From Bdellovibrionota bacterium (GTDB lineage Bacteria > Bdellovibrionota_C > UBA2361 > JBIKUX01), in contig JBIKUX010000010.1 of assembly GCA_044347345.1 (NCBI GenBank), forward strand, positions 1-64,000: 64,000 nt of DNA. The letters are read 5' to 3'. A program made the translations under genes and the position numbers. The notes beneath the pieces were generated by a model. The model did not search any database and was not told where the DNA came from. It saw only the letters and a list, made by a program, of their open reading frames with translations. Positions 1 to 64,000 of this stretch are shown piece by piece; the stretch's first letter is position 1; each line of letters begins with the position of its first letter.

Positions 1-103
1 AGCTCACATTTACACCGATGTTAGGTGTTTTACTTCACCCGCTTCGCGGTTAATAAAAACACCTCCCGCAAGGGAACGCGCTACCAGTCTGCGCCACAGC
101 CCA
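1..103 (-). tRNA. 5' half of a tRNA-like gene interrupted by a structured insert (possible group I intron); truncated by the window edge
   Basis: Minus strand from 103 reads TGGGCTG TG GCGC AGACTGGTA GCGC G TTCCC TT (acceptor 5' strand, D-arm, anticodon-stem 5' strand). No 7-nt anticodon loop, T-arm or 3' acceptor follows; a long hairpin (23-64) appears instead. Confidence 0.5.
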
Positions 104-521
104 CTACTATTTGCTTCTAGCAATATTTAAAAGCACATGTTTACCTTGCGCTTTTGGCGTTCAATCTGTCGCTTATAGTTTTCTTACTCATACTTGTAAG
201 TTACTTGTACTTTTTTAAGTACTTTCACTCTTAGCTATTATTTACACTTAGCTAGATATGTTAGTCGCAGATATTAATTACTCAAGTTAACACTTTACTT
301 ACTAGCTTTTATTTTCTAGTTGATTTAAATCAAACACCCTAAAAAGGTATCAAATATACTCTTGCCCTGCAATTGGCCTCCGCTCTCAGCAAGCGTATTC
401 TTTTTGCGATAAATTAGGTCAGCTTACAAAAAAGCGAGAGAATAAATGATAGGATTGATCTGTTAAAGTAGTTGGAACTATTTTACAGTTCGTGATAGTT
501 ACTCAGTACTAGAGTTTGTAT

Positions 522-594
522 GGGCCTGTAGCTCAGCTGGGAGAGCGCTACACTGGCAGTGTCGAGGTCGGCGGTTCGAGCCCGCCCAGGTCCA
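522..594 (+). tRNA. tRNA-Ala (GGC)
   Basis: Cloverleaf GGGCCTG/CAGGTCC with G3.U70, D-arm GCTC..GAGC, anticodon GGC, T-arm GGCGG TTCGAGC CCGCC, discriminator A. CCA is not encoded. Confidence 0.95.
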
Positions 595-603
595 TTTCCC
601 CCG

Positions 604-761
604 CTCCATTTTTCCCGCTCGGCGCTTTTAGGCTCAGGGGGCTAGTCGCCCCCTTTCGCCGCTAGTCGCGGCTTCACCACCAGAGATTTGACCCACCAGT
701 GATTTAATCTGGATGGTTTGAATCCGATGTTAGTTAACTCCATTTTTCCCGCTGGGCGCTT
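604..761 (+). repeat. 24-bp direct repeat CTCCATTTTTCCCGCTSGGCGCTT (604-627 and 738-761) downstream of tRNA-Ala
   Basis: Two copies with one mismatch, plus a shorter variant TCCATTTCCCCCGC at 591-604 overlapping the tRNA 3' end. Confidence 0.8.
636..674 (+). terminator. Tandem GC-rich hairpins after tRNA-Ala, likely terminator
   Basis: AGGGGGC-TAGTC-GCCCCCT-TT followed by GCCGC-TAGTC-GCGGC-TT; U-tracts are short. Confidence 0.5.
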
Positions 762-883
762 CTGGTCTTCCGCCTAAGCTCTAAAGCTGTGTAAGAGTTT
801 TTTGCTAATGCCCTGTATAATCACTGTGCAGACTCTCTGCAAAGTGAATTTTTACTCTAAATTTTTAATTCTAGGCGTGTTAA

Positions 884-1666
884 TTAGGTATTCTTTCCTT
901 TATTAGATATATTTTCTATTTCCCACAACTTTATATATTTTAAAAATACATAGTACGCCTCTAGCATTGAAACTATTAGCCCGGGAAAGCCCTCCAAAAA
1001 ACCTTTCTTAAGAATAAAGCACTTTAAAAATCTCGCGCTCGGATTAATTACCATGCGAATAGTGCTAAACCTTTCTCCATCTTGCGCCATTGAGGCTGCT
1101 GTTTGAGAAGAGTATGAATTAAGTGTTCGTATCTGATGTGAAATATCTGCATAGGTATAATGAAATAACTCTCCTGAAATACGAGTAGTTGACCCCTTAA
1201 CAATAGCTTTCTCGTGAGGGTCTCTTCCGCCCCATGTGGTACGAGTTCGTCTACATATTCGCAAACGATATTCAGGATACCAACATCCCTTGCGCCACCA
1301 TTTGTTTAAAAAATAAACTACTCGTGAAAGTAAGTAACCATCAAAAACTCCACTATCATTAGCAAGCATCTCTTGAATGTTTTTAGCTAATTCAGGTGAT
1401 ACTTCCTCGTCAGCGTCCAAATTTAACACCCACTCCATTTGGCATTGCTCAAGACCAAATCGCTTCTGAGCCACGTAGCCTGGCCATGGGCGCTCGAAAA
1501 TGCGAGCACTGTATTTCTTGCAAATATCTAAGGTGCCATCAGTAGAGCCACTATCTACCACGACAATCTCATCACACCATGAAACACTTTTTAGGCATCT
1601 CTCAATTTGATGCTCCTCATTCATACACACAATAAACGCACTTATAGTCGAACGTGGTAGAGCCAT
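884..1666 (-). CDS. Glycosyltransferase family 2 (LPS core beta-1,4-glucosyltransferase WaaE/KdtX-like)
   Basis: VVVDSGSTDGT, WVLNLDADE (DxD), PHE and C-terminal KKGFLEGFPG motifs. Confidence 0.88.
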   Translation of the reverse strand: MALPRSTISAFIVCMNEEHQIERCLKSVSWCDEIVVVDSGSTDGTLDICKKYSARIFERPWPGYVAQKRFGLEQCQMEWVLNLDADEEVSPELAKNIQEMLANDSGVFDGYLLSRVVYFLNKWWRKGCWYPEYRLRICRRTRTTWGGRDPHEKAIVKGSTTRISGELFHYTYADISHQIRTLNSYSSQTAASMAQDGERFSTIRMVINPSARFLKCFILKKGFLEGFPGLIVSMLEAYYVFLKYIKLWEIENISNKGKNT

Positions 1667-1793
1667 AGGGAAACTTTCTGCTAAGTCAGGTGTTATCTAA
1701 CGAAGGAGGTGACTCTTAAACCCAACCTCGGTACATTGAGTTCTAAGAATAACAGAGCCTCAGTTTAGCGGTTTGTTTTTATAATACCTACAT

Positions 1794-3614
1794 ATGAATA
1801 TTTTAGGAATCTCTGCCTTCTATCATGATAGTGCCGCCTGTTTGGTTCGAAATGGGGAGCTTGTTGCTGCAGCTCAGGAGGAACGTTTCACTCGAAAAAA
1901 GCATGATTTTAACTTTCCACGTAATGCTTCTTTTTACTGTCTCAAGTCTCAGGGATTAACAGTCTCCGACCTTGATTATGTCGTTTTTTATGATAAACCA
2001 CTTTTAAAGTTTGAGCGCCTGCTTGAAACTTATCTTGCCACAGCCCCGAAGGGTTTAGTCTCTTACGCCAAGGCATTACCTCTATGGCTTAAGCACAAAC
2101 TTTGGATCCCTGACACCATTAAGGCAGAGCTTGAGTATACTGGTGAAGTCTTATTTACAGAACATCACCAGAGTCACGCGGCAAGCGCTTTTTATCCTTC
2201 ACCATTTAAGGAAGCCGCTATTTTAACTATCGATGGAGTAGGAGAGTGGACTACCAACAGCATGGCTGTAGGCAAAGATAACCACTTTCATATTATGAAG
2301 GAGCTGCATTTCCCTCACTCCCTCGGACTTCTCTATTCAGCGTTTACCTATTTTACTGGCTTCAAAGTAAATAGCGGAGAATATAAAGTTATGGGCTTAG
2401 CTCCATACGGCAAGCCAATATACACTCAACGAATTTTTGACAATCTGATTGACTTAAAGACTGATGGATCTTTCCAGCTTAATCTTGATTATTTCAATTA
2501 TATGTCAGGGTTAAAAATGACTAATGATTTGTTTGGCGATTTATTTGATGGCCCTCGTAGAAAACCAGAGAGCCCTCTGACTCAGCGCGAGATGGATCTT
2601 GCTCGGTCAATTCAAGAGGTAATTGAAGAGTGCATGTTGCGGCAAGCAAGTTATATACATAATGAAACGGGCCTTAAATCGTTATGTTTAGCGGGGGGAG
2701 TAGCACTTAACTGCGTTGGAAATGGTAGATTACTTCGAGAAGGTCCCTTTGATAATATTTGGGTTCAACCTGCGGCTGGAGACGCTGGTGGCGCTCTTGG
2801 AGCGGCTCTGTGTGTTTGGTATGGACTACTGAAAAAAGAGAGAGTCGTTACTCAAAACAAAGACAGTCAAAAACAATCTCTTCTTGGCCCCGAATTTTCC
2901 AATGAAGAGACCTTGGCTCGATTAGAATGTTACGAGCCTAAGTATCAATGTTTAGAAGGTGACGAACTTTTCAGAAGGGTAGCCACGTTACTTGCAAGTG
3001 AAAAAGTCGTTGGATGGTTTCAAGGACGAATGGAATTTGGGCCTCGAGCTTTAGGTAATAGGAGTATTTTAGGGGATCCTCGCTCTGTCTCTATGCAAAG
3101 TACTATGAATCTCAAAATTAAATTTAGAGAATCTTTTCGTCCATTTGCTCCAGCCGTGCTGAGAGAGCGAGTGAGCGAATATTTTGAGCTAGATGCCGAT
3201 TCTCCGTATATGCTTCTAGTGGCCTCAGTTACAGCGGATAAAAGACGCGTATTAAGTGATGAAGAAACTAAATTATTTGGTATTGATCTCTTAAATATTC
3301 CAAAATCTACCATACCGGCCGTTACGCATGTTGACTATTCAGCTCGAATTCAGACTGTGGCTAAGGATGCTCATCCTAAATTTTATAAATTATTGGCCGC
3401 ATTTGAGGAGTTAACGGGATGTGCGGTTTTAGTGAACACAAGTTTTAATGTTCGTGGTGAGCCAATAGTATGTACGCCTGAAGATGCTTATGCGTGCTTT
3501 ATGCGTACTGAGATGGATGTTTTAGTCATAAATGATTTGATATTTTTAAAAGAGGAGCAACCAAAGTGGTCAGAGAAGCGCGAGGATTGGCTAAAGATGC
3601 ACGAACTAGATTAG
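1794..3614 (+). CDS. O-carbamoyltransferase (NodU/CmcH/SxtI family)
   Basis: ILGISAFYHDSAA, EERFTRKKHD, EHHQSHAAS, EFGPRALGNRS, KFRESFRPFAP, NTSFNVRGEPIV. Confidence 0.95.
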   Translation: MNILGISAFYHDSAACLVRNGELVAAAQEERFTRKKHDFNFPRNASFYCLKSQGLTVSDLDYVVFYDKPLLKFERLLETYLATAPKGLVSYAKALPLWLKHKLWIPDTIKAELEYTGEVLFTEHHQSHAASAFYPSPFKEAAILTIDGVGEWTTNSMAVGKDNHFHIMKELHFPHSLGLLYSAFTYFTGFKVNSGEYKVMGLAPYGKPIYTQRIFDNLIDLKTDGSFQLNLDYFNYMSGLKMTNDLFGDLFDGPRRKPESPLTQREMDLARSIQEVIEECMLRQASYIHNETGLKSLCLAGGVALNCVGNGRLLREGPFDNIWVQPAAGDAGGALGAALCVWYGLLKKERVVTQNKDSQKQSLLGPEFSNEETLARLECYEPKYQCLEGDELFRRVATLLASEKVVGWFQGRMEFGPRALGNRSILGDPRSVSMQSTMNLKIKFRESFRPFAPAVLRERVSEYFELDADSPYMLLVASVTADKRRVLSDEETKLFGIDLLNIPKSTIPAVTHVDYSARIQTVAKDAHPKFYKLLAAFEELTGCAVLVNTSFNVRGEPIVCTPEDAYACFMRTEMDVLVINDLIFLKEEQPKWSEKREDWLKMHELD

Positions 3615-4087
3615 TTAAGGTCGTTACATCGGGGGTACCGGTTCGTACGGATCCAGATTTATCAAATCCACTTCAGGAGAGATTTGCGGGTAAGCTTGTA
3701 AAGTACCACTTGCAAAGTTTTGCCAATATGTGGGCTGGTATAGCCCTGATAGTGAGCGGGTATTTATTACTTTTTAAGGGGAGTAAGACTTTATCTTTTT
3801 TGATAACTTTAACAGCCATCGCGATATTTATTATAGGTAGAAAGCGTCCCCAAATCTTCTTACCTTGGTGGCGAGCATGGATGCTGCTTGCCAAGATTTT
3901 AAGTTCTATAACCACCCCGTTACTTTTATCCGCAGTGTGGTTAGTTATAGTAATACCAATAGCATTGCTGCTAAAGCTGTTCGGTATTTCAAGAGTGTCA
4001 ACTCAATTTAAAGGAAATTCATCGACTTATTGGAAAGTTCGTGATGCTCAGTCACAGGAATTTGCTCGTTTATATAAACAGTATTAA
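3566..4087 (+). CDS. SxtJ-like membrane protein (start uncertain)
   Basis: TM helices, W..AWM.LA..L and C-terminal STYW...KQY; directly follows an SxtI-type carbamoyltransferase. Confidence 0.7.
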   Translation: MVREARGLAKDARTRLVKVVTSGVPVRTDPDLSNPLQERFAGKLVKYHLQSFANMWAGIALIVSGYLLLFKGSKTLSFLITLTAIAIFIIGRKRPQIFLPWWRAWMLLAKILSSITTPLLLSAVWLVIVIPIALLLKLFGISRVSTQFKGNSSTYWKVRDAQSQEFARLYKQY

Positions 4088-4282
4088 TAATTACTGTGAT
4101 ATCAAGGAGTTAGTAATTAATTTATAGATTTAGAATCTCACTAAGTCTAAAGAATAACTTTGTTGCTTCCGACCTCTTTATTTGAATCGTCAGTTATGAC
4201 CGGTAATTACAAACTGCCCTTCAACTAGTAGTTAGTCTTAGGAAGGGTTAGTAGTATCTAGTCAGAAGTAGAGTTATATTCG

Positions 4283-5170
4283 ATGCAATATTCCTTTAAT
4301 ATTCTAACAGTAGGTCCGGTAGGCAGTCCTCTTGAAGATTTGCACATTTTTTGTATCAAATCGAAGACTATTAGGTTTGTTAGTCATGTTGAGTCGATCT
4401 CGCAAGCTTTAAAAAAACTTAATTATTCAGCTCAAATCCACATAGTCATCTGTGATTTAAGATATTCTTTGAAAGATCTTCAGTATTTTTTCCGCGCTAC
4501 TTCAGAGACTCTATACGGGGGATATTGCTGTTATTTTGGTTTGTTGCATTACACTGATGACGAAGTAAGCGATGATTTAAAGGTGCGATTACCGTTTCAT
4601 GGGTTTTTATCATCTCCTTTTAATAAAGAATCGAAGTCTGATTTAGAGATACTGGTGGATAATGCTAGAAAAATCCTACAAGATAAACCAGTAATACAGT
4701 GGTTAGAAAGTGTAGCTGAAAGGCTTTTAGTTCAAGTTGATATTTTAGTTGAGCTAAAGAAAGCGGGATATTATCGCGAAAATTTTGATAATGATTTACT
4801 GTCCATTAGTAAACGAATTCGGGGATTGCATCCACGTTTCTTATTGAAGTGGGAAGAGATTTTACTTGCTTTTGCTGAAGAAAAGGAAAAAAGCAATGTA
4901 CCAGTTGTAGATAAACATTATACTGAAGCCAGTAGTAGTGTAGCCAAGATAATTACTGAAAAAAACGCACTAGTATCCAAGGAGTCCTCGCAATTTCAGA
5001 ATCAAAATTTTACCTCATCTGATAGTAGTGAATTTCAGAACAGCGAAATTTTACCTGATTTTGATGAATTTCCTATGCCTACGCATCCCAGTTTAAAACC
5101 CAGTAATAGCTCCAATGGCGGTAGACCAATGTTGCGGAGCATTATGAATAAGACTCGTTCAGACATCTAG
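4283..5170 (+). CDS. Hypothetical protein with divergent N-terminal receiver-like domain
   Basis: 295-aa ORF; HIVICDL resembles the receiver beta3-Asp; low-complexity C-terminus. Confidence 0.55.
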   Translation: MQYSFNILTVGPVGSPLEDLHIFCIKSKTIRFVSHVESISQALKKLNYSAQIHIVICDLRYSLKDLQYFFRATSETLYGGYCCYFGLLHYTDDEVSDDLKVRLPFHGFLSSPFNKESKSDLEILVDNARKILQDKPVIQWLESVAERLLVQVDILVELKKAGYYRENFDNDLLSISKRIRGLHPRFLLKWEEILLAFAEEKEKSNVPVVDKHYTEASSSVAKIITEKNALVSKESSQFQNQNFTSSDSSEFQNSEILPDFDEFPMPTHPSLKPSNSSNGGRPMLRSIMNKTRSDI

Positions 5171-5192
5171 TTTAATTGATCGTAATTATTTC

Positions 5193-5555
5193 TCAGGTTA
5201 TTTTTATGTTGTTAGCATAATTAAGAGCGGAGATGATTTCCGAGATAATTTTTCTCCGCTCTAACTCTGAAAGCTTTGATACGTAAAGTAAAGCTGAATA
5301 ACAAAAGCGTCTTTCTTCGCTAGATTGACAACCTTCAACTAATTTTGCAATCTGCTCTGATTGTATTCCGGGCAGCATTGCGCGCAAAAGTTCATCTGGC
5401 TTCTTCCTCCTAGATGTATACTCAGAAATTAATAGAGTAGCCGTCAGTGTGACGTGACAAGCTCGTTCAATCAATTCAGAACTGGTCTTTGTTTTTTGCT
5501 TTAATAAAAGCAAGGCGTCCTTGCTAGTTCGTTCTATTTTATCAATACCTTTCAT
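5193..5555 (-). CDS. Hypothetical protein
   Basis: 120-aa ORF filling the gap, co-oriented with aat. Confidence 0.6.
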   Translation of the reverse strand: MKGIDKIERTSKDALLLLKQKTKTSSELIERACHVTLTATLLISEYTSRRKKPDELLRAMLPGIQSEQIAKLVEGCQSSEERRFCYSALLYVSKLSELERRKIISEIISALNYANNIKIT

Positions 5556-5648
5556 AAGGGAGTAAGATTCAAATGAACCTGATTTCCAGTTTTTTGTTGC
5601 ACAGAATATAACTGCTTTAAAAGTAAGCTATAACTAGCAATACAAATT

Positions 5649-6290
5649 TTATGACAGAGATTCAGCTAGAATAGTCATAAATTCCGCTCTATTAATCACT
5701 ACCGCACCAAATTGTGCAACTAGAGGGGTCATCATTTGGCAATCAATAAATAAACAATTTTGTGCTCTTAGGTACTCAATTAAAAATGCAAAGGCTACTT
5801 TTGAACCATTTGGTACTGAATAAAACATAGATTCTCCAGCAAACATCCTTCCAATTTTAACACCGTATAGGCCACCAGCTAATTCCTGATTTGGTGGTAA
5901 CATTGTAGCAAAAGTATGTACGATTCTCAGATGGTGCAGGTGATAGTATGCAGATATAATGTTAGAAGTTATCCAAGTTGATGTTTGACCCGGACGAACT
6001 GCTCTTTGACATCCAAAAAGTACTTCTAAGGGTCTCTCGTTGTGTAAATAAGTCCATGGTTGTCGTCTTTGTGCCTTACGAACAGACCGGGGAATTTGAG
6101 CAAGTTTCAGTGGAATTATGGCTCGTTGCGGAGGAGCAAACCAAGCAAGGGTACCATCTGATAAGGGCCAGGGGAAGATTCCAGATTTATAAGCATGGAG
6201 GAGTATTTTCTCAGAAAGATCCCCACCTATAGCTAACAATCCGGAGGATGGATGGGCATGGTCAATCGGTGGAAAGTATGAATTATCCAT
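5649..6290 (-). CDS. aat: Leucyl/phenylalanyl-tRNA--protein transferase
   Basis: GLLAIGGDL, AY..GIFPW, TWI, GGLYGV.IG..FAGESMF, SKVA, IDCQ; next to clpSA. Confidence 0.95.
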   Translation of the reverse strand: MDNSYFPPIDHAHPSSGLLAIGGDLSEKILLHAYKSGIFPWPLSDGTLAWFAPPQRAIIPLKLAQIPRSVRKAQRRQPWTYLHNERPLEVLFGCQRAVRPGQTSTWITSNIISAYYHLHHLRIVHTFATMLPPNQELAGGLYGVKIGRMFAGESMFYSVPNGSKVAFAFLIEYLRAQNCLFIDCQMMTPLVAQFGAVVINRAEFMTILAESLS

Positions 6291-6386
6291 ATTTTTATAT
6301 TCTGAAGGAGCTCTTTTTTCTAAAAAAAGTTTATGAGCGCTAAAAAATTATCTGACAGATTTATATTGGTGCTATTTACTGATGGC

Positions 6387-6737
6387 ATGTCACATCGAGA
6401 TTTTAAGTTAAATTGCTCTGACCACCAAAGAAGTGATGATTCTGAAGTAATAATCTCAGAACGAACTAGCAATGCTCGACCTAAATTACCTCCCCAATAT
6501 AAAGTTATACTCCTTAATGATGATTACACATCCATGGATTTTGTAGTCACTATTTTGGAGTTAATTTTTGGTAAATCTCCATCTGAAGCCGTTAAAATTA
6601 TGCATCTTGTACATGTATCTGGACGAGGAATCGCAGGAGTTTATGCAAAGGAAATTGCTGAGGCGAAATTATCACAGGTACATAAGCGAGCTAGAGCGGC
6701 ATCTTTCCCGCTCAGAGGCATACTAGAGGAGGAGTAA
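6387..6737 (+). CDS. clpS: ATP-dependent Clp protease adaptor ClpS (ORF open from 6333)
   Basis: PPQYKVILLNDDYTSMDFVV, IM..VH..G.GIAGVY..EIAE.K, FPL. Confidence 0.95.
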   Translation: MSHRDFKLNCSDHQRSDDSEVIISERTSNARPKLPPQYKVILLNDDYTSMDFVVTILELIFGKSPSEAVKIMHLVHVSGRGIAGVYAKEIAEAKLSQVHKRARAASFPLRGILEEE

Positions 6738-9044
6738 ATGTTAAGCGTAGAGGCTGGCCATTACTTACAAGCGGCATATCGAGAAGCTGTTGTCCGGCAG
6801 CATGAGTTTTTTACAACAGAGCATCTGTTTCTAGCTCTTCTCTCACACGATAGGGTAGCAGAAGTGATAGAGGCATGTGGTGGCGTACTAGCTGATCTGC
6901 GGGCTAATATACAAGAATATTTGAAGGCAAAAAATGATATTCGCAGTGATAATGCTGACGTTGCGCCCGAACAAACTCCAGCCTTACAGCGAGTTATTCA
7001 AAGAGCTTTTATTCACGTTAATTCAGCTCAAAAGAGTGCCATTGAAGTTATAGATCTATTGGTGGCTCTCGCTGGTGAAGATGAGTGTTATTCAGTAATA
7101 CTACTGCATAGTTTTGAAATAACTCGTCTAGATATAATACATTTCTTATCGCATGGAGTCCGGCACAATATTAGTGCGACAGATGAGGAAGTAAAAGTTG
7201 TCCAAGAGGAAAAATTAGAAAGTAGTGTTGGGAATAAAGTAAAAAGTAGTACAAAAAAATCATTTCTGGGACAATTTGCCGATAATTTATGTGAAAGAGC
7301 TAAACTACAAGAGTTTGATCGGTGTGTTGGGCGAGACGAGGAAATCACTCGATTAATTCGTATATTAGCGAGACGCCGAAAATATAATCCTCTTCTTCTT
7401 GGAGATCCGGGAGTAGGAAAAACGGCACTCATTAATGGTTTAGCTCAGCGTATAGTAGAGGGGGCGGTTCCTGAAATTTTGAAAAAGGCTCAAATGTTCT
7501 CTATTTCTGCCGGTGGAATAGTAGCAGGGACAAGATACCGAGGTGATTTTGAAGAACGAATGCGTGGTATTTTGAAGGAACTAGAGGAGTTTTCTTTAGG
7601 TATCCTCGTCATTGATGAAATACATACTATAGTAGGTTCTGGAGCCACGGGTGCCAGTTCGCTTGATATTGCTAATATGCTTAAAACACCTCTCTCTCAA
7701 GGTAGAGTTCGTATTATAGGTAGCACTACTTTTGAAGAGTATAAAAAAACTGTAGAAAAAGACCGAGCATTAAGTAGAAGATTTTCGACCTTAGAAATTA
7801 AAGAACCATCTTCTGAGCTTACTTTGCAGATATTAGAATCAATCAAAGATCAGCTTGAGGCTCATCATAACGTCAGATATACCCAGTCTGCTCTTGATGC
7901 GGCTATTTTACTTTCTGTACGTCATTTAGCTGATAGTATGCTTCCCGATAAAGCTATTGATGTACTCGATGAAGCCGGCTCGTTTATTCAATTGTTAAGA
8001 CAAAAAAAAGTAGCATTGGATACTGACTCGGAAGTTATCGTTGATGAAGGTCAAATTGCCGAAGTCGTTTCGATAATGACCAGAGTGCCTATTCATGAAA
8101 TTAGAGGTAGCTCTTCAGATGAACAGATTTCATCACTTAAGTCTCTTGATAAACAGCTTGCTGAGGTAATTTTTGGACAAGAAGACGGCATTAATTCTGT
8201 TGTGCGTGCTGTAAAAAGAAGTAGAGCTAACCTTGCTCAACACGAGCGACCAGTTGGATGTTTTTTGTTTGCTGGCCCCACCGGAGTTGGCAAAACAGAG
8301 CTTGCTCGGTCACTGGCCAAAAAGCTAGGAATTTATTTCCATCGATTTGATATGTCTGAGTATATGGAGAAACACTCTGTTGCACGTTTAGTAGGAGCTC
8401 CCCCTGGTTACGTCGGATATGAAGAGGGAGGACTTTTAACCGACATTGTGCGAAAAAATCCAAACTCGGTGGTTCTTTTAGATGAAATTGAAAAAGCTCA
8501 CTATGATATTTATAATTTACTCCTTCAAATAATGGATGCCGCTCGACTTACTGATAGTCATGGCAAGACTGCAGATTTTCGTCATGTTATTTTAATTATG
8601 ACAACTAATGCTGGTTCAGAGAAAGCAAGCGCGCTAGGTTTTGGCTTTAATAATAATCGCGCTACTAGAGACCAACGTGAAAAAGCAATTAAAGATCTAT
8701 TTCGGCCTGAGTTTCGTAATAGATTGGATGAGATAATTTACTTCAATTCGCTATCGATCAGAGACATAGAACGGATCGTGGATAAGCATATTGAACTTTT
8801 AAAGGCTCAGCTAGCTGAAAGTAAGGTGTCGATTGATGTTACTCATTCAGCAAGGCTTTGGTTGGCAGAGAGGGGATTTGATGAATTTCTAGGAGCAAGA
8901 CCTATGGCTAGAACCATCCAGCGTGAGATAAATGATATTTTAGCAGATGCGATTCTTTTTGGTGCTCTATCAAATGGGGGTGACGTATCGATTAGTGTTA
9001 TTGGTAATAATCTTCATTTTGATTTTACAAGTACTAACGCTTAG
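6738..9044 (+). CDS. clpA: ATP-dependent Clp protease ATP-binding subunit ClpA
   Basis: Clp-N domain, two AAA+ modules (GDPGVGKT, GPTGVGKT), 768 aa without the ClpB middle coil, adjacent to clpS. Confidence 0.95.
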   Translation: MLSVEAGHYLQAAYREAVVRQHEFFTTEHLFLALLSHDRVAEVIEACGGVLADLRANIQEYLKAKNDIRSDNADVAPEQTPALQRVIQRAFIHVNSAQKSAIEVIDLLVALAGEDECYSVILLHSFEITRLDIIHFLSHGVRHNISATDEEVKVVQEEKLESSVGNKVKSSTKKSFLGQFADNLCERAKLQEFDRCVGRDEEITRLIRILARRRKYNPLLLGDPGVGKTALINGLAQRIVEGAVPEILKKAQMFSISAGGIVAGTRYRGDFEERMRGILKELEEFSLGILVIDEIHTIVGSGATGASSLDIANMLKTPLSQGRVRIIGSTTFEEYKKTVEKDRALSRRFSTLEIKEPSSELTLQILESIKDQLEAHHNVRYTQSALDAAILLSVRHLADSMLPDKAIDVLDEAGSFIQLLRQKKVALDTDSEVIVDEGQIAEVVSIMTRVPIHEIRGSSSDEQISSLKSLDKQLAEVIFGQEDGINSVVRAVKRSRANLAQHERPVGCFLFAGPTGVGKTELARSLAKKLGIYFHRFDMSEYMEKHSVARLVGAPPGYVGYEEGGLLTDIVRKNPNSVVLLDEIEKAHYDIYNLLLQIMDAARLTDSHGKTADFRHVILIMTTNAGSEKASALGFGFNNNRATRDQREKAIKDLFRPEFRNRLDEIIYFNSLSIRDIERIVDKHIELLKAQLAESKVSIDVTHSARLWLAERGFDEFLGARPMARTIQREINDILADAILFGALSNGGDVSISVIGNNLHFDFTSTNA

Positions 9045-9192
9045 AAAACCGGATTGAATTTAAATTATCCTAAATGGTGTGTGTGGCGTTAAGTTAAATA
9101 GTTTATCGTATTTTAAATTTTAAGTAGTGCAGATAAAATTTAAAGTTAAGTTTATTTTAAATAATAGTGCTGTCTAATTAGGGGTTCGGATC

Positions 9193-9831
9193 GTGTTAAG
9201 TGTTAATAGATATTTGATAGCAGTATTTATAATATTCGTAGTATCTGCTCAGTATTCTGTAGCTCAGGATAAAGAGGTTTTTGGATGGGTCGAGAAGGTG
9301 CAACTTAGAGAGGCAGGCTTCGACATGCATGCTAAACTCGATACTGGAGCTGATAGCTCTTCTGTGCATGCAACTCGACTGGAAGAATTTACAAAAAAAG
9401 GTGAGCAGTGGGTTCGTTTTAAGGTGAGGAGTGCTATTGGAGAAATTGCTACAATTGAAAGACCTATAGAGCGAGTCGCACTAATTAAGCGTCATCACGG
9501 TAAGAGCGAGAGGAGAATAGTTGTTAGGCTCGGACTGTGTCTCGGTGATGTATTTCAAGAGGAAGACGTAAACTTAGTAGACCGAACTAAGTTTGATTAC
9601 AGGCTTTTGTTGGGACGTTCATTTCTTGTTGGTAACGCAATTATTGATCCTGCGATGATGTTTACTAGTCCTCCAGCTTGTTTACCACAAAAAAAAGAAG
9701 CTAATGCTACTAAAGATGAAGTCGTAGTAGAGCCAAATAAAGTGGCTGAACCAAGTAAATCAGGGGAAGAACAATATAATAATTCTTCAATTAAGGTGGA
9801 TGAAATAAAAAAATCGGGAAAAAGTAGATGA
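9193..9831 (+). CDS. Exported RimK-associated retropepsin-like ('ATP-dependent zinc protease' family) protein
   Basis: Signal peptide; GWVE, AKLDTGADSSS, DR..F.Y.LLLGR.FL. Confidence 0.88.
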   Translation: MLSVNRYLIAVFIIFVVSAQYSVAQDKEVFGWVEKVQLREAGFDMHAKLDTGADSSSVHATRLEEFTKKGEQWVRFKVRSAIGEIATIERPIERVALIKRHHGKSERRIVVRLGLCLGDVFQEEDVNLVDRTKFDYRLLLGRSFLVGNAIIDPAMMFTSPPACLPQKKEANATKDEVVVEPNKVAEPSKSGEEQYNNSSIKVDEIKKSGKSR

Positions 9832-11348
9832 AAAAAGTCTTACCGGTAGCTGTTATCCTTACTTTCTTAGGGGTTTCAATAGCGCTGTACAAGATATTTT
9901 TTTTAAAATTTCCCCTGACGTCTGATACTCTTTCAAAGTATTGGTTGGTTGAGGCTCATTTGTCTTTTCAGGGCACTGGTAAGGCTGTTAAAGCAGAATT
10001 ATTTTTACCGCGTACATCAAAGAAACATTTAATTGTCGATGAGAGTTTTGTATCTAGAGGTTATGGCTTATCTACTGAAGAGCAGGGTCCAAACAGAATA
10101 GCTGAGTGGACTCTAAGGAAACCGACGGGTTTGCAGGGGCTTTATTATCGCTCTTTAGTTGTAGTTCAAAACAGTGCCGCCGATGAGGTAATACGTAAAA
10201 CTCCAGTAATCGAGAGAGTAGAGTTGGATGGGCCACTTAGAGAAGTAGCTTTGGGGTTACTCCAAGAAGCTCGAGCTAAATCAGCCGATGAAGTTTCACT
10301 CGCTAAGTATATACTTACCAGCTTCAGAGAGAAAGAAAGGTCTGGAGAACTTAGGCCTCTGCTCGAAAAAAAATCTTCGCGAGATGATAGGCTTAAAGCA
10401 GCAACGCTTGTATTACAGGAGGCAAATATTCCTTCACGAGTAATGCATGGTGTTCCACTTGTGCCTCAAGCAAGACGTATTGAACCAGTAGGTAGGCTTG
10501 AAGTTTTTTCTGGTGGTCAATGGAAAATTCTTTCAGCCGAGGGAGTAGACGTCAGTGCTGAAGAGGACTTCCTTCCGTGGTGGCGAGGGGGCGAATCTTT
10601 GGTTAATCTGAGTGGTGGGCGCGCTTTAAGGAGTACAGTTTCGCTACGACAGGTAGAAGAAGAGGCAGTAGCTCATGTATTAAGATTGGGAGAACAAGAG
10701 CAGTCGCCATTAGTTTGGGTCTCATTATTAAGACTACCACTTGAGATGCAGTCGGTGTTTCGGGCACTTTTATTAGTACCGATTGGTGCTTTAGTGGTTA
10801 CAATTCTGCGTAATGTTATAGGCATATCAATGCCTGGTACTTTTATGCCAGTTTTGTTGGCTCTTGCATTTCGTCAAACATCTCTTTGGTGGGGTGTTGC
10901 TATCTTTACTCTTCTTACCGTTGTTGGTCTCGTCATAAGAGGTTATCTCGATAACCTGAGATTGCTTTTGGTTCCTCGCGTCAGTGGAGTACTCACAGTA
11001 GTTATTTTACTGATGGCGTTTATTACTCTAGTTGCTTATGAAATAGGTCTTGAAGTAGCTCATTCAGTGGCTTTATTCCCGATGGTAGTGATAACCATGA
11101 ATATTGAAAGAACCTCATTACTTTGGGAGGAAGTTGGACCCAAACTAGCTCTTTCCCAGTGGCTCAGTGGGCTTATTGGGGCGATAATTGTTTATTATAC
11201 TTTATCGAGTGAGAGGCTGAGTTATTTTTTGCTAGTGTATCCTGAAACTCTCTTGGTAGTCCTAGCAATACTTTTTTTACTTGGTCGGTACACAGGTTAT
11301 CGCCTTCTTGAATTAAAACGCTTTAAGGATCTCACTCGTGTTGCGTAA
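9828..11348 (+). CDS. Inactive transglutaminase fused to 7TM domain
   Basis: IVDESFVSRGYG, LL.VPIGALVV..LRNVIG...GTFMPVL, VALFPMV..T..IER, GRYTGYRLLEL.RF. Confidence 0.9.
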   Translation: MKKVLPVAVILTFLGVSIALYKIFFLKFPLTSDTLSKYWLVEAHLSFQGTGKAVKAELFLPRTSKKHLIVDESFVSRGYGLSTEEQGPNRIAEWTLRKPTGLQGLYYRSLVVVQNSAADEVIRKTPVIERVELDGPLREVALGLLQEARAKSADEVSLAKYILTSFREKERSGELRPLLEKKSSRDDRLKAATLVLQEANIPSRVMHGVPLVPQARRIEPVGRLEVFSGGQWKILSAEGVDVSAEEDFLPWWRGGESLVNLSGGRALRSTVSLRQVEEEAVAHVLRLGEQEQSPLVWVSLLRLPLEMQSVFRALLLVPIGALVVTILRNVIGISMPGTFMPVLLALAFRQTSLWWGVAIFTLLTVVGLVIRGYLDNLRLLLVPRVSGVLTVVILLMAFITLVAYEIGLEVAHSVALFPMVVITMNIERTSLLWEEVGPKLALSQWLSGLIGAIIVYYTLSSERLSYFLLVYPETLLVVLAILFLLGRYTGYRLLELKRFKDLTRVA

Positions 11349-12285
11349 TTTTTTTACTCCTCTTTCTGAACACGGTATTCTTGGGATGAATTTACGTAAT
11401 ATAGAGTATATTGCTCGATGTAATCCTCGTTCTGTTTATCCCTTAGTAGATGATAAATTGGCTACTAAGCAACTCGCCTTATCTCATTCTGTTGCAGTGC
11501 CTGAACTTTATTTTGTAATTGAGAGATATCATCAAGTATCTGAGCTTGATGATTTATTGGGTGATCGTGAGGATTTTGCTCTTAAGCCATCAGCTGGAAG
11601 TGGAGGCGACGGAATAATAATAATTACAGGCCGATATCGAGGCCGTTATCGAAAAGCTAGTGGTGCCTTAGTAAGTCAGGCTGAGATGGAGGATCACATT
11701 ACTCGTATTTTAGGGGGTGTATATAGCCTTGGTGGTTATCCTGATAAAGCTATATTTGAATACAGAGTAAGATTCGCGACAATCTTTGATCAGGTAAGTT
11801 ATCTTGGAGTACCTGATATACGAATAATTGTATTTTTTGGTATTCCGGTTATGGCAATGGTTCGCTTACCTACTCGTATGTCAGACGGCAAGGCAAATCT
11901 TCATAAAGGAGCCGTAGGTGCAGGAATAGATATTGGAAGAGGGCGAACACTTTGCGGTGTATGGAAAAATCAAGTTGTTGATGAACATCCCGATACAGGT
12001 CATCCTGTGAGCGACATCGTTATTCCCGAATGGGACAATCTTCTTTCCATAGCTTCATCCTGTTATGATTTTACAAGGCTTGGTTATCTTGGAGTAGACA
12101 TAGTTTTAGATCAGGATCGAGGCCCTCTCTTGTTGGAGATGAACGCGCGTCCCGGGCTAAGTATTCAAATTGCTAATCGAGCTGGTTTAGTGCATAGATT
12201 GAAACTTGCAGAGCAAGAAGCTGGTAATTTAAAGACAACTAGTGAGAAAATCGCATTTGCAAAAAGTAATTTTGCTTCAAAATAA
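11338..12285 (+). CDS. Alpha-L-glutamate ligase-like ATP-grasp protein (RimK-related)
   Basis: GILGMN.RN, YPLVDDKL.TK, KPSAGSGGDGI, GVPDIRII, GKANLH.GA, LEMNARPGL.IQIAN. Confidence 0.92.
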   Translation: MLRNFFTPLSEHGILGMNLRNIEYIARCNPRSVYPLVDDKLATKQLALSHSVAVPELYFVIERYHQVSELDDLLGDREDFALKPSAGSGGDGIIIITGRYRGRYRKASGALVSQAEMEDHITRILGGVYSLGGYPDKAIFEYRVRFATIFDQVSYLGVPDIRIIVFFGIPVMAMVRLPTRMSDGKANLHKGAVGAGIDIGRGRTLCGVWKNQVVDEHPDTGHPVSDIVIPEWDNLLSIASSCYDFTRLGYLGVDIVLDQDRGPLLLEMNARPGLSIQIANRAGLVHRLKLAEQEAGNLKTTSEKIAFAKSNFASK

Positions 12286-12346
12286 TTTGATGAGCTCCTA
12301 TTTTATAAGTGTTGTTTTTATAAATGTTGTTGTTATTCCATAGAAA

Positions 12347-13915
12347 ATGGAACCTAAATACTTACAACATTTATTATGTACGTCTAGCTACACGCATAAG
12401 TGCACTCATCCAATAACCTTTAAGGAAACAGCTTTATCATGGATAATACTTACTGGAGAGTATGCCTACAAAATCAAGAAACCAAGAAATTTACCTTACT
12501 GTGATTTTTCCTCAGTTGATCATAGACGCTATTTTTGTCACCAAGAAGTTATTTTAAATAAAAGAACTGCTCCGCAAATTTATTTAGGTGTTGTAGCTAT
12601 TGAAGAAAGACCTGAAGGTGGAACTTCCGTAATAGAAGAGAACCTAGCTGTAAACCCTATTGAATATGCAGTAAAAATGCGGCAGTTCGATGAGAAACAA
12701 GTTTTACGTAATATTTTATTAAAGAATAAAATAGACCCATCGTTACTACGCATTCTAGCGAGAGATATTGCAAGATTTCATATTCTTGCCCAGCCGGTGT
12801 CAACCATTGATAATTATCGCTATCTTGCCACCCTAGAATCAATATGGAGCATATCTGAGGCTAATTATCGTGAGTCAGAACCTTTTATTGATATAACGCT
12901 TGAAAAAAATCTGCGAGATAAAATAGCTGAGAATGAGCGTAATTTTTTCAGCTCTCATAGTTTACTAATTAGTAGCAGAATTAAGAATGATTTTATTCGT
13001 GACTGTCATGGAGATTTGCACACCGGCAATATATGCCTTTATGAGGGTCGCTATATTCCGTTTGACTGTATCGAATTTAATCCAAAATTTAGATATATAG
13101 ACTCTATCGCTGACGTAGCGTTTTTATCCATGGATCTTAGATTCCTTAATAACCCTCATTTAGCCAGTGTTTTTTTAAGTGAATATTGTGAGCATTCTGG
13201 TGATTGGGAAGGGTTAAAATTAATTCGTTTTTATGAAGCACGTCATGCATTTGTGCGTGGTAAGGTTATGTCTAATCTTTTACTTGATCCTGATCATGCT
13301 TCAGGCAGTGATATGCGGTTAAAAAGTGAGGCAAGTAAGTATTTTTCATTTGCTTTAGAGAGACTTAAAATTGAAAAAGGCCGAATCATAGTAGTATGCG
13401 GGCTTTCTGGGAGTGGAAAATCTTGGCTTGCTCGTAAATTAATTGGCATAGCGGGAGGTATTCAGATTAGGTCTGATGCAGTTAGAAAGCATTTAGGTAA
13501 AGTACCACTTGCGCAAAAAGCTCCCTCCATTCTTTATGACAGAGTTATTTCACATAAAGTTTACCAACAATTAATCGAATTGAGTCTTGGAATAGCTTGT
13601 TCTGGTGAGAACGTTTTTTTAGATGCAGCATTTCTAGATAATGAAAATCGTGATCAATTATTAAAATTAGCTAGTGATAGAAAAGTTGATATTCAGTTTG
13701 TAGTAACTACTATAAATGAAAAAGAAAGATTGAGCCGCGTAAAAAGGCGCCGTCTCTCAGCGGAAGATCCCGTTAGCGATGCTGATGAATCCATAGCACA
13801 AGCGCAAAGATTTGCGGCTTTTAGCTCAAGTTATTCTGTAAAAGTATTTGAGGTTGATACTGAATATCTGGATGAGGCTAAATTAAGGGAGCTTACTATT
13901 AAGCTTTTATTATAG
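12347..13915 (+). CDS. Bifunctional APH-like kinase / P-loop kinase (Rv2004c-like)
   Basis: YKIKKP, DCHGDLH.GNI, FDCIEFN..FR.ID; C-terminal GLSGSGKS, RSD.VRK. Confidence 0.88.
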   Translation: MEPKYLQHLLCTSSYTHKCTHPITFKETALSWIILTGEYAYKIKKPRNLPYCDFSSVDHRRYFCHQEVILNKRTAPQIYLGVVAIEERPEGGTSVIEENLAVNPIEYAVKMRQFDEKQVLRNILLKNKIDPSLLRILARDIARFHILAQPVSTIDNYRYLATLESIWSISEANYRESEPFIDITLEKNLRDKIAENERNFFSSHSLLISSRIKNDFIRDCHGDLHTGNICLYEGRYIPFDCIEFNPKFRYIDSIADVAFLSMDLRFLNNPHLASVFLSEYCEHSGDWEGLKLIRFYEARHAFVRGKVMSNLLLDPDHASGSDMRLKSEASKYFSFALERLKIEKGRIIVVCGLSGSGKSWLARKLIGIAGGIQIRSDAVRKHLGKVPLAQKAPSILYDRVISHKVYQQLIELSLGIACSGENVFLDAAFLDNENRDQLLKLASDRKVDIQFVVTTINEKERLSRVKRRRLSAEDPVSDADESIAQAQRFAAFSSSYSVKVFEVDTEYLDEAKLRELTIKLLL

Positions 13916-13929
13916 AGAAAAAATTTATT

Positions 13930-13958
13930 AGCCGCATAAAATTGCTTTTTCTGCGGCT
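13930..13958. terminator. Possible bidirectional terminator between convergent genes
   Basis: AGCCGCA...TGCGGCT inverted repeat. Confidence 0.4.
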
Positions 13959-13989
13959 CAATCACATAAAACGAGGTAAAACTACTTTT

Positions 13990-14400
13990 TTAGAACAGGT
14001 CTTTATAAAGTCCGTTTCCACAATCAGATCGACGCAGTGTCTGTATGGCTACTCTATTTGAGTCTATTAGATCCCTCACAGGAAGCCCTCGTGAACGAGC
14101 TCCAGCAGATCGATACTTATTTTCTATTCTTTGAAGACAAGCGCGACGGCGCCTTGAATTTCCTAAGCCGCAACATTTTTTTGAGGCATCTTCTTTTGCA
14201 TCTTCAAGAGTTTGCACTACATCAAGTCTTTGACAAGAAGGACTAGCTAAAGAGCAATTTTCTGCTGAAGCAGTGGCACAACCTGCTAGTGAATTAAGAG
14301 CTGAATCTGTGCAAGACTGCGCTTGGGCATTATAGCTTGTACTACAAAGACAAAATCCTAATAGAAAAGAAAATCTCAGCATCTGTTTACTTAGTTTCAT
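13990..14400 (-). CDS. Secreted cysteine-rich hypothetical protein
   Basis: Signal peptide ending AQA; 8 Cys in the mature region; AGGAG upstream. Confidence 0.75.
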   Translation of the reverse strand: MKLSKQMLRFSFLLGFCLCSTSYNAQAQSCTDSALNSLAGCATASAENCSLASPSCQRLDVVQTLEDAKEDASKKCCGLGNSRRRRACLQRIENKYRSAGARSRGLPVRDLIDSNRVAIQTLRRSDCGNGLYKDLF

Positions 14401-14525
14401 TATTACTCCTTGAAGTTAAAATTAATTACTAAAATTTTTATAACATGGAAAACCGTAAGGTTTTTGGATGATGTATGCAATGTAAGTTTTGCATCTTATT
14501 TGCATGAAACGAAATTTGACAAAAG

Positions 14526-15953
14526 CTAGAACCTTATTTTATGAATTATCCAGCTTTCATTTAGCCTTACGCAAAGTGTATCCTTATTAATCGAAATAAA
14601 ATGAGACGGGAGTTTAAAACAATCTTTTTCCTGCTTTGCATTAGTTTGATAAACCTTAAAAGCCGGTTTTAATGATGAGTTATTATTTAGAGTCTGCACT
14701 GATTTTCGTTTCAGAAAGTAGGTTAACTTAAATTGACTACCATGGGGAGCTTCAATAATTCCGTCTTCAGGTATCCATGATACAAGAGACAAGCTATGCT
14801 TTTGAATAATTTCAGGCGGCATGCCAGCAGAACGGTAATTTTTTCGAACAAGGAAAAAAGATGCACTAAGTATAAAAATACTGAGAATTATCAAAGGAAA
14901 TATAGTTATTTTTTTCTTTAAATTTAAACTTTTTTCATTGTGAAAAATTAGCGCGAAAAAAAACCAAATTATCCATAAGGAGCACACAGCTAATCTAAAT
15001 GATAAATGTGAGTCATCGTTCCATATTGGTAAATTACAAATAATTATAAAAATTAATATAGCAGATAAAAGCGGTACGGCAGATGTTATGCTACGAATAG
15101 AAAAAAGTATCGTAACAACTAAAACTGAAAGCAACTCAAACCATTCAAATTGAGAGCAATTGGCAAAATAGCACATTTTTATCAAGGTAGGCTTTAGACC
15201 TAGCATGTCTGGAATATGAAAAATTGAAGATAAAAACAATGGTTCAGAAGCTGGAAGTAAAATTAAAATAAAAATAATTCCGATGATTCCAGTAACAGCA
15301 ATTAGTCGAGAAACACGGGATAATGTGAGAGTGAAAAAACTTATCACGATTATTGCGCCAGTAATATGACTTAGAGCTGTTAAGGTAAGAGCTAGAATAA
15401 CCTTAAATTTAGCAACAAGGCTTTGGATATTATTACCTCTATTTGCTAAGAGCCAAGCTAGAGAAAGCAGGAAAAAACTCATTGCTGTCCCTTGTCGTGG
15501 AAAAGCATAGAGACGATAAAAAATAAGGTCACTAGCTACAAAAGAGCTTGTAAATAATGGAGCAAACCATAAACTCTTTGTAGAGTGTGTAAGTGACAGC
15601 AATGAGTAAGCACAAATTATAAGGAGTAATCCTACAATGAGGTGAAAAGTTTGCTCAGGAGTAAACAACCCAGTTTTGGTTATTAATCCACCAAACCATA
15701 AAGTAGGACTTACATAACTAAAAAAGTTTGAAAAAAAGTTATTACCAGTAATCTCAAGAGAGCCAAATTCAGCAATAGATCTAAATTGTAGCAAGTAATA
15801 AAAACCATCAGTTGAAATAGGATACGTTTGTTTACTTAACCAGCTTAACCTAATAGCCAACATTACTAAAAAAATAAGCCAGCAACATCTATTAATAATG
15901 GTCTTGCCGAAATAGTTAGAGGTAGTTAACAAACTGATAATTTTATTTTGCAC
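14526..15953 (-). CDS. Polytopic membrane protein, GT-C-fold-like
   Basis: About 11-12 TM segments; first loop PISTDGFYY is typical of GT-C enzymes; soluble C-terminal tail. Confidence 0.6.
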   Translation of the reverse strand: MQNKIISLLTTSNYFGKTIINRCCWLIFLVMLAIRLSWLSKQTYPISTDGFYYLLQFRSIAEFGSLEITGNNFFSNFFSYVSPTLWFGGLITKTGLFTPEQTFHLIVGLLLIICAYSLLSLTHSTKSLWFAPLFTSSFVASDLIFYRLYAFPRQGTAMSFFLLSLAWLLANRGNNIQSLVAKFKVILALTLTALSHITGAIIVISFFTLTLSRVSRLIAVTGIIGIIFILILLPASEPLFLSSIFHIPDMLGLKPTLIKMCYFANCSQFEWFELLSVLVVTILFSIRSITSAVPLLSAILIFIIICNLPIWNDDSHLSFRLAVCSLWIIWFFFALIFHNEKSLNLKKKITIFPLIILSIFILSASFFLVRKNYRSAGMPPEIIQKHSLSLVSWIPEDGIIEAPHGSQFKLTYFLKRKSVQTLNNNSSLKPAFKVYQTNAKQEKDCFKLPSHFISINKDTLCVRLNESWIIHKIRF

Positions 15954-17379
15954 TCGTACCTAATAAAAATCCATCTGAATTAAACTCATAAATTACCTGA
16001 CGGATATGCTTAATCCGTTTTTTTTGGTAAGAGTTAAGAATTAATCTATCACTCTGATTCGGAGTAAGAGCGTGAAAAGGTGTGAAACGACTGGGATCTT
16101 CGATAGTTAAAACCAAAAGTTCTCCCTCAATCTGATTAATATCATGAGGATTTTTCTTAAAGTATGTATTGCTTGCTACTTCTATCCCGTTTATTCCGTG
16201 CCCGAATGAAACTTCCGAAAGGTACTTTGTGAGTATATCTTCTTTTGAGTAGATAATTGAGTACCAAGTAGCTAATACCATCTGTATCAGTTTTTCCTGT
16301 GGTGTTTTCCCGTATAAATTATTCCGTACTCGAGCGAGTTGCATGGCAACTGTGCTAGCGCCGCGGGAAATTTCACCTGTTTGTAGGTAATCTCGAAGAA
16401 CCCATCTCAATCTAGCCCAATCAATACCTTGATGATGAAAAAAAAGAATATCTTCTGCCGCAAGTAAGCTAAGAATAAAATGTTCAGGTATTTTGGTTGT
16501 AATACTCGGTTGCGGCATCTTATTTTTAGTAAAAACTCGTGCAGATAATGCGATTACTATCAGCGCCATTAATAGGTAAAGGTAGCGCTTTGAAGCAAAA
16601 AAATGGATATGCGAGGATTTGCTCTGATAAGTGGGTGTTTGAGATATATTTACACTTATCGCTAAGGCTGGAACAAGAGACCACCATGAATTAATGCTTA
16701 AAATCTGCCCTGTAAATATAGCAGGAATTGAGAAAAAAATCGGGATGATCATAATGACGCTAACCATTATAATTTTGTAAAGCCTCCAAGGTAATTTATT
16801 GTTTAATACTATCCGGCCAATAAATACTAATAGCGTGGCATAGATGCTTCCTATAAATATACTTAATGGTATTTGTTTCGGTCTGCTTGTGTGAAAAGCG
16901 TAAAGTAGTTCATGATTTAAACTAAGAAGGGTAAAGTAATAACATCCGATTACCACAATAAAACTTATTTTCTGTAAAAATCCGCGTGGGACATACAATT
17001 TTCTCACTAAAATAATTAATGGCAGTAGGTTAAGGATTAATGTTGGAGTTTTATCAGGGATTATAAGCATGATTGCTAAAATCAATGCTAAACAAATAGT
17101 GCCGATTATTTTAGGTAGTCTAACTATCAGAGAGAAATATAGAGGCAACCCTGTTATATTTACAGAACCTCGGGTTAGAAGAAATTCAGCTAAAGCAATG
17201 GTAATAATTACGGTTATCCAAAGGTTTTGATAATTGCTTAAATATCTCTGTGAGCTTCTTGAAATATTTAGCCCTACTAAAAAGAAAAGTCCTATGAGAG
17301 ATAAAAGAAGAGATACTCTTGAACATTGAAAAGGAGGAATAGGTTCAAGAATAAGCCAAAGGATTGTATTGTCGAGCAC
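15943..17379 (-). CDS. Multi-TM protein with C-terminal peptidoglycan transglycosylase (GT51) domain
   Basis: AEDILFFHHQGID, GASTVAMQLAR, SKEDILTKYL..V.FGHG..GIE.AS..YF; about 8-9 N-terminal TM segments. Confidence 0.8.
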   Translation of the reverse strand: MLDNTILWLILEPIPPFQCSRVSLLLSLIGLFFLVGLNISRSSQRYLSNYQNLWITVIITIALAEFLLTRGSVNITGLPLYFSLIVRLPKIIGTICLALILAIMLIIPDKTPTLILNLLPLIILVRKLYVPRGFLQKISFIVVIGCYYFTLLSLNHELLYAFHTSRPKQIPLSIFIGSIYATLLVFIGRIVLNNKLPWRLYKIIMVSVIMIIPIFFSIPAIFTGQILSINSWWSLVPALAISVNISQTPTYQSKSSHIHFFASKRYLYLLMALIVIALSARVFTKNKMPQPSITTKIPEHFILSLLAAEDILFFHHQGIDWARLRWVLRDYLQTGEISRGASTVAMQLARVRNNLYGKTPQEKLIQMVLATWYSIIYSKEDILTKYLSEVSFGHGINGIEVASNTYFKKNPHDINQIEGELLVLTIEDPSRFTPFHALTPNQSDRLILNSYQKKRIKHIRQVIYEFNSDGFLLGTSAK

Positions 17380-17388
17380 TGAACTGAA

Positions 17389-18012
17389 ATGCTTTTATTG
17401 TTTAGTAAATTTACTCAAGTCTTGTCTAAAAAGTCGCTTTTAACCCTATACACATTTTGTAATATTTTTATAGGTTGTAATCAATTTTACCCATATGACA
17501 AGACTATAAATTCTATGGTCAAGTTTAAGTGTAGGTGGAATATCTCACCAAATCTTGGCGTGATGCGTCCTATGTCATCAATCGACACTATTGTAATCCA
17601 TGCAACAGAGCGCGGATCATTATACGAGGTAGAAGAAATTTTTCGAAGTGTGAAGCGAGAAGTTTCAGCCCATTTTACAATTGCTCGAGACGGAAGTAGT
17701 GTGTGTCATGTTCCGATTGGTAAAGTAGCTTGGCATGCGGGAAAGTCTCATCTGCCAGATGGAAGAGAGTCTGTAAACCAATTCTCTATCGGAATTGAAC
17801 TTTTGAACAAAAATGATGGTCTAGATCCTTATTCTTTGAGGCAACTAGCTTCACTGCGAGACCTATTAAATTATCTGTGCAGTTCTTTGCCAATTTCAAT
17901 ACTTACAACTCATAGAGCTATTGCTCAACCTATCGGTAGAAAAACTGATCCGGTAGGGTTATCACCGGAAAAATTAAATGGAGTTTGTGTACAAGCAAGA
18001 AGGATTTGGTAA
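17389..18012 (+). CDS. N-acetylmuramoyl-L-alanine amidase (Amidase_2, AmpD-like); start uncertain
   Basis: IVIHAT, VSAHF, AWHAG, N..SIGIEL, TH..IA...RKTDP zinc motifs. Confidence 0.9.
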   Translation: MLLLFSKFTQVLSKKSLLTLYTFCNIFIGCNQFYPYDKTINSMVKFKCRWNISPNLGVMRPMSSIDTIVIHATERGSLYEVEEIFRSVKREVSAHFTIARDGSSVCHVPIGKVAWHAGKSHLPDGRESVNQFSIGIELLNKNDGLDPYSLRQLASLRDLLNYLCSSLPISILTTHRAIAQPIGRKTDPVGLSPEKLNGVCVQARRIW

Positions 18013-18016
18013 ATCG

Positions 18017-18400
18017 TTAGTTAGAAAAGTTTTCAATCACATGCAAAATAGTATTGACCTTTTCATCACTGACCGTACCAACAAAACGCTCTGGAAAGCG
18101 CTGCTCCCATTGTGCAAAGGCTAATTGGCCCTTAGCTGTAAATTCTAACCAGGTCGAAGCTGAGTCATTTTCTTGTAATTCAATAATGTATCCATGCGGG
18201 CTGGTTGGTCGCTTACTTGGTAAACTGCTGATAGTTATGGGGCCTATTGGTGACTCAAATGAAACTAGAGGAGCGTGTCCAATTATTCTTTTTAATATAG
18301 TCAGAGTTTGAGATGAGGTAAGAGAACTGAGTAAATGTTTGTGTTGGTCGGTATAGTCATTATTTAATGAATCATTCTCTAAGAGTTTAACCAGAGTCAT
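18017..18400 (-). CDS. Hypothetical protein
   Basis: 127-aa ORF filling the gap. Confidence 0.55.
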   Translation of the reverse strand: MTLVKLLENDSLNNDYTDQHKHLLSSLTSSQTLTILKRIIGHAPLVSFESPIGPITISSLPSKRPTSPHGYIIELQENDSASTWLEFTAKGQLAFAQWEQRFPERFVGTVSDEKVNTILHVIENFSN

Positions 18401-18588
18401 CCCAACCTTTCATTTTTTAAAATTTCTTAACCTATTAACCTAGTAATCTTAGCTATATGATTCAATTTAAGTCATGCTAGATTTGGCAAAGGTTCCTAAG
18501 TAACCGTCGTATCTTTTAGATGCGATCTTTATGCCAAAAGCTATTTAGAAAAAATATTTGCTTAAAAAGAAGTTATTATAGGAAATCT

Positions 18589-19983
18589 ATGTCGGTGACT
18601 CTTTCCTTTCTTGGTGCTAGCAAAACAGTTACAGGGTCGCAGTATTTAATAGCGACAGATAAAGCTCGGGTATTAGTAGACTGTGGAGTGTTTCAAGGGG
18701 AAAGACAACTGAGGGAACGAAATTGGCATAAACCAGCTTTTGAACTCAGTAGTATTGATGCTGTTCTTCTTACTCATGCACATATTGACCATTCAGGGCT
18801 ACTTCCTCGTTACGCTTTTAGTGGTTTACATGCTCCAATTTTTGCGACTCCTGCAACAACAGCATTATGTGGACTACTTTTACCAGATGCCGGACGCCTA
18901 AATGAAGAAGAAGCGGAGTATCGCTTAAAAACAGGTCGTTCTCGTCACATTCCTCCAATACCTTTATTCACTGAGAAACAAGCTAATCTTGTTCTGAATC
19001 AATTCGTTTCAATTCCCTTTCATTCTCGGCAAGAAATTGCCCCCGGTGTTACGGCTGAGTGGCGAAGAACAGGACATATCCTAGGAGCAGGTTCGATTCT
19101 TGTTGTAGCTGATGGTGTGTCTATTCTTTTTTCAGGTGATGTAGGTAGATATGGTGTTCCAGTTATGAAAGACCCTGAACCAGTATCTTTGGGCGATATT
19201 GCGATAATTGAATCAACTTACGGTGATTCTGATCACTATGGTGCATCAGTCGAAGAAGATTTGGCAAAAATTATAACCGAGACTTTAGATAATAAAGGTA
19301 CTGTTATAATCCCTGCTTTTGCAGTTGGTCGAACTCAAACGCTTCTCTATTATATTCGTAAATTAGAGATTAATGGAAAGATACCCTCAGTTCCTGTTAT
19401 TATTGATAGCCCAATGGCAGCAGATGCTACATCTCTTTATAAGCAATTTCCTGATGATTATGACGAAGAAACTTTAAGGCTTTTTAGCGAGTCGTCGAGT
19501 CCGTTCATGCCAAAAAAAGGATATTTTATTCGCACTCGTCAAGAGTCTATAGCGCTAAATTCAATAACGGATCCGATGATACTTATATCTGCCAGTGGAA
19601 TGCTTACCGGTGGGCGTATTTTACATCATCTTAAACATCGAATAAGTAATCCGCGGTCTACCTTGCTATTCGTAGGTTTTCAACCTCCTGGCAGTCGTGG
19701 TGCTTGGATACAGAGTGGAGCGTCTAACCTTAGAATTTTTGGCGAAGATGTGCATATTGGTGCGCGAGTGGAAACAATATCTAGTTTAAGTGCTCATGCT
19801 GGAAAAACTGAATTACTGAAATGGATCGAAGCTAGTGAAGAATTTTCGGGACTTCCCAAGAAAATTTTTGTTACTCATGGCGAGCCTAGTGTGGCTGAAA
19901 AATTTGCTGTGGCTTTAAAAGACAAATTTGCTCTACCAGTATCGTTGCCTTCCCATCTTGATTCTGTGGTGATTAATCCGTGA
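18589..19983 (+). CDS. MBL-fold beta-CASP ribonuclease (ORF open from 18520)
   Basis: LTHAHIDHSG, GHILG, FSGD.G, ESTYG, FAVGRTQ, SGMLTGGR, LSAHA, HGE. Confidence 0.92.
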   Translation: MSVTLSFLGASKTVTGSQYLIATDKARVLVDCGVFQGERQLRERNWHKPAFELSSIDAVLLTHAHIDHSGLLPRYAFSGLHAPIFATPATTALCGLLLPDAGRLNEEEAEYRLKTGRSRHIPPIPLFTEKQANLVLNQFVSIPFHSRQEIAPGVTAEWRRTGHILGAGSILVVADGVSILFSGDVGRYGVPVMKDPEPVSLGDIAIIESTYGDSDHYGASVEEDLAKIITETLDNKGTVIIPAFAVGRTQTLLYYIRKLEINGKIPSVPVIIDSPMAADATSLYKQFPDDYDEETLRLFSESSSPFMPKKGYFIRTRQESIALNSITDPMILISASGMLTGGRILHHLKHRISNPRSTLLFVGFQPPGSRGAWIQSGASNLRIFGEDVHIGARVETISSLSAHAGKTELLKWIEASEEFSGLPKKIFVTHGEPSVAEKFAVALKDKFALPVSLPSHLDSVVINP

Positions 19984-20921
19984 GAAATTTCTTACAAAAT
20001 CGTCTTAGCACTCCTTTGCTCGATTTATTGAAGCAAGTAGCTTTACGACAAGGGCGAGACCTGTACCTGGTAGGTGGAGTGGTAAGAGATTACTTGCGCG
20101 GTGACTTAAAAGAAATCTCTGACCTTGATATTGCGGTTGACGGTAGTGGAATAGCTAAAGTGGCTGAAGAGTTGGCTGTCGAATGTAAGGCTGCATATCC
20201 TCATATTCATATTGAAACATTCCCAGCTTTTCAAACAGTAAAAATTAGAATTGGTGGTAGTAATGGTGACGAACAGGTAGATTTATCTACCACTAGAATG
20301 GAGTCCTATCCGGTATCTGCTGGTGCTCCAAAAGTTGAAGCTGCAACAATTTTAGAAGATCTTTATCGCAGAGATTTTTCTGTTAATGCTATAGCTCTTC
20401 AAATAGTACCACAATTTACGGGTGCTGTTTTTGATCCTTACCAAGGTAAAGATGATATAAATAACAGAATATTACGTGTTCTGTATCCAAAAAGTTTTAT
20501 AGATGATCCTTCGAGAATAGTGCGCGGTATTAAATTTGCTGTTAGGTTTGGATATGAGTTTGAACCTGAAACGGAAAGACTTATTTGTGAAGCTGTTACT
20601 TCTCCACAATTAACAGTTTTTACCTCGTTATCTCGACATATCTCTTTGCGTAAACGGTTTGGGCGAGAGTTATTGGCAATTTTAGGCCAAACCAACTGGC
20701 AACGAGGACTAGCTTTAATTACTAAATATCAAGTTCTCGGTATAATACATCCTATTTTTCAAGATACTTCATTAGTAAATAAAGTAGTGAATCGAGTGCT
20801 GGCAAAAAAAAAGCCTAGAAATCCTCAGGAAAGTTTGTTCGAACTATTGTCCCCCCTGAATGAGGAAGAACGTATAACTACAGCCTTAAGATTAGGTATC
20901 AAGAAGCTAGCAGCAAACTAG
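19980..20921 (+). CDS. tRNA nucleotidyltransferase (class II CCA/poly(A) polymerase family)
   Basis: YLVGGVVRD, DLD, EDLYRRDFSVNA, SFIDDPSRIVR..KFA.R. Confidence 0.9.
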   Translation: MRNFLQNRLSTPLLDLLKQVALRQGRDLYLVGGVVRDYLRGDLKEISDLDIAVDGSGIAKVAEELAVECKAAYPHIHIETFPAFQTVKIRIGGSNGDEQVDLSTTRMESYPVSAGAPKVEAATILEDLYRRDFSVNAIALQIVPQFTGAVFDPYQGKDDINNRILRVLYPKSFIDDPSRIVRGIKFAVRFGYEFEPETERLICEAVTSPQLTVFTSLSRHISLRKRFGRELLAILGQTNWQRGLALITKYQVLGIIHPIFQDTSLVNKVVNRVLAKKKPRNPQESLFELLSPLNEEERITTALRLGIKKLAAN

Positions 20922-20953
20922 TTCAATTTGTTTAGAAAGTTTACCGTTGTTTA

Positions 20954-21460
20954 TTATTTAATGCATTTCTCGCAGATACCGTCTATTTGAAAAGGAGAGC
21001 CTGTTGTAACGAAATGAAGACTCTTAAGTAAATTATTAAGATTTATGTTTAGCTGAGGAGTTAGTGCTAATTCTGCGGTTACTCCGCAGTTATTACATCG
21101 GCAGAGCAAGTGCATTGAATGCTTTCCCTCGTGGTTATGGACGCACTTTATAAATTTACCATTTGGACCCACACGGTGTAGAAGGCCTAACTCAGTGAAG
21201 CGTTCGAGGATTCTGTATACTGTTACTTTGTCAATTAAGGTTGAAGGAGCTTTACTAAAATCTTTTTTACTTTTTAGTTGAGCACTGCTTTGTTTATCAA
21301 GACGATCAAAAATTTCATTGGCAGATAACGGCACTTTACTAGAATCAAGCAGTTTAATAACTAGCCGACGAGTATTTGTCATGCGGCCACCATCCAATTT
21401 GATGGCGGCTTCACATTTTTCAGTAAATTGTACCGGACGGCAGCAGATATTATCACTCAT
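20954..21460 (-). CDS. Fur-family transcriptional regulator (Zur-like)
   Basis: RMT..R, TVYRIL, CxxC (CNNC) and C-terminal GICEKC; His-rich loop. Confidence 0.85.
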   Translation of the reverse strand: MSDNICCRPVQFTEKCEAAIKLDGGRMTNTRRLVIKLLDSSKVPLSANEIFDRLDKQSSAQLKSKKDFSKAPSTLIDKVTVYRILERFTELGLLHRVGPNGKFIKCVHNHEGKHSMHLLCRCNNCGVTAELALTPQLNINLNNLLKSLHFVTTGSPFQIDGICEKCIK

Positions 21461-21479
21461 TATATTCTAAAGGGATTTC

Positions 21480-23111
21480 TTACTCGGTAACAATTGGGCC
21501 AGCATTTTGGACCTCATCAGGACAGTCGCTACGATACTTTTCAAAATTATCTTTGAACAGGCGAGCTAATTTTATTGCTGTTGCCTTATATTTCTCAGCA
21601 TCCTTCCATGCCTTTGACGGCGTCAGAAGTCGTGAATCAATATTTCCACATTTAAGAGGTACTTTCAGGTTAAAAATTGAATCTATTTGAAAGGACTCAC
21701 GAGCAACCTCTGCTAACGAACCATCATGAATAGCGTTAATTATGGCTCTAGTGTCTTTTAAGCTCATCCTAGAACCAGAAGATATATCACCGCCACACCA
21801 GCCAGTGTTAATTAACCATACGTTTGATTTATGATTACGCACTTTGTCAGCTAACAGACGAGCATAAACTATCGGAGGGCAAACAATAAATGCAGCACCG
21901 AAACATGCTGAAAATGTAGCTTGTGGTTCCTTAATCCCCATCTCAGTACCCGCTAATTTGGAGGTGTATCCACTGATAAAATGGTACATAACTTGTTCTG
22001 GAGTGAGCAGGCTTACTGGTGGTAATACTCCAAAAGCATCGCAACTAAGAAAAACGATATTATTTGGATGACCCCCAAGTCCTGATAATTTGGCGTTTTC
22101 TATGAACTCTATTGGATAAGAGCATCGCGTGTTTTCGGTAATAGAGCTATCAGTGTAGTCTACCTCACGTGATTCGGGATCGTATACAACATTCTCAAGT
22201 ACTGAGCCAAAGCGAATAGCTTTATAAATTTCAGGCTCCTTTTCTGCACTCAAATTTATACACTTAGCATAGCATCCGCCTTCAATATTAAAGATTCCGT
22301 TAGGAGTCCAGCAGTGCTCGTCATCGCCGATTAATTGGCGTGTTTTATCGGCTGAAAGGGTTGTTTTTCCAGTTCCGGATAAACCAAAAAAGAGAGCAAC
22401 TCCACCATCTTCACCCTCATTTGCTGAGCAGTGCATTGAAAGAACACCTTGTTTAGGCATTAAATAATTTAGAACAGTAAATACACCTTTTTTCATTTCG
22501 CCGGCATATTCTGTTCCTAGTATAAGCATCTCTTTTTTTTCAAAAGATACGTCAATACTGGTTTTTGAGGTCATTTGCGCGGTATATCTATTTGCAGGAA
22601 ACTCACCAGCATTAAAAATAACAAAGTCAGGCTCACCAAAATTTTCAATCTCTTGAATTGAAGGACGTATAAGCATGTTGTGCATAAAAAGAGCATGATA
22701 AGCTCTTGTACAAATAATCCGTATCTTCAGCCGATATTGCGGATCTGCTCCAGCAAAACCGTCAACAACAAATAATCTTTCCCGAGTATTTAGATAATCA
22801 ATAGAACGTTCACGGTTAGTGTAAAATACATGGGGGTCTAAACCTATGTTTACATCACCCCACCAAATATCTTTCTCTGAAGCTGAATCTCGAACAATCC
22901 TTTTATCTTTTGGGCTTCTGCCAGTTTTCGGCCTAGAATCGCATATCAAAGCTCCGACACTCGATATAGCCGATCCTTTTTCTGAAGTAAGAGCTAACTC
23001 ATATAACAGTGCAGGCGAAGCATTGCGAATTATTTTTTTTACAGAAATATCGTACGTACTGAGGAGAGTGTGGTTTTTAGCACAATAGTTACTACTTGCT
23101 GCAGTTGTCAT
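21480..23111 (-). CDS. pckA: Phosphoenolpyruvate carboxykinase (ATP)
   Basis: TGRSPKDK, YAGEMKKG, GLSGTGKTTLS, LIGDDEHCW, EGGCYAK. Confidence 0.97.
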   Translation of the reverse strand: MTTAASSNYCAKNHTLLSTYDISVKKIIRNASPALLYELALTSEKGSAISSVGALICDSRPKTGRSPKDKRIVRDSASEKDIWWGDVNIGLDPHVFYTNRERSIDYLNTRERLFVVDGFAGADPQYRLKIRIICTRAYHALFMHNMLIRPSIQEIENFGEPDFVIFNAGEFPANRYTAQMTSKTSIDVSFEKKEMLILGTEYAGEMKKGVFTVLNYLMPKQGVLSMHCSANEGEDGGVALFFGLSGTGKTTLSADKTRQLIGDDEHCWTPNGIFNIEGGCYAKCINLSAEKEPEIYKAIRFGSVLENVVYDPESREVDYTDSSITENTRCSYPIEFIENAKLSGLGGHPNNIVFLSCDAFGVLPPVSLLTPEQVMYHFISGYTSKLAGTEMGIKEPQATFSACFGAAFIVCPPIVYARLLADKVRNHKSNVWLINTGWCGGDISSGSRMSLKDTRAIINAIHDGSLAEVARESFQIDSIFNLKVPLKCGNIDSRLLTPSKAWKDAEKYKATAIKLARLFKDNFEKYRSDCPDEVQNAGPIVTE

Positions 23112-23232
23112 ATCGTTTTCCGGAGTTGCGTGATTAGTTACCGCTTAAATTGGTAAAATAATTTTAGTTTAAAGTAGCTCTAAATTTTTATGAGTTAGTG
23201 TATACGGGATTAGGTCTGTAGTCCATTTAGAC

Positions 23233-24678
23233 TCAGACCGAAAAAAAGGAAGACGGAAGCATTTTACCAGGATTAAGAATACCGTGTGGATCAAAAGCAC
23301 GTTTAATATCAGCCATTAGAGCGCTTTCAATTGATGATTGAGTGTATGATAAGTAAGGGAGTTTAAGTAATCCTACTCCGTGTTCTGCTGAGATACTTCC
23401 ACCTAAAGACTTGATTAAACTGTATACCGCTTCGTCAGCAATTTTGCAGGATTCTGAGAACTCTGTTTCCTTCATATAAGTCGGTTTGACGTAATTAAGG
23501 TGTAAGTTCCCATCACCTAAGTGACCAAATATTCCGACTTCCAATCTTTGATCAATTTGTAATAGCACTCTTGGCAACTTTTGAATAAATTCAGCAAGTG
23601 TTGAGAGAGGCACACTGATATCGTTTTTGTGAATAGAATAACTGGATGAGAGTGTCTCAGAGATTAGCTCTCGGTAATTAAGTAGATCTTGTTTTTGTTT
23701 GGACCCTTGAGCAATCACAACGTCACAGAGGATTCCTTCTTCTAGGAGCTGGCTAAGACCTTCCTCAATGTCAGATGAGGTGCAATTTTCTATATCGAGA
23801 AGTATGTATCCCGGATACTTCTCGGTAAAAGGGTTTGATAATCGGTGAGACTCTATTACTACATCAAGGCAGAAATCATCGAAAAATTCGAAAAGAGATA
23901 ATGATGGAAAAATATCTCGACACCGCTCTAACAATCGAGGTATGTCCTGATAATCAGCGATAGCGCACAGAACTCGTTCTTCTGGCCCAGGAGGATTAGT
24001 TAGAGTTAAAATTGCTTCTACTACTAAACCAAGGGTGCCTTCTGATCCGATTATAAGATTTCGTAAATCATAACCAGTTTGGTTTTTGTAAAGGGCACCG
24101 TTTAGACGCATGACCTCCCCAGTCCCTGTAACAACTGTTAGCCCCAGTACCCATCTTCTGATATTACCCCACTTAATAACTTTGATACCACCAACATTAG
24201 TTGCGATGTTACCACCAATCTGAGCCGAGCCTTTTGCGGCAAAATCTAAGGGCAGGTGCAAGCCGGCTTCCTTAGCCACATTAATTGCACGCTCCGTGGT
24301 TACTCCAGGATCGAGTGTGAGAGTGCGATCGATTTTGTTAACTATCGCCTTTTTGTTGAATTTTTCAAATGAAAGTACAACTTCACCTTTGGTAGCCGTG
24401 GCACCCCCACTTAGGCCAGTTCTGCCTCCAGAGGGTACGATACCTAAGTTTTCAGCGATACACTTTCTGACAATTTCTTGTACTTCGATTATTGAAATGG
24501 GAAATAGAATCAATGATGGATTCGGTGTTAGCTCAGTGCGCCAGTCACGACCATACTTTATTAGATCATCAGCACCTGTTCTTATTCGGTCTGGCGGTAG
24601 AATGTAAGAAAATAGAGGCGCTATTTTTTGTGATAAAGAGCTTAATTCCTGAATTTTTTGAGAGGACACTCCTGACAT
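23233..24678 (-). CDS. FAD-linked oxidase (D-2-hydroxyglutarate/D-lactate dehydrogenase family)
   Basis: GGRTGLSGG, IGGNIATN.GG, GSEGTLG, GH.GDGNLH, ISAEHGVG, DPHGILNPGK. Confidence 0.9.
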   Translation of the reverse strand: MSGVSSQKIQELSSLSQKIAPLFSYILPPDRIRTGADDLIKYGRDWRTELTPNPSLILFPISIIEVQEIVRKCIAENLGIVPSGGRTGLSGGATATKGEVVLSFEKFNKKAIVNKIDRTLTLDPGVTTERAINVAKEAGLHLPLDFAAKGSAQIGGNIATNVGGIKVIKWGNIRRWVLGLTVVTGTGEVMRLNGALYKNQTGYDLRNLIIGSEGTLGLVVEAILTLTNPPGPEERVLCAIADYQDIPRLLERCRDIFPSLSLFEFFDDFCLDVVIESHRLSNPFTEKYPGYILLDIENCTSSDIEEGLSQLLEEGILCDVVIAQGSKQKQDLLNYRELISETLSSSYSIHKNDISVPLSTLAEFIQKLPRVLLQIDQRLEVGIFGHLGDGNLHLNYVKPTYMKETEFSESCKIADEAVYSLIKSLGGSISAEHGVGLLKLPYLSYTQSSIESALMADIKRAFDPHGILNPGKMLPSSFFSV

Positions 24679-24808
24679 ATACTAAAATTACGCACCTTAA
24701 TCCGATTAGAGCCAATACACCTGACAATAATACTCTTTAGAGCTACATGAAGCAAATTAGATAATTCAGACGAACTAGAATTGTACGAATATATTTTTGC
24801 GAGTGTGA

Positions 24809-25813
24809 ATGCGCAATTTTTTAATGCCTGCTGAAATGCTGCATGCGATATGGGTTTGGCGGAAAACCTGGCGAACTTTTCCTATTCTGGCGTGGATTCA
24901 GGGTGCAAAATTCTACAAGGAAGGAAAATTCGACAAGGCAGCTAAACTTTACGAGAAAGGTATTACTCGACATCCGACGCACCCGGCACGGTATGCCGCT
25001 CAACTAGATCTAGCCTTTTGCTATTTTAGAAGCATGGAATTTGTTAAGGCGGAAGTTTTACTACAAGAGCTTATCTTAGATAATCCAAATTTACTTGAAG
25101 CTCATATACTTTTAGTTCGTTTGTATCTTTGGACGGGGCGTCCTGTAAACGCTTCGAGTCATATTAGTTTACATATCAGAAATTTTTCTCATTCAGCAGA
25201 GTTAACAACTCTTTACTTAATGGCTTGTATTGAGAGTGAGACAAACGGAGACTTATTGCAGGAGGCTATTTCTTTTTTCTCCAAATCGCATAGCATAAAT
25301 CAGGTAACTGCAGGGAGTACTCTTGATTTGTTATCAAAAACAGCTAATGCAATGTTGCAGTACTATTTGGGTGAAGAAACTGAGAGCATAAAAACCCTAA
25401 ACCAAATAGTTGGGTCTAGTTGTCCTCCTGTTGAAGCGCTCCTGCGGCTTGCATACATATATCTTAAACAATGTAGATACGAAGAGACCTTAAGTTTGCT
25501 TCACAGAGCTCTTAGAGCCTCACCAAGTAATCCGAACATATTGTTAGCTTTGTCTCGTTGCTATTTGAGATTGAGGACAAAAGATTCAGTTTTATACGCT
25601 GTCCAACTTGCTACCTCAGCTTGTCAAGCGTCAAATTGGCTAAACAATCAAGCTCTCTGGATGCTTACGGAGGCTTATATTGAAACAGGAAACTTTATAG
25701 ACGCCGCTTTGGTAGCGAGAAAAGCTCTAAATGACGGTACGGACTTTTTTAAAAATAAAAGAACAGGCATAATTAAATCATGGTCTACGGATTCTTCTAG
25801 ACTGGATCACTAA
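24809..25813 (+). CDS. Tetratricopeptide repeat protein
   Basis: Repeated TPR-like helical pairs. Confidence 0.75.
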   Translation: MRNFLMPAEMLHAIWVWRKTWRTFPILAWIQGAKFYKEGKFDKAAKLYEKGITRHPTHPARYAAQLDLAFCYFRSMEFVKAEVLLQELILDNPNLLEAHILLVRLYLWTGRPVNASSHISLHIRNFSHSAELTTLYLMACIESETNGDLLQEAISFFSKSHSINQVTAGSTLDLLSKTANAMLQYYLGEETESIKTLNQIVGSSCPPVEALLRLAYIYLKQCRYEETLSLLHRALRASPSNPNILLALSRCYLRLRTKDSVLYAVQLATSACQASNWLNNQALWMLTEAYIETGNFIDAALVARKALNDGTDFFKNKRTGIIKSWSTDSSRLDH

Positions 25814-25912
25814 GCGACGCGCTTACTTGAAATATAGATTAGATGTGAGTTACCGTATCACTAAGGTCACCACAGTTTATGCGAGCTGATAAGTTTTTTG
25901 GAGTAGTATGTA

Positions 25913-26794
25913 ATGGGTTCGGGTAAAGCTTCTCCTTCTTTTGATGCAGTGTCTGAGAGGCGAATACAAGGGAAAGTTCTTCTTAACATTCAGGATTTAT
26001 CCGCTCAGATCGGTGAGTGCCCAATTCTCAAAGGCATTTCTCTTACAGTTCGAGAGGGAGAGGTTCATGCCATCATGGGACCAAATGGTAGTGGTAAAAG
26101 TACTCTTTCTAAGGTCTTAGCCGGTCATCCGAGTTATGAAATTACTGGCGGTACAGTTGAATTTAAAGGTAAGAACCTGCTCTCTATGGCACCGGATGAG
26201 CGATCCAGAGATGGTCTTTTTTTGGCCTTTCAGTATCCGCAAGAGATTTCTGGGGTCACCATATCAAACTTTTTACGCACTGCTTTAAATGCTCGAAGGC
26301 AAGAGCCTATTTCAGCAGTTGATTTTCGTAAATTATTGCAACTGAAAATGGATCTCTTGGGTATGGATAAGGGATTCGCCTCTCGCTTCGTAAACGATGG
26401 CTTCAGTGGAGGAGAAAAAAAACGGAATGAAGTACTACAACTAGCTGTTCTCGAACCTTCTTTAGCTGTATTAGACGAGACTGATTCCGGGTTGGATATA
26501 GATGCTTTACGTATAGTTTCAAGCGGAGTAAATGCTATTCGAGAGGAAAGGTGTGGAGCTCCGGCGGTAATTTTAATTACACATTACAATCGTATTCTTG
26601 ACTACATTAAGCCAGATTTTGTTCATGTACTTTCAGATGGTCGTATTATTTCATCTGGTGGGCCATCTCTTGCAAGGGAGTTAGAAGAGAAAGGCTATGA
26701 TTGGATTCTGCAAAAGGGAGATCAGCAGAAGTCAGGCCAGCAAGAGTCAGATCAGGGTTGTTCCTTTATTTCAGCTAAGGCCTCTTCGCTTTGA
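25913..26794 (+). CDS. sufC: Fe-S cluster assembly ATPase SufC
   Basis: [48 protein letters not shown]. Confidence 0.97.
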
Positions 26795-26854
26795 TGGTCA
26801 TGATATTTTCCGCAGTTTAAGGTAAGTGGCGTAAGTTTAGCTAAGCGAATAAAC

Positions 26855-28129
26855 ATGAATAAATCAAGCACAGCTAATTTAGTTAAACGGTGGGAACTAC
26901 CCAAGAGAGAAGTTTGTTACCAGGGGTTGTCTCAGGATGATATCTCTCAGTGGATTAACTTTCAAAAAGCTACTCTTCAAATGGTAAGTGATTCTCCTCT
27001 CCCAAACGAACGAATGGAGTGGTGGAAGTATACTTCTCCTCGGATGTTGTTCGGCATCTTAGAAAATGATTCAGTGAATTATTCCAATGAGAAGCAATTA
27101 AAGGATGTTGAGGTTTCTGTTTCTGGCCCTACGATCGGTGTAGCAGATGCAACATTTCAAAATGTCAAGACGTTTGATTCAATAGAATCTAAAAAGGAAG
27201 GGCAGTTTGATTTGTTGCATGACATGGCACCTCTTGACCAAGGAGCTAGGAGTATCTTTTTTCTTCAACAACTGTTTAGCTCAGCAGTAACGCTTATACG
27301 AGTACCGAGTGGTACCAAATTCAAAGAACCTTTTTTCATAAATGCCAAGGCAAAGAGTGCCGTTGGAAGTTATCTAACCATCATTATTGTGGAAAGGGGC
27401 GCATCGGCTGAATTTGTTGAAGAGGTTGAGTCGTTTGCTGGGTCGTCTCTTTTAATGGGTCGTACTGAAATACTGGTCGATTCTGAAGGATTATGTTCCT
27501 ATACCTTGTCTGGTGCTACTAAGGGCGAACATAGTTTATTTCATCGTATTCGCGGTCATGTAGGGCGAGCATCTAGTCTTGATGTAACCTCTGCTATTTT
27601 CGGAGCTAAAGCGGCTCGAATTGAAGTAGATTGTTTGATGAAAAAGGATGGGGGTCAGGCTAAAATAAGGTCTTTAGCAATTGGTAGTGATAAAACTCAT
27701 TTTGATTTGCATACTAATCAGATTCATATAGCACCTAATTGCAAATCTGAACTTTCGGCTAATGCTGTTATGAGTGATCGAGCCAGAAGTGTTTATTATG
27801 GTCTTATTGAAGTAGCTGAAAATGCTCATGGAACAGATGCTTATCAATCGAGTAAGAATTTGCTTTTGAGTGAGGATGCTCGAGCCGATTCGGTGCCTAA
27901 CCTAAAAATTTTAGCTAATGAGGTTAAATGTTCTCATGGTGCTACAGTTGCTCAATTAAATGATGATGAATTATTTTATATGCAGTCTCGAGGTATGTCT
28001 CGTAAAATGGCTGAAAATCTCTTAGTAAGTGGATTTATCGGAAAAACAGTAGCTGAAATACCCGGCAAATTTGGAAGGGACAAAGTACAATCAACATTAT
28101 CAACCACTGGGATGTCCTTAGAGGCTTAA
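26855..28129 (+). CDS. sufD: Fe-S cluster assembly protein SufD
   Basis: E.WKYT, NLLLS..A..DS.P.L.I...EVKCSHGAT, LFYMQSRG. Confidence 0.9.
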   Translation: MNKSSTANLVKRWELPKREVCYQGLSQDDISQWINFQKATLQMVSDSPLPNERMEWWKYTSPRMLFGILENDSVNYSNEKQLKDVEVSVSGPTIGVADATFQNVKTFDSIESKKEGQFDLLHDMAPLDQGARSIFFLQQLFSSAVTLIRVPSGTKFKEPFFINAKAKSAVGSYLTIIIVERGASAEFVEEVESFAGSSLLMGRTEILVDSEGLCSYTLSGATKGEHSLFHRIRGHVGRASSLDVTSAIFGAKAARIEVDCLMKKDGGQAKIRSLAIGSDKTHFDLHTNQIHIAPNCKSELSANAVMSDRARSVYYGLIEVAENAHGTDAYQSSKNLLLSEDARADSVPNLKILANEVKCSHGATVAQLNDDELFYMQSRGMSRKMAENLLVSGFIGKTVAEIPGKFGRDKVQSTLSTTGMSLEA

Positions 28130-28132
28130 TAA

Positions 28133-28462
28133 ATGGAAAATGAAAACAATCGTTCTTTCAAGGTAGCAACTGTAAATGATTTAAAGACGAATTGTTTCAG
28201 CTGTGAGGTTGATGGATGGAGCATTTTAATATTGCGTCATTCCGATGGATCGTTAACAGCTATTGAGGATAGATGCTCTCATGCTGATGTTCCTTTATCG
28301 GATGGTGAATTTGATCCCAAATTAGGCAAAATTACCTGTCCGGCTCATGGAGCAGAATTTTGCACCAGAGAAGGTACAGCCTTATGTATGCCAGCAGTAG
28401 CGCCTGTGAAGATTTTTTCTGTAAAAATTATTGGTGATGAAATTTGGATAGCAATACCTTAA
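28133..28462 (+). CDS. Rieske-type [2Fe-2S] ferredoxin
   Basis: DRCSH ... CPAHGAEF. Confidence 0.92.
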   Translation: MENENNRSFKVATVNDLKTNCFSCEVDGWSILILRHSDGSLTAIEDRCSHADVPLSDGEFDPKLGKITCPAHGAEFCTREGTALCMPAVAPVKIFSVKIIGDEIWIAIP

Positions 28463-29055
28463 GGATAGTGGCAGAAAAAAGTGTTAGCATTAGTGAAATT
28501 TTATTAGATGCTTACAGGTATCCTAGGCACCGTGTAGATTATCCAAAACATGTAGATTATCCAAAACATGTAGATTATCCAAAACATGTAGATTATCCAA
28601 AGAGTGGCGTAGGTCAGTTCTACGGTGAGGTTGCTAGTATTGAACATAAGGCAATAGCTACCAACCCTCGTTGTGGGGACTTAATATCTGTTGTTACCAT
28701 TTTAACTGATGAGCAATTGCGATATGGTTTTGAAGCTACCGGGAGTCCCTTACCTTTTAACTGGTCAGGAAAGGGATGTATCCTAAGCTTAGCTGTTACT
28801 GAGCTTCTCGTTAGATTCTTAAACGATTCTTTTAGTTTTTCTAATCAAGAAAGTATATTGCTAACAGTAGAAAAAAATCTTCTAGTTGGAATGTCAATTA
28901 AAGAGCCAGAGGATTCTATAGATTTAGGCGAACTAGCTTCAGTATTACTTGATATAGGTAAATTTCCGGTAAAAGCGCATTGCGCTGAGCTTGGCTGCAA
29001 GGCTATTCGAAAATTAATATCTGGATTAAGATCTCTCTTAATTAAGAGTAATTAA
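28444..29055 (+). CDS. sufU: SufU/IscU-like Fe-S scaffold or sulfur-transfer protein
   Basis: NPRCGD, GKGC..S, FP.K..C: three Cys plus Asp; suf context. Confidence 0.75.
   Translation: MDSNTLRIVAEKSVSISEILLDAYRYPRHRVDYPKHVDYPKHVDYPKHVDYPKSGVGQFYGEVASIEHKAIATNPRCGDLISVVTILTDEQLRYGFEATGSPLPFNWSGKGCILSLAVTELLVRFLNDSFSFSNQESILLTVEKNLLVGMSIKEPEDSIDLGELASVLLDIGKFPVKAHCAELGCKAIRKLISGLRSLLIKSN
28533..28601 (+). repeat. 18-bp tandem repeat TGTAGATTATCCAAAACA x~3.8 inside sufU
   Basis: Perfect in-frame copies encoding (H)VDYPK. Confidence 0.95.
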
Positions 29056-29147
29056 GCTTTTTGCCTCGGTAGGCGGGTTAAGATACGCTTAGTGTTATTG
29101 AGTTAATGTAGTTGTGTGTATTTTTTTCTTTTGAAAGGCATTTAATC

Positions 29148-29657
29148 ATGATTTTAGCCGCAGTTATCCACCATTTAGCCTTTCTAGGAATTTTTGCGAT
29201 TATTGTTGCTCAGCATCTTTTTGTTAATCGGGCTTTAACTGCTGATGTAGTTAGATTATTGCGTAGAATTGATTCGGTTTATTTAATTCTTGCCGTATTA
29301 CTATTAGTGGTAGGATTTGGGAGGGTTTTTATATTTGAAAAGGGGTGGCAATATTACAAAGCCGTCTGGCCCTTCCACTTAAAGCTAACTCTTTATATCC
29401 TACTCGGATTGTTATCAGCTTATCCTTCTTTGCGATTTGCCCACTGGGGTCGTTTGGTCAATTCTGGACAGACTACTATCGAACCATCAAAAAAAGAGCG
29501 TGTATTAGTGAAAATGTGTCTTCGTTTAGAATTGTTGTTAATAGTGGGTATGGTTGTGTGCGCTGTGATGATGGCTCGAGGTTATTCTGGAAACTATTCT
29601 GCAGTATCGTCAGAGCCAACTAGTATTCAGAGTCCTATAACACCCTCTGGAGCATAG
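29148..29657 (+). CDS. DUF2214-family membrane protein (ORF open from 29112)
   Basis: HHL, D..Y, EKG..YY, F..KL......GLLS.YP, A.MMARG. Confidence 0.8.
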   Translation: MILAAVIHHLAFLGIFAIIVAQHLFVNRALTADVVRLLRRIDSVYLILAVLLLVVGFGRVFIFEKGWQYYKAVWPFHLKLTLYILLGLLSAYPSLRFAHWGRLVNSGQTTIEPSKKERVLVKMCLRLELLLIVGMVVCAVMMARGYSGNYSAVSSEPTSIQSPITPSGA

Positions 29658-29683
29658 TTTTAAATATGCTGGTGTAGTACAGG

Positions 29684-31657
29684 CTAATAAGGATAACCGT
29701 AAAAATCTAAATGATCCTTTAATTCTGATATACTACAAAGAATTTCTTGTACAGCACCGCTTGAGGCGAGAGCCTCCAGAACCATCAGATGCTCGCTTAA
29801 GGTGGGGATGCCAAGCGACTCCAGGCTATTTTGTAGTGAGAGAAGTAATTCACTCAGATCTTCCCATTCTTGTGCTTCGGCAAGTGTATTTAAGGTGGGA
29901 ATTGCTTTGTATACTTGTTCAAGAGCCTTTCTTTGGCAGTGTAAATCTACATTATTTGAACTTGGTTTATTAAATGAACTGGAATTATCGTGTAGTTTAT
30001 TGGCGCCTTTAATTCCTAAAAGGATTCCTTGACATATATTCAAAAGAAGGCTCAAAGAGTTTCTTGCCCAAGCTTCATCTTGGGCTCTTATAGCCTGTTC
30101 TAAGCTAGCTATAGCGCTATTGAAGGTTGATAGATTTAGTGTATTAATAGTTTGTGAGATGGCAATTTGATGTTGTTTGATTTCATCCCATTCAAGATTA
30201 TTTAAAAGAACATCGATTGTAGCCATTTCGTTTTGTAGTGTACTCAGGCTCTCTTCCAAATTAGTTGTGCCAGATGATTGGTAAGGTAGAGTTTGCTTTT
30301 CTGATATTTCGATAGAAGGTTTGCGAGTGATATGCCTTTTAAGTAGAGGTAGTAATTGATCCGCAGTTTTTTCGCGTGATACGCATGCTGTACAACCTGC
30401 ATCCTTGGTAGCTTTTAATAGTGCTGGAGATACATTTGGTGCTACAGCTATTATTGGCACTGTTATTCCAGCTTCCTTAGCTTGTCGCGCAAAGGCAGCC
30501 GCTGAAATATCTGGAAGAGATATACTTAGTACAACTACATTAAATTCGGAAGGATTTTTTTTAAGAGCTGATAAGCCCTCTTGACCGCCTGAAAGAAAAG
30601 TACTTGTAAAATCTCCATCTATTAATTGTCGCTCGTACAAGATGCGGTAGTCTTGTGAATAATCGACAAAAAGAACGTGAGCACTATCGGTCAATTCGCT
30701 TGGTTCATTGTTAATGATAACTTCATTTGCTCGAAATGAAAGTGCTACCGAGGTACCTTCTCCGATTTGGCTTTGTACTGTCACTACGCCGCCCATAGCT
30801 TCAGCTACTCGTCGAGCAAAACGCAACCCAAAACCTGCACCTACTGAGCTTCCAGAATCGACAGTATCGTATTCTGAAGATTTTCCTAAAATAGTCTCAA
30901 TCGACTCGGGATCTAAACCAGCTCCGTTATCGGATACTGTAAATGTAACACACCCGATCTCCGCACTAAATGAGGCGGAAAGTGTTACATATAGATTATT
31001 TTTGGTGTTTCTGACTGCTGTATCGAGAAAATTTCTAAGTATGTAGTTCACCCTCTGTTCGTCGAATGACACTATACGAGGGATATTACGCTCAACTTCC
31101 CAGCGAAATTGTATAGATCGATAATGAGGATGATGGGCATACGATTTATACAATCGACGTAAAAATGGTTTCAGCTCAACCTCTTGTGTCGTTGAACTAA
31201 ATTTCCCATCCAGTAACTTTTGAATATCAGAATATTCATCTAAAACTTGGCCGACTTCGCGAGAGCTTTCAATTAAAACATATAGCAAGTCTTTAGCCTC
31301 TAAAGGTATACCAGCTTGTTGTTCAAGTGCGGTTCCTAGACCAATTAACTGAGTTATAGGGCTTGAAAGTTTTTCTAAAAATATATGATGAAAGTATCGA
31401 TGTTCTATAGTCCTGAGTTCAGGACAGTTTGTAATTTGAGCGGATAATTCAGATTTATTTGAATTTATTGACTTATTGAAATTAGTTGTATCAGAAGCTA
31501 AATTACTGTGTGAGTTACTCGTCGCTTTATTAATAGCCCGCTCAATTAATTTTATTAGGCCGCGCATGCTATTAGCTACGCTCTTAAAGGTATTATCTAA
31601 TTCTGTTTTTTTTAGTAGAGATGAACTCCGTGAAGGATTGGGAGAAGATTTATCCAT
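29684..31657 (-). CDS. Degenerate hybrid histidine kinase (HisKA-HATPase-REC-2xHPt-like)
   Basis: VSDNGAGL and GAGFGL..ARR....MGG...V.S..GEGT, followed by a receiver fold and two HPt-like helical repeats. Confidence 0.8.
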   Translation of the reverse strand: MDKSSPNPSRSSSLLKKTELDNTFKSVANSMRGLIKLIERAINKATSNSHSNLASDTTNFNKSINSNKSELSAQITNCPELRTIEHRYFHHIFLEKLSSPITQLIGLGTALEQQAGIPLEAKDLLYVLIESSREVGQVLDEYSDIQKLLDGKFSSTTQEVELKPFLRRLYKSYAHHPHYRSIQFRWEVERNIPRIVSFDEQRVNYILRNFLDTAVRNTKNNLYVTLSASFSAEIGCVTFTVSDNGAGLDPESIETILGKSSEYDTVDSGSSVGAGFGLRFARRVAEAMGGVVTVQSQIGEGTSVALSFRANEVIINNEPSELTDSAHVLFVDYSQDYRILYERQLIDGDFTSTFLSGGQEGLSALKKNPSEFNVVVLSISLPDISAAAFARQAKEAGITVPIIAVAPNVSPALLKATKDAGCTACVSREKTADQLLPLLKRHITRKPSIEISEKQTLPYQSSGTTNLEESLSTLQNEMATIDVLLNNLEWDEIKQHQIAISQTINTLNLSTFNSAIASLEQAIRAQDEAWARNSLSLLLNICQGILLGIKGANKLHDNSSSFNKPSSNNVDLHCQRKALEQVYKAIPTLNTLAEAQEWEDLSELLLSLQNSLESLGIPTLSEHLMVLEALASSGAVQEILCSISELKDHLDFYGYPY

Positions 31658-31815
31658 AGCAAATAAAAACTTGTTTAAAAGAAAATATGTGATCTAAATG
31701 ACTAAATTAGTAAAATTATAACCGCTCGTTCATTCAACTCATTAGATGATGGGAGGCTGATGATAGGAGGCTTGAGTGGGTAGGTGAATCGAAAAATTTA
31801 TCTTTATAAAAAAGT

Positions 31816-32481
31816 TTAACGACAGTTGATAGCTCGCCAACACGTCTCAGCTAACTCTTCCGAAACTTTTCGTGGTGGAGCGTTATTGTATCCATCGAGC
31901 CAATCTCGGATATAGGCAAGAGGTAGACCAAACACTATTGTCCAAATTAAAGGAGCTTTAATAGGACGTATACGTTTATTTTTAATAGCTTTCTTTATGG
32001 ATTGTGCTAATTTTCGTCCTAAAGGATCAAACCCAACCATAGTTGGATGTTTAATTATGCCACTCATAAATTCATTATGGCGGCATAACCACAAATATCT
32101 TGATAACTGATGATTAATTTCCGAGAATTCAAGAAAACTTTGAACCAGTATCTTAATTATTTGCTCTATGTCTTCTTCATGTTCGATAGCTCCAAACAGA
32201 GCAGATCTAAAGGCACTAAGCCCCTCTTGATACAAAGCTTTTGCAACTTCTTCTTTGTTTTTAAAAGTATGGTAAATTGAACCAACACTACATTTACTTT
32301 CTCTACTAAGGTCAGGAACATTGGTATTAAAATACCCTTGGTCAACGAAAAGTTTAAGAGCAGCAGCTAAGATTCGTTCTCTTGGTTTAAATGAAGAAAA
32401 ATCGATTGATTCTTTATTTTTTGCATGCTGAGTGGGGGATTTATCAAGCCTCATTATCCCTGTGCTGTGTCTAATGCTCAT
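31816..32481 (-). CDS. TetR/AcrR family transcriptional regulator
   Basis: RERIL.AAL.LF...GY..T......S.GSIY.TFKNKEE. Confidence 0.92.
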   Translation of the reverse strand: MSIRHSTGIMRLDKSPTQHAKNKESIDFSSFKPRERILAAALKLFVDQGYFNTNVPDLSRESKCSVGSIYHTFKNKEEVAKALYQEGLSAFRSALFGAIEHEEDIEQIIKILVQSFLEFSEINHQLSRYLWLCRHNEFMSGIIKHPTMVGFDPLGRKLAQSIKKAIKNKRIRPIKAPLIWTIVFGLPLAYIRDWLDGYNNAPPRKVSEELAETCWRAINCR

Positions 32482-32549
32482 TTTACAAATCGATCTTTCT
32501 TAAAAATTAAAAATCTCCGGGACATTGTTGGCACAAATACCTACTACTT

Positions 32550-33185
32550 CTATACTGAAATAAGTCCCTGAGATATTGCAAGCTTAACAAGTTCAGCATT
32601 AGTATTAAGATTTAGTTTTTTAAGGATGTTACTACGATGAGTATCCACAGTTCTAGTACTGATATGAAGCATTCTGCCGATTTGTCTGTTGGGTTTTCCG
32701 TCAGCTAGATGCTTTAGAATTTCAACCTCTCTTTTAGTTAGAACGCTTAAGGGGTTATCGCCAGCATCACCAACCGATGAACTCATAAGATGGTCGGTCA
32801 CAGAGGGACTTAAATAGGTACGCCCTTGTAGAATGGAGTCAATAGCAAATTGTAGTTCTTCCATACCGACGTTTTTCGGTAAAAATCCTCTTGCTCCCGC
32901 TTTTAAGGCAGCCTTAACATTGTTACGGCCGTCGTCGGCGGATAATATGAGCACTGGAGCTACAAAGCCTTTAGCCGCCATTTTTTCCAGAGTTTCTATG
33001 CCGCCAAGTTTCGGCATGGATACATCCATAATAATGACATCAGGGAGGTTAGAGTCTAAAATTTTTAACAACTCTTCGCCGTCTGATGCCTGAGCTACTA
33101 CTCTGTACCCATCTTTTTTTTCTAGCATTTCACACAGCGCAAGTCGTAGCACCTCGTGATCATCTGCCACCACTAGCCTAATCAT
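32550..33185 (-). CDS. NarL/LuxR family response regulator
   Basis: ADDH, MDVSMP, LPK; LTKRE.EIL, IS.RTV.THR.NI..KL. Confidence 0.95.
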   Translation of the reverse strand: MIRLVVADDHEVLRLALCEMLEKKDGYRVVAQASDGEELLKILDSNLPDVIIMDVSMPKLGGIETLEKMAAKGFVAPVLILSADDGRNNVKAALKAGARGFLPKNVGMEELQFAIDSILQGRTYLSPSVTDHLMSSSVGDAGDNPLSVLTKREVEILKHLADGKPNRQIGRMLHISTRTVDTHRSNILKKLNLNTNAELVKLAISQGLISV

Positions 33186-33404
33186 ACATTGAATCTCCTA
33201 CTGAGCTATCGTATTCGCGAGCTATGTTACTTTTCCTTAGTAGTCTATTTGAGACGAGAAAAAGCCTGTAGCAAAGGGAATATTATCAAAGCGATTTTTT
33301 TCCCCCGATTGAATACTAGTTCGTCGCTCTACGAGGTATTCTTAAGCATTAAATTAGTACATTAGTGAAATTCTAGTAGAAATACTCATAGTGACACTCA
33401 GTAT

Positions 33405-36400
33405 TTATTCTAAATCTAGTACAAACCGTTGAATTCGCTTGGAAAGTACCAGAAAAGCTACTGGTGAGGCATTACCCCCTCGTAATAACTCTTGTGCTGA
33501 GCCGAGTAGTTCGTCATACCCTTGCATAGCTGAAACCTTTGCTCCCACTTCTTCTACGGAGTGAAGACCTTTGCCGATAAACTGAATGGTAAGAGACGAG
33601 AGGCTCCGATCCAGCTCATGAGCGGCTATTCCTAGTCCTTGCTGTTCCCACTTTGATCTACCCGGAACTCTCTTAATCTGGTCGACTAAGTCGCTAATAG
33701 CTAATTTCTGATCTATCGCAAAACGAATTGGCGCTACTATGGTGCTATCATAATGAGATCTATTTTGGCACCAGGCTTGTTCTAAGAGAAGCCTTACCCA
33801 CGGTAAAAGACTGAGCCGTTGCTTTACCTCGCTGGAGAATGAGGAGTAGTTCGCAGACTGCAATCTATTCTCGAACGTAGGAAAATCTCTAGCAGAGATA
33901 CAAATATTTGGATTTTCATAAAAAAAGAAGAATGTATTCTGATATAGCTCAACTATACCACGAATAGAAAGATGCGAACCGTGAACTGCAATTAGCCACT
34001 GTGCGGTGTGTCGTACAGCATCGGCAAGCTCTCTGCGTAATAGAATATAATCGTTATTGTGCTCAGGTGCATCCAATATTCGAGCTTTACTCCTTAATTC
34101 TCTCGATTGTAGAAGCTCTTCAGCAGCTATCGCACATTTAATTACGGTAACAGGCGAAACTCCATGAGCTAAACACATTCGATGTACGAAGGAAATTCCC
34201 GTTGAATCGACGATTGAATTTGTTAACTCGGTAGCAATTAAGTGTTCCTTCAACGGATGACGCGTTAAGGATTTACCTAGTTCGGATTGAAGCTTTTGGG
34301 GGAAGTATTGAATTAAATATGATTCAACCAGAGGTTCAGACGGTAAATCGCTGGTAAGAATAGTTTCTTTAATCCACATCTTTACTCCAGCTAGAAGCAT
34401 GGCTAGTTCTGGACGAACGAGTCCTTCCCCTTTTGAAGCTCGCTCAGTAAGGTCATCGTCATCAGGAAGAACATCGAGAGTTCGATTTATGTATCCTCTA
34501 CGAGTTAATTCTCGAATTAAGCTATTAAAATAGTTTACTGTTATGCCTGACCGGTGTTCAGCGATAGTGAGCAGGGTTGCATGATTATGGTTCAGTGATA
34601 ACACTTGTTCAACTATTTCATCATCTATTTCAAATAGAAGAGCATCACGTCGGTCTGGAGTAAGTAAGCCTTCTGAGATGAGGTTATCAAAAAGAATTTT
34701 TAAATTTACTTCACGGTCAGAAAGCGCTACACCAGCTGAGTTATCAATCGCATCAGTATTAAGCCGGATACCCCTTTCGGCACACTCTACTCTTGCTTTT
34801 TGAGTTAAGCCAAGATTGCCTCCTTCACCTACTACCTTCGCTTTTAACTCACTTGCATCTACACGAACTCTGTCATTCACTCCGTCATTTACTTCAGAAT
34901 TAGCTTCACTAGAAGATTTAATGTAGGTTCCGATACCTCCATTCCATAAAAGATCGCATGGAGCTTTTAGGATTAGATTTATAAGTTCTTCCCCATTGAC
35001 TGTTTGAGGCACTGATGGGGCGATATCAAAACGCTCTCTAATATTTGGATGAAGTAAAATGGCTTTATCTGCTCGATTGAAAACACCACCTCCTTCGCTG
35101 ATTAGCGATGTATTATAGTCGGACCATTGTGACCGGTGAATATTAAACAATCGGCTGCGTTCAGAGAAAGATTGTTTAGGATCTGGATTAGGATCAATAA
35201 AAATATGACGATGATTAAATGCGGCTATCAGCTGGATATTGTCACTTAAAAGCATGCCATTTCCAAAAACATCGCCAGACATATCACCGATACCGACAAC
35301 AGTGAATGAAGATGTGGTATAACAAATGCCTAAGTCATGAAAGTGACGCTTTACGCATTCCCAAGTTCCACGAGCAGTAATTCCATATTTTTTATGATCG
35401 TAGCCATTGCTACCACCTGAAGCAAAAGCATCTCCAAGCCAAAAGTGATATTCTTTTGCCGCTATTTCGTTAGCGATATCGCTAAAAGTTGCCGTTCCTT
35501 TATCTGCGGCTACTACAAAGTATGGATCTGCTGGATCGTATGTAAGCACGTATGGAGGATGAATAATATCATCACCTTTACGGTTATCGGTGAGTGATAG
35601 TAAAGACCGTATGAAAGCTCTATAAGCTTGTTCAACAGCTCTGGGTATGCGAGAGGAATCAGTTGGTAGGTGTCTTACTATGAAGCCACCTTTAGCTCCA
35701 GTTGGTACAATGAGTACATTTTTTACCTTTTGAGTTTTCATAAGACCGAGTACTTCAGTGCGAAAGTCTTCTGGACGTTCACTCCATCTAAGTCCTCCTC
35801 GGGCCACTTTACCTGCGCGCAGATGTATACCCTCAACTTCTCTACCATAAACAAAAATTTCATAACGTGGTCTTGGGAGAGGAAGAATCTCTAAATCTTC
35901 TGATTTAAGCTTCATAGCTAAAGGCAGAGTGACGAGGTCACTAGTCGCAGGATTAAAGAAGTTCACCCTAATCGTCGCCCGAAGTAGAGCTAGCAAAGAG
36001 CGAAGGATTCTATCTTGGGTGATATCTTTTACAGCTTTCAGCTTTTCGAATACGGCCTGCTCAATCCCCTGGGTGAGAGTGATTCGAGCGTCGAGACATA
36101 GATCTTTTGCCGGATCAAATTTAGTTTCAATATACTCCCATAAGAGGTGAGCTATTTCAGGTTGTGATGCAAGAGATTCTAGTAAAACGCCCTTTGAGGC
36201 TACTTTTTGTACTTGCCATAAAAGTGCGGTAAACGCTCTTAAAATTTCAATACTTCTTTCAGATAATACTGTTGAAAGAAGAAGACTATTTAGAATATCG
36301 TTTTCAACATTACGCAAAAATATCTGTCTTATACCGCTTGTAATTCTTGGATTATTAAAACACGAAAGGTCTACGGTATTCGGAAGACTCTCATCTATGA

Positions 36401-38531
36401 TACACAACTGACTTTCTTTAGCGTTCAGTAATAAGTAGTTTACAAATAATGTTTTTGCTTTTGGTCGTTCAACCTCAAAAGTACTGCTTGAAAGTACCTC
36501 GAATCCCAAGTGCTCTATAATAGGGATAGACCTACTCAGTGTAACTTCCTTGCCGAGACCTAATACAACAAGGGCAAGCCCGTTATCATCAGAAAAATAG
36601 GCAGTAATGTCTTGAGATTCTGTTAGCTCTGCCGCTTTTCTTAATAATTGTAGAGCGTCATTAGGGCTAAAGCGTACTCTGTATTCTACCGGAAAATGTG
36701 TTAATCTCCATTCATTGGGTACTTCAGCTAGACTGTTACTTCCGATTAATTGGCAAAGAGCGTCATCCCAGCTCTGACCAAGGCGCTCAATTTGAGTTGT
36801 GAGAAGTGGAATATCCACATCCGCTCTTGTAATTTCATCACGCTCATTTGCTTTTGCTTCAGTCAAAAAAGGAAGAAAAAAGTATAGCCTAGTTTGAGGT
36901 TGAGAACTGAAATCAAAACTAAATTCACTTGTTCCCTTTGCTACACCATAAGATTCTTCTAGTAATCCCTGAAGAGTATCAAGGTACTCCCGATTAAATT
37001 TGTCTCTGGATAAAAGAATACATAATGATACTCCACGTCCGTTTCTTTCCTCATAGGCCGTGAGGTGCACTGTGTTCTTGTGATAAACCTTGACTTCATT
37101 TGTTACAATTTTTTTCAAAATTGCTGTAGGTAATCTAAGAGCGAAGTCTTTTGGCATTCGGTTGAGAGTCTCAACCACATAGGTATAATCGTATGAGTTA
37201 TCAAAGAGACGTTCTTCCTCGATAAGCTCCCTCAGCTTCACTCGTAACATGGGGATATCACGACATTCGTCTCGAGTTACTTTTGATGAAAAAAGGCCAC
37301 ATATAGATAGAAGGGTATTGCCTCTAGTTTGGTTATCATTGTTAGTTGATTCATCTGGGATAGAAAGAACAAAGTGAGTGATGTACTGACGACGCAAAAT
37401 ACGACTACGACATGTCAGTTTGGTGATGGTACTTTCTAGTCCAGCTTTTACCATTTTTTCCACATCTTCTCGAACTTGAGAAGTGATTGATGTGGCATTT
37501 GGTTCCTTCAGTAGTCCAAGTGGTGTACGTGGAATTGCTACTCCTTTTTCTATTTTCTCTACATCCCATGTGCAAAGGCCTAAAAAGATGAATGACTCGT
37601 CGAGGAGCCATCTAATGAGCTGTCCTTGTTCTAAGGCTGAATCTATAATGCGAGTGGGAGAATACGGTGCTCGTTCGCATATTGATGCTGCTTTATCGAG
37701 CCTAAAAATCATTGGTGAGAAATCTTCGGTCACTTTATAAAGACTCTCAAGACTGTCTGTCAGCTCTTGATAAATTTTTTCAGAGGAAATTGCATGAGAA
37801 GTTTTTTCGACCTCAACATATAGAAGTGAAATTTTCTCTCGACGTATAACGAATATTGGATGTAGTAGCAGTGACACTTGTAAGTCTAACGCAGATAAAG
37901 TTTCTGCAACTGTAGAAACGATAAACGGACGGTCGCGCTGAATAAGGGTAAAAACAAGATTTTTATTTGAGTAAATTGAAGCTTGATCTACAGAGGCACC
38001 TTCTATTGAAGTTTCTGGAACAGGCACTATTTTATTATCATTTTTTGAGTCGGACGTGTACTCATTCTGTAAATCCCATTTGGATGGAATTACTAAGTGG
38101 TATGGTTGGCCTAAACGGTTAACGATAAAATCAGCTAATTGCTTCCATAAAGTTATAGCTAGTTGAACAATCTCGTTACTACTTCTAACTATCTTTTCTT
38201 GACCTGAGAGATGACCAAGTACCTCACGAATAAAATCAGTAGGTGGTAGTAATTGCTGATCTACGTCATCAAGATTACCGATTCCCTTGATAAAGGAGCT
38301 TTCTATTTCACTCTGAGAAAATTTTAAATTGTTTTGAGTTATGGGAGACGAAACTGTACCTGTTACTGGAATCGGTGTTACTGCTGAAGGCAGTTTTACC
38401 GGGGATAAAGATTTATTGTTGCGCTGTTTTTGCTGATTTCCTTCCAATTTTGTATTCCCCCCTACAATTATACTAATTGAGTTAAAATTAAAGTCTTTGG
38501 TAACTACATATCGTTTGTTCTTTTTAAACAA
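33405..38531 (-). CDS. gdhB: Large NAD-specific glutamate dehydrogenase (start uncertain)
   Basis: VARGGLRWS.R.EDFRTEVLGL, VAADKGTATFSD, GYDHK, GIGDMSGDVFGNG, EGGNLG, DAIDNS.GV. Confidence 0.93.
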   Translation of the reverse strand: MFKKNKRYVVTKDFNFNSISIIVGGNTKLEGNQQKQRNNKSLSPVKLPSAVTPIPVTGTVSSPITQNNLKFSQSEIESSFIKGIGNLDDVDQQLLPPTDFIREVLGHLSGQEKIVRSSNEIVQLAITLWKQLADFIVNRLGQPYHLVIPSKWDLQNEYTSDSKNDNKIVPVPETSIEGASVDQASIYSNKNLVFTLIQRDRPFIVSTVAETLSALDLQVSLLLHPIFVIRREKISLLYVEVEKTSHAISSEKIYQELTDSLESLYKVTEDFSPMIFRLDKAASICERAPYSPTRIIDSALEQGQLIRWLLDESFIFLGLCTWDVEKIEKGVAIPRTPLGLLKEPNATSITSQVREDVEKMVKAGLESTITKLTCRSRILRRQYITHFVLSIPDESTNNDNQTRGNTLLSICGLFSSKVTRDECRDIPMLRVKLRELIEEERLFDNSYDYTYVVETLNRMPKDFALRLPTAILKKIVTNEVKVYHKNTVHLTAYEERNGRGVSLCILLSRDKFNREYLDTLQGLLEESYGVAKGTSEFSFDFSSQPQTRLYFFLPFLTEAKANERDEITRADVDIPLLTTQIERLGQSWDDALCQLIGSNSLAEVPNEWRLTHFPVEYRVRFSPNDALQLLRKAAELTESQDITAYFSDDNGLALVVLGLGKEVTLSRSIPIIEHLGFEVLSSSTFEVERPKAKTLFVNYLLLNAKESQLCIIDESLPNTVDLSCFNNPRITSGIRQIFLRNVENDILNSLLLSTVLSERSIEILRAFTALLWQVQKVASKGVLLESLASQPEIAHLLWEYIETKFDPAKDLCLDARITLTQGIEQAVFEKLKAVKDITQDRILRSLLALLRATIRVNFFNPATSDLVTLPLAMKLKSEDLEILPLPRPRYEIFVYGREVEGIHLRAGKVARGGLRWSERPEDFRTEVLGLMKTQKVKNVLIVPTGAKGGFIVRHLPTDSSRIPRAVEQAYRAFIRSLLSLTDNRKGDDIIHPPYVLTYDPADPYFVVAADKGTATFSDIANEIAAKEYHFWLGDAFASGGSNGYDHKKYGITARGTWECVKRHFHDLGICYTTSSFTVVGIGDMSGDVFGNGMLLSDNIQLIAAFNHRHIFIDPNPDPKQSFSERSRLFNIHRSQWSDYNTSLISEGGGVFNRADKAILLHPNIRERFDIAPSVPQTVNGEELINLILKAPCDLLWNGGIGTYIKSSSEANSEVNDGVNDRVRVDASELKAKVVGEGGNLGLTQKARVECAERGIRLNTDAIDNSAGVALSDREVNLKILFDNLISEGLLTPDRRDALLFEIDDEIVEQVLSLNHNHATLLTIAEHRSGITVNYFNSLIRELTRRGYINRTLDVLPDDDDLTERASKGEGLVRPELAMLLAGVKMWIKETILTSDLPSEPLVESYLIQYFPQKLQSELGKSLTRHPLKEHLIATELTNSIVDSTGISFVHRMCLAHGVSPVTVIKCAIAAEELLQSRELRSKARILDAPEHNNDYILLRRELADAVRHTAQWLIAVHGSHLSIRGIVELYQNTFFFFYENPNICISARDFPTFENRLQSANYSSFSSEVKQRLSLLPWVRLLLEQAWCQNRSHYDSTIVAPIRFAIDQKLAISDLVDQIKRVPGRSKWEQQGLGIAAHELDRSLSSLTIQFIGKGLHSVEEVGAKVSAMQGYDELLGSAQELLRGGNASPVAFLVLSKRIQRFVLDLE

Positions 38532-38707
38532 GAACTTTGAGAATTTTTCATGCGAAGTTATAATTGGATAATCTCATGCAAAAAAGAGTTTAAACAAATT
38601 AAGAGGATACGATAAGTCGGTGAACAGCATAAGTGTCCATACATTATAAGACTTATTTACTTTAGTGAATAAGTCCTAGAAATAAAATATTAAGTGAAAG
38701 AAGTTTT

Positions 38708-39355
38708 TTACCAGTACTCAGAAGCTAGTTTTTTTAAGTTTAACTTAACTAAGTTTTGTGCTAGCTCAGCGATTGTAACGGAATTAAGCTCAGGGAGTAT
38801 AGGAACTCGAGCGATAATCGGCACAGATGACAATTTTAAAACAATACTCTCGGTCTCAGGTAGTAATTCCTCACCATTAAAAATAATTCCAATAAGGGGT
38901 AATCCAGCATTTTTAAGGTATTCTATACTAAGAAGTGTATGATTAATGCTACCAAGATAGTGATTAGCAACTAAAATTATCGGAAAACAAAGTTTACGGA
39001 TTAAATCAATATTGGTTTTTTCGTCATTTAAAGGAACTAAAATACCTCCGGCGAGTTCAACTATCAGTACTTTATCAGTTACTGGTGTGATAATTGCGTC
39101 AAGTGTAATTTTTACATTCACTAGTTTTGCCGCAGCGTGGGGCGATAGGCTGTGGGCAAATGTATAGGACGAAGGGTGTATTCGACTCTCTCCTTTTTTG
39201 ATGAGGCTCCTAACAGTGTCTGAATCTGGAGGGCTATCTTGTGTGCCACTTTGAACAGGTTTCCAATAATCTCCAGTTAATGCTTGGCAAAGAGCCGCTG
39301 ATATCACCGTTTTACCAACATCCGTACCTATCCCGCTGACAATTAAACCTTTCAT
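38708..39355 (-). CDS. bioD: Dethiobiotin synthase (ORF open from 39424)
   Basis: GIGTDVGKT, WKPVQSG, SPH.AA, E.AGG..VP, YLGSINHTLL. Confidence 0.93.
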   Translation of the reverse strand: MKGLIVSGIGTDVGKTVISAALCQALTGDYWKPVQSGTQDSPPDSDTVRSLIKKGESRIHPSSYTFAHSLSPHAAAKLVNVKITLDAIITPVTDKVLIVELAGGILVPLNDEKTNIDLIRKLCFPIILVANHYLGSINHTLLSIEYLKNAGLPLIGIIFNGEELLPETESIVLKLSSVPIIARVPILPELNSVTIAELAQNLVKLNLKKLASEYW

Positions 39356-39642
39356 TTTTACCTCTGATGCCGTTATTTCATCCGAATTGCTTTTTATTTG
39401 CAGTTTACAGGAATTACAATCCAAGGGGATAATTATAGTATCCCTTACAGCGGTATAAATATTTAATAAAAAACTTGGCTCCCGCCTTCGGCAGGTCTTG
39501 GTACCAACTTAAGAAAAAAATGCGTCTTCGCACAAAAATGTGCTTTTTTTAGAATAACAAATCTAATTCTGACAAAAAGCTGACTCAAAAAAAATAAGGA
39601 CTTGGAAGGTTTTGCCATATTACGGCGCATAATGCCTTACTA

Positions 39643-39657
39643 TGGAACGAAGCTTGC
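39643..39657 (+). promoter_or_regulatory. Sigma54 (-24/-12) promoter
   Basis: TGGAACGAAGCTTGC has exact GG-N10-GC spacing and lies upstream of the sigma54 activator cluster. Confidence 0.65.
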
Positions 39658-39790
39658 CTCCTTAAGATTGACTGAACAAGACAAAAACTGCCCCTTGTGA
39701 GGTGAAATGTTGTCACTGTTTTTTGATTGCTCAAAAGCAAAGAGTAATAGCTTCTAAAGCTATAGTGTTGATAGTTTTTGAACAGGTTTT

Positions 39791-40990
39791 TTGATGAGGT
39801 CTATGCACGCTGATATTGAAACTTTGTTTCTAGATGATCCTATCGATGCAAAATCGACGTTATCTGAAAAACACTCAACTAGTATGAATTTAACTTTACC
39901 CCCAGGATCTCTGTATGAGGGTATCGTAACTAGCAGCACTGCTATGCGAAAAGTGCTCAGTATTGTTGAGAAAGTAGCATTTAGTAATAGTACTGTTCTA
40001 ATTCTGGGAGAAAGCGGAACAGGGAAGGAGCTCATTGCGTCAGCTATACATAGACGAAGTGGTCGAAAGGGAAAGTTAGTTCCGGTAAATTGTGGTGCTA
40101 TTCCCGAAGAGATACTAGAAAGTGAACTATTTGGGCACGAGAGAGGTGCCTTTACTGGAGCAGTTACATCAAGAATTGGTCGGTTTCAACTTGCAGAGGG
40201 AGGCACCATTTTTCTGGATGAAATAGGAGAAATGAGTCCTAAGCTACAAGTCAAACTTTTGCGAGTATTACAGGAGAGAAGAATTGATCCTGTTGGATCA
40301 GTAAAGTCGATTGATGTTGACGTTAGAGTAGTAGCGGCTACAAATAAAGATCTCTTGCAAGAGGTTAAAGCGGGAAGATTTCGAGAGGATCTTTATTATA
40401 GATTACAAGTAGTACCAGTTGAACTACCTGCTCTGCGGTTTAGAGATGATGATGTCGTAGTCCTGGCTCGTTGGTTTGTTTCGAAGCACTGTAAAAAATT
40501 AGGAAGAAGTCCTTACTTGTTAAGTTCCGCACTTATTGAGGCTCTACGTAGATATCAATGGCCTGGTAACGTAAGAGAACTTGAAAATTTATTGGAAAGA
40601 CTTGTTGTTCTTGCTGATACTGATTTTCTTGATATTAAAGACCTGCCTACGTTTATTTTAGAACAAATTGATATTGAGGATCTAAAAATTGAAAAAGTTA
40701 AGCAAGAACCTGATCTAATAACAGACCGTCAAATAACCCTTGAAGATTATTGTGGTGTATCTAATTTATCCTCTCAGATTATCGACCTCCAAAATCTACC
40801 CTCCAATGGAGTTGACTTTAATGAGATGGTAACCAAATTCGAGAACACGCTCATTAAAATGGCTCTTGAAAGAACAGGGTGGAATAAAAAAGCCGCTGCT
40901 GAGCTACTTCGATTAAATCGGACAACTCTTGTGGAAAAAATTCGAAAGAAGGGTATTGCTCTCGCAGAGGATATAGACGAATCAGCTTAA
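39791..40990 (+). CDS. Sigma54-dependent enhancer-binding protein without receiver (FleQ/FlrA-like)
   Basis: [29 protein letters not shown], Fis [12 protein letters not shown]. Confidence 0.9.
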
Positions 40991-41020
40991 GAAGCTTTAA
41001 TAGTTTTTGTACCATTAGAC

Positions 41021-41965
41021 ATGATGAGCAAAATTTTTATTATAATTTTATATATTTTTTTTAGGCTAGTATTCTGGCCGTGTATTGCTACGGCTGACCA
41101 TCCCCACACCGTTATCACTCACGAATCAGAGAAACGTTATTTTGATGCTTTATCTGCCTTTTTATCGCTTCCTGAAAGACAGCGTACTACTGAGACATAT
41201 TTGTCAGCAGCGCGAAGTGCTTGGGCTCTTTCATTGCCAGAGCGAGCGATTAATTTGTTCGAGATGGCTCTTAAAAAATTAACAACAGATGATGTAGCTA
41301 CTAAAGCACGTTTACTTTTATCTATCGGAACTATTCAACTTCAGGAGCAAAAACTGATTTTATCAGAGTCTGCAGCTAAAGATGCTCTGAGTATTTGTGA
41401 GCAGTTTCCCTCGCTGAGAGGAGAAGCCAGATTTTTACTGGGTTCAGTAGCCATGGCAGCTAGTCGTTATGGCGATGCTGTTGCGATTTTGGAACAGGCT
41501 ATTACAGATCTTGAGGGCGAGAGGCGAGATGAAGCAAGACTATATCTTGGAAGAGCATATCTAATGCTTGGAGATGTATTGCATTATACAGCACATTTAG
41601 AAGAAATTCCGCTTAATTCTATTTGGGCACCTGATGCAATTCGTTTATTAGCGTTATCTTCTTTAAGGCTAGGAGATAGAAAAAAAGCTGGTTTTTGGGC
41701 TCAGAAAGGCAAGGCTGAGTTCCCCGATAGATTTGTAGATAGTTGGATGGAATATCTAGCTTTTCATGATCGCTACAGTGGTAACGAATTGGCAGGAATA
41801 GATGAGTATTTTACGCAGATATCATCGCGATATCCTGCCTCGGATTTATGGGTAGGTGTCATAAGTTCGGAAATTGAAAAAAAGTTAGCATCAAATTGGG
41901 TTAATTCAAATGCTAATCGTAAGAATGATGGTTCTTTTGTGTCCACTTCCATAGGAGTGCAATAA
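41021..41965 (+). CDS. Exported TPR protein
   Basis: Signal-like N-terminus followed by TPR-like helices. Confidence 0.75.
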   Translation: MMSKIFIIILYIFFRLVFWPCIATADHPHTVITHESEKRYFDALSAFLSLPERQRTTETYLSAARSAWALSLPERAINLFEMALKKLTTDDVATKARLLLSIGTIQLQEQKLILSESAAKDALSICEQFPSLRGEARFLLGSVAMAASRYGDAVAILEQAITDLEGERRDEARLYLGRAYLMLGDVLHYTAHLEEIPLNSIWAPDAIRLLALSSLRLGDRKKAGFWAQKGKAEFPDRFVDSWMEYLAFHDRYSGNELAGIDEYFTQISSRYPASDLWVGVISSEIEKKLASNWVNSNANRKNDGSFVSTSIGVQ

Positions 41966-41970
41966 CTGTA

Positions 41971-42729
41971 ATGGCGTACACTCAAACTTCATTACAAGAA
42001 TCTCCGTGTTTAGCGGCGATGGTAGCACATGAAGTAAAAAATCCTCTTGGTTCATTAAAGATTTTTCTTTCTATATTAAAAAAGGATTTAGAGCAGTACG
42101 CAGATGCTCTGTCAGAGGATATTTTTGAGCATCTAATTCACATGGAGTTAAGTGTAACGGCTATTGATAAAGTAGTCACCTCGATGCTTACCAGTACTGC
42201 AGGGGTAGCTTCTCGGTGGGGGCCAGTAAATCTTCATGCTCTTTTAAATGAGTTATTTATTCTTGTTAGTCCAAGAATCACTGAACAAGAAGGTAAGATA
42301 CCGTCATCGATTAGAGTTAGCGGAAGTCCATTTTTATTCGGAGATGAACGAGCTCTTAGGCAAGCATTCATGAATCTAATGGTGAACGCTATAGAAGCTG
42401 GCGATGATAATCGTATTTTAATTATTGAGGTTTGCGATGATAAGCAGGGGCTTCTCATTAGTATTTATGATGGCGGTCCTGGAGTTGAGCCTACGATTCG
42501 GGAGAGAGTTTTTGATCCGTTTTTTTCAACAAAATCATCAGGTAGTGGCTTAGGTTTAGCTCTGGTCAAAGAGACTATAACGGCTCATGGCGGAACTATA
42601 AAATTTGGTGCTCCACCAGACGGAAGTTATTCAATCAAAGATGATGTACCTAATGCTTTGTTCTGCTGCTCTGTTTGGCTTCCGCGAAATTCCCGAGCAA
42701 TAGGATCGCAAGAAGTGTGGAAAGGTTAG
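41971..42729 (+). CDS. Sensor-less histidine kinase (FleS/FlrB-like)
   Basis: AHEVKNPL, NL..NA, D.GPG, F.PFFSTK..GSGLGL. Confidence 0.9.
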   Translation: MAYTQTSLQESPCLAAMVAHEVKNPLGSLKIFLSILKKDLEQYADALSEDIFEHLIHMELSVTAIDKVVTSMLTSTAGVASRWGPVNLHALLNELFILVSPRITEQEGKIPSSIRVSGSPFLFGDERALRQAFMNLMVNAIEAGDDNRILIIEVCDDKQGLLISIYDGGPGVEPTIRERVFDPFFSTKSSGSGLGLALVKETITAHGGTIKFGAPPDGSYSIKDDVPNALFCCSVWLPRNSRAIGSQEVWKG

Positions 42730-42762
42730 CTAGTTAATAATTAAAATGGCTTAGAGGTTACT

Positions 42763-44238
42763 ATGATGAAGGTTTTGGTGGTTGATGATGATGATCAAAT
42801 GCGCCGAGCTATGGAGGTTTGTCTAGCCCGAGAAGAGTATGACGTAGTATCAGCTATAAATGGTAAAAGTGCGCTTTCTTTGATTGATAATGACCATTTT
42901 CAGGCAATTGTCACTGATGAAAGAATGCCAGAAATGGGGGGATTGGCTCTTTTGCGAGCCCTTAAAGAAAGAGGAGAGCATCCTCCGGTAATTATGATTA
43001 CTGCGTATGGTACTATTAATCAAGCCGTTGAGGCGATGCAAAATGGAGCAACTGATTTTTTGATGAAGCCATTTGCTCCTGAAGAGTTAGTACGAGTAGT
43101 GAAACGAGCCATTGATAGCGGGCCGGTAGATCTTTCAATCAAAGAGAATAAAAATAGGGTCAGTCGTCCAATAATTACTAATGACCCTATGATGATTCGA
43201 ATTCTTGAGATATGTGAAGCAGTAGCTCGAAGTGATGCTACTGTTTTAATTCAAGGGGAATCTGGGACAGGTAAGGAACTAGTTGCCAGATTAATTCATT
43301 CTGCCAGTAATAGAAGTACCCAACCTTTTATCGCTGTTAATTGTGCTGCACTTCCTGAATCGCTTTTAGAGAGTGAGCTATTTGGACATGAAAAAGGAGC
43401 TTTTACCGGAGCTCAATCCCGTAAAATTGGTAAATTTGAGCTCGCTCATGGGGGTACGATTCTTCTCGATGAAATTTCAGAGATGGATATTGTGCTTCAA
43501 GCAAAACTTTTGCGAGTACTTCAGGAGCGTGAGATTGATCGCGTTGGAGGAAGGGATCCAGTATCAATCGATGTTAGAGTACTTGCGACGACCAATCGTA
43601 ATCTTGAAGGCATGGTGAATGATGGTCGATTCCGACCAGACTTGTTTTATAGATTAAATGTTATCCCAATTACTATACCTGCTTTGCGAAGTCGCGAAGG
43701 TGATATTCGGCTCCTTGTACAGCATTTTATTCGCAAATATTTAGGTTCTCATGTTTCCCCGATTACCCAAAATGTTCTGAATGCACTTGAAGCATATCCG
43801 TGGCCAGGAAATGTGCGTGAGCTGCAAAACGCTGTTGAGCGAGCTGCAATTCTTGCTCGTGGTGGAGCTATAACGCCGGAGCATTTTCTTCTTCAATCTC
43901 AGTTTATACAATCTGAAAGAGAAAGTAATCAACAGAAAAGTCAATCGGTTTTTTCTGCAAGTCCTCTTCGCTCAATTATTGAGAGGGAACATATTAATTC
44001 TGATGCTCATTTTGATTTTAATATAGGAGGTCAATCTCAGGTGTTACGAACTGGAGCATCAAATTCATCCGTTATTGAGATTAAGCCAGGAATGACTGTA
44101 CATGATATGGAGCAACAGCTGATTCTTGCTACTCTTCGAGCTACAGGAAACAATCGCACTCAAGCGGCTAAGCTGCTCGGTATAAGTATTCGAACATTAC
44201 GAAATAAATTACATGAATATAGGAGCGATGCAGACTAG
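42763..44238 (+). CDS. Sigma54-dependent response regulator (FleR/FlrC-like)
   Basis: [41 protein letters not shown]. Confidence 0.92.
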
Positions 44239-45230
44239 CTGTGAATTTCAAAACTTATTCCGGCTGGGAGTATTTCAAAACGATGACCTTCGTTAGCAGA
44301 AACGAAATTTGTTGACGAAGTCATGGTCATATTTGAAGAGGTGTTAATTGGAATTGATATAATATCAGCCGTGATTAAGTCATTTGAGCGAATAAAAGTA
44401 TCTTTTCTCGGAATAATCGTTATTAAGCCACTGAATTTTTCAGTTCGGATAAATTTCACAGTAAAGAGTTTCTTACCTGCGGAGGGTAGATCAATATAGA
44501 GCAGGTCTTCATCAGTCGAGCCGACACTATATGTAATGTCAGGAATTAGAGGGTAGGAATGGCTATTACCCGTTAGAGAGATAAAAAGATGGGGTAAATT
44601 TGAAGAATCTAGATACTCATTCGGGAGATTTGTTTTATCGTAATCAAAGACAAGAGCAGCGGCCGCGCTAACAATAGTGTCAGGAATAAAAATTGGGAAA
44701 AGACATATCTCCATAATAGTAAGGCTGGAATAATTTGGTAGCGTTATTTGTTCGCCAACAAGAATTGTTTTTTTTAAGTCGGTGTTTTTTTTGTCATTTA
44801 TAATCTTATTTTCTGATGATTCGATGATAATTCCATCCAATTCAGCAGTAAAAAACACCTTATTGTAATCATCGGTGCTATATCTAACACTAATTTCAGT
44901 TTGTTGCGTAAAAGGAGAGTTAGAGTCAGATAGCGTAAAGGAGCTATCTTCTGCACATAAGGTATAATCTCGAAGTGGCGAGGGCATTACACTCGAAGGA
45001 GTTATAGCTAAAGGAGTTGCAGGCGATGCGGTACTTTCAGTTTCTTGTTTAAGTACATTTGTTTTATTCTTAGGATTCGCATTGACTGCCGTAAATACTC
45101 CCAACCATTTATCGGCTAATGTTACTGTTAAGAAACCAGATTGGGTAATACCAACACGACAAGTGTTGCCTCCAAATCTAAAGAATGAAGGAGGTGTATT
45201 GTTTCGTTCGACTTTGAATATAAAGGCCAT
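44235..45230 (-). CDS. Hypothetical protein (possible degenerate FHA-like beta domains)
   Basis: 331-aa ORF; YSVGS..ED...I.LP weakly resembles FHA. Confidence 0.55.
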
Positions 45231-45250
45231 ACTTTAGTTTACCTTAGTTA

Positions 45251-46264
45251 CTAAAGACGAGCTAATATTTTTTTTGAAGATTGAAGAATAGGAATGTCAG
45301 TTCTTACGGAGGAATAAACTTGCTTTTTTATGAGTTGAAACGCGATTGATCCACCAAGTCCAGTAACTAAAAATTGGATACAATGTTGAGTTAGAACCAT
45401 TGCTAATGCGAGTTCTCGTTCAATACCAGAGGCTACGAGGGCTTCAGTAGCCACCGCCTCAATTACTCCAATTGCGCCTGGAGCAGATGGAATTAGTGAG
45501 CTAAAGTTTGATGAAACCATAAATAAAACCGCTGTATGAAGGGATATTAAGCCTCCGTATGCTGAACCGACGGAGTAAAATACCAACAGTTCTAGCGTCC
45601 AAATAAATATTGACCACAAGAAGATAGTAAGAAGAGCAGATGGCTCCCTTAAAGGTTCAAAACCTTCTAGAAAAAGACGAATGCGGGATAATAAAAAATT
45701 AAAAGCAGGATAATCAAACTTGTTCTTTAAGATGTCGAGACAATAAAATATCTGTTTTTTCGATAAAATTAAAGTAACAACAATCACCGAAACAAGAGCA
45801 AAAGCGTAAGTTACCCAACGAAAATCAACTGAATCTTTCCCGCTTTCAATACTTAAACCAAAGATTAGAAAAAATCCACTTAAACATAGTCCGTCCGCAA
45901 TTCGTTCGCTTGCTATAGTTGCCAGTACAAATGTTTTTGAACAACCGGCAATCTTTGCGCCAAGATGAGCTCTTACAAACTCGCCAGCTCGAGCCGGAAG
46001 AAGATTGTTCATTAAAAAACCAAATATCAAAACAGTAAGTGAGTTTTTATAGTTAAGATTAGCTGTCGGAAGGAAAACTTGCCACCTCCGAGCTCGAAAC
46101 ATATATGAACAAATAGTAATGAGCACAGCTCCTGTCAGGAGTCCAGCATGTCCTTGCTTCAGAAAAGACAAAAGAGAAGTGACATCAATATCACGAGAGA
46201 CAAAAAAAATCGCCGCAAGTGTTATAATCCACGGAATTATATGGCGTGTGACAATACGTCGCAT
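45251..46264 (-). CDS. Lysylphosphatidylglycerol synthase TM-domain (YbhN/flippase-like) protein
   Basis: RA.RW, NNLLPARAGE..R, ER..D, PS.PG.IG..E. Confidence 0.9.
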   Translation of the reverse strand: MRRIVTRHIIPWIITLAAIFFVSRDIDVTSLLSFLKQGHAGLLTGAVLITICSYMFRARRWQVFLPTANLNYKNSLTVLIFGFLMNNLLPARAGEFVRAHLGAKIAGCSKTFVLATIASERIADGLCLSGFFLIFGLSIESGKDSVDFRWVTYAFALVSVIVVTLILSKKQIFYCLDILKNKFDYPAFNFLLSRIRLFLEGFEPLREPSALLTIFLWSIFIWTLELLVFYSVGSAYGGLISLHTAVLFMVSSNFSSLIPSAPGAIGVIEAVATEALVASGIERELALAMVLTQHCIQFLVTGLGGSIAFQLIKKQVYSSVRTDIPILQSSKKILARL

Positions 46265-46443
46265 CTGCTTTTTTTACCTGAAGATATCTCGAAGGATGCA
46301 CAATTGTATTAGCTCTCTGTGGAGTAGTATTTAAGCATCCTTGAACAGCAAGTTAATTTCAAAACTGTACTTCGGAACTGGGCTTGGGAACAAGATAAGT
46401 TGAGATTTAAATGCATAAAAGTGGTAGCCGTAAATATAAAAGA

Positions 46444-48240
46444 CTAAATCGAACAAGGAGCTGACTGGTTTAAATTTATGCGATTAATGTCTAGCAGGTC
46501 TGCTATTTTATTCCTGAAGGCGCTTGCCTGAGAGCGGTCGCAAAAGGGAGCTAAAGTTAAGTCAATAGCCCGAATTTTTTTAGTTAATGCAAGGCGCCAT
46601 TCAATATCATCTATGAGTTTAAGAGCTTTCTCCTCATATTCGTTCTCACTTCTTGCTACTAATTCGGATAGACCAATAGCTTGAAGCATGGCTGATCCGA
46701 TTCTGTTATACCATTTTGAGCCTTGGCGAGTTACGATTGGTCGCCCACATACTAGCGAATCAAAAACAGAATTACATCCACCAAAATGGAAAGAGTCTAA
46801 ACAAAAATCACTGTCAGCAATAACTTGAAGGTAGGCAATGTAGTCACCGTCGGTGTATATCTCAACTTTAGCAGGGGCAAGGCGCTTGTGCAATATCTCC
46901 ATAAATGGGAGTAACCCATAATCACGTAAAATAAGAGGCCCAGTAAGAAAACGAAAAATAATTGGTTTTTGGAACTTATGTATTAATCTTTCTAAAACAG
47001 AAATCAATAAATAGTTGGTTTTGTGAGCTGACCAAGGACAGGCTATGACAATTTGCTCGCGATCGCTTGATAAGCATGAATCTATTTTCTGTGGAGCTGG
47101 CTCATGGATAACTCCAAATCCAGATACTGACAGAATTGATTCAGAGTAGTTGTTTGCCAATTCTTCATGATCTTCAACATCATCACTAACTATAAAATAG
47201 TCAATTTCAGCGCCCCATGTGCTGACTGAATGTCCGTAAGTTGTAACTTGAATTGGAGCCAATCGGAGGTTGGCTAAGAATATGCTTGAAGGATGCATAC
47301 CTATTTCAGTAAAATAGATCAGACGATGTTTTTTTGATTTTATAGTGTTGATGGCTTCATTAAGCTTCGAGTTGTACATTGGAACGATATTCGAGCATAA
47401 CTTTGAGTCTTGTCCAGGATGAAGAGCGTAAAGAGTAACATCAGCTATGGTCTGCAATGCTTCTATGAAAGCTTTTTGATTTCTGTAAACAGCGTGTCCT
47501 TGTAGGAGGCATGATGCAATAATACCGATACTTTTAGAGTTGCTTTCTTCATTAAATGTATCTCGTTCAAATATTTTACAAGCGTTATTGATTAATTGTT
47601 TGATAAATCGGTCGTTGTCTGGGTCGATATAGGTACTTCCATAATAAACTTCAGCGATATTTGATACCGGTATAAACCTAGGATCTTGAAAACAAAGTAA
47701 GGATTTTAATCTTTGAAAAGTATCTTTATCAGAAAGACCACTTTGATATAGAGATAAGTAATTACAGTACCACAATGATGCAAGGTGCGGACTTGCATCA
47801 AAAATAGAACTAGGGTCAAGTTGAACAGTATTTCTAGCTGAGAGAAGCATACAGAGTTTGCTGGCTTGTTTGAATTGCCTTTGAAGTAGTAATTTAATCG
47901 CCGTATCAGTCGATCTAAATTCTGATATCGTAATTAAGTTACTTAAAAGAGAATTAAAATAAACAAAGTTTGCTTGTAGGATCGGCGGAATTACGAAATC
48001 TTCTTTACAGAAGAAGAAAAGAAAATCCTCAATAAATTGAGTTATAGCAGTCACAAATAATGCTGGTGGTTCCTTGGTAGCGCCTGTTTTATTAATCACA
48101 GTGGATACCGAGTTACCGATCGCCTGTAGTCGCTCTAGCATACTAATAGCAAGGGCATGATTATTTTTTTGAAGATATAAAGACATCCAAGAGCGACTGT
48201 TACCTGTTAGAAGCGAATAAATGTTCATAGTAAGTGTCAT
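46444..48240 (-). CDS. GT41-family glycosyltransferase (HMW1C/NGT-like, no TPRs); start may be 48228 or 48186
   Basis: HAVYR, EIGM.....LANLRLAPIQ....GH..ST....IDY, LDSFHFGGCN...D.L..G.P.V. Confidence 0.85.
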   Translation of the reverse strand: MTLTMNIYSLLTGNSRSWMSLYLQKNNHALAISMLERLQAIGNSVSTVINKTGATKEPPALFVTAITQFIEDFLFFFCKEDFVIPPILQANFVYFNSLLSNLITISEFRSTDTAIKLLLQRQFKQASKLCMLLSARNTVQLDPSSIFDASPHLASLWYCNYLSLYQSGLSDKDTFQRLKSLLCFQDPRFIPVSNIAEVYYGSTYIDPDNDRFIKQLINNACKIFERDTFNEESNSKSIGIIASCLLQGHAVYRNQKAFIEALQTIADVTLYALHPGQDSKLCSNIVPMYNSKLNEAINTIKSKKHRLIYFTEIGMHPSSIFLANLRLAPIQVTTYGHSVSTWGAEIDYFIVSDDVEDHEELANNYSESILSVSGFGVIHEPAPQKIDSCLSSDREQIVIACPWSAHKTNYLLISVLERLIHKFQKPIIFRFLTGPLILRDYGLLPFMEILHKRLAPAKVEIYTDGDYIAYLQVIADSDFCLDSFHFGGCNSVFDSLVCGRPIVTRQGSKWYNRIGSAMLQAIGLSELVARSENEYEEKALKLIDDIEWRLALTKKIRAIDLTLAPFCDRSQASAFRNKIADLLDINRINLNQSAPCSI

Positions 48241-48254
48241 GTTTAGGAAAATGA

Positions 48255-49184
48255 ATGAAATATGATCTTAATCAACTTAAAGACCTTTTAAATCAACATT
48301 TCGTTTATCCTGATTACTTTAGTGGCAGAGGTATAGTTATTGTTGGTGGAGGCGCTACCTTACCATCAGCTTACATCGCTGTTCGTAGCTTACGATACCA
48401 CAATTGCGTACTTCCTATTCAGATGTGGCATCTGGGACCATCGGAGTTAACATCTGCGTGGCGAAGAAATTTTGAGATGTTTGGGGTTGAATTTGTTGAT
48501 ACCTATGAGATTGCAAAGGTGTTACCCGGGAACCCTAAGGGACCTTGGCCGGCAAAACCTTTTGCATTGATGTATTCGCCTTATGCAGAAGTACTTCTGA
48601 TTGATGCAGATAATATGGCTCTTTGCAATCCAACGTTTCTGTTCGACAATGAGTCTTATAGGGCAATGGGGGCAATTTTTTGGCCTGATTTTGTTCCTCA
48701 GAATGGAGATTTTTGGGCGATAAAAGAATCAACATGGACACTACTTGGCTTACAAGCGAGATTCGCGGCAGAACTTGAGACGGGACAAGTTTTAGTGAAT
48801 AAAGCACTTACTTGGAAAGAACTAAATATCACCATGCACATGAACCAGCATTGTGAGTATTACTACAATGGTATTTCTCACGGTGATACAGCTACTTTTT
48901 TGTTTGCTTGGATATTGTGTGGTTCTAAAATATTTGTAGTGCCACATAGACCAAAAATGACAATTCCGTCGGTGAATATTGATTATTTCTTTACCGTTAA
49001 CAACCGAGAGCACCACAAAATAGTCAATCAGGATTGGAAGGTACGAATTCAATTTGCTCCAGATGGACAGCCACTTTTTCAACATTCTAGAAAATGGTTT
49101 ATGCCGGCAATTAAAAATCCACGAATTTCAGAATTTATGGATGAAGAACTTTGTTTTTCATGGCTATCAGAGCTTCGCTGGTAA
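48255..49184 (+). CDS. GT71 / Mnn-like alpha-mannosyltransferase-family protein
   Basis: GRGIVIVGG, LPI...H, K..A..YS.Y.EVL.IDADN, GAIFWPD, ETGQ.LVNK, GD..TF. Confidence 0.85.
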   Translation: MKYDLNQLKDLLNQHFVYPDYFSGRGIVIVGGGATLPSAYIAVRSLRYHNCVLPIQMWHLGPSELTSAWRRNFEMFGVEFVDTYEIAKVLPGNPKGPWPAKPFALMYSPYAEVLLIDADNMALCNPTFLFDNESYRAMGAIFWPDFVPQNGDFWAIKESTWTLLGLQARFAAELETGQVLVNKALTWKELNITMHMNQHCEYYYNGISHGDTATFLFAWILCGSKIFVVPHRPKMTIPSVNIDYFFTVNNREHHKIVNQDWKVRIQFAPDGQPLFQHSRKWFMPAIKNPRISEFMDEELCFSWLSELRW

Positions 49185-49199
49185 AGACAGCAACTCAGA

Positions 49200-49913
49200 T
49201 TAGTTAAAAAAACCGGTCAAAAACGAAAACATATCGTTCTCACTGTCTTCTGATCCCTCCCATAAATACGTAGCAGCACAGCGAGCTAGAGGTTTAAAGA
49301 GTCTATTTGGATAATATGAAGAGGGTTCATACCCATCATCTAAAAATGATGGTGGCCGCATGTAAGGATGAAAATGAGGTATCCATCGCTTAACTTCAAT
49401 ATAACTTACTGATTTATGGCTTGCTACATTTATAACCTTAATAAGAAGGCTGGCTTTATTAAGGCTTGCAAGTGGTTGAAGGTTTCCTACAATTATATAA
49501 TTGTAGCCCGCAGAGTATGCTTGCGAAATACCACCGAAATTACCGGTATAAAATTCCTGTCTCTTTCCTGGCCAATCTTCTCGATTAAGTATTTCAAAGA
49601 TAGCCTGTCCCTGTTTTTGTAATAGTGTCTGGTGAATTTCCCAGGCCATCTCATGACCAAGTCCTGTAGTTGAACTAGTAGTAGAAGTAAGATTAGCCGG
49701 AACGGTAAAAGGAATGATTCCTACTCGAGGAGGGGTATTAGTGTCGTTTTGATCAGATAGAACATCCCAAAGTGGTTCGTAAATATAAGCACGGATTTTG
49801 CAAGAATCTTTGATATCGTAATCCGTGGTAAATATTGCTGGTATCAACGAACATCCAATAGAAATTGTAGCAAGTGTCAAAAAAAAGACAGTTAGGAGTA
49901 TTCGTTGAGTCAT
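49200..49913 (-). CDS. Putative lipoprotein (ORF open from 49982)
   Basis: Hydrophobic stretch ending in lipobox-like SIGC; VGIIPF..P and IIVG.L pattern of TolB-N/CsgG-like folds. Confidence 0.65.
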   Translation of the reverse strand: MTQRILLTVFFLTLATISIGCSLIPAIFTTDYDIKDSCKIRAYIYEPLWDVLSDQNDTNTPPRVGIIPFTVPANLTSTTSSTTGLGHEMAWEIHQTLLQKQGQAIFEILNREDWPGKRQEFYTGNFGGISQAYSAGYNYIIVGNLQPLASLNKASLLIKVINVASHKSVSYIEVKRWIPHFHPYMRPPSFLDDGYEPSSYYPNRLFKPLARCAATYLWEGSEDSENDMFSFLTGFFN

Positions 49914-49943
49914 TTCGATGGAAAATTTTAGTAGTGTCGACCT

Positions 49944-50822
49944 ATGAAGGAAAAAAAGGCGATTAGGATGAAAGTATCTCACTCAATCAGCTCAATATTT
50001 ATCTATAATTTATTTCAAATGATAAGTCCTTCAATCTCAACTATTCAAATAATGTGCCAACTTAGAACTTATAAAAAAAAGTTATTTGGCTGGAATGGTA
50101 TTACCAAATATATTTTGGTTTTGTTAATTGTTTTCGTTATAGGATGTAGCAAGCGGTATAACGATCTCCCAGTTTACTCGCCAATTCCGCTTGTTGAGTA
50201 TACCAACGAGTCGGTAGGGCGCTTTAAGTCTTCATTTCTTGCGGAGCAAATAGATGAGTATTACGAAGGTGTTGATCCAGGGCCTATAGGGGTGACAACA
50301 CTCGTAAATCTTGATGACCTATATAGAAGCTCTACCTTTGGTCGTCTTTACGCAGAGCAATTAATGAGTGAATTGACGATGCGTGGGTTTGAAGTTGTTG
50401 AGCTTCGGCATAGTGATGCAATTCAATTTCTCGAGCGTGATGGAGAGTTTGCTCTTTCACGCAACTCTTTTTCTGTTCGACCTATGCGAGAGCTGGGCGG
50501 TCTTGTCGTTGGTACTTATGCATCTTCACAGGATCGAGTTTATGTAAATGTACGTCTTATAGAGCCCAGTACTTCAAGAATAGTATCAGCAGGTTCAGTT
50601 GAGATGTCAAAAACGACTGAGCTTGCTAGGTTGTTGAAGAGAGGAGGAGGTGGTGGTAGTAGTGGAACTGGAACATTAGAGCGAATTCCAATAAGAAGGC
50701 TCGGGTATACAATGTATCCTCATTTCTCAGATGATTCGGTAGACCCTCTTGAGCGAGGAGATGATAAGGGTCTACCGCCAACAAATTTGCCCGCTCAAAT
50801 ACCCAGAATAATAAAGCGATAA
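49944..50822 (+). CDS. FlgO-domain outer-membrane lipoprotein (start likely near 50052)
   Basis: Lipobox VIGC; V.TLVNLDDL..SS.FGR...EQL..EL...G..V.E, GEF.LSR, VVGTY, V.VN.RLI. Confidence 0.8.
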   Translation: MKEKKAIRMKVSHSISSIFIYNLFQMISPSISTIQIMCQLRTYKKKLFGWNGITKYILVLLIVFVIGCSKRYNDLPVYSPIPLVEYTNESVGRFKSSFLAEQIDEYYEGVDPGPIGVTTLVNLDDLYRSSTFGRLYAEQLMSELTMRGFEVVELRHSDAIQFLERDGEFALSRNSFSVRPMRELGGLVVGTYASSQDRVYVNVRLIEPSTSRIVSAGSVEMSKTTELARLLKRGGGGGSSGTGTLERIPIRRLGYTMYPHFSDDSVDPLERGDDKGLPPTNLPAQIPRIIKR

Positions 50823-50943
50823 ACCGAAGCTTTGTGGGATTACGGTAGTTATTGCTCGAAAAGCACTTTTTATACATTTAGCTAGTGAATAAAATGCATC
50901 AGTGCTATGAATAATCTGGAGGTAATGAGAGCAAACGGGTTAC

Positions 50944-51705
50944 ATGTCGACAAAGAGCATTGCTTACAGAGGAGAGATGAGTGTTCTAGCAGATGTTAGT
51001 TGTCCTAAAACTACCGCAAATTCACGACTTGTTAGAACCTTTTGGATAGTACATTCGGCACTCTTTACCACAAATATTTTTCTCTTTGAATCACCATCAT
51101 CTGATGATACTAGTCGTGGATGTCATCTTAAATTTTTTGATGCAGATGGTTCCCTTATTAACGAGGTCTGGTACGCTGATTCCGCTGGTCAAGGCTCTAT
51201 ATTTCCTGTCGCTCCATTTTTATCATCTGCTAAGCTTGAGAGTGGGCTAGCTCATGGGGCATTGCAAGTTGAGATGAATCAAAGTGCGTTGTTGCGTTGC
51301 TTGTTAGTGGCACCGGGAATGCGTTTCCCAATGGATCAATTAATTTATGCTGACTATTGTACTCCAGTAGTAATGCCTTTTTCCTTTCGAGCGGCACAAA
51401 GAAGCATTATTGCCATAGTGAATTCTGTAAATTCACCAATTGATTTTATTGTTCGTGTCGTATACCGCAATCAGAAAATTGAAACAGTACGAACTTGTCC
51501 AGCACAAGGAACAAGACTTTTAAGTTTTCCAGGAGAATATTTTTTTCTTAAATTTGTTGAAGGGAAAGGTGGGACAGTCGAGATTTTTCCGTGTATGCAG
51601 GGAGTATGTATAGGTATTCAAATCCTCACAGAAATAACTAATGGAGAGTGCACTGAGACAAATGTTTCACACTATGTAGGATTGACCGCATGGGATAATT
51701 GGTAA
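50944..51705 (+). CDS. Hypothetical protein
   Basis: 253-aa ORF overlapping the next gene. Confidence 0.65.
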   Translation: MSTKSIAYRGEMSVLADVSCPKTTANSRLVRTFWIVHSALFTTNIFLFESPSSDDTSRGCHLKFFDADGSLINEVWYADSAGQGSIFPVAPFLSSAKLESGLAHGALQVEMNQSALLRCLLVAPGMRFPMDQLIYADYCTPVVMPFSFRAAQRSIIAIVNSVNSPIDFIVRVVYRNQKIETVRTCPAQGTRLLSFPGEYFFLKFVEGKGGTVEIFPCMQGVCIGIQILTEITNGECTETNVSHYVGLTAWDNW

Positions 51706-52457
51706 TGGATACGCACAGACGAACTCCGACTTTTGATTGGATTTTATATTTACCTAAGTATTCAAAATGTACAGTTTGTTGTTCTGTTTATAGCTATAAC
51801 CACACTCCCAAATCTTTTAATGATGTAACACTAGTGACCAAAATTCATGAATTAGGTAATACCGAGCAACAAAAATTTATTGGAGAGCTAAAAAGAGTCG
51901 CTTTTGGTTGGTGTGGAAGTATAAATTTTACTCCACGAGATAGACATGATAATCACCCTGATGATGAGTTAACCACAGATTATCAGAAAAGGTGGAGCAC
52001 TTACTTGCTTTCTGTTAGCCCCAGCATGATTACGAGTAATGGCTCAGAAAATTTTTTTAAGGAGCAATCCATTCTTAAGGCTCGGTGTGCGGTTAATATT
52101 ATGTTACCCTTACGTTCTATAAACTACTTGGGAGTGATATATGACAACCTTGCCTATAGAGGAGATCAAAACCGACCTTCAGTAACGCTCCCTCTATTTT
52201 GTGATACTGGTACTTCTATCAGATCTTCGCTTGTAGCTATTAATCCCACAGTTAACTCACTTTACTTAAGCGGTCTTTTGTCGGAATTAGATCCGATTAT
52301 CATTTATCCAAGTAGTGCTGTTGAGATAGACCTGTCAAGAAGTGTTCCAAAGGATACAAAATTTAAAGTGCTTTCTTGGAGTAACGATGGCGGAATAGCC
52401 CTTTCTGTTCATAGATTAGCTGCTGATGGAGAGGTTATTTTGGTAGATTGTTTATGA
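51699..52457 (+). CDS. Hypothetical protein
   Basis: 252-aa ORF overlapping both neighbours. Confidence 0.6.
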   Translation: MVMDTHRRTPTFDWILYLPKYSKCTVCCSVYSYNHTPKSFNDVTLVTKIHELGNTEQQKFIGELKRVAFGWCGSINFTPRDRHDNHPDDELTTDYQKRWSTYLLSVSPSMITSNGSENFFKEQSILKARCAVNIMLPLRSINYLGVIYDNLAYRGDQNRPSVTLPLFCDTGTSIRSSLVAINPTVNSLYLSGLLSELDPIIIYPSSAVEIDLSRSVPKDTKFKVLSWSNDGGIALSVHRLAADGEVILVDCL

Positions 52458-53221
52458 GCATTATGTTTTATGCTCCTTATGGTCAAGAAAATGAGGACGG
52501 ATGGCTTATTTATTTAATAGCTAAATATCTTAGTGAATCAAGACAAGAATTATTACATCTTGTATGTAACGGTTGTTATTCTCTTTGTCTAAGAGATAAA
52601 AAACATAATTGGCGACGACCGATAGATGGATGTACTGTTTGTAGTGCTGAGCAAACCTACTTTGGGTCTGTGGTAAATATTGATTCGTGTTCTTTATCCT
52701 CTTTCATAGAGCCTGCTGATATTCTTCTGGCCGATAGGACTGTAAATCAGATACCAACAGAGGAGCTTATATCAGCAAAATTTGCTGGCTTTGAGCTTTT
52801 CCCTTTTGCATTACCAACACTTAAAAGTCGGTTCGGAGCTAAGGGCAATTTTGAAAAATATAATCATTATGAAAGTATACTAAGGCAAATATTTCGTGGA
52901 TGTATCTTAACATACATTGCAGGGAAACGGCTCACAAAAAAAAATGCAATCAATTTGGTTATCACCGCAGGTGAAAAGGAGTATCTTTTGGCAGCTCTTG
53001 TGCTTGCAGTTAAAGAGGCTATGATTCCACGTTACTATATTCGATATGATTTATCTCGTCGATGTTTGGTGGTGCACATTGAGCATATCAATCAAATTGT
53101 TGAGATTCCATTTGTCTCAGATGCATTATCTCTTCAGTATCAGGCACCTAATCTATGGCCAAGCGCTGTTAAAGATGCAATTGAGCTTCTCTTTCAAAAG
53201 ACTGAGATATTATTTAAATAA
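52448..53221 (+). CDS. Hypothetical protein with Cys cluster
   Basis: CNGCYSLC ... CTVC in a Rossmann/GT-B-like N-terminal region. Confidence 0.65.
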   Translation: MFMSIMFYAPYGQENEDGWLIYLIAKYLSESRQELLHLVCNGCYSLCLRDKKHNWRRPIDGCTVCSAEQTYFGSVVNIDSCSLSSFIEPADILLADRTVNQIPTEELISAKFAGFELFPFALPTLKSRFGAKGNFEKYNHYESILRQIFRGCILTYIAGKRLTKKNAINLVITAGEKEYLLAALVLAVKEAMIPRYYIRYDLSRRCLVVHIEHINQIVEIPFVSDALSLQYQAPNLWPSAVKDAIELLFQKTEILFK

Positions 53222-53261
53222 ACTATTATTTTTATTAGGATTAGGAGAGTCTAGTGGAAGT

Positions 53262-53891
53262 TTACTTTGTTATCGGTTCTCCTTCTAGTTCTTTCTTTAT
53301 TAGTTGAATTGTGTCACATAGTGCTCGATTGATTTTAAGATCTAAAATAGCATCTTCTTGAGAGGCAAATTCTTCTAAGCTATTTTGAATATCTAATACG
53401 AGGTTATCGGTGATTTTTGTATAACCGGCCCAAATTAAATAATTTTTAATTGTTTTGGCAAATTGTCGAAATATTGAGCCAGTTAGTTCAGGGAATAAAG
53501 CAATAATTTCCAGCATAGCCACTAGCGCTTCAGCGCCAACAAATTTTTCGACATGTTTTATAGCGTCTCTTTGCTCATCAACTGGTAATAAATTTAATAA
53601 TGCCAAATACAGTTCAATAACGACTTTTGCCCATCTTCGCTCGGGTATCTGTTGCCATTCGCTTTCGGGAATTATGCTGGAGATGGAGGCTGTATTGGAG
53701 TCTTGTAGTTTTTTGCTGAGGGATAAACTTGTAATGTATTGTTGAGTAACCGATTTGGCTATAATTAGAAGGCAGACTTCAGCCGGATCAATTTTAAGAG
53801 AATTAATCGCATCAAAGCACTCTGTTACTCGAGATAACTCTGTTTCTTGGGATAACTCTGTTTCTCGGGATATTTGAGGATCGTCATTCAT
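53262..53891 (-). CDS. Hypothetical protein
   Basis: 209-aa helical ORF. Confidence 0.6.
   Translation of the reverse strand: MNDDPQISRETELSQETELSRVTECFDAINSLKIDPAEVCLLIIAKSVTQQYITSLSLSKKLQDSNTASISSIIPESEWQQIPERRWAKVVIELYLALLNLLPVDEQRDAIKHVEKFVGAEALVAMLEIIALFPELTGSIFRQFAKTIKNYLIWAGYTKITDNLVLDIQNSLEEFASQEDAILDLKINRALCDTIQLIKKELEGEPITK
53820..53873 (-). repeat. Imperfect 18-bp tandem repeat x3, in frame
   Basis: Encodes ISRETE-LSQETE-LSRVTE. Confidence 0.85.
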
Positions 53892-54034
53892 TAGAAAAAT
53901 AGTTGCATTCTGACTGCTTTAATTAGTTTTGGAGAAGATTTAGTAGCCTGTGCGTTAAATCCAGCTACTGGAGAAATAGTTTATTGAGTGCCCACAAAAA
54001 ATTATAAGATTTTCAGAACGACTATTTTAATATA

Positions 54035-55003
54035 CTACAATTTTCTATTTTGCTTGATTTCAGAAATTATATGGCAGTAGGAATTATATCTTAGTTGAGA
54101 TATCTCACCGTGCTTTACAGCATTCATAACACCGCAGTTATCCTCACCAAGATGCATGCAATCTATAAAGCGACACTCAAGAGATTTTGCAGAAAATTCG
54201 GGAAATCCTTTCATCATATCAGTTAGCGATAAGTGAGAGAGGCCAAAGTGTTGCAATCCTGGTGAATCAAGTATTAGTAAGTTAGCTCCACTACTTGTGG
54301 TATATCTGTGTGCTTTTGATTGAGTAGTTGTTTGTCTGCCTTGACCAGTTTTTTTGCTTACTGATTGGGTAATTTGATTCACATTAGGGATTAAACAATT
54401 GATAATTGTCGATTTACCTACTCCCGATGGGCCACAGAGAAGAACAATTTGGTTCGATTGTGAATCTAGTTGAATTTTTAGTGATATTAAACCGTCTTGG
54501 TCAAGAGCGGTGGTTATTAAACATGAATGGGCTATAGTTAGGTATGGTTGGAAGAGGCTGTTTATCGTTTCTTCAGGTTCAATATCTCCTTTATTACATA
54601 TTAATGTAACTTGAATACCTTCATTGGCCGCAGCTACCAACGCTCGATCAATAAATAGGTTATTCCAAAGTGGAGGCGGTGCCATAATGAGATAGATATG
54701 ATCTAGATTAGCACCGATTAACTTAGTGCGTCCTTCATAAGCTCGGCGAAGAACATTTGTTCGTTTTAAATGTTTGGTAAGTTTGTAATAATCTGAAGAT
54801 AGTCCGTCTTGTAAAATTTCTACTTTATCACCAACAACAAGAGGTTCCCATTTGTTTGGAAGAGCTAGATTAATTTCATTTTGTAAAAGGTTAGTATCTG
54901 TTGCAATTGCTGTTACTGTTCTTCGTGTTGCAGACACGATAACACCACTAAAGGTAAACCCTGATTTTGATGGTAAATTATTTTCCGTTGAATGGGATGA
55001 CAC
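54035..55003 (-). CDS. rsgA: Ribosome small subunit-dependent GTPase A
   Basis: VGD.V, NKGD, GPSGVGKST, GRQTTT, DSPG, CRF.DC.H..E..C.V. Confidence 0.93.
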   Translation of the reverse strand: MSSHSTENNLPSKSGFTFSGVIVSATRRTVTAIATDTNLLQNEINLALPNKWEPLVVGDKVEILQDGLSSDYYKLTKHLKRTNVLRRAYEGRTKLIGANLDHIYLIMAPPPLWNNLFIDRALVAAANEGIQVTLICNKGDIEPEETINSLFQPYLTIAHSCLITTALDQDGLISLKIQLDSQSNQIVLLCGPSGVGKSTIINCLIPNVNQITQSVSKKTGQGRQTTTQSKAHRYTTSSGANLLILDSPGLQHFGLSHLSLTDMMKGFPEFSAKSLECRFIDCMHLGEDNCGVMNAVKHGEISQLRYNSYCHIISEIKQNRKL

Positions 55004-55100
55004 TTATAACAATCCACTATGGTTATGCTTGGTATGGCGGTTCGGTATGACAATAAAAAATTAACATAGTATAGTTAACAAAAGATATTTATATGGACTG

Positions 55101-55604
55101 ATGTTTAAGCAACCTATTTCATTTAGAATTAATGATTCTACTGTTGGCGATAATCTCAAAAGTAACAGTAAATGGCGACTAAGTAACGGTGTTATGATAT
55201 TGAAAAATTATCTTAGGGTACCTGTTTTAAAAATTGGAGGGATAAAACAAAAGTTTCAGACTTACTTACAGACTTACTTAAAAAGTAGTCACTGGGAAAG
55301 TTGTATATTTTTTCTTCCTGGAGCTCTCTTAATGCTCACAGGGATGGCGTTTGTTTTAGCGCCAAATCTAATTATCTTTTTGATAGCATGTTTTTTCTTT
55401 CTTATCGGTGCGATAGTTTGGTTTATTGCCTACAAGCTTTTACTTTTTAAGTATAGAGTTGAAAAAATAATACGGTCTTTTGAAGGAAGAATTATTTTAC
55501 AGGCAGGAGGGATAACTAGTAGTTTGTCAAATGAAGAAAAATCAGATTCGTCTTCTATAATAGATACTTCTTTAGACGGTCGAAAAAAGACCTATTTTCA
55601 TTAG
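55101..55604 (+). CDS. Hypothetical membrane protein
   Basis: Two TM helices; ends KKTYFH. Confidence 0.6.
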   Translation: MFKQPISFRINDSTVGDNLKSNSKWRLSNGVMILKNYLRVPVLKIGGIKQKFQTYLQTYLKSSHWESCIFFLPGALLMLTGMAFVLAPNLIIFLIACFFFLIGAIVWFIAYKLLLFKYRVEKIIRSFEGRIILQAGGITSSLSNEEKSDSSSIIDTSLDGRKKTYFH

Positions 55605-55605
55605 G

Positions 55606-56610
55606 TCAAACTAGTTGATCGTCTCCACCGCCACCAACATAAATTTTGCCTTCAGCTTCTAGGCGTCTGGTGATGTCAATAATACCTTGTTGACCTTTTT
55701 CGACGTCTTTTAATTTAACAGGCCCTAATGCTTGGAGATCTTCTAGAATCATTTGGGCAGCGCGTTGCGATACATTGCGAAAAATTTGCTCCTTTAAGTT
55801 ATCAGAAGCAGTTTTTAGCGATAGCACCAACTGATCTCGAGGAACCTCTTTGAGTATAGTTTGAATGCCACGGTCATCAACTTTTTTGAGATCCTCAAAG
55901 GTAAACATTAAATTACGAATCTTCTCAGCTATGTCTGGATGAAGTTCATCCAGCTCGCTCATGATCCTGGCTTCATTGGTTCGTTCAACAAAATTTAGTA
56001 TATCAGCGGCCGCTTTTGGACCACCGACCTCTTCTTCTTCAGCTAAACCAGCTCCTCTTAAGGTAGCTCTGAGTACTTCTCTTACTTCATCAACTACTTC
56101 AGATTTAACGTTATTTAGATTTGCTATTCGAAGCAATACATCTGTTTGACCTTCCTCAGTCATTGTTTGAAGCACTGACGCTGCTTGGTCAGGATTCATT
56201 TTAGTTAGAAGGAATGCTATCGTCTGTGGGTGCTCTGAATGAATAAAAGAATGAAGAATTTTTTCAGGAACATCGGCAATGATTGCACTAATAAATTCTT
56301 TCTTTGAACCTGTGATGTAGTCAAGTAGACCGTCTCCATCAGCATCGCCGAAAGCTTCGGCAATCACATCTTTGGCAAAGTCACGCCCGTCTATGAGCAT
56401 GCTCTTGCCACCTTTAAGCATAGTGCGAAATTCGTTCACAATCGCCAGTTGAGTTTCACGATCAACTTCACTAACGGACATAAAGGCTCGGCTTACTCTT
56501 TTGACCTCCTGCTCGTTTAAATGACGGATAACATCTGATGCGAGCTCTTTTCCCAAGCTTAAAAGAGTAAGAGCTGCCTTCTCTGTATTATTAAGGTCAC
56601 GTCCAGCCAT
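55606..56610 (-). CDS. fliG: Flagellar motor switch protein FliG
   Basis: KAA..LL.LG, EHPQTIA, GG...AA.ILN, MFTFEDL, N.S.RAA, GPV.L.DVE..Q. Confidence 0.96.
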   Translation of the reverse strand: MAGRDLNNTEKAALTLLSLGKELASDVIRHLNEQEVKRVSRAFMSVSEVDRETQLAIVNEFRTMLKGGKSMLIDGRDFAKDVIAEAFGDADGDGLLDYITGSKKEFISAIIADVPEKILHSFIHSEHPQTIAFLLTKMNPDQAASVLQTMTEEGQTDVLLRIANLNNVKSEVVDEVREVLRATLRGAGLAEEEEVGGPKAAADILNFVERTNEARIMSELDELHPDIAEKIRNLMFTFEDLKKVDDRGIQTILKEVPRDQLVLSLKTASDNLKEQIFRNVSQRAAQMILEDLQALGPVKLKDVEKGQQGIIDITRRLEAEGKIYVGGGGDDQLV

Positions 56611-56746
56611 TTTGGGTGTCCTTGAAAAAAACCTCTAAGAACTGAAATCTAGAGCTCAAACTAAAATTAATTTCAATAATTTATAGATTGGTCTCACTAT
56701 TGCTACTATTTAATTTGTCCCTTTTTTCAGCAAATTAATATGGGAT

Positions 56747-56773
56747 TCATCGACTAATTAGATGAAAACTGAA
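56747..56773 (-). promoter_or_regulatory. Sigma28 (FliA)-like promoter upstream of fliG
   Basis: Minus strand TTCAGTTT-N11-GTCGATGA versus consensus TAAAGTTT-N11-GCCGATAA. Confidence 0.45.
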
Positions 56774-56879
56774 TTGGTCTGATGCTTAAAATGAATATAA
56801 ATTCTGAACTTTTTTAATGATGGTACTATTCATGAATAGTAGTTTGTATGCTTACCTTCATGTTTTGGATCACAGGCCT

Positions 56880-57940
56880 AAGTAGAATCTACGTCAAAAA
56901 AATAGTCAGAAACGACGCATGAGAACGGTAAAAAAGCGAAGAACATCCACGGACAAATTTAAAGCCAAAGTAGCTATTGAGGCCATCAAGGGTGTGATGA
57001 ACCTGGGGGAGCTTGTAGCGGTAGTGCAGACTGGCAGGTGTTCCCCGATTGGGCTTCTACTATGAGGCTGTCCCTGAAACTGCGGATAATCTCTATCTGA
57101 TGCGACTGATGGATGAGTAGTACCTCCTGCACACGGGGCGTTTGGTTATCTATGAATGAGACGGGCTGATTGAGAGATCAGAGTCATAAAGTGAACAGCA
57201 AGCGATTTGCCTGTCTTATGCAGCGGATGAGACTCTAGGCAATTACGCCCGAACAACAAATAAGCAAACACGCTTCTGGATACAAGGTTTACCCGCATTT
57301 GTTAAACGATGTGAGCATTGAGCGAGTGAATCAAGTGTGGAGTACATGACATCACGTACATCCTAATGAACCATGGTTATATCTATTTGACAGGAGTAAT
57401 CAACTAGTACAGCTTAGGTGGGAACATCCAGATATCGTGCAGATTAGGTTCTGTGTTGATGCTATGGAAGTGCGCTGACCCAGAGAAGACCGAATATATT
57501 CAACACCAACCAGCATTCCCAGTTCAATTCATAGACGTTTACGAGCATTTTACTGGAGAGAAATATGGCCATCAGTATGCGTGGACGAGGATGGTGGAGC
57601 CCTGGATAACGTATATATCGAGTGCCTGTGGTGAACTGTGAAATTCGAAGAGGTCTATCCTAAGTGTTACGCAGATGGCCATGAATTGAAACGAGGGCTC
57701 AATCGTTACTTCTATTGTTACAACCAGACAGGAGAAGTAGCGCACTGGACAACCGAACTCCTGCCGATGTATTAATCGAAGGAGTGTAAAACGTAGTAGC
57801 AAGCGATGCCATTACTGGTACCGCAGGGCGGCTCGGTAGCCGCTGTGATCTACTAAACAAAGAGTCACTAAACAAAGAGCTGCAGATTCTATCTTAAGTT
57901 AACCGATCTATGGCTAAAGATTGGAGGTAGGCGCTTTGCT
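56880..57940 (+). mobile_element. Degraded IS3-family insertion sequence (transposase pseudogene)
   Basis: OrfA-like MRTVKKRRTSTDKFKAKVAIEAIKG from 56919; OrfB-like fragments (NLYLMRLMDE*, KVYPHLL..V.IER.NQVWST, DITYI) broken by stops and frameshifts; imperfect inverted repeats 56889-56908 and 57911-57930. Confidence 0.85.
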
Positions 57941-58049
57941 ACTTAGACTTATATGATTAACCGTTCGGACTGTAGAACCACAAACATCTTTTTAGTCTTT
58001 TTTATAAAAGACATTTTCTTTGAAAAACAGTAAAAAATTATAAAAACTT

Positions 58050-59063
58050 ATGAAGCAATGGTTCATAGAGTCTTTTCAGCGAATTTTTGGCGATAATCCG
58101 ACAATAATTGTTCCTATTGCGGCTCATGCATCCGGTCGAGAAATTTATAGATTGGTGGGAGAGTCAGCTACAGCAATCGGCTCTGTAAATGCCAATCCGA
58201 AGGAGTTCGCCGCTTTTTATTATCTGACTGAGATTTTTAGAGAGATAGGTTTACCGGTAGCAAAAATACATATAGCAGATGCTACTCTTGGATTATTCTT
58301 ACTAGAAGACCTTGGTGAAGTCACACTTCTTGATGTACTTAGAGCCGATAAAGAAGATAAAAACTGTGAAATATCGGAAAATATATATGCTTTGTACCGG
58401 CAAGCTGTAACGTTTCTACCAACTTTTCAAGTGATTGGTGGAAAAAAAATAGACTTTAGTCGATGTTATCCTCGTAAAGTATTTGATACTCAGAGCATGC
58501 GATGGGATATGGAATATTATAGGGATGAATTTTTATATAGATACTGTGTAGGAGCAAAGCAATTATTCTCTAAAGGTCATCTAAATAAAGATTTTGATGA
58601 TCTAGCATTATTTCTTTCACAAGCGGATAGCTCGGTTTTTATGTATAGAGATTTTCAGGCTCGTAACATAGTAGTAAAAAATGGTAGTTGTCGATTTATT
58701 GACTATGATCTGGGTCGCCGTGGCCCAATTCACTATGATATCGCTTCAATTTTATACCAATCGAGTGCCAAACTTCCTAAGTCTGTCCGGTTAGCTTTGC
58801 TAACTGATTACTTGTCAGCACTTGAAAATCATATATCTTTATCTCGAGATGAGTTTTTAGAATTCTTTGATGGTTTTGTTCTTATTAGGCTACTTCAAGT
58901 ACTTGGAACCTATGGTAAACTAGGGTTAGGTCAGGGAAAGCAATACTTTTTAGACAGTATTCCGCCCTCCTTGGTGAACGTTTCAGAACGATTGAGTGAA
59001 AGTAAGATACTGAGTCGTTTGCCTACACTGCGTTCTTCGCTAGAAGCTATATTATTAGTATGA
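58050..59063 (+). CDS. APH-family phosphotransferase, AmgK-like anomeric MurNAc/GlcNAc kinase
   Basis: AS.R..YR, LEDLG..TL, MYRDFQARNI, FIDY...R.GP..YD.AS.L; upstream of a MurU-like gene. Confidence 0.82.
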   Translation: MKQWFIESFQRIFGDNPTIIVPIAAHASGREIYRLVGESATAIGSVNANPKEFAAFYYLTEIFREIGLPVAKIHIADATLGLFLLEDLGEVTLLDVLRADKEDKNCEISENIYALYRQAVTFLPTFQVIGGKKIDFSRCYPRKVFDTQSMRWDMEYYRDEFLYRYCVGAKQLFSKGHLNKDFDDLALFLSQADSSVFMYRDFQARNIVVKNGSCRFIDYDLGRRGPIHYDIASILYQSSAKLPKSVRLALLTDYLSALENHISLSRDEFLEFFDGFVLIRLLQVLGTYGKLGLGQGKQYFLDSIPPSLVNVSERLSESKILSRLPTLRSSLEAILLV

Positions 59064-59078
59064 GGTAGGTAAGCATAA

Positions 59079-59525
59079 ATGCTTTATTTTAAAATTCGAA
59101 GTTTCTCATTTAAGCGCTCGCCGCTCAGAACTCCGTTTAATAGCGAGAAAAGAGTGGAGGATTTACACGATAAGGAACATGGGGGTGGTTTTGTTTTTGA
59201 CTGTAGGGCGCTACCCAATCCAGGTAGATTACCTAATTTAAGTCATTTATCAGGTTTAGATTCTCCAGTGATAGATTATCTAGCTAACTTATCAGAGGTT
59301 GGAGAATTTATCGAATTGTCCAGTGGGTTAATTATTAGAAGTGCACGTAATTATCTGTCTAGAAATTTCTCCTCCATTTTAGTTGAGTTTGGCTGTACTG
59401 GAGGTCAACATCGTTCAGTATTTTGTGCAGAGAGAGTATCTCAATTTATGAGGAGCTCTTTTGAAAGAACTGCCGCTCAGATTGAAATTCATCATGTTGA
59501 ATTAGGATTAACTAAGGCACTATGA
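59079..59525 (+). CDS. Stand-alone RapZ C-terminal-like domain protein
   Basis: SFSFK, GGGFVFDCRALPNPG, L.GLD..V, FGCTGGQHRSV..AE. Confidence 0.88.
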   Translation: MLYFKIRSFSFKRSPLRTPFNSEKRVEDLHDKEHGGGFVFDCRALPNPGRLPNLSHLSGLDSPVIDYLANLSEVGEFIELSSGLIIRSARNYLSRNFSSILVEFGCTGGQHRSVFCAERVSQFMRSSFERTAAQIEIHHVELGLTKAL

Positions 59526-60259
59526 AAGCTATGGTACTTGCCGCCGGATATGGAAGTCGGCTGGGTGCAATCACAAAGTCTATTCCCAAGTGTTTAGTAG
59601 AAGCAGGTGGAAAAACTCTGTTAGCGCATACCATTGAGCGATTGCGTGATGCAGGAGTTACACACTTAGTTATAAATCTTTATCATTTAGGACATTTAAT
59701 TGAAGAATATGTTAAGGCAAATAATTTTTTTGGTCTAAATATCATATTTTCTCAAGAATCGACTTTGTTAGGAACCGGGGGTGGATTGCAAGCCGCAAAA
59801 GAGTTTTTTTCTGATAATCAACCCTTTTTTTTGCATAACAGTGATATAGTTTCCGATATTAATTTGAGTGAACTCTATAGGATTCACTGTGCGACCCCTA
59901 ATGTGATTGCCACTCTTGCAGTAAACCGTAGAGATACTTCGAGACCATTACTGTTTTCGCCCTCAGGTCGATTAGTTGGATGGGAAAAAAGCGAAGAGGA
60001 AAGAGGCGAAGTATTAGGATCTGAAGTAGAGTTTGAGAAGCTTGGGTTTACAGGTATTCAGGTATTGTCGCCAAAAATATTTAGTTATCTCAATGGTGCT
60101 CCTCCTTTTTCAACTATTTCGGCCTTTATGAAAGCAGTGCATGCTGGAGAATATATACAAGCATTTCGTGTAGATAATATTTTTTGGATTGATGCTGGAA
60201 CGCCTGATACTCTGCATGAGTTACGTAGTTTACTATCCTCTCCAGAATCATTGAATTAA
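59522..60259 (+). CDS. Nucleotidyltransferase, MurU-like
   Basis: MKAMVLAAG.GSRL..IT...PK.LV, LGTGGGL, N.D, W.D.GT. Confidence 0.85.
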   Translation: MKAMVLAAGYGSRLGAITKSIPKCLVEAGGKTLLAHTIERLRDAGVTHLVINLYHLGHLIEEYVKANNFFGLNIIFSQESTLLGTGGGLQAAKEFFSDNQPFFLHNSDIVSDINLSELYRIHCATPNVIATLAVNRRDTSRPLLFSPSGRLVGWEKSEEERGEVLGSEVEFEKLGFTGIQVLSPKIFSYLNGAPPFSTISAFMKAVHAGEYIQAFRVDNIFWIDAGTPDTLHELRSLLSSPESLN

Positions 60260-60292
60260 GGGTTTTTATAAGAGTAACTAATATTATTTACT

Positions 60293-61078
60293 ATGGCACT
60301 TGTTGAATTAGATTGGACAACTTTAGGGGATGGGGTAGCTCTTTTACGATTAAACGATCCGACTCGTCTAAATGCAATGAGCGTAGATATGGCTGAATCT
60401 ATGCGCGAAGTTATAGCCCAGCTATTACTCAAAACAGATTTACGGATGGTAATTCTCACCGGCACTGAAAGAGCGTTTTCGGCTGGTGGAGATATAGAAA
60501 TGTTAGCTAAGCGTTGTGAAGTATCTGCTGAACAGAACCGTATTTTTATGAGGCGTTATTATAATGATTTTCTAGCTTTAAGAACGCTTGGAGTACCCCT
60601 TATTGCCGCTATAAATGGCATTACCGTAGGAGCTGCTTCAGCCCTAGTGTGTGCATGTGATTTACGAATCGCTACAATCACCTCCAGCATGAGCTTTTCA
60701 TTTGTCAGACTTGGTCTTCACCCAGGTATGGGTACAACTTGGTTCTTACCATCTGTTGTAGGGGTAGCTCGAGCCACAGAGCTCTTACTCACAGCTCGGA
60801 CGTTATCGTCTTCTGAGATGATTGAATATGGATTAGTGAGTAAAGTAGTACCCGACCAAGAGCTGATGAATGCTGTTGAGGAATTAGTTTCAGTAATCTT
60901 AAAAGGCGGTACCGAATGTATTAAGCAATTGATATCTACTTTACGAGCTCCTTCATCATGCTTAAATCAAGCCTTAGAAAGAGAGTGCCTTGTACAAGCG
61001 CTTAATTACTCTGGGGCAGAGTTTAAAACACTACTAAAAGAAAAAATAGATAAAAAACCCAGTCTATCCAAAGACTGA
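60293..61078 (+). CDS. Enoyl-CoA hydratase/isomerase family protein
   Basis: P..LNAM, AFSAGGDI, P.IAAING, CDLRIA, F..LGLHPGMG. Confidence 0.92.
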   Translation: MALVELDWTTLGDGVALLRLNDPTRLNAMSVDMAESMREVIAQLLLKTDLRMVILTGTERAFSAGGDIEMLAKRCEVSAEQNRIFMRRYYNDFLALRTLGVPLIAAINGITVGAASALVCACDLRIATITSSMSFSFVRLGLHPGMGTTWFLPSVVGVARATELLLTARTLSSSEMIEYGLVSKVVPDQELMNAVEELVSVILKGGTECIKQLISTLRAPSSCLNQALERECLVQALNYSGAEFKTLLKEKIDKKPSLSKD

Positions 61079-61112
61079 ATATGAGAAACAACTTTGATTA
61101 CTTATCTGAGAG

Positions 61113-61640
61113 TTAAACGTTGCTGAAAGGGATTAAACCTAAGTTTTGAGCTCTTTTTATAGCTTTTGACACTTTTCTTTGGTTGTTTGCTTTCAGCCCA
61201 GTTAACCGCCGTGATAAAATTCGGCCACGTTCACTTACGAATCTTGACAGTACAGCTATGTCTCTATAGTCAACTGGCTTTTCAGGATCTTCAGTAAAAG
61301 GATCGAGTTTTTTCTTGCGACGAAACAACTGCATTCGCTGTATCGGGGGTAAAGGCTCGAATTTTTTTTGAGTACCCTCGGTTCCTCCTTTGCCACGATC
61401 CTCAACTACCTTAATTGGACGACCGTTTAGTATAAACCCGTTTAATTGCTCGCTAACACTACGAGCTGATTCTTCATTTTGCATTTCCACAAAGGCGAAT
61501 CCCTTTGAACGCTTACTATCTCGATCTACTGCTACTACCACGCTTGATGATGGGGCTATTGCGTCTACAGCCTCTCTTAGCTGTTCAGAGGTGACTTCGA
61601 AGTCTAGATTACTAACAAATAGTTTTTTCTTGATAGACAT
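61113..61640 (-). CDS. rpsR: RRM domain fused to ribosomal protein bS18
   Basis: N-terminal RNP2 LFVSNL and RNP1 KGFAFVEM; C-terminal VDYRD...L.RFVSERGRILSRR.TG.....QR.V..AIKRA..LGLIPF. Confidence 0.92.
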   Translation of the reverse strand: MSIKKKLFVSNLDFEVTSEQLREAVDAIAPSSSVVVAVDRDSKRSKGFAFVEMQNEESARSVSEQLNGFILNGRPIKVVEDRGKGGTEGTQKKFEPLPPIQRMQLFRRKKKLDPFTEDPEKPVDYRDIAVLSRFVSERGRILSRRLTGLKANNQRKVSKAIKRAQNLGLIPFSNV

Positions 61641-61771
61641 ATAACTTTTAAATTTTTAATCTCGGGTTGACGTTTAATCGTTCATTCCCCAGTCGTATAA
61701 TGCTTATATCTGACAGCGTCGTGAATGGCAATAAGATGTGACAGCTTTAGAGCAAAAAATAACCAGGGGGT

Positions 61772-62746
61772 TTGGCTAAAATGAATTATGCGAAGACAGA
61801 CTACAAAGACGATATTGAGTTGTGGTGGATGAAGAGTATCCTCCGCATAGCTGGTATCTACAATGTTTTCTTTGGTATTTGGTGTATATTATTTCCTACC
61901 TCGTTTTTTCGATTGAGCGGAATGGAATTGCCGAATTATCCGGAACTTTGGCAATGTATTGGCATGATAGTTGGAGTGTACGGAATAGGTTACTGGATTG
62001 CCGCCAGTGCTCCTCTTCGTCACTGGCCCATTGTTTTAGTAGGGTTAGTCGGCAAAATTCTCGGACCTTTGGGTTTTATTGGAGCTTTAATTTCAGGTCG
62101 TTGGACTCTTTCATCGGTATGGCTGATTGTTACTAATGATTTGGTGTGGTGGTTGCCGTTTGGTGCCATTCTTTGGGGTGTTACTCTGAGAAACATGGAT
62201 CCAGAATTTTTGGGTTTACTCTCAAAAAGCTCTAGAGATGAAGGAAAAAGACAATGGCAGGCGCTAATTAACAAATCCTCTCATAATCCAATTCTTGTGG
62301 TATTTTTAAGGCACTTAGGATGTATTTTTTGTGCTGAAGCTGTTAGCGAGCTTCGTGATATTTTGCCGTCGCTTAATTCGTCTGGAATTTCACTTACCGT
62401 GGTTTCAATGTCAGATGAAAAGAGTATTAAAGAGTATTTAGGTCAAGCTTTTAGTGATAAGAGTACGATGAGTGATATCGAGATTGTTAGCGATCCAACA
62501 ACAGCTCTTTACCGAGAAGTTCAGCTACCCAGAGGGTCTTTTTGGCAACTTTTTGGTTGGTCTTCTGCAGTTCGAGGATTCAGCGCGATGAAGAAAGGTT
62601 TTTTACCTGGTCGTTTATCTGGTGATGGAGCTCAACTTGCTGGGGTATTTTTGCTCAGTAACGGGGCAGTAGTAGCATCTCATCTAACCTCCTATGCTGG
62701 AGAGACCTTACAATTAAAGACTTTTTTACATGATAGCCTTCATTGA
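61772..62746 (+). CDS. Membrane domain + peroxiredoxin-like (AhpC/TSA_2, SelL-related) protein; start may be 61829
   Basis: Four TM segments, then FLRHLGCIFC, SDP...LY, GD..QL.GVF. Confidence 0.82.
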   Translation: MAKMNYAKTDYKDDIELWWMKSILRIAGIYNVFFGIWCILFPTSFFRLSGMELPNYPELWQCIGMIVGVYGIGYWIAASAPLRHWPIVLVGLVGKILGPLGFIGALISGRWTLSSVWLIVTNDLVWWLPFGAILWGVTLRNMDPEFLGLLSKSSRDEGKRQWQALINKSSHNPILVVFLRHLGCIFCAEAVSELRDILPSLNSSGISLTVVSMSDEKSIKEYLGQAFSDKSTMSDIEIVSDPTTALYREVQLPRGSFWQLFGWSSAVRGFSAMKKGFLPGRLSGDGAQLAGVFLLSNGAVVASHLTSYAGETLQLKTFLHDSLH

Positions 62747-63140
62747 AAATGCTCATTTTGCCGTAACCTTGGCAATGTTTGGTTTAATTTGGATGGTTCA
62801 AATAGTGCACTATCCAATGTTTAGTCTTGTTGGAGTTAATGAGTTTCCTAAATATGCCTCATGTCATCAAAGAAATATTAGTTTAGTAGTGATGCCTTTG
62901 ATGACTGTGGAGGCGGTAACAGGAGCTTTTTTGGTGGTTTTATATCCTGAAAGGATTACCTTCTGCATAGCTATGCTCGCTTTAGTGTTAATATGGGGGT
63001 CAACTTTTCTTATTCAAGTACCTCTGCATCGAAAGCTCGCAAAGGGTTTCGATGCAAGAAATCATGAGCTTTTGGTTAGAACTAATTGGATAAGAACCAT
63101 CTTATGGAGTTTTCGTTCCTTTCTTTTGTTATTGCCTTAA
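62730..63140 (+). CDS. Conserved membrane hypothetical protein
   Basis: GLIW.VQ.VHYP.F, T...QVP.H..L, LV..NW.RT..W. Confidence 0.75.
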   Translation: MIAFIENAHFAVTLAMFGLIWMVQIVHYPMFSLVGVNEFPKYASCHQRNISLVVMPLMTVEAVTGAFLVVLYPERITFCIAMLALVLIWGSTFLIQVPLHRKLAKGFDARNHELLVRTNWIRTILWSFRSFLLLLP

Positions 63141-63162
63141 GTCCATATTGAGTAAGGTTTGT

Positions 63163-64000
63163 ATGATTAGTGTCCGTAAGGTTCAAGTCGCTATAGTTGG
63201 AGGAGGATTCACTGGATTAGCTGCAGCTTATGAGCTGTCAAAAAGTGGGATAGAGGTAGCAGTTTTAGAATCAGAGCCCGAAATAGGTGGGCTCGCGGCA
63301 GCATTTAATGTAGAAGGTGAAAGACTTGATCGATTTTATCATCATTGGTTTACCAATGACCTTGAGGTGATGAATTTAATTGATGAGCTTGGTTTGCGCC
63401 ATCGGGTTGAGATTAACCCTACTAATACGGGTGTATACTACGCTAATAATTTCTTTAAATTATCAACACCCTGGGATTTACTAAATTTTTCTCCCTTAAA
63501 TTTTATTGATAGAATCAGGCTCGGACTTCTTGCGTTACGTGCTAGGCGAGTAAAAAATTGGAGGTCTCTTGAAAGTAAGACAGCGCATCAATGGCTAAAA
63601 GAGCTTGGTGGTGAAAATGTTTACCGAGTGGTTTGGCAGCCTCTACTAAAAGGGAAGTTTGGTCCATTCGCGGAGGAGATTTCTGCTGTTTGGTTTTGGA
63701 ATAAACTTAAACTTCGTGGTGGCAGTAGAGGTAAGAAAGGCGAAGAACAGTTGGCTTATTTTAAAGGCGGATTTATCTCATTAGCTGAATCTTTAGCACA
63801 AAAGATAAGAGACCTTGGTGGTTCTATAGCAGTAAGTAGTCCTGTAACCTCAGTCAAAAAAATTGATAATAATTGGTGTTTAGAGTTTGAAGATGAGAAG
63901 ACTCTGATTGCGGAGCACGTTATTTTTACAACAGCTTTGCCTATTGTTGCAAAGTTAATTGAAAGTTGGGCTGCGTCAGACTATCTGGATGCGCTTAGGA
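63163..64000 (+). CDS. FAD-dependent oxidoreductase (amine oxidase/protoporphyrinogen oxidase-like), truncated at window end
   Basis: Translated by hand: MISVRKVQVAIVGGGFTGLAAAYELSKSG..E....IGGLA...RFYHHWF; no stop seen before the edge. Confidence 0.88.
   Translation, partial: MISVRKVQVAIVGGGFTGLAAAYELSKSGIEVAVLESEPEIGGLAAAFNVEGERLDRFYHHWFTNDLEVMNLIDELGLRHRVEINPTNTGVYYANNFFKLSTPWDLLNFSPLNFIDRIRLGLLALRARRVKNWRSLESKTAHQWLKELGGENVYRVVWQPLLKGKFGPFAEEISAVWFWNKLKLRGGSRGKKGEEQLAYFKGGFISLAESLAQKIRDLGGSIAVSSPVTSVKKIDNNWCLEFEDEKTLIAEHVIFTTALPIVAKLIESWAASDYLDALR

What the first reader, a model, noticed from the sequence alone, without database searches (positions are those of the whole stretch)
61113..61640. 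RRM RNA-binding domain fused in frame to ribosomal protein bS18
Seen: one 175-aa ORF with a complete RRM (residues ~5-82), a G/K/P-rich linker and a complete Cys-free bS18 (~107-173), outside the usual rpsF-ssb-rpsR-rplI context. Known: bS18 lies on the 30S platform beside the mRNA exit/anti-SD region; bacterial single-RRM proteins are normally free-standing ssRNA binders, often cold-induced. Inference: an RRM tethered at the platform could recruit specific or SD-poor mRNAs or create specialised ribosomes, as either the only S18 or a swappable paralog. I am not aware of this fusion being described.
Basis: partly seen in the sequence, partly recalled or inferred. Interest (0 to 1): 0.85.

Follow-up and report, generated by a model that had tools for sequence, protein, structure and literature searches.

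The report
RRM-fused ribosomal protein bS18
In this uncultured freshwater bacterium and nearly all its relatives, the only gene for small-subunit ribosomal protein bS18 carries an RNA-binding RRM domain on a flexible leash, so every ribosome probably has a built-in extra RNA-binding module beside the mRNA exit.

Summary
Window 61113-61640 (-) is one 175-aa ORF: a canonical RRM (about residues 5-82), a short low-complexity linker, and a complete Cys-free bS18 including its basic N-terminal tail (about 98-175).

It is the only S18 in this 96%-complete genome. rpsF and rplI sit together on another contig without rpsR.

The fusion is not an artefact. 113 of the 116 genomes of this lineage in which an S18 was found carry it in frame, each with a single S18 match. 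The lineage has 124 genomes, labelled Bdellovibrionota by NCBI titles. None of the outgroup S18 frames listed was long enough to hold it. RNA-library contigs cross the junction without differences.

The RNA-contacting RNP1/RNP2 motifs are conserved clade-wide. The linker varies from 22 to 60 residues.

So it is the sole bS18, not a swappable paralog. The proposed role in recruiting SD-poor mRNAs remains inference. The anti-SD, bS1 and bS21 are all present. SD use is low but within the bacterial range. One lineage that lost the RRM shows no rise in SD use.

Five literature searches found no description, and databases label it plain S18. This scan found the same fusion earlier on another genome (e1-4899572).

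Verdict: a real, lineage-wide, apparently undescribed variant of a core ribosomal protein.

The parts
61113..61640 (-). Whole gene: RRM-linker-bS18, 175 aa plus stop codon (61113-61115)
   Evidence: ORF list; Pfam and NCBIfam; only S18 in the genome; covered end to end, without differences, by RNA-library contigs of runs X10 and X11, and from 61094 to 61628 by X15
61395..61628 (-). RRM domain, residues 5-82
   Evidence: PF00076 at residues 7-77, E 8.9e-18. AF2 pLDDT is about 90 with canonical RRM topology. Foldseek matches to solved RRMs at about 1 A rmsd, including TIA-1 RRM2, HuR, RBM39 RRM2, GR-RBP1 and hnRNP A18
61605..61622 (-). RNP2 motif, residues 7-12 (LFVSNL)
   Evidence: The pattern [LVI][FY][VI]xN[FLI] holds, with one exception (VYVSHL), in the 169 distinct family sequences aligned; F8 and N11 are at least 90% conserved
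61482..61505 (-). RNP1 motif, residues 46-53 (KGFAFVEM)
   Evidence: The pattern [KR]GF[GA]F[VI]E[FMY] holds, with few exceptions, in the 169 sequences; G47 and F48 are invariant and F50 is at least 90% conserved in the 70-sequence alignment A1
61350..61394 (-). Added low-complexity linker, residues 83-97
   Evidence: pLDDT below 50 at residues 85-91. Across the family, the stretch between query positions 82 and 105 is 22-60 residues long and G/P/R/S-rich. Mean identity to the query is 0.16 among class-level members
61281..61349 (-). Native basic N-terminal tail of bS18, residues 98-120 (includes the conserved pre-S18 motif and the RRKKK-DPF stretch)
   Evidence: Aligns to residues 4-23 of solved bS18 chains. 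K111, D113, P114 and F115 are at least 90% conserved. The tail is kept in G049, which lost the RRM
61116..61280 (-). bS18 globular core, residues 121-175
   Evidence: PF01084 at residues 121-170, E 1.8e-22; TIGR00165 equivalog above its cut-off; pLDDT 84-93; nine invariant residues in A1
61057..61080 (-). Terminator-like hairpin followed by a T tract, 33 nt after the stop codon
   Evidence: Consensus scan: 2 terminator-like sites found against 0.6 expected in shuffles, so this is weak evidence. The X15 RNA-library contig ends at 61094
61641..61683 (-). A/U-rich 5' leader without a core SD; RNA-library contigs of X10 and X11 end at 61682/61683
   Evidence: Sequence; contig ends (both runs are from one study, and these are contigs, not reads, so this is only a weak hint of the transcript start)

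Best explanation
The gene encodes this organism's only bS18, made as one chain with an N-terminal RRM.

Shown:
- The S18 part is complete and is the sole copy.
- The RRM keeps its RNA-contacting RNP1/RNP2 residues across the whole lineage.
- The two domains are joined by a flexible connector of variable length.
- The gene stands alone, away from rpsF-rplI, and is present in RNA libraries.

Inferred:
- The S18 part assembles with bS6 on the 30S platform as usual, so essentially every ribosome carries the RRM.
- The RRM hangs from the bS18 N-terminal tail, which in studied ribosomes points into the platform cavity beside the mRNA exit and the anti-SD. It is therefore confined to that neighbourhood.
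- There it most likely binds single-stranded RNA, most probably the A/U-rich 5' leaders of mRNAs as they are recruited or emerge. That would make it a built-in standby or holding site working alongside bS1, in a lineage where SD sequences precede only a minority of genes.
For: Identity and sole copy; exactly one S18 match per genome in the 116 in-clade genomes that have one.

Lineage-wide fusion: 113 of those 116 genomes have the RRM and S18 in one frame. That is 82 order-level and 15 class-level single full-length matches plus G031, and 15 more confirmed in frame by phmmer on fetched loci.

Outgroups: about 68 of the 150 listed rows are genomes of other bacterial families. Their frames around S18 are 69-144 aa, too short to hold the fusion.

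Exhaustive search of 1.84 billion representatives: 10 proteins reach E<=1e-30. I picked the ten hits of 173-218 aa from the 150 listed and scanned them with Pfam. Five carry RRM_1 then S18, all in the same order and of similar size; the other five are double RRMs.

Selection on RNA binding: RNP1/RNP2 are conserved in 169 distinct sequences. G47, F48 and D81 are invariant. RRM identity is 0.40 against 0.16 for the linker at class level.

Fold: AF2 gives two confident domains on a low-confidence connector. The RRM superposes on ssRNA-binding RRMs at about 1 A.

Placement: query residues 101-172 align to residues 4-75 of a solved bS18 chain. Preprint 10.64898/2026.07.03.736309 (passages read) says that the E. 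coli bS18 N-terminus contacts mRNA in initiation and that the chloroplast bS18 N-extension projects into the platform cavity.

Expression and junction: RNA-library contigs of three runs (one study) span the ORF with 0 differences and 0 indels.

Context: a core SD 4-mer lies at -18..-4 in 21.7% of 1699 crude gene calls, against 7.7% in a control window. Only 10 of 55 distinct fusion-gene leaders have one.
Against: There is no direct evidence of ribosome incorporation or of what RNA the RRM binds.

The canonical anti-SD, a full-length bS1 and bS21 are all present, so nothing obvious needs replacing.

SD use is low but not exceptional. The SD excess is 0.14 here and 0.02-0.27 in four in-clade samples, against 0.09-0.62 in eight unrelated genomes, three of which are at or below 0.18. 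The heuristic takes the first ATG and samples about 60-70 genes per outgroup genome.

G049 lost the RRM but kept the tail and S18. Its SD excess is 0.175, no higher than its fused family-mates G050 (0.21) and G051 (0.22). The RRM is therefore dispensable in at least one lineage and is not visibly coupled to SD use.

RNA-library contigs cannot exclude DNA carry-over. The independent DNA run X12 does not bridge 61237-61347.
Confidence: 0.5

Rival explanations
1. The RRM binds ribosomal RNA rather than mRNA. It could bind the 16S 3' tail or anti-SD, modulating its availability as the bS21/bS18/bS6 pocket does in Bacteroidia. Or it could bind platform helices, as a structural or assembly-chaperone add-on like the two RRMs of chloroplast cS22.
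For: cS22 is a precedent: a ribosomal protein whose RRMs bind 16S h6 and h10 (passages of preprint 10.64898/2026.07.03.736309), and it appears among the sequence matches of the RRM (5x8p_v, E 3.6e-12). In Bacteroidia, bS18 itself helps to hold the 16S 3' tail (passages of PMC7797042 and PMC13000457). The clade has a canonical anti-SD yet few SDs. The residues just after beta4 (K77, V78, D81, R82) are at least 90% conserved or invariant, which could be a docking surface.
Against: The 16S gene matches the bacterial model end to end (positions 1-1533 in 1517 bases), so there is no large expansion or loss to compensate. A linker varying from 22 to 60 residues suits a roaming domain better than a fixed dock. 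AF2 shows no packing of the RRM on S18 (pTM 0.45). G049 lost the RRM without a change in SD use, which also argues against anti-SD sequestration by the RRM.
Confidence: 0.25
2. The RRM serves a function off the ribosome. Examples are autoregulation of its own monocistronic mRNA by the free protein, replacing the S6:S18-rpsF leader feedback lost when rpsR left the operon, or a cold-shock-like RNA chaperone activity of a free pool.
For: rpsR has left the rpsF operon here and in 5 of 5 further in-clade genomes examined. No known leader RNA family matched near rpsF or the fusion gene (0 Rfam matches at E<=1). The S6:S18 complex is known to repress rpsF translation in E. coli (PMC4647458, title and start of abstract seen only). 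The closest NCBIfam match of the RRM is the 'RNA-binding regulator' model NF058537 (70.3 bits, below its 100-bit cut-off).
Against: The leaders of the fusion gene show no obvious shared sequence across the 55 distinct upstream regions printed (judged by eye, no structure search made). Sole-copy bS18 is needed stoichiometrically on ribosomes, so most of the protein should be ribosome-bound. There is no positive evidence.
Confidence: 0.1
3. The fused protein is an alternative bS18 paralog, swapped in under some condition to make a specialised subpopulation of ribosomes.
For: bS18 has C+/C- paralog pairs in other bacteria (passage of PMC13000457). This protein lacks Cys, as a C- form does.
Against: There is exactly one PF01084 match in this genome and in each of the 116 in-clade genomes that have any. 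No CxxC motif occurs in any of 169 family sequences.
Confidence: 0.03
4. The fusion is an assembly or annotation artefact: two adjacent genes joined by a sequencing error.
For: In one very fragmented MAG (G087, 800 contigs) the RRM and S18 parts lie in adjacent frames.
Against: 113 of 116 independent genomes carry the same in-frame architecture. Three RNA-library contigs and nine DNA runs hold the stretch, and no indels appear in the runs laid. There are hundreds of database proteins (457 hits; the 120 listed all carry PF00076 and PF01084).
Confidence: 0.01

Closest known systems
Canonical bacterial bS18 (rpsR; PF01084, TIGR00165)
   Same: The C-terminal 78 residues are a complete bS18, including the basic N-terminal tail. 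They score above both curated cut-offs and align to residues 4-75 of solved bS18 chains. It is the sole copy in the genome.
   Different: It carries an N-terminal RRM plus linker (97 extra residues). The gene is monocistronic and separated from rpsF-rplI.
N-terminal extension of chloroplast bS18c (land plants; repeated basic/aromatic heptad motif)
   Same: [quoted passage not shown] Its length also varies between lineages.
   Different: The chloroplast extension is a short disordered repeat of about 19-55 residues, not a folded RNA-binding domain. The organelle setting and the origin differ.
Chloroplast cS22 (PSRP2), a ribosomal protein made of two RRMs
   Same: It places RRM domains as stable parts of a bacterial-type 30S subunit. 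It appears among the sequence matches of this RRM (E 3.6e-12) and among the Atlas structure rows.
   Different: cS22 is a separate protein at the foot of the 30S that binds 16S h6 and h10. It is not fused to a core ribosomal protein, is not at the platform, and is confined to land plants.
bS1 (rpsA), the multi-OB ssRNA-binding protein at the mRNA exit
   Same: This is the proposed working analogy: a flexible ssRNA-binding module on the platform side that holds A/U-rich leaders.
   Different: The fold is unrelated (OB, not RRM). bS1 is a separate, reversibly bound protein, and it is also present, full length, in this genome (634 bits against a 577-bit cut-off).
Free-standing bacterial single-RRM proteins (cyanobacterial Rbp type; NCBIfam NF058537 'RNA-binding regulator')
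   Same: The domain, its size and its RNP motifs are the same. This genome has two further free RRM genes (39% and 30% identity to the RRM part), so a resident gene is a plausible donor.
   Different: The fused RRM scores 70.3 bits against NF058537, below the 100-bit cut-off. It is tethered to a ribosomal protein instead of being free.
Bacteroidia platform pocket (bS21/bS18/bS6) that sequesters the anti-SD
   Same: It is another lineage-specific change of the bS18 neighbourhood tied to low SD use, with a canonical anti-SD retained (PMC7797042 and PMC13000457, passages read).
   Different: There the effect comes from point substitutions in normal-sized proteins, and no extra domain is involved. 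Whether the anti-SD is sequestered here is unknown.

Membership tests
bS18 (TIGR00165 / PF01084) | Score above the curated cut-off, with near-full model coverage | tested here: met
   TIGR00165 77.7 bits against 38.75, model positions 2-68 of 70; PF01084 79.6 bits against 21, positions 3-52 of 52
bS18 (TIGR00165 / PF01084) | Serves as the genome's S18 (no other copy) | tested here: met
   One PF01084 match in the 95.8%-complete genome; one match per genome in the 116 in-clade genomes that have any
bS18 (TIGR00165 / PF01084) | Binds bS6 and the 16S central domain on the 30S platform | not testable with these tools
   Inferred from homology only. bS6 is present.
bS18 (TIGR00165 / PF01084) | Usual operon context rpsF-(ssb/priB)-rpsR-rplI (typical, not strictly defining) | tested here: not met
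   rpsF and rplI are adjacent without rpsR. The same holds in 5 of 5 further in-clade genomes.
RRM_1 (PF00076) | Score above the gathering cut-off | tested here: met
   64.4 bits against 20.7, model positions 1-70 of 70
RRM_1 (PF00076) | RNP2 and RNP1 consensus motifs with aromatic residues on beta1 and beta3 | tested here: met
   LFVSNL at residues 7-12 and KGFAFVEM at 46-53; conserved in 169 sequences. The consensus patterns themselves are recalled knowledge.
RRM_1 (PF00076) | beta1-alpha1-beta2-beta3-alpha2-beta4 fold | tested here: met
   AF2 secondary structure, pLDDT about 90; Foldseek TM up to 0.94 (normalised by target length) and rmsd 0.8-1.6 A to solved RRMs
RRM_1 (PF00076) | Binds single-stranded RNA | not testable with these tools
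   Inferred from the conserved RNP residues
NF058537 Rbp_regulator (free bacterial RRM regulators) | Score above the curated cut-off | tested here: not met
   70.3 bits against a 100-bit cut-off
Zinc-binding (C+) bS18 paralogs | CXXC signature | tested here: not met
   No Cys in this protein; CxxC in 0 of 169 family sequences
cS22 / PSRP2 | Two tandem RRMs in a free-standing protein that binds the 30S foot | tested here: not met
   There is one RRM, fused to S18. The location on the ribosome is not testable.

The most novel reading that the evidence does not exclude
A whole phylum-level bacterial lineage builds a sequence-reading RNA-binding domain into every small ribosomal subunit. The bS18-tethered RRM would recognise leader motifs at the mRNA exit and so form a third, protein-encoded route of mRNA selection beside SD pairing and bS1. 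The Gly/Arg-rich N-terminal extension of bS21 in the same order would then be part of a remodelled mRNA-recruiting platform.
Probability: 0.25. Interest if true: 0.85.

Novelty: new variant of a known kind. Interest (0 to 1): 0.7.

Why it matters
Core bacterial ribosomal proteins rarely gain folded domains. RRMs are common in eukaryotes and rare in bacteria. The only RRM-bearing ribosomal protein I could find in the papers searched is chloroplast cS22, which sits elsewhere on the subunit and is not fused to a core protein.

Here an RRM has been held on bS18, at the site where mRNA leaders and the anti-SD meet, throughout a lineage of 124 species-level genomes. That implies a lasting benefit.

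If the RRM engages mRNA leaders, it is a natural example of a ribosome with built-in transcript recognition. It also bears on how SD-poor bacteria find start sites.

The design is compact and portable: an RRM, a 15-55-residue leash and bS18. It could be tested or reused in model bacteria, and one natural RRM-less relative offers a comparison.

Tried and rejected
- **First attempt to find the S18 frames.** My first pass on fetched loci used hand-made regular expressions and missed most of them. I replaced it with phmmer.
- **Compensation for a missing part.** I asked whether the RRM makes up for a lost initiation component. It does not: the anti-SD, bS21 and bS1 are all present.
- **Known RNA families.** A search around the fusion gene and the rpsF locus gave 0 matches at E<=1.
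- **Conserved neighbours.** The enoyl-CoA hydratase recurs in 7 of 20 loci and the other three neighbours in 0-3 of 20, so there is no operon partner.
- **Promoter scan.** It found no sigma-70-like site on the gene's strand. By eye there is a TTGCCA-17-TATAAG pair at 61731-61703, which fails the scan's rule. I do not rely on it.
- **Junction in independent DNA.** DNA run X12 leaves 61237-61347 uncovered, so it neither supports nor contradicts the junction.
- **Exhaustive representative search.** Its top 150 are dominated by multi-RRM eukaryote-like proteins. It gives a count of fused clusters only among hits strong enough to be listed.
- **Taxonomic reach.** The genome-contig scan used peptide patterns from this protein and so reached only close relatives. 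I could not centre a search on Bdellovibrio or Bacteriovorax, so the state of the nearest sister lineages is not shown.
- **Not run.** I ran no complex prediction, because no specific protein partner is claimed.
- **Papers.** Supplementary files of the papers were not consulted.

Full report
**1. The observation**

Window 61113-61640 (minus strand) is a single 175-aa ORF with an ATG start. Pfam places RRM_1 at residues 7-77 (E 8.9e-18) and Ribosomal_S18 at 121-170 (E 1.8e-22). The NCBIfam S18 equivalog TIGR00165 covers residues 107-173 at 77.7 bits, against a cut-off of 38.75. The protein has no cysteine.

The AF2 model was built on a 70-sequence alignment (A1). It shows a canonical beta-alpha-beta-beta-alpha-beta RRM (residues 5-80, pLDDT about 90), a low-confidence connector (81-120) and an S18 fold (121-175, pLDDT 84-93). 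The pTM of 0.45 indicates two independent domains on a flexible tether. The RRM superposes on solved ssRNA-binding RRMs at about 1 A rmsd, including TIA-1 RRM2, HuR, RBM39 RRM2, a plant glycine-rich RBP and hnRNP A18.

Sequence alignment to solved ribosome chains shows that query residues 101-172 correspond to residues 4-75 of an 81-aa bS18, and 105-173 to residues 4-71 of 75-aa bS18 chains. The canonical protein, including its basic N-terminal tail, therefore begins near residue 98-105. Only about 15-18 residues are true added linker.

**2. It is the only S18, and it has left its operon**

PF01084 matches only this place in the 2.53-Mb, 95.8%-complete genome. rpsF and rplI are adjacent on contig C68, in the order L25-pth-rpsF-rplI, with nothing between them.

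I examined five further genomes of the lineage. In two, rpsF lies about 650 kb from the fused rpsR. In the other three it is on another contig. In all five, rplI follows rpsF and no S18 is present in the locus.

The fusion gene stands alone between a convergent enoyl-CoA hydratase gene and a divergent gene for a membrane/AhpC-TSA_2 protein. Its neighbours are not conserved: the hydratase recurs in 7 of 20 related loci and the others in 0-3 of 20.

**3. Distribution**

NCBI titles of related MAG contigs read Bdellovibrionota, 'Bdellovibrionales' or 'Deltaproteobacteria'. All are uncultured.

The genome tool's 'phylum' scope returned 124 genomes, all labelled same order or same class. Combining with phmmer on fetched loci gives this tally:

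| Genomes | State |
|---|---|
| 82 (order level) | single full-length match |
| 15 (class level) | single full-length match |
| 1 (G031) | both parts in one 258-aa frame |
| 15 (class level) | RRM and S18 matches separated by a longer linker but in one open frame |
| **113 of the 116 with an S18 found** | **fused in frame** |

The three exceptions among the 116:
- **G087:** an 800-contig MAG in which the two parts lie in adjacent frames.
- **G046:** the gene is cut by a contig end.
- **G049:** a 107-aa protein keeps the conserved tail and the S18 but has no RRM. A free RRM gene lies elsewhere in that genome.

In eight genomes (completeness 55-90%) no S18 was found at all.

Every genome with an S18 has exactly one match. 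In the 150 listed rows (of 212 matches), about 68 are genomes of other bacterial families. Their open frames around S18 are 69-144 aa. In-clade frames are 170-268 aa, apart from G049 (110 aa) and G087 (108 aa).

The word-indexed protein search gave 457 hits. The 120 listed all carry PF00076 and PF01084 and, where named, are called S18.

The exhaustive search of 1.84 billion cluster representatives found 10 proteins at E<=1e-30. I picked the ten hits of 173-218 aa from the 150 listed and scanned them with Pfam. Five are RRM_1-then-S18 fusions of 173-203 aa and five are double RRMs. The architecture thus belongs to one small sequence family and one lineage.

I could not centre a search on the cultured Bdellovibrionota classes, so the exact node of origin is open.

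**4. Selection on both halves**

In 169 distinct family sequences, RNP2 keeps the pattern [LVI][FY][VI]xN[FLI] and RNP1 keeps [KR]GF[GA]F[VI]E[FMY], with few exceptions. In alignment A1, G47, F48 and D81 of the RRM and nine residues of S18 are invariant.

Mean identity to the query among the 31 class-level members:

| Region | Identity |
|---|---|
| RRM | 0.40 |
| Linker | 0.16 |
| S18 tail | 0.42 |
| S18 core | 0.57 |

The stretch between query positions 82 and 105 varies from 22 to 60 residues and is G/P/R/S-rich. It is followed by a conserved motif that precedes the basic tail and is retained even in RRM-less G049. No family member has a CxxC motif.

**5. Reads**

The stretch is held by 23 of the 24 listed runs, all from lake or freshwater metagenomes. 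Four of them are metatranscriptomes from one study.

I laid three of the RNA runs and one DNA run:
- X10 and X11 each give a contig covering 60900-61682/61683.
- X15 gives a 535-nt contig covering 61094-61628.
- All three have 0 differences and 0 indels, so the junction is bridged.

These are contigs of RNA libraries, so they show presence and cannot prove strand-specific transcription. DNA run X12 does not cover 61237-61347.

**6. Where the RRM would sit**

Passages of preprint 10.64898/2026.07.03.736309 state three things:
- The E. coli bS18 N-terminus becomes ordered on contacting mRNA in initiation.
- The two RRMs of cS22 bind 16S h6 and h10 at the foot of the subunit.

PMC7797042 and PMC13000457 (passages) show that in Bacteroidia bS21, bS18 and bS6 hold the 16S 3' tail on the platform. 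An RRM on a short leash from the bS18 N-terminal tail is therefore confined to the region where mRNA leaders, the anti-SD, bS21 and bS1 meet. That placement is inference. I could not model it on a 30S.

**7. Tests of the 'SD-poor mRNA' idea**

The 16S 3' end carries the canonical CCUCC. bS21 is present, and so is a full-length bS1 (634 bits against a 577-bit cut-off).

I used a crude gene call (ORFs of at least 150 aa, starting from the first ATG) and counted core SD 4-mers at -18..-4 against a control window at -40..-26. 'Excess' is the SD-window fraction minus the control-window fraction.

| Sample | SD window | Control window | Excess |
|---|---|---|---|
| This genome (1699 genes) | 21.7% | 7.7% | 0.14 |
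| Eight unrelated genomes (100 kb each) | | | 0.09-0.62 (three at or below 0.18) |
| Four in-clade genomes | | | 0.02-0.27 |

There is a clear positional peak at -15 to -8. The lineage is SD-poor but within the bacterial range.

The fusion gene itself mostly lacks an SD (10 of 55 distinct leaders have one).

For the natural experiment, I compared RRM-less G049 (excess 0.175, 257 genes) with its fused family-mates G050 (0.21) and G051 (0.22). There is no increase, so this gives no support for a tight coupling of the RRM to SD-independent initiation. It rests on a single loss event, and the GC contents differ.

**8. Reading**

The structural claim is very well supported: the sole bS18, lineage-wide, with a functional-looking RRM on a flexible tether.

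The mechanism is inferred. I favour a ribosome-resident ssRNA-binding module at the mRNA exit that holds A/U-rich leaders (about 0.5). An rRNA-binding or assembly role comes next (about 0.25), then an off-ribosome regulatory role (about 0.1). A swappable paralog (0.03) and an artefact (0.01) are essentially excluded.

**9. Novelty**

Five full-text searches found no paper describing the fusion. Databases hold the sequences as plain 'S18'.

This scan noted the same fusion earlier on another genome (e1-4899572). Its statements agree with what I tested here independently.

I class it as a new variant of a known kind: a core ribosomal protein with an accreted RNA-binding domain. The nearest analogues are the chloroplast bS18c extension and cS22.

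Noticed in passing
L046:1276-1695 (+) = G000 contig C28: bS21 of this genome is 139 aa. The S21 domain is at residues 76-126, preceded by a Gly/Arg/Asp/Ser-rich (RGG-like) N-terminal extension of about 70 residues. Open frames around bS21 are about 100-195 aa in most genomes of the same order. They are about 66-76 aa in most other orders of the class and about 57-145 aa (mostly 60-90) in outgroups. A second platform protein next to bS18 may thus also carry an RNA-binding-type extension.
   Followed up: partly
L014:1378-1833 (-) and L014:773-1315 (-) = G000 contig C68: bS6 is 151 aa, with the S6 domain at residues 21-111, so it has both N- and C-terminal extensions. bL9 is 180 aa, with a lysine run between its two domains and a charged C-terminal tail.
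   Followed up: no
G049:C117 (L050:1342-1665, +): One class-level genome has a 107-aa S18 that keeps the conserved pre-S18 motif and basic tail but has no RRM. Its family-mates G050 and G051 keep the fusion. This is a probable secondary loss, and it gives a natural comparison.
   Followed up: yes
G040 (single contig, 2.3 Mb, 82% completeness estimate; same order): No S18 was found with PF01084 or with the S18 part of this protein at E<=10, although bS6 is present. This sample also had the lowest SD excess (0.02). It could be a real loss of bS18 or a gap in the assembly; this is unresolved.
   Followed up: partly
window 61380-61392 (-): The linker codons for G-K-G-G spell a strong SD-like AAGGAGGA inside the ORF. 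It lies about 46 nt upstream of the ATG of Met103, where the canonical S18 part begins. That is too far to serve as an SD for Met103. Whether it is conserved or causes a translational pause between the domains was not examined.
   Followed up: no
window 61772-62746 (+): The divergent neighbour encodes a 324-aa protein with a hydrophobic, membrane-like N-terminal half and an AhpC/TSA_2 thioredoxin-like C-terminal domain (residues 194-304).
   Followed up: no
window 59079-59525 (+): A 148-aa ORF matches only the RapZ C-terminal domain (PF22740, E 5e-25), with no N-terminal P-loop part in the same ORF.
   Followed up: no
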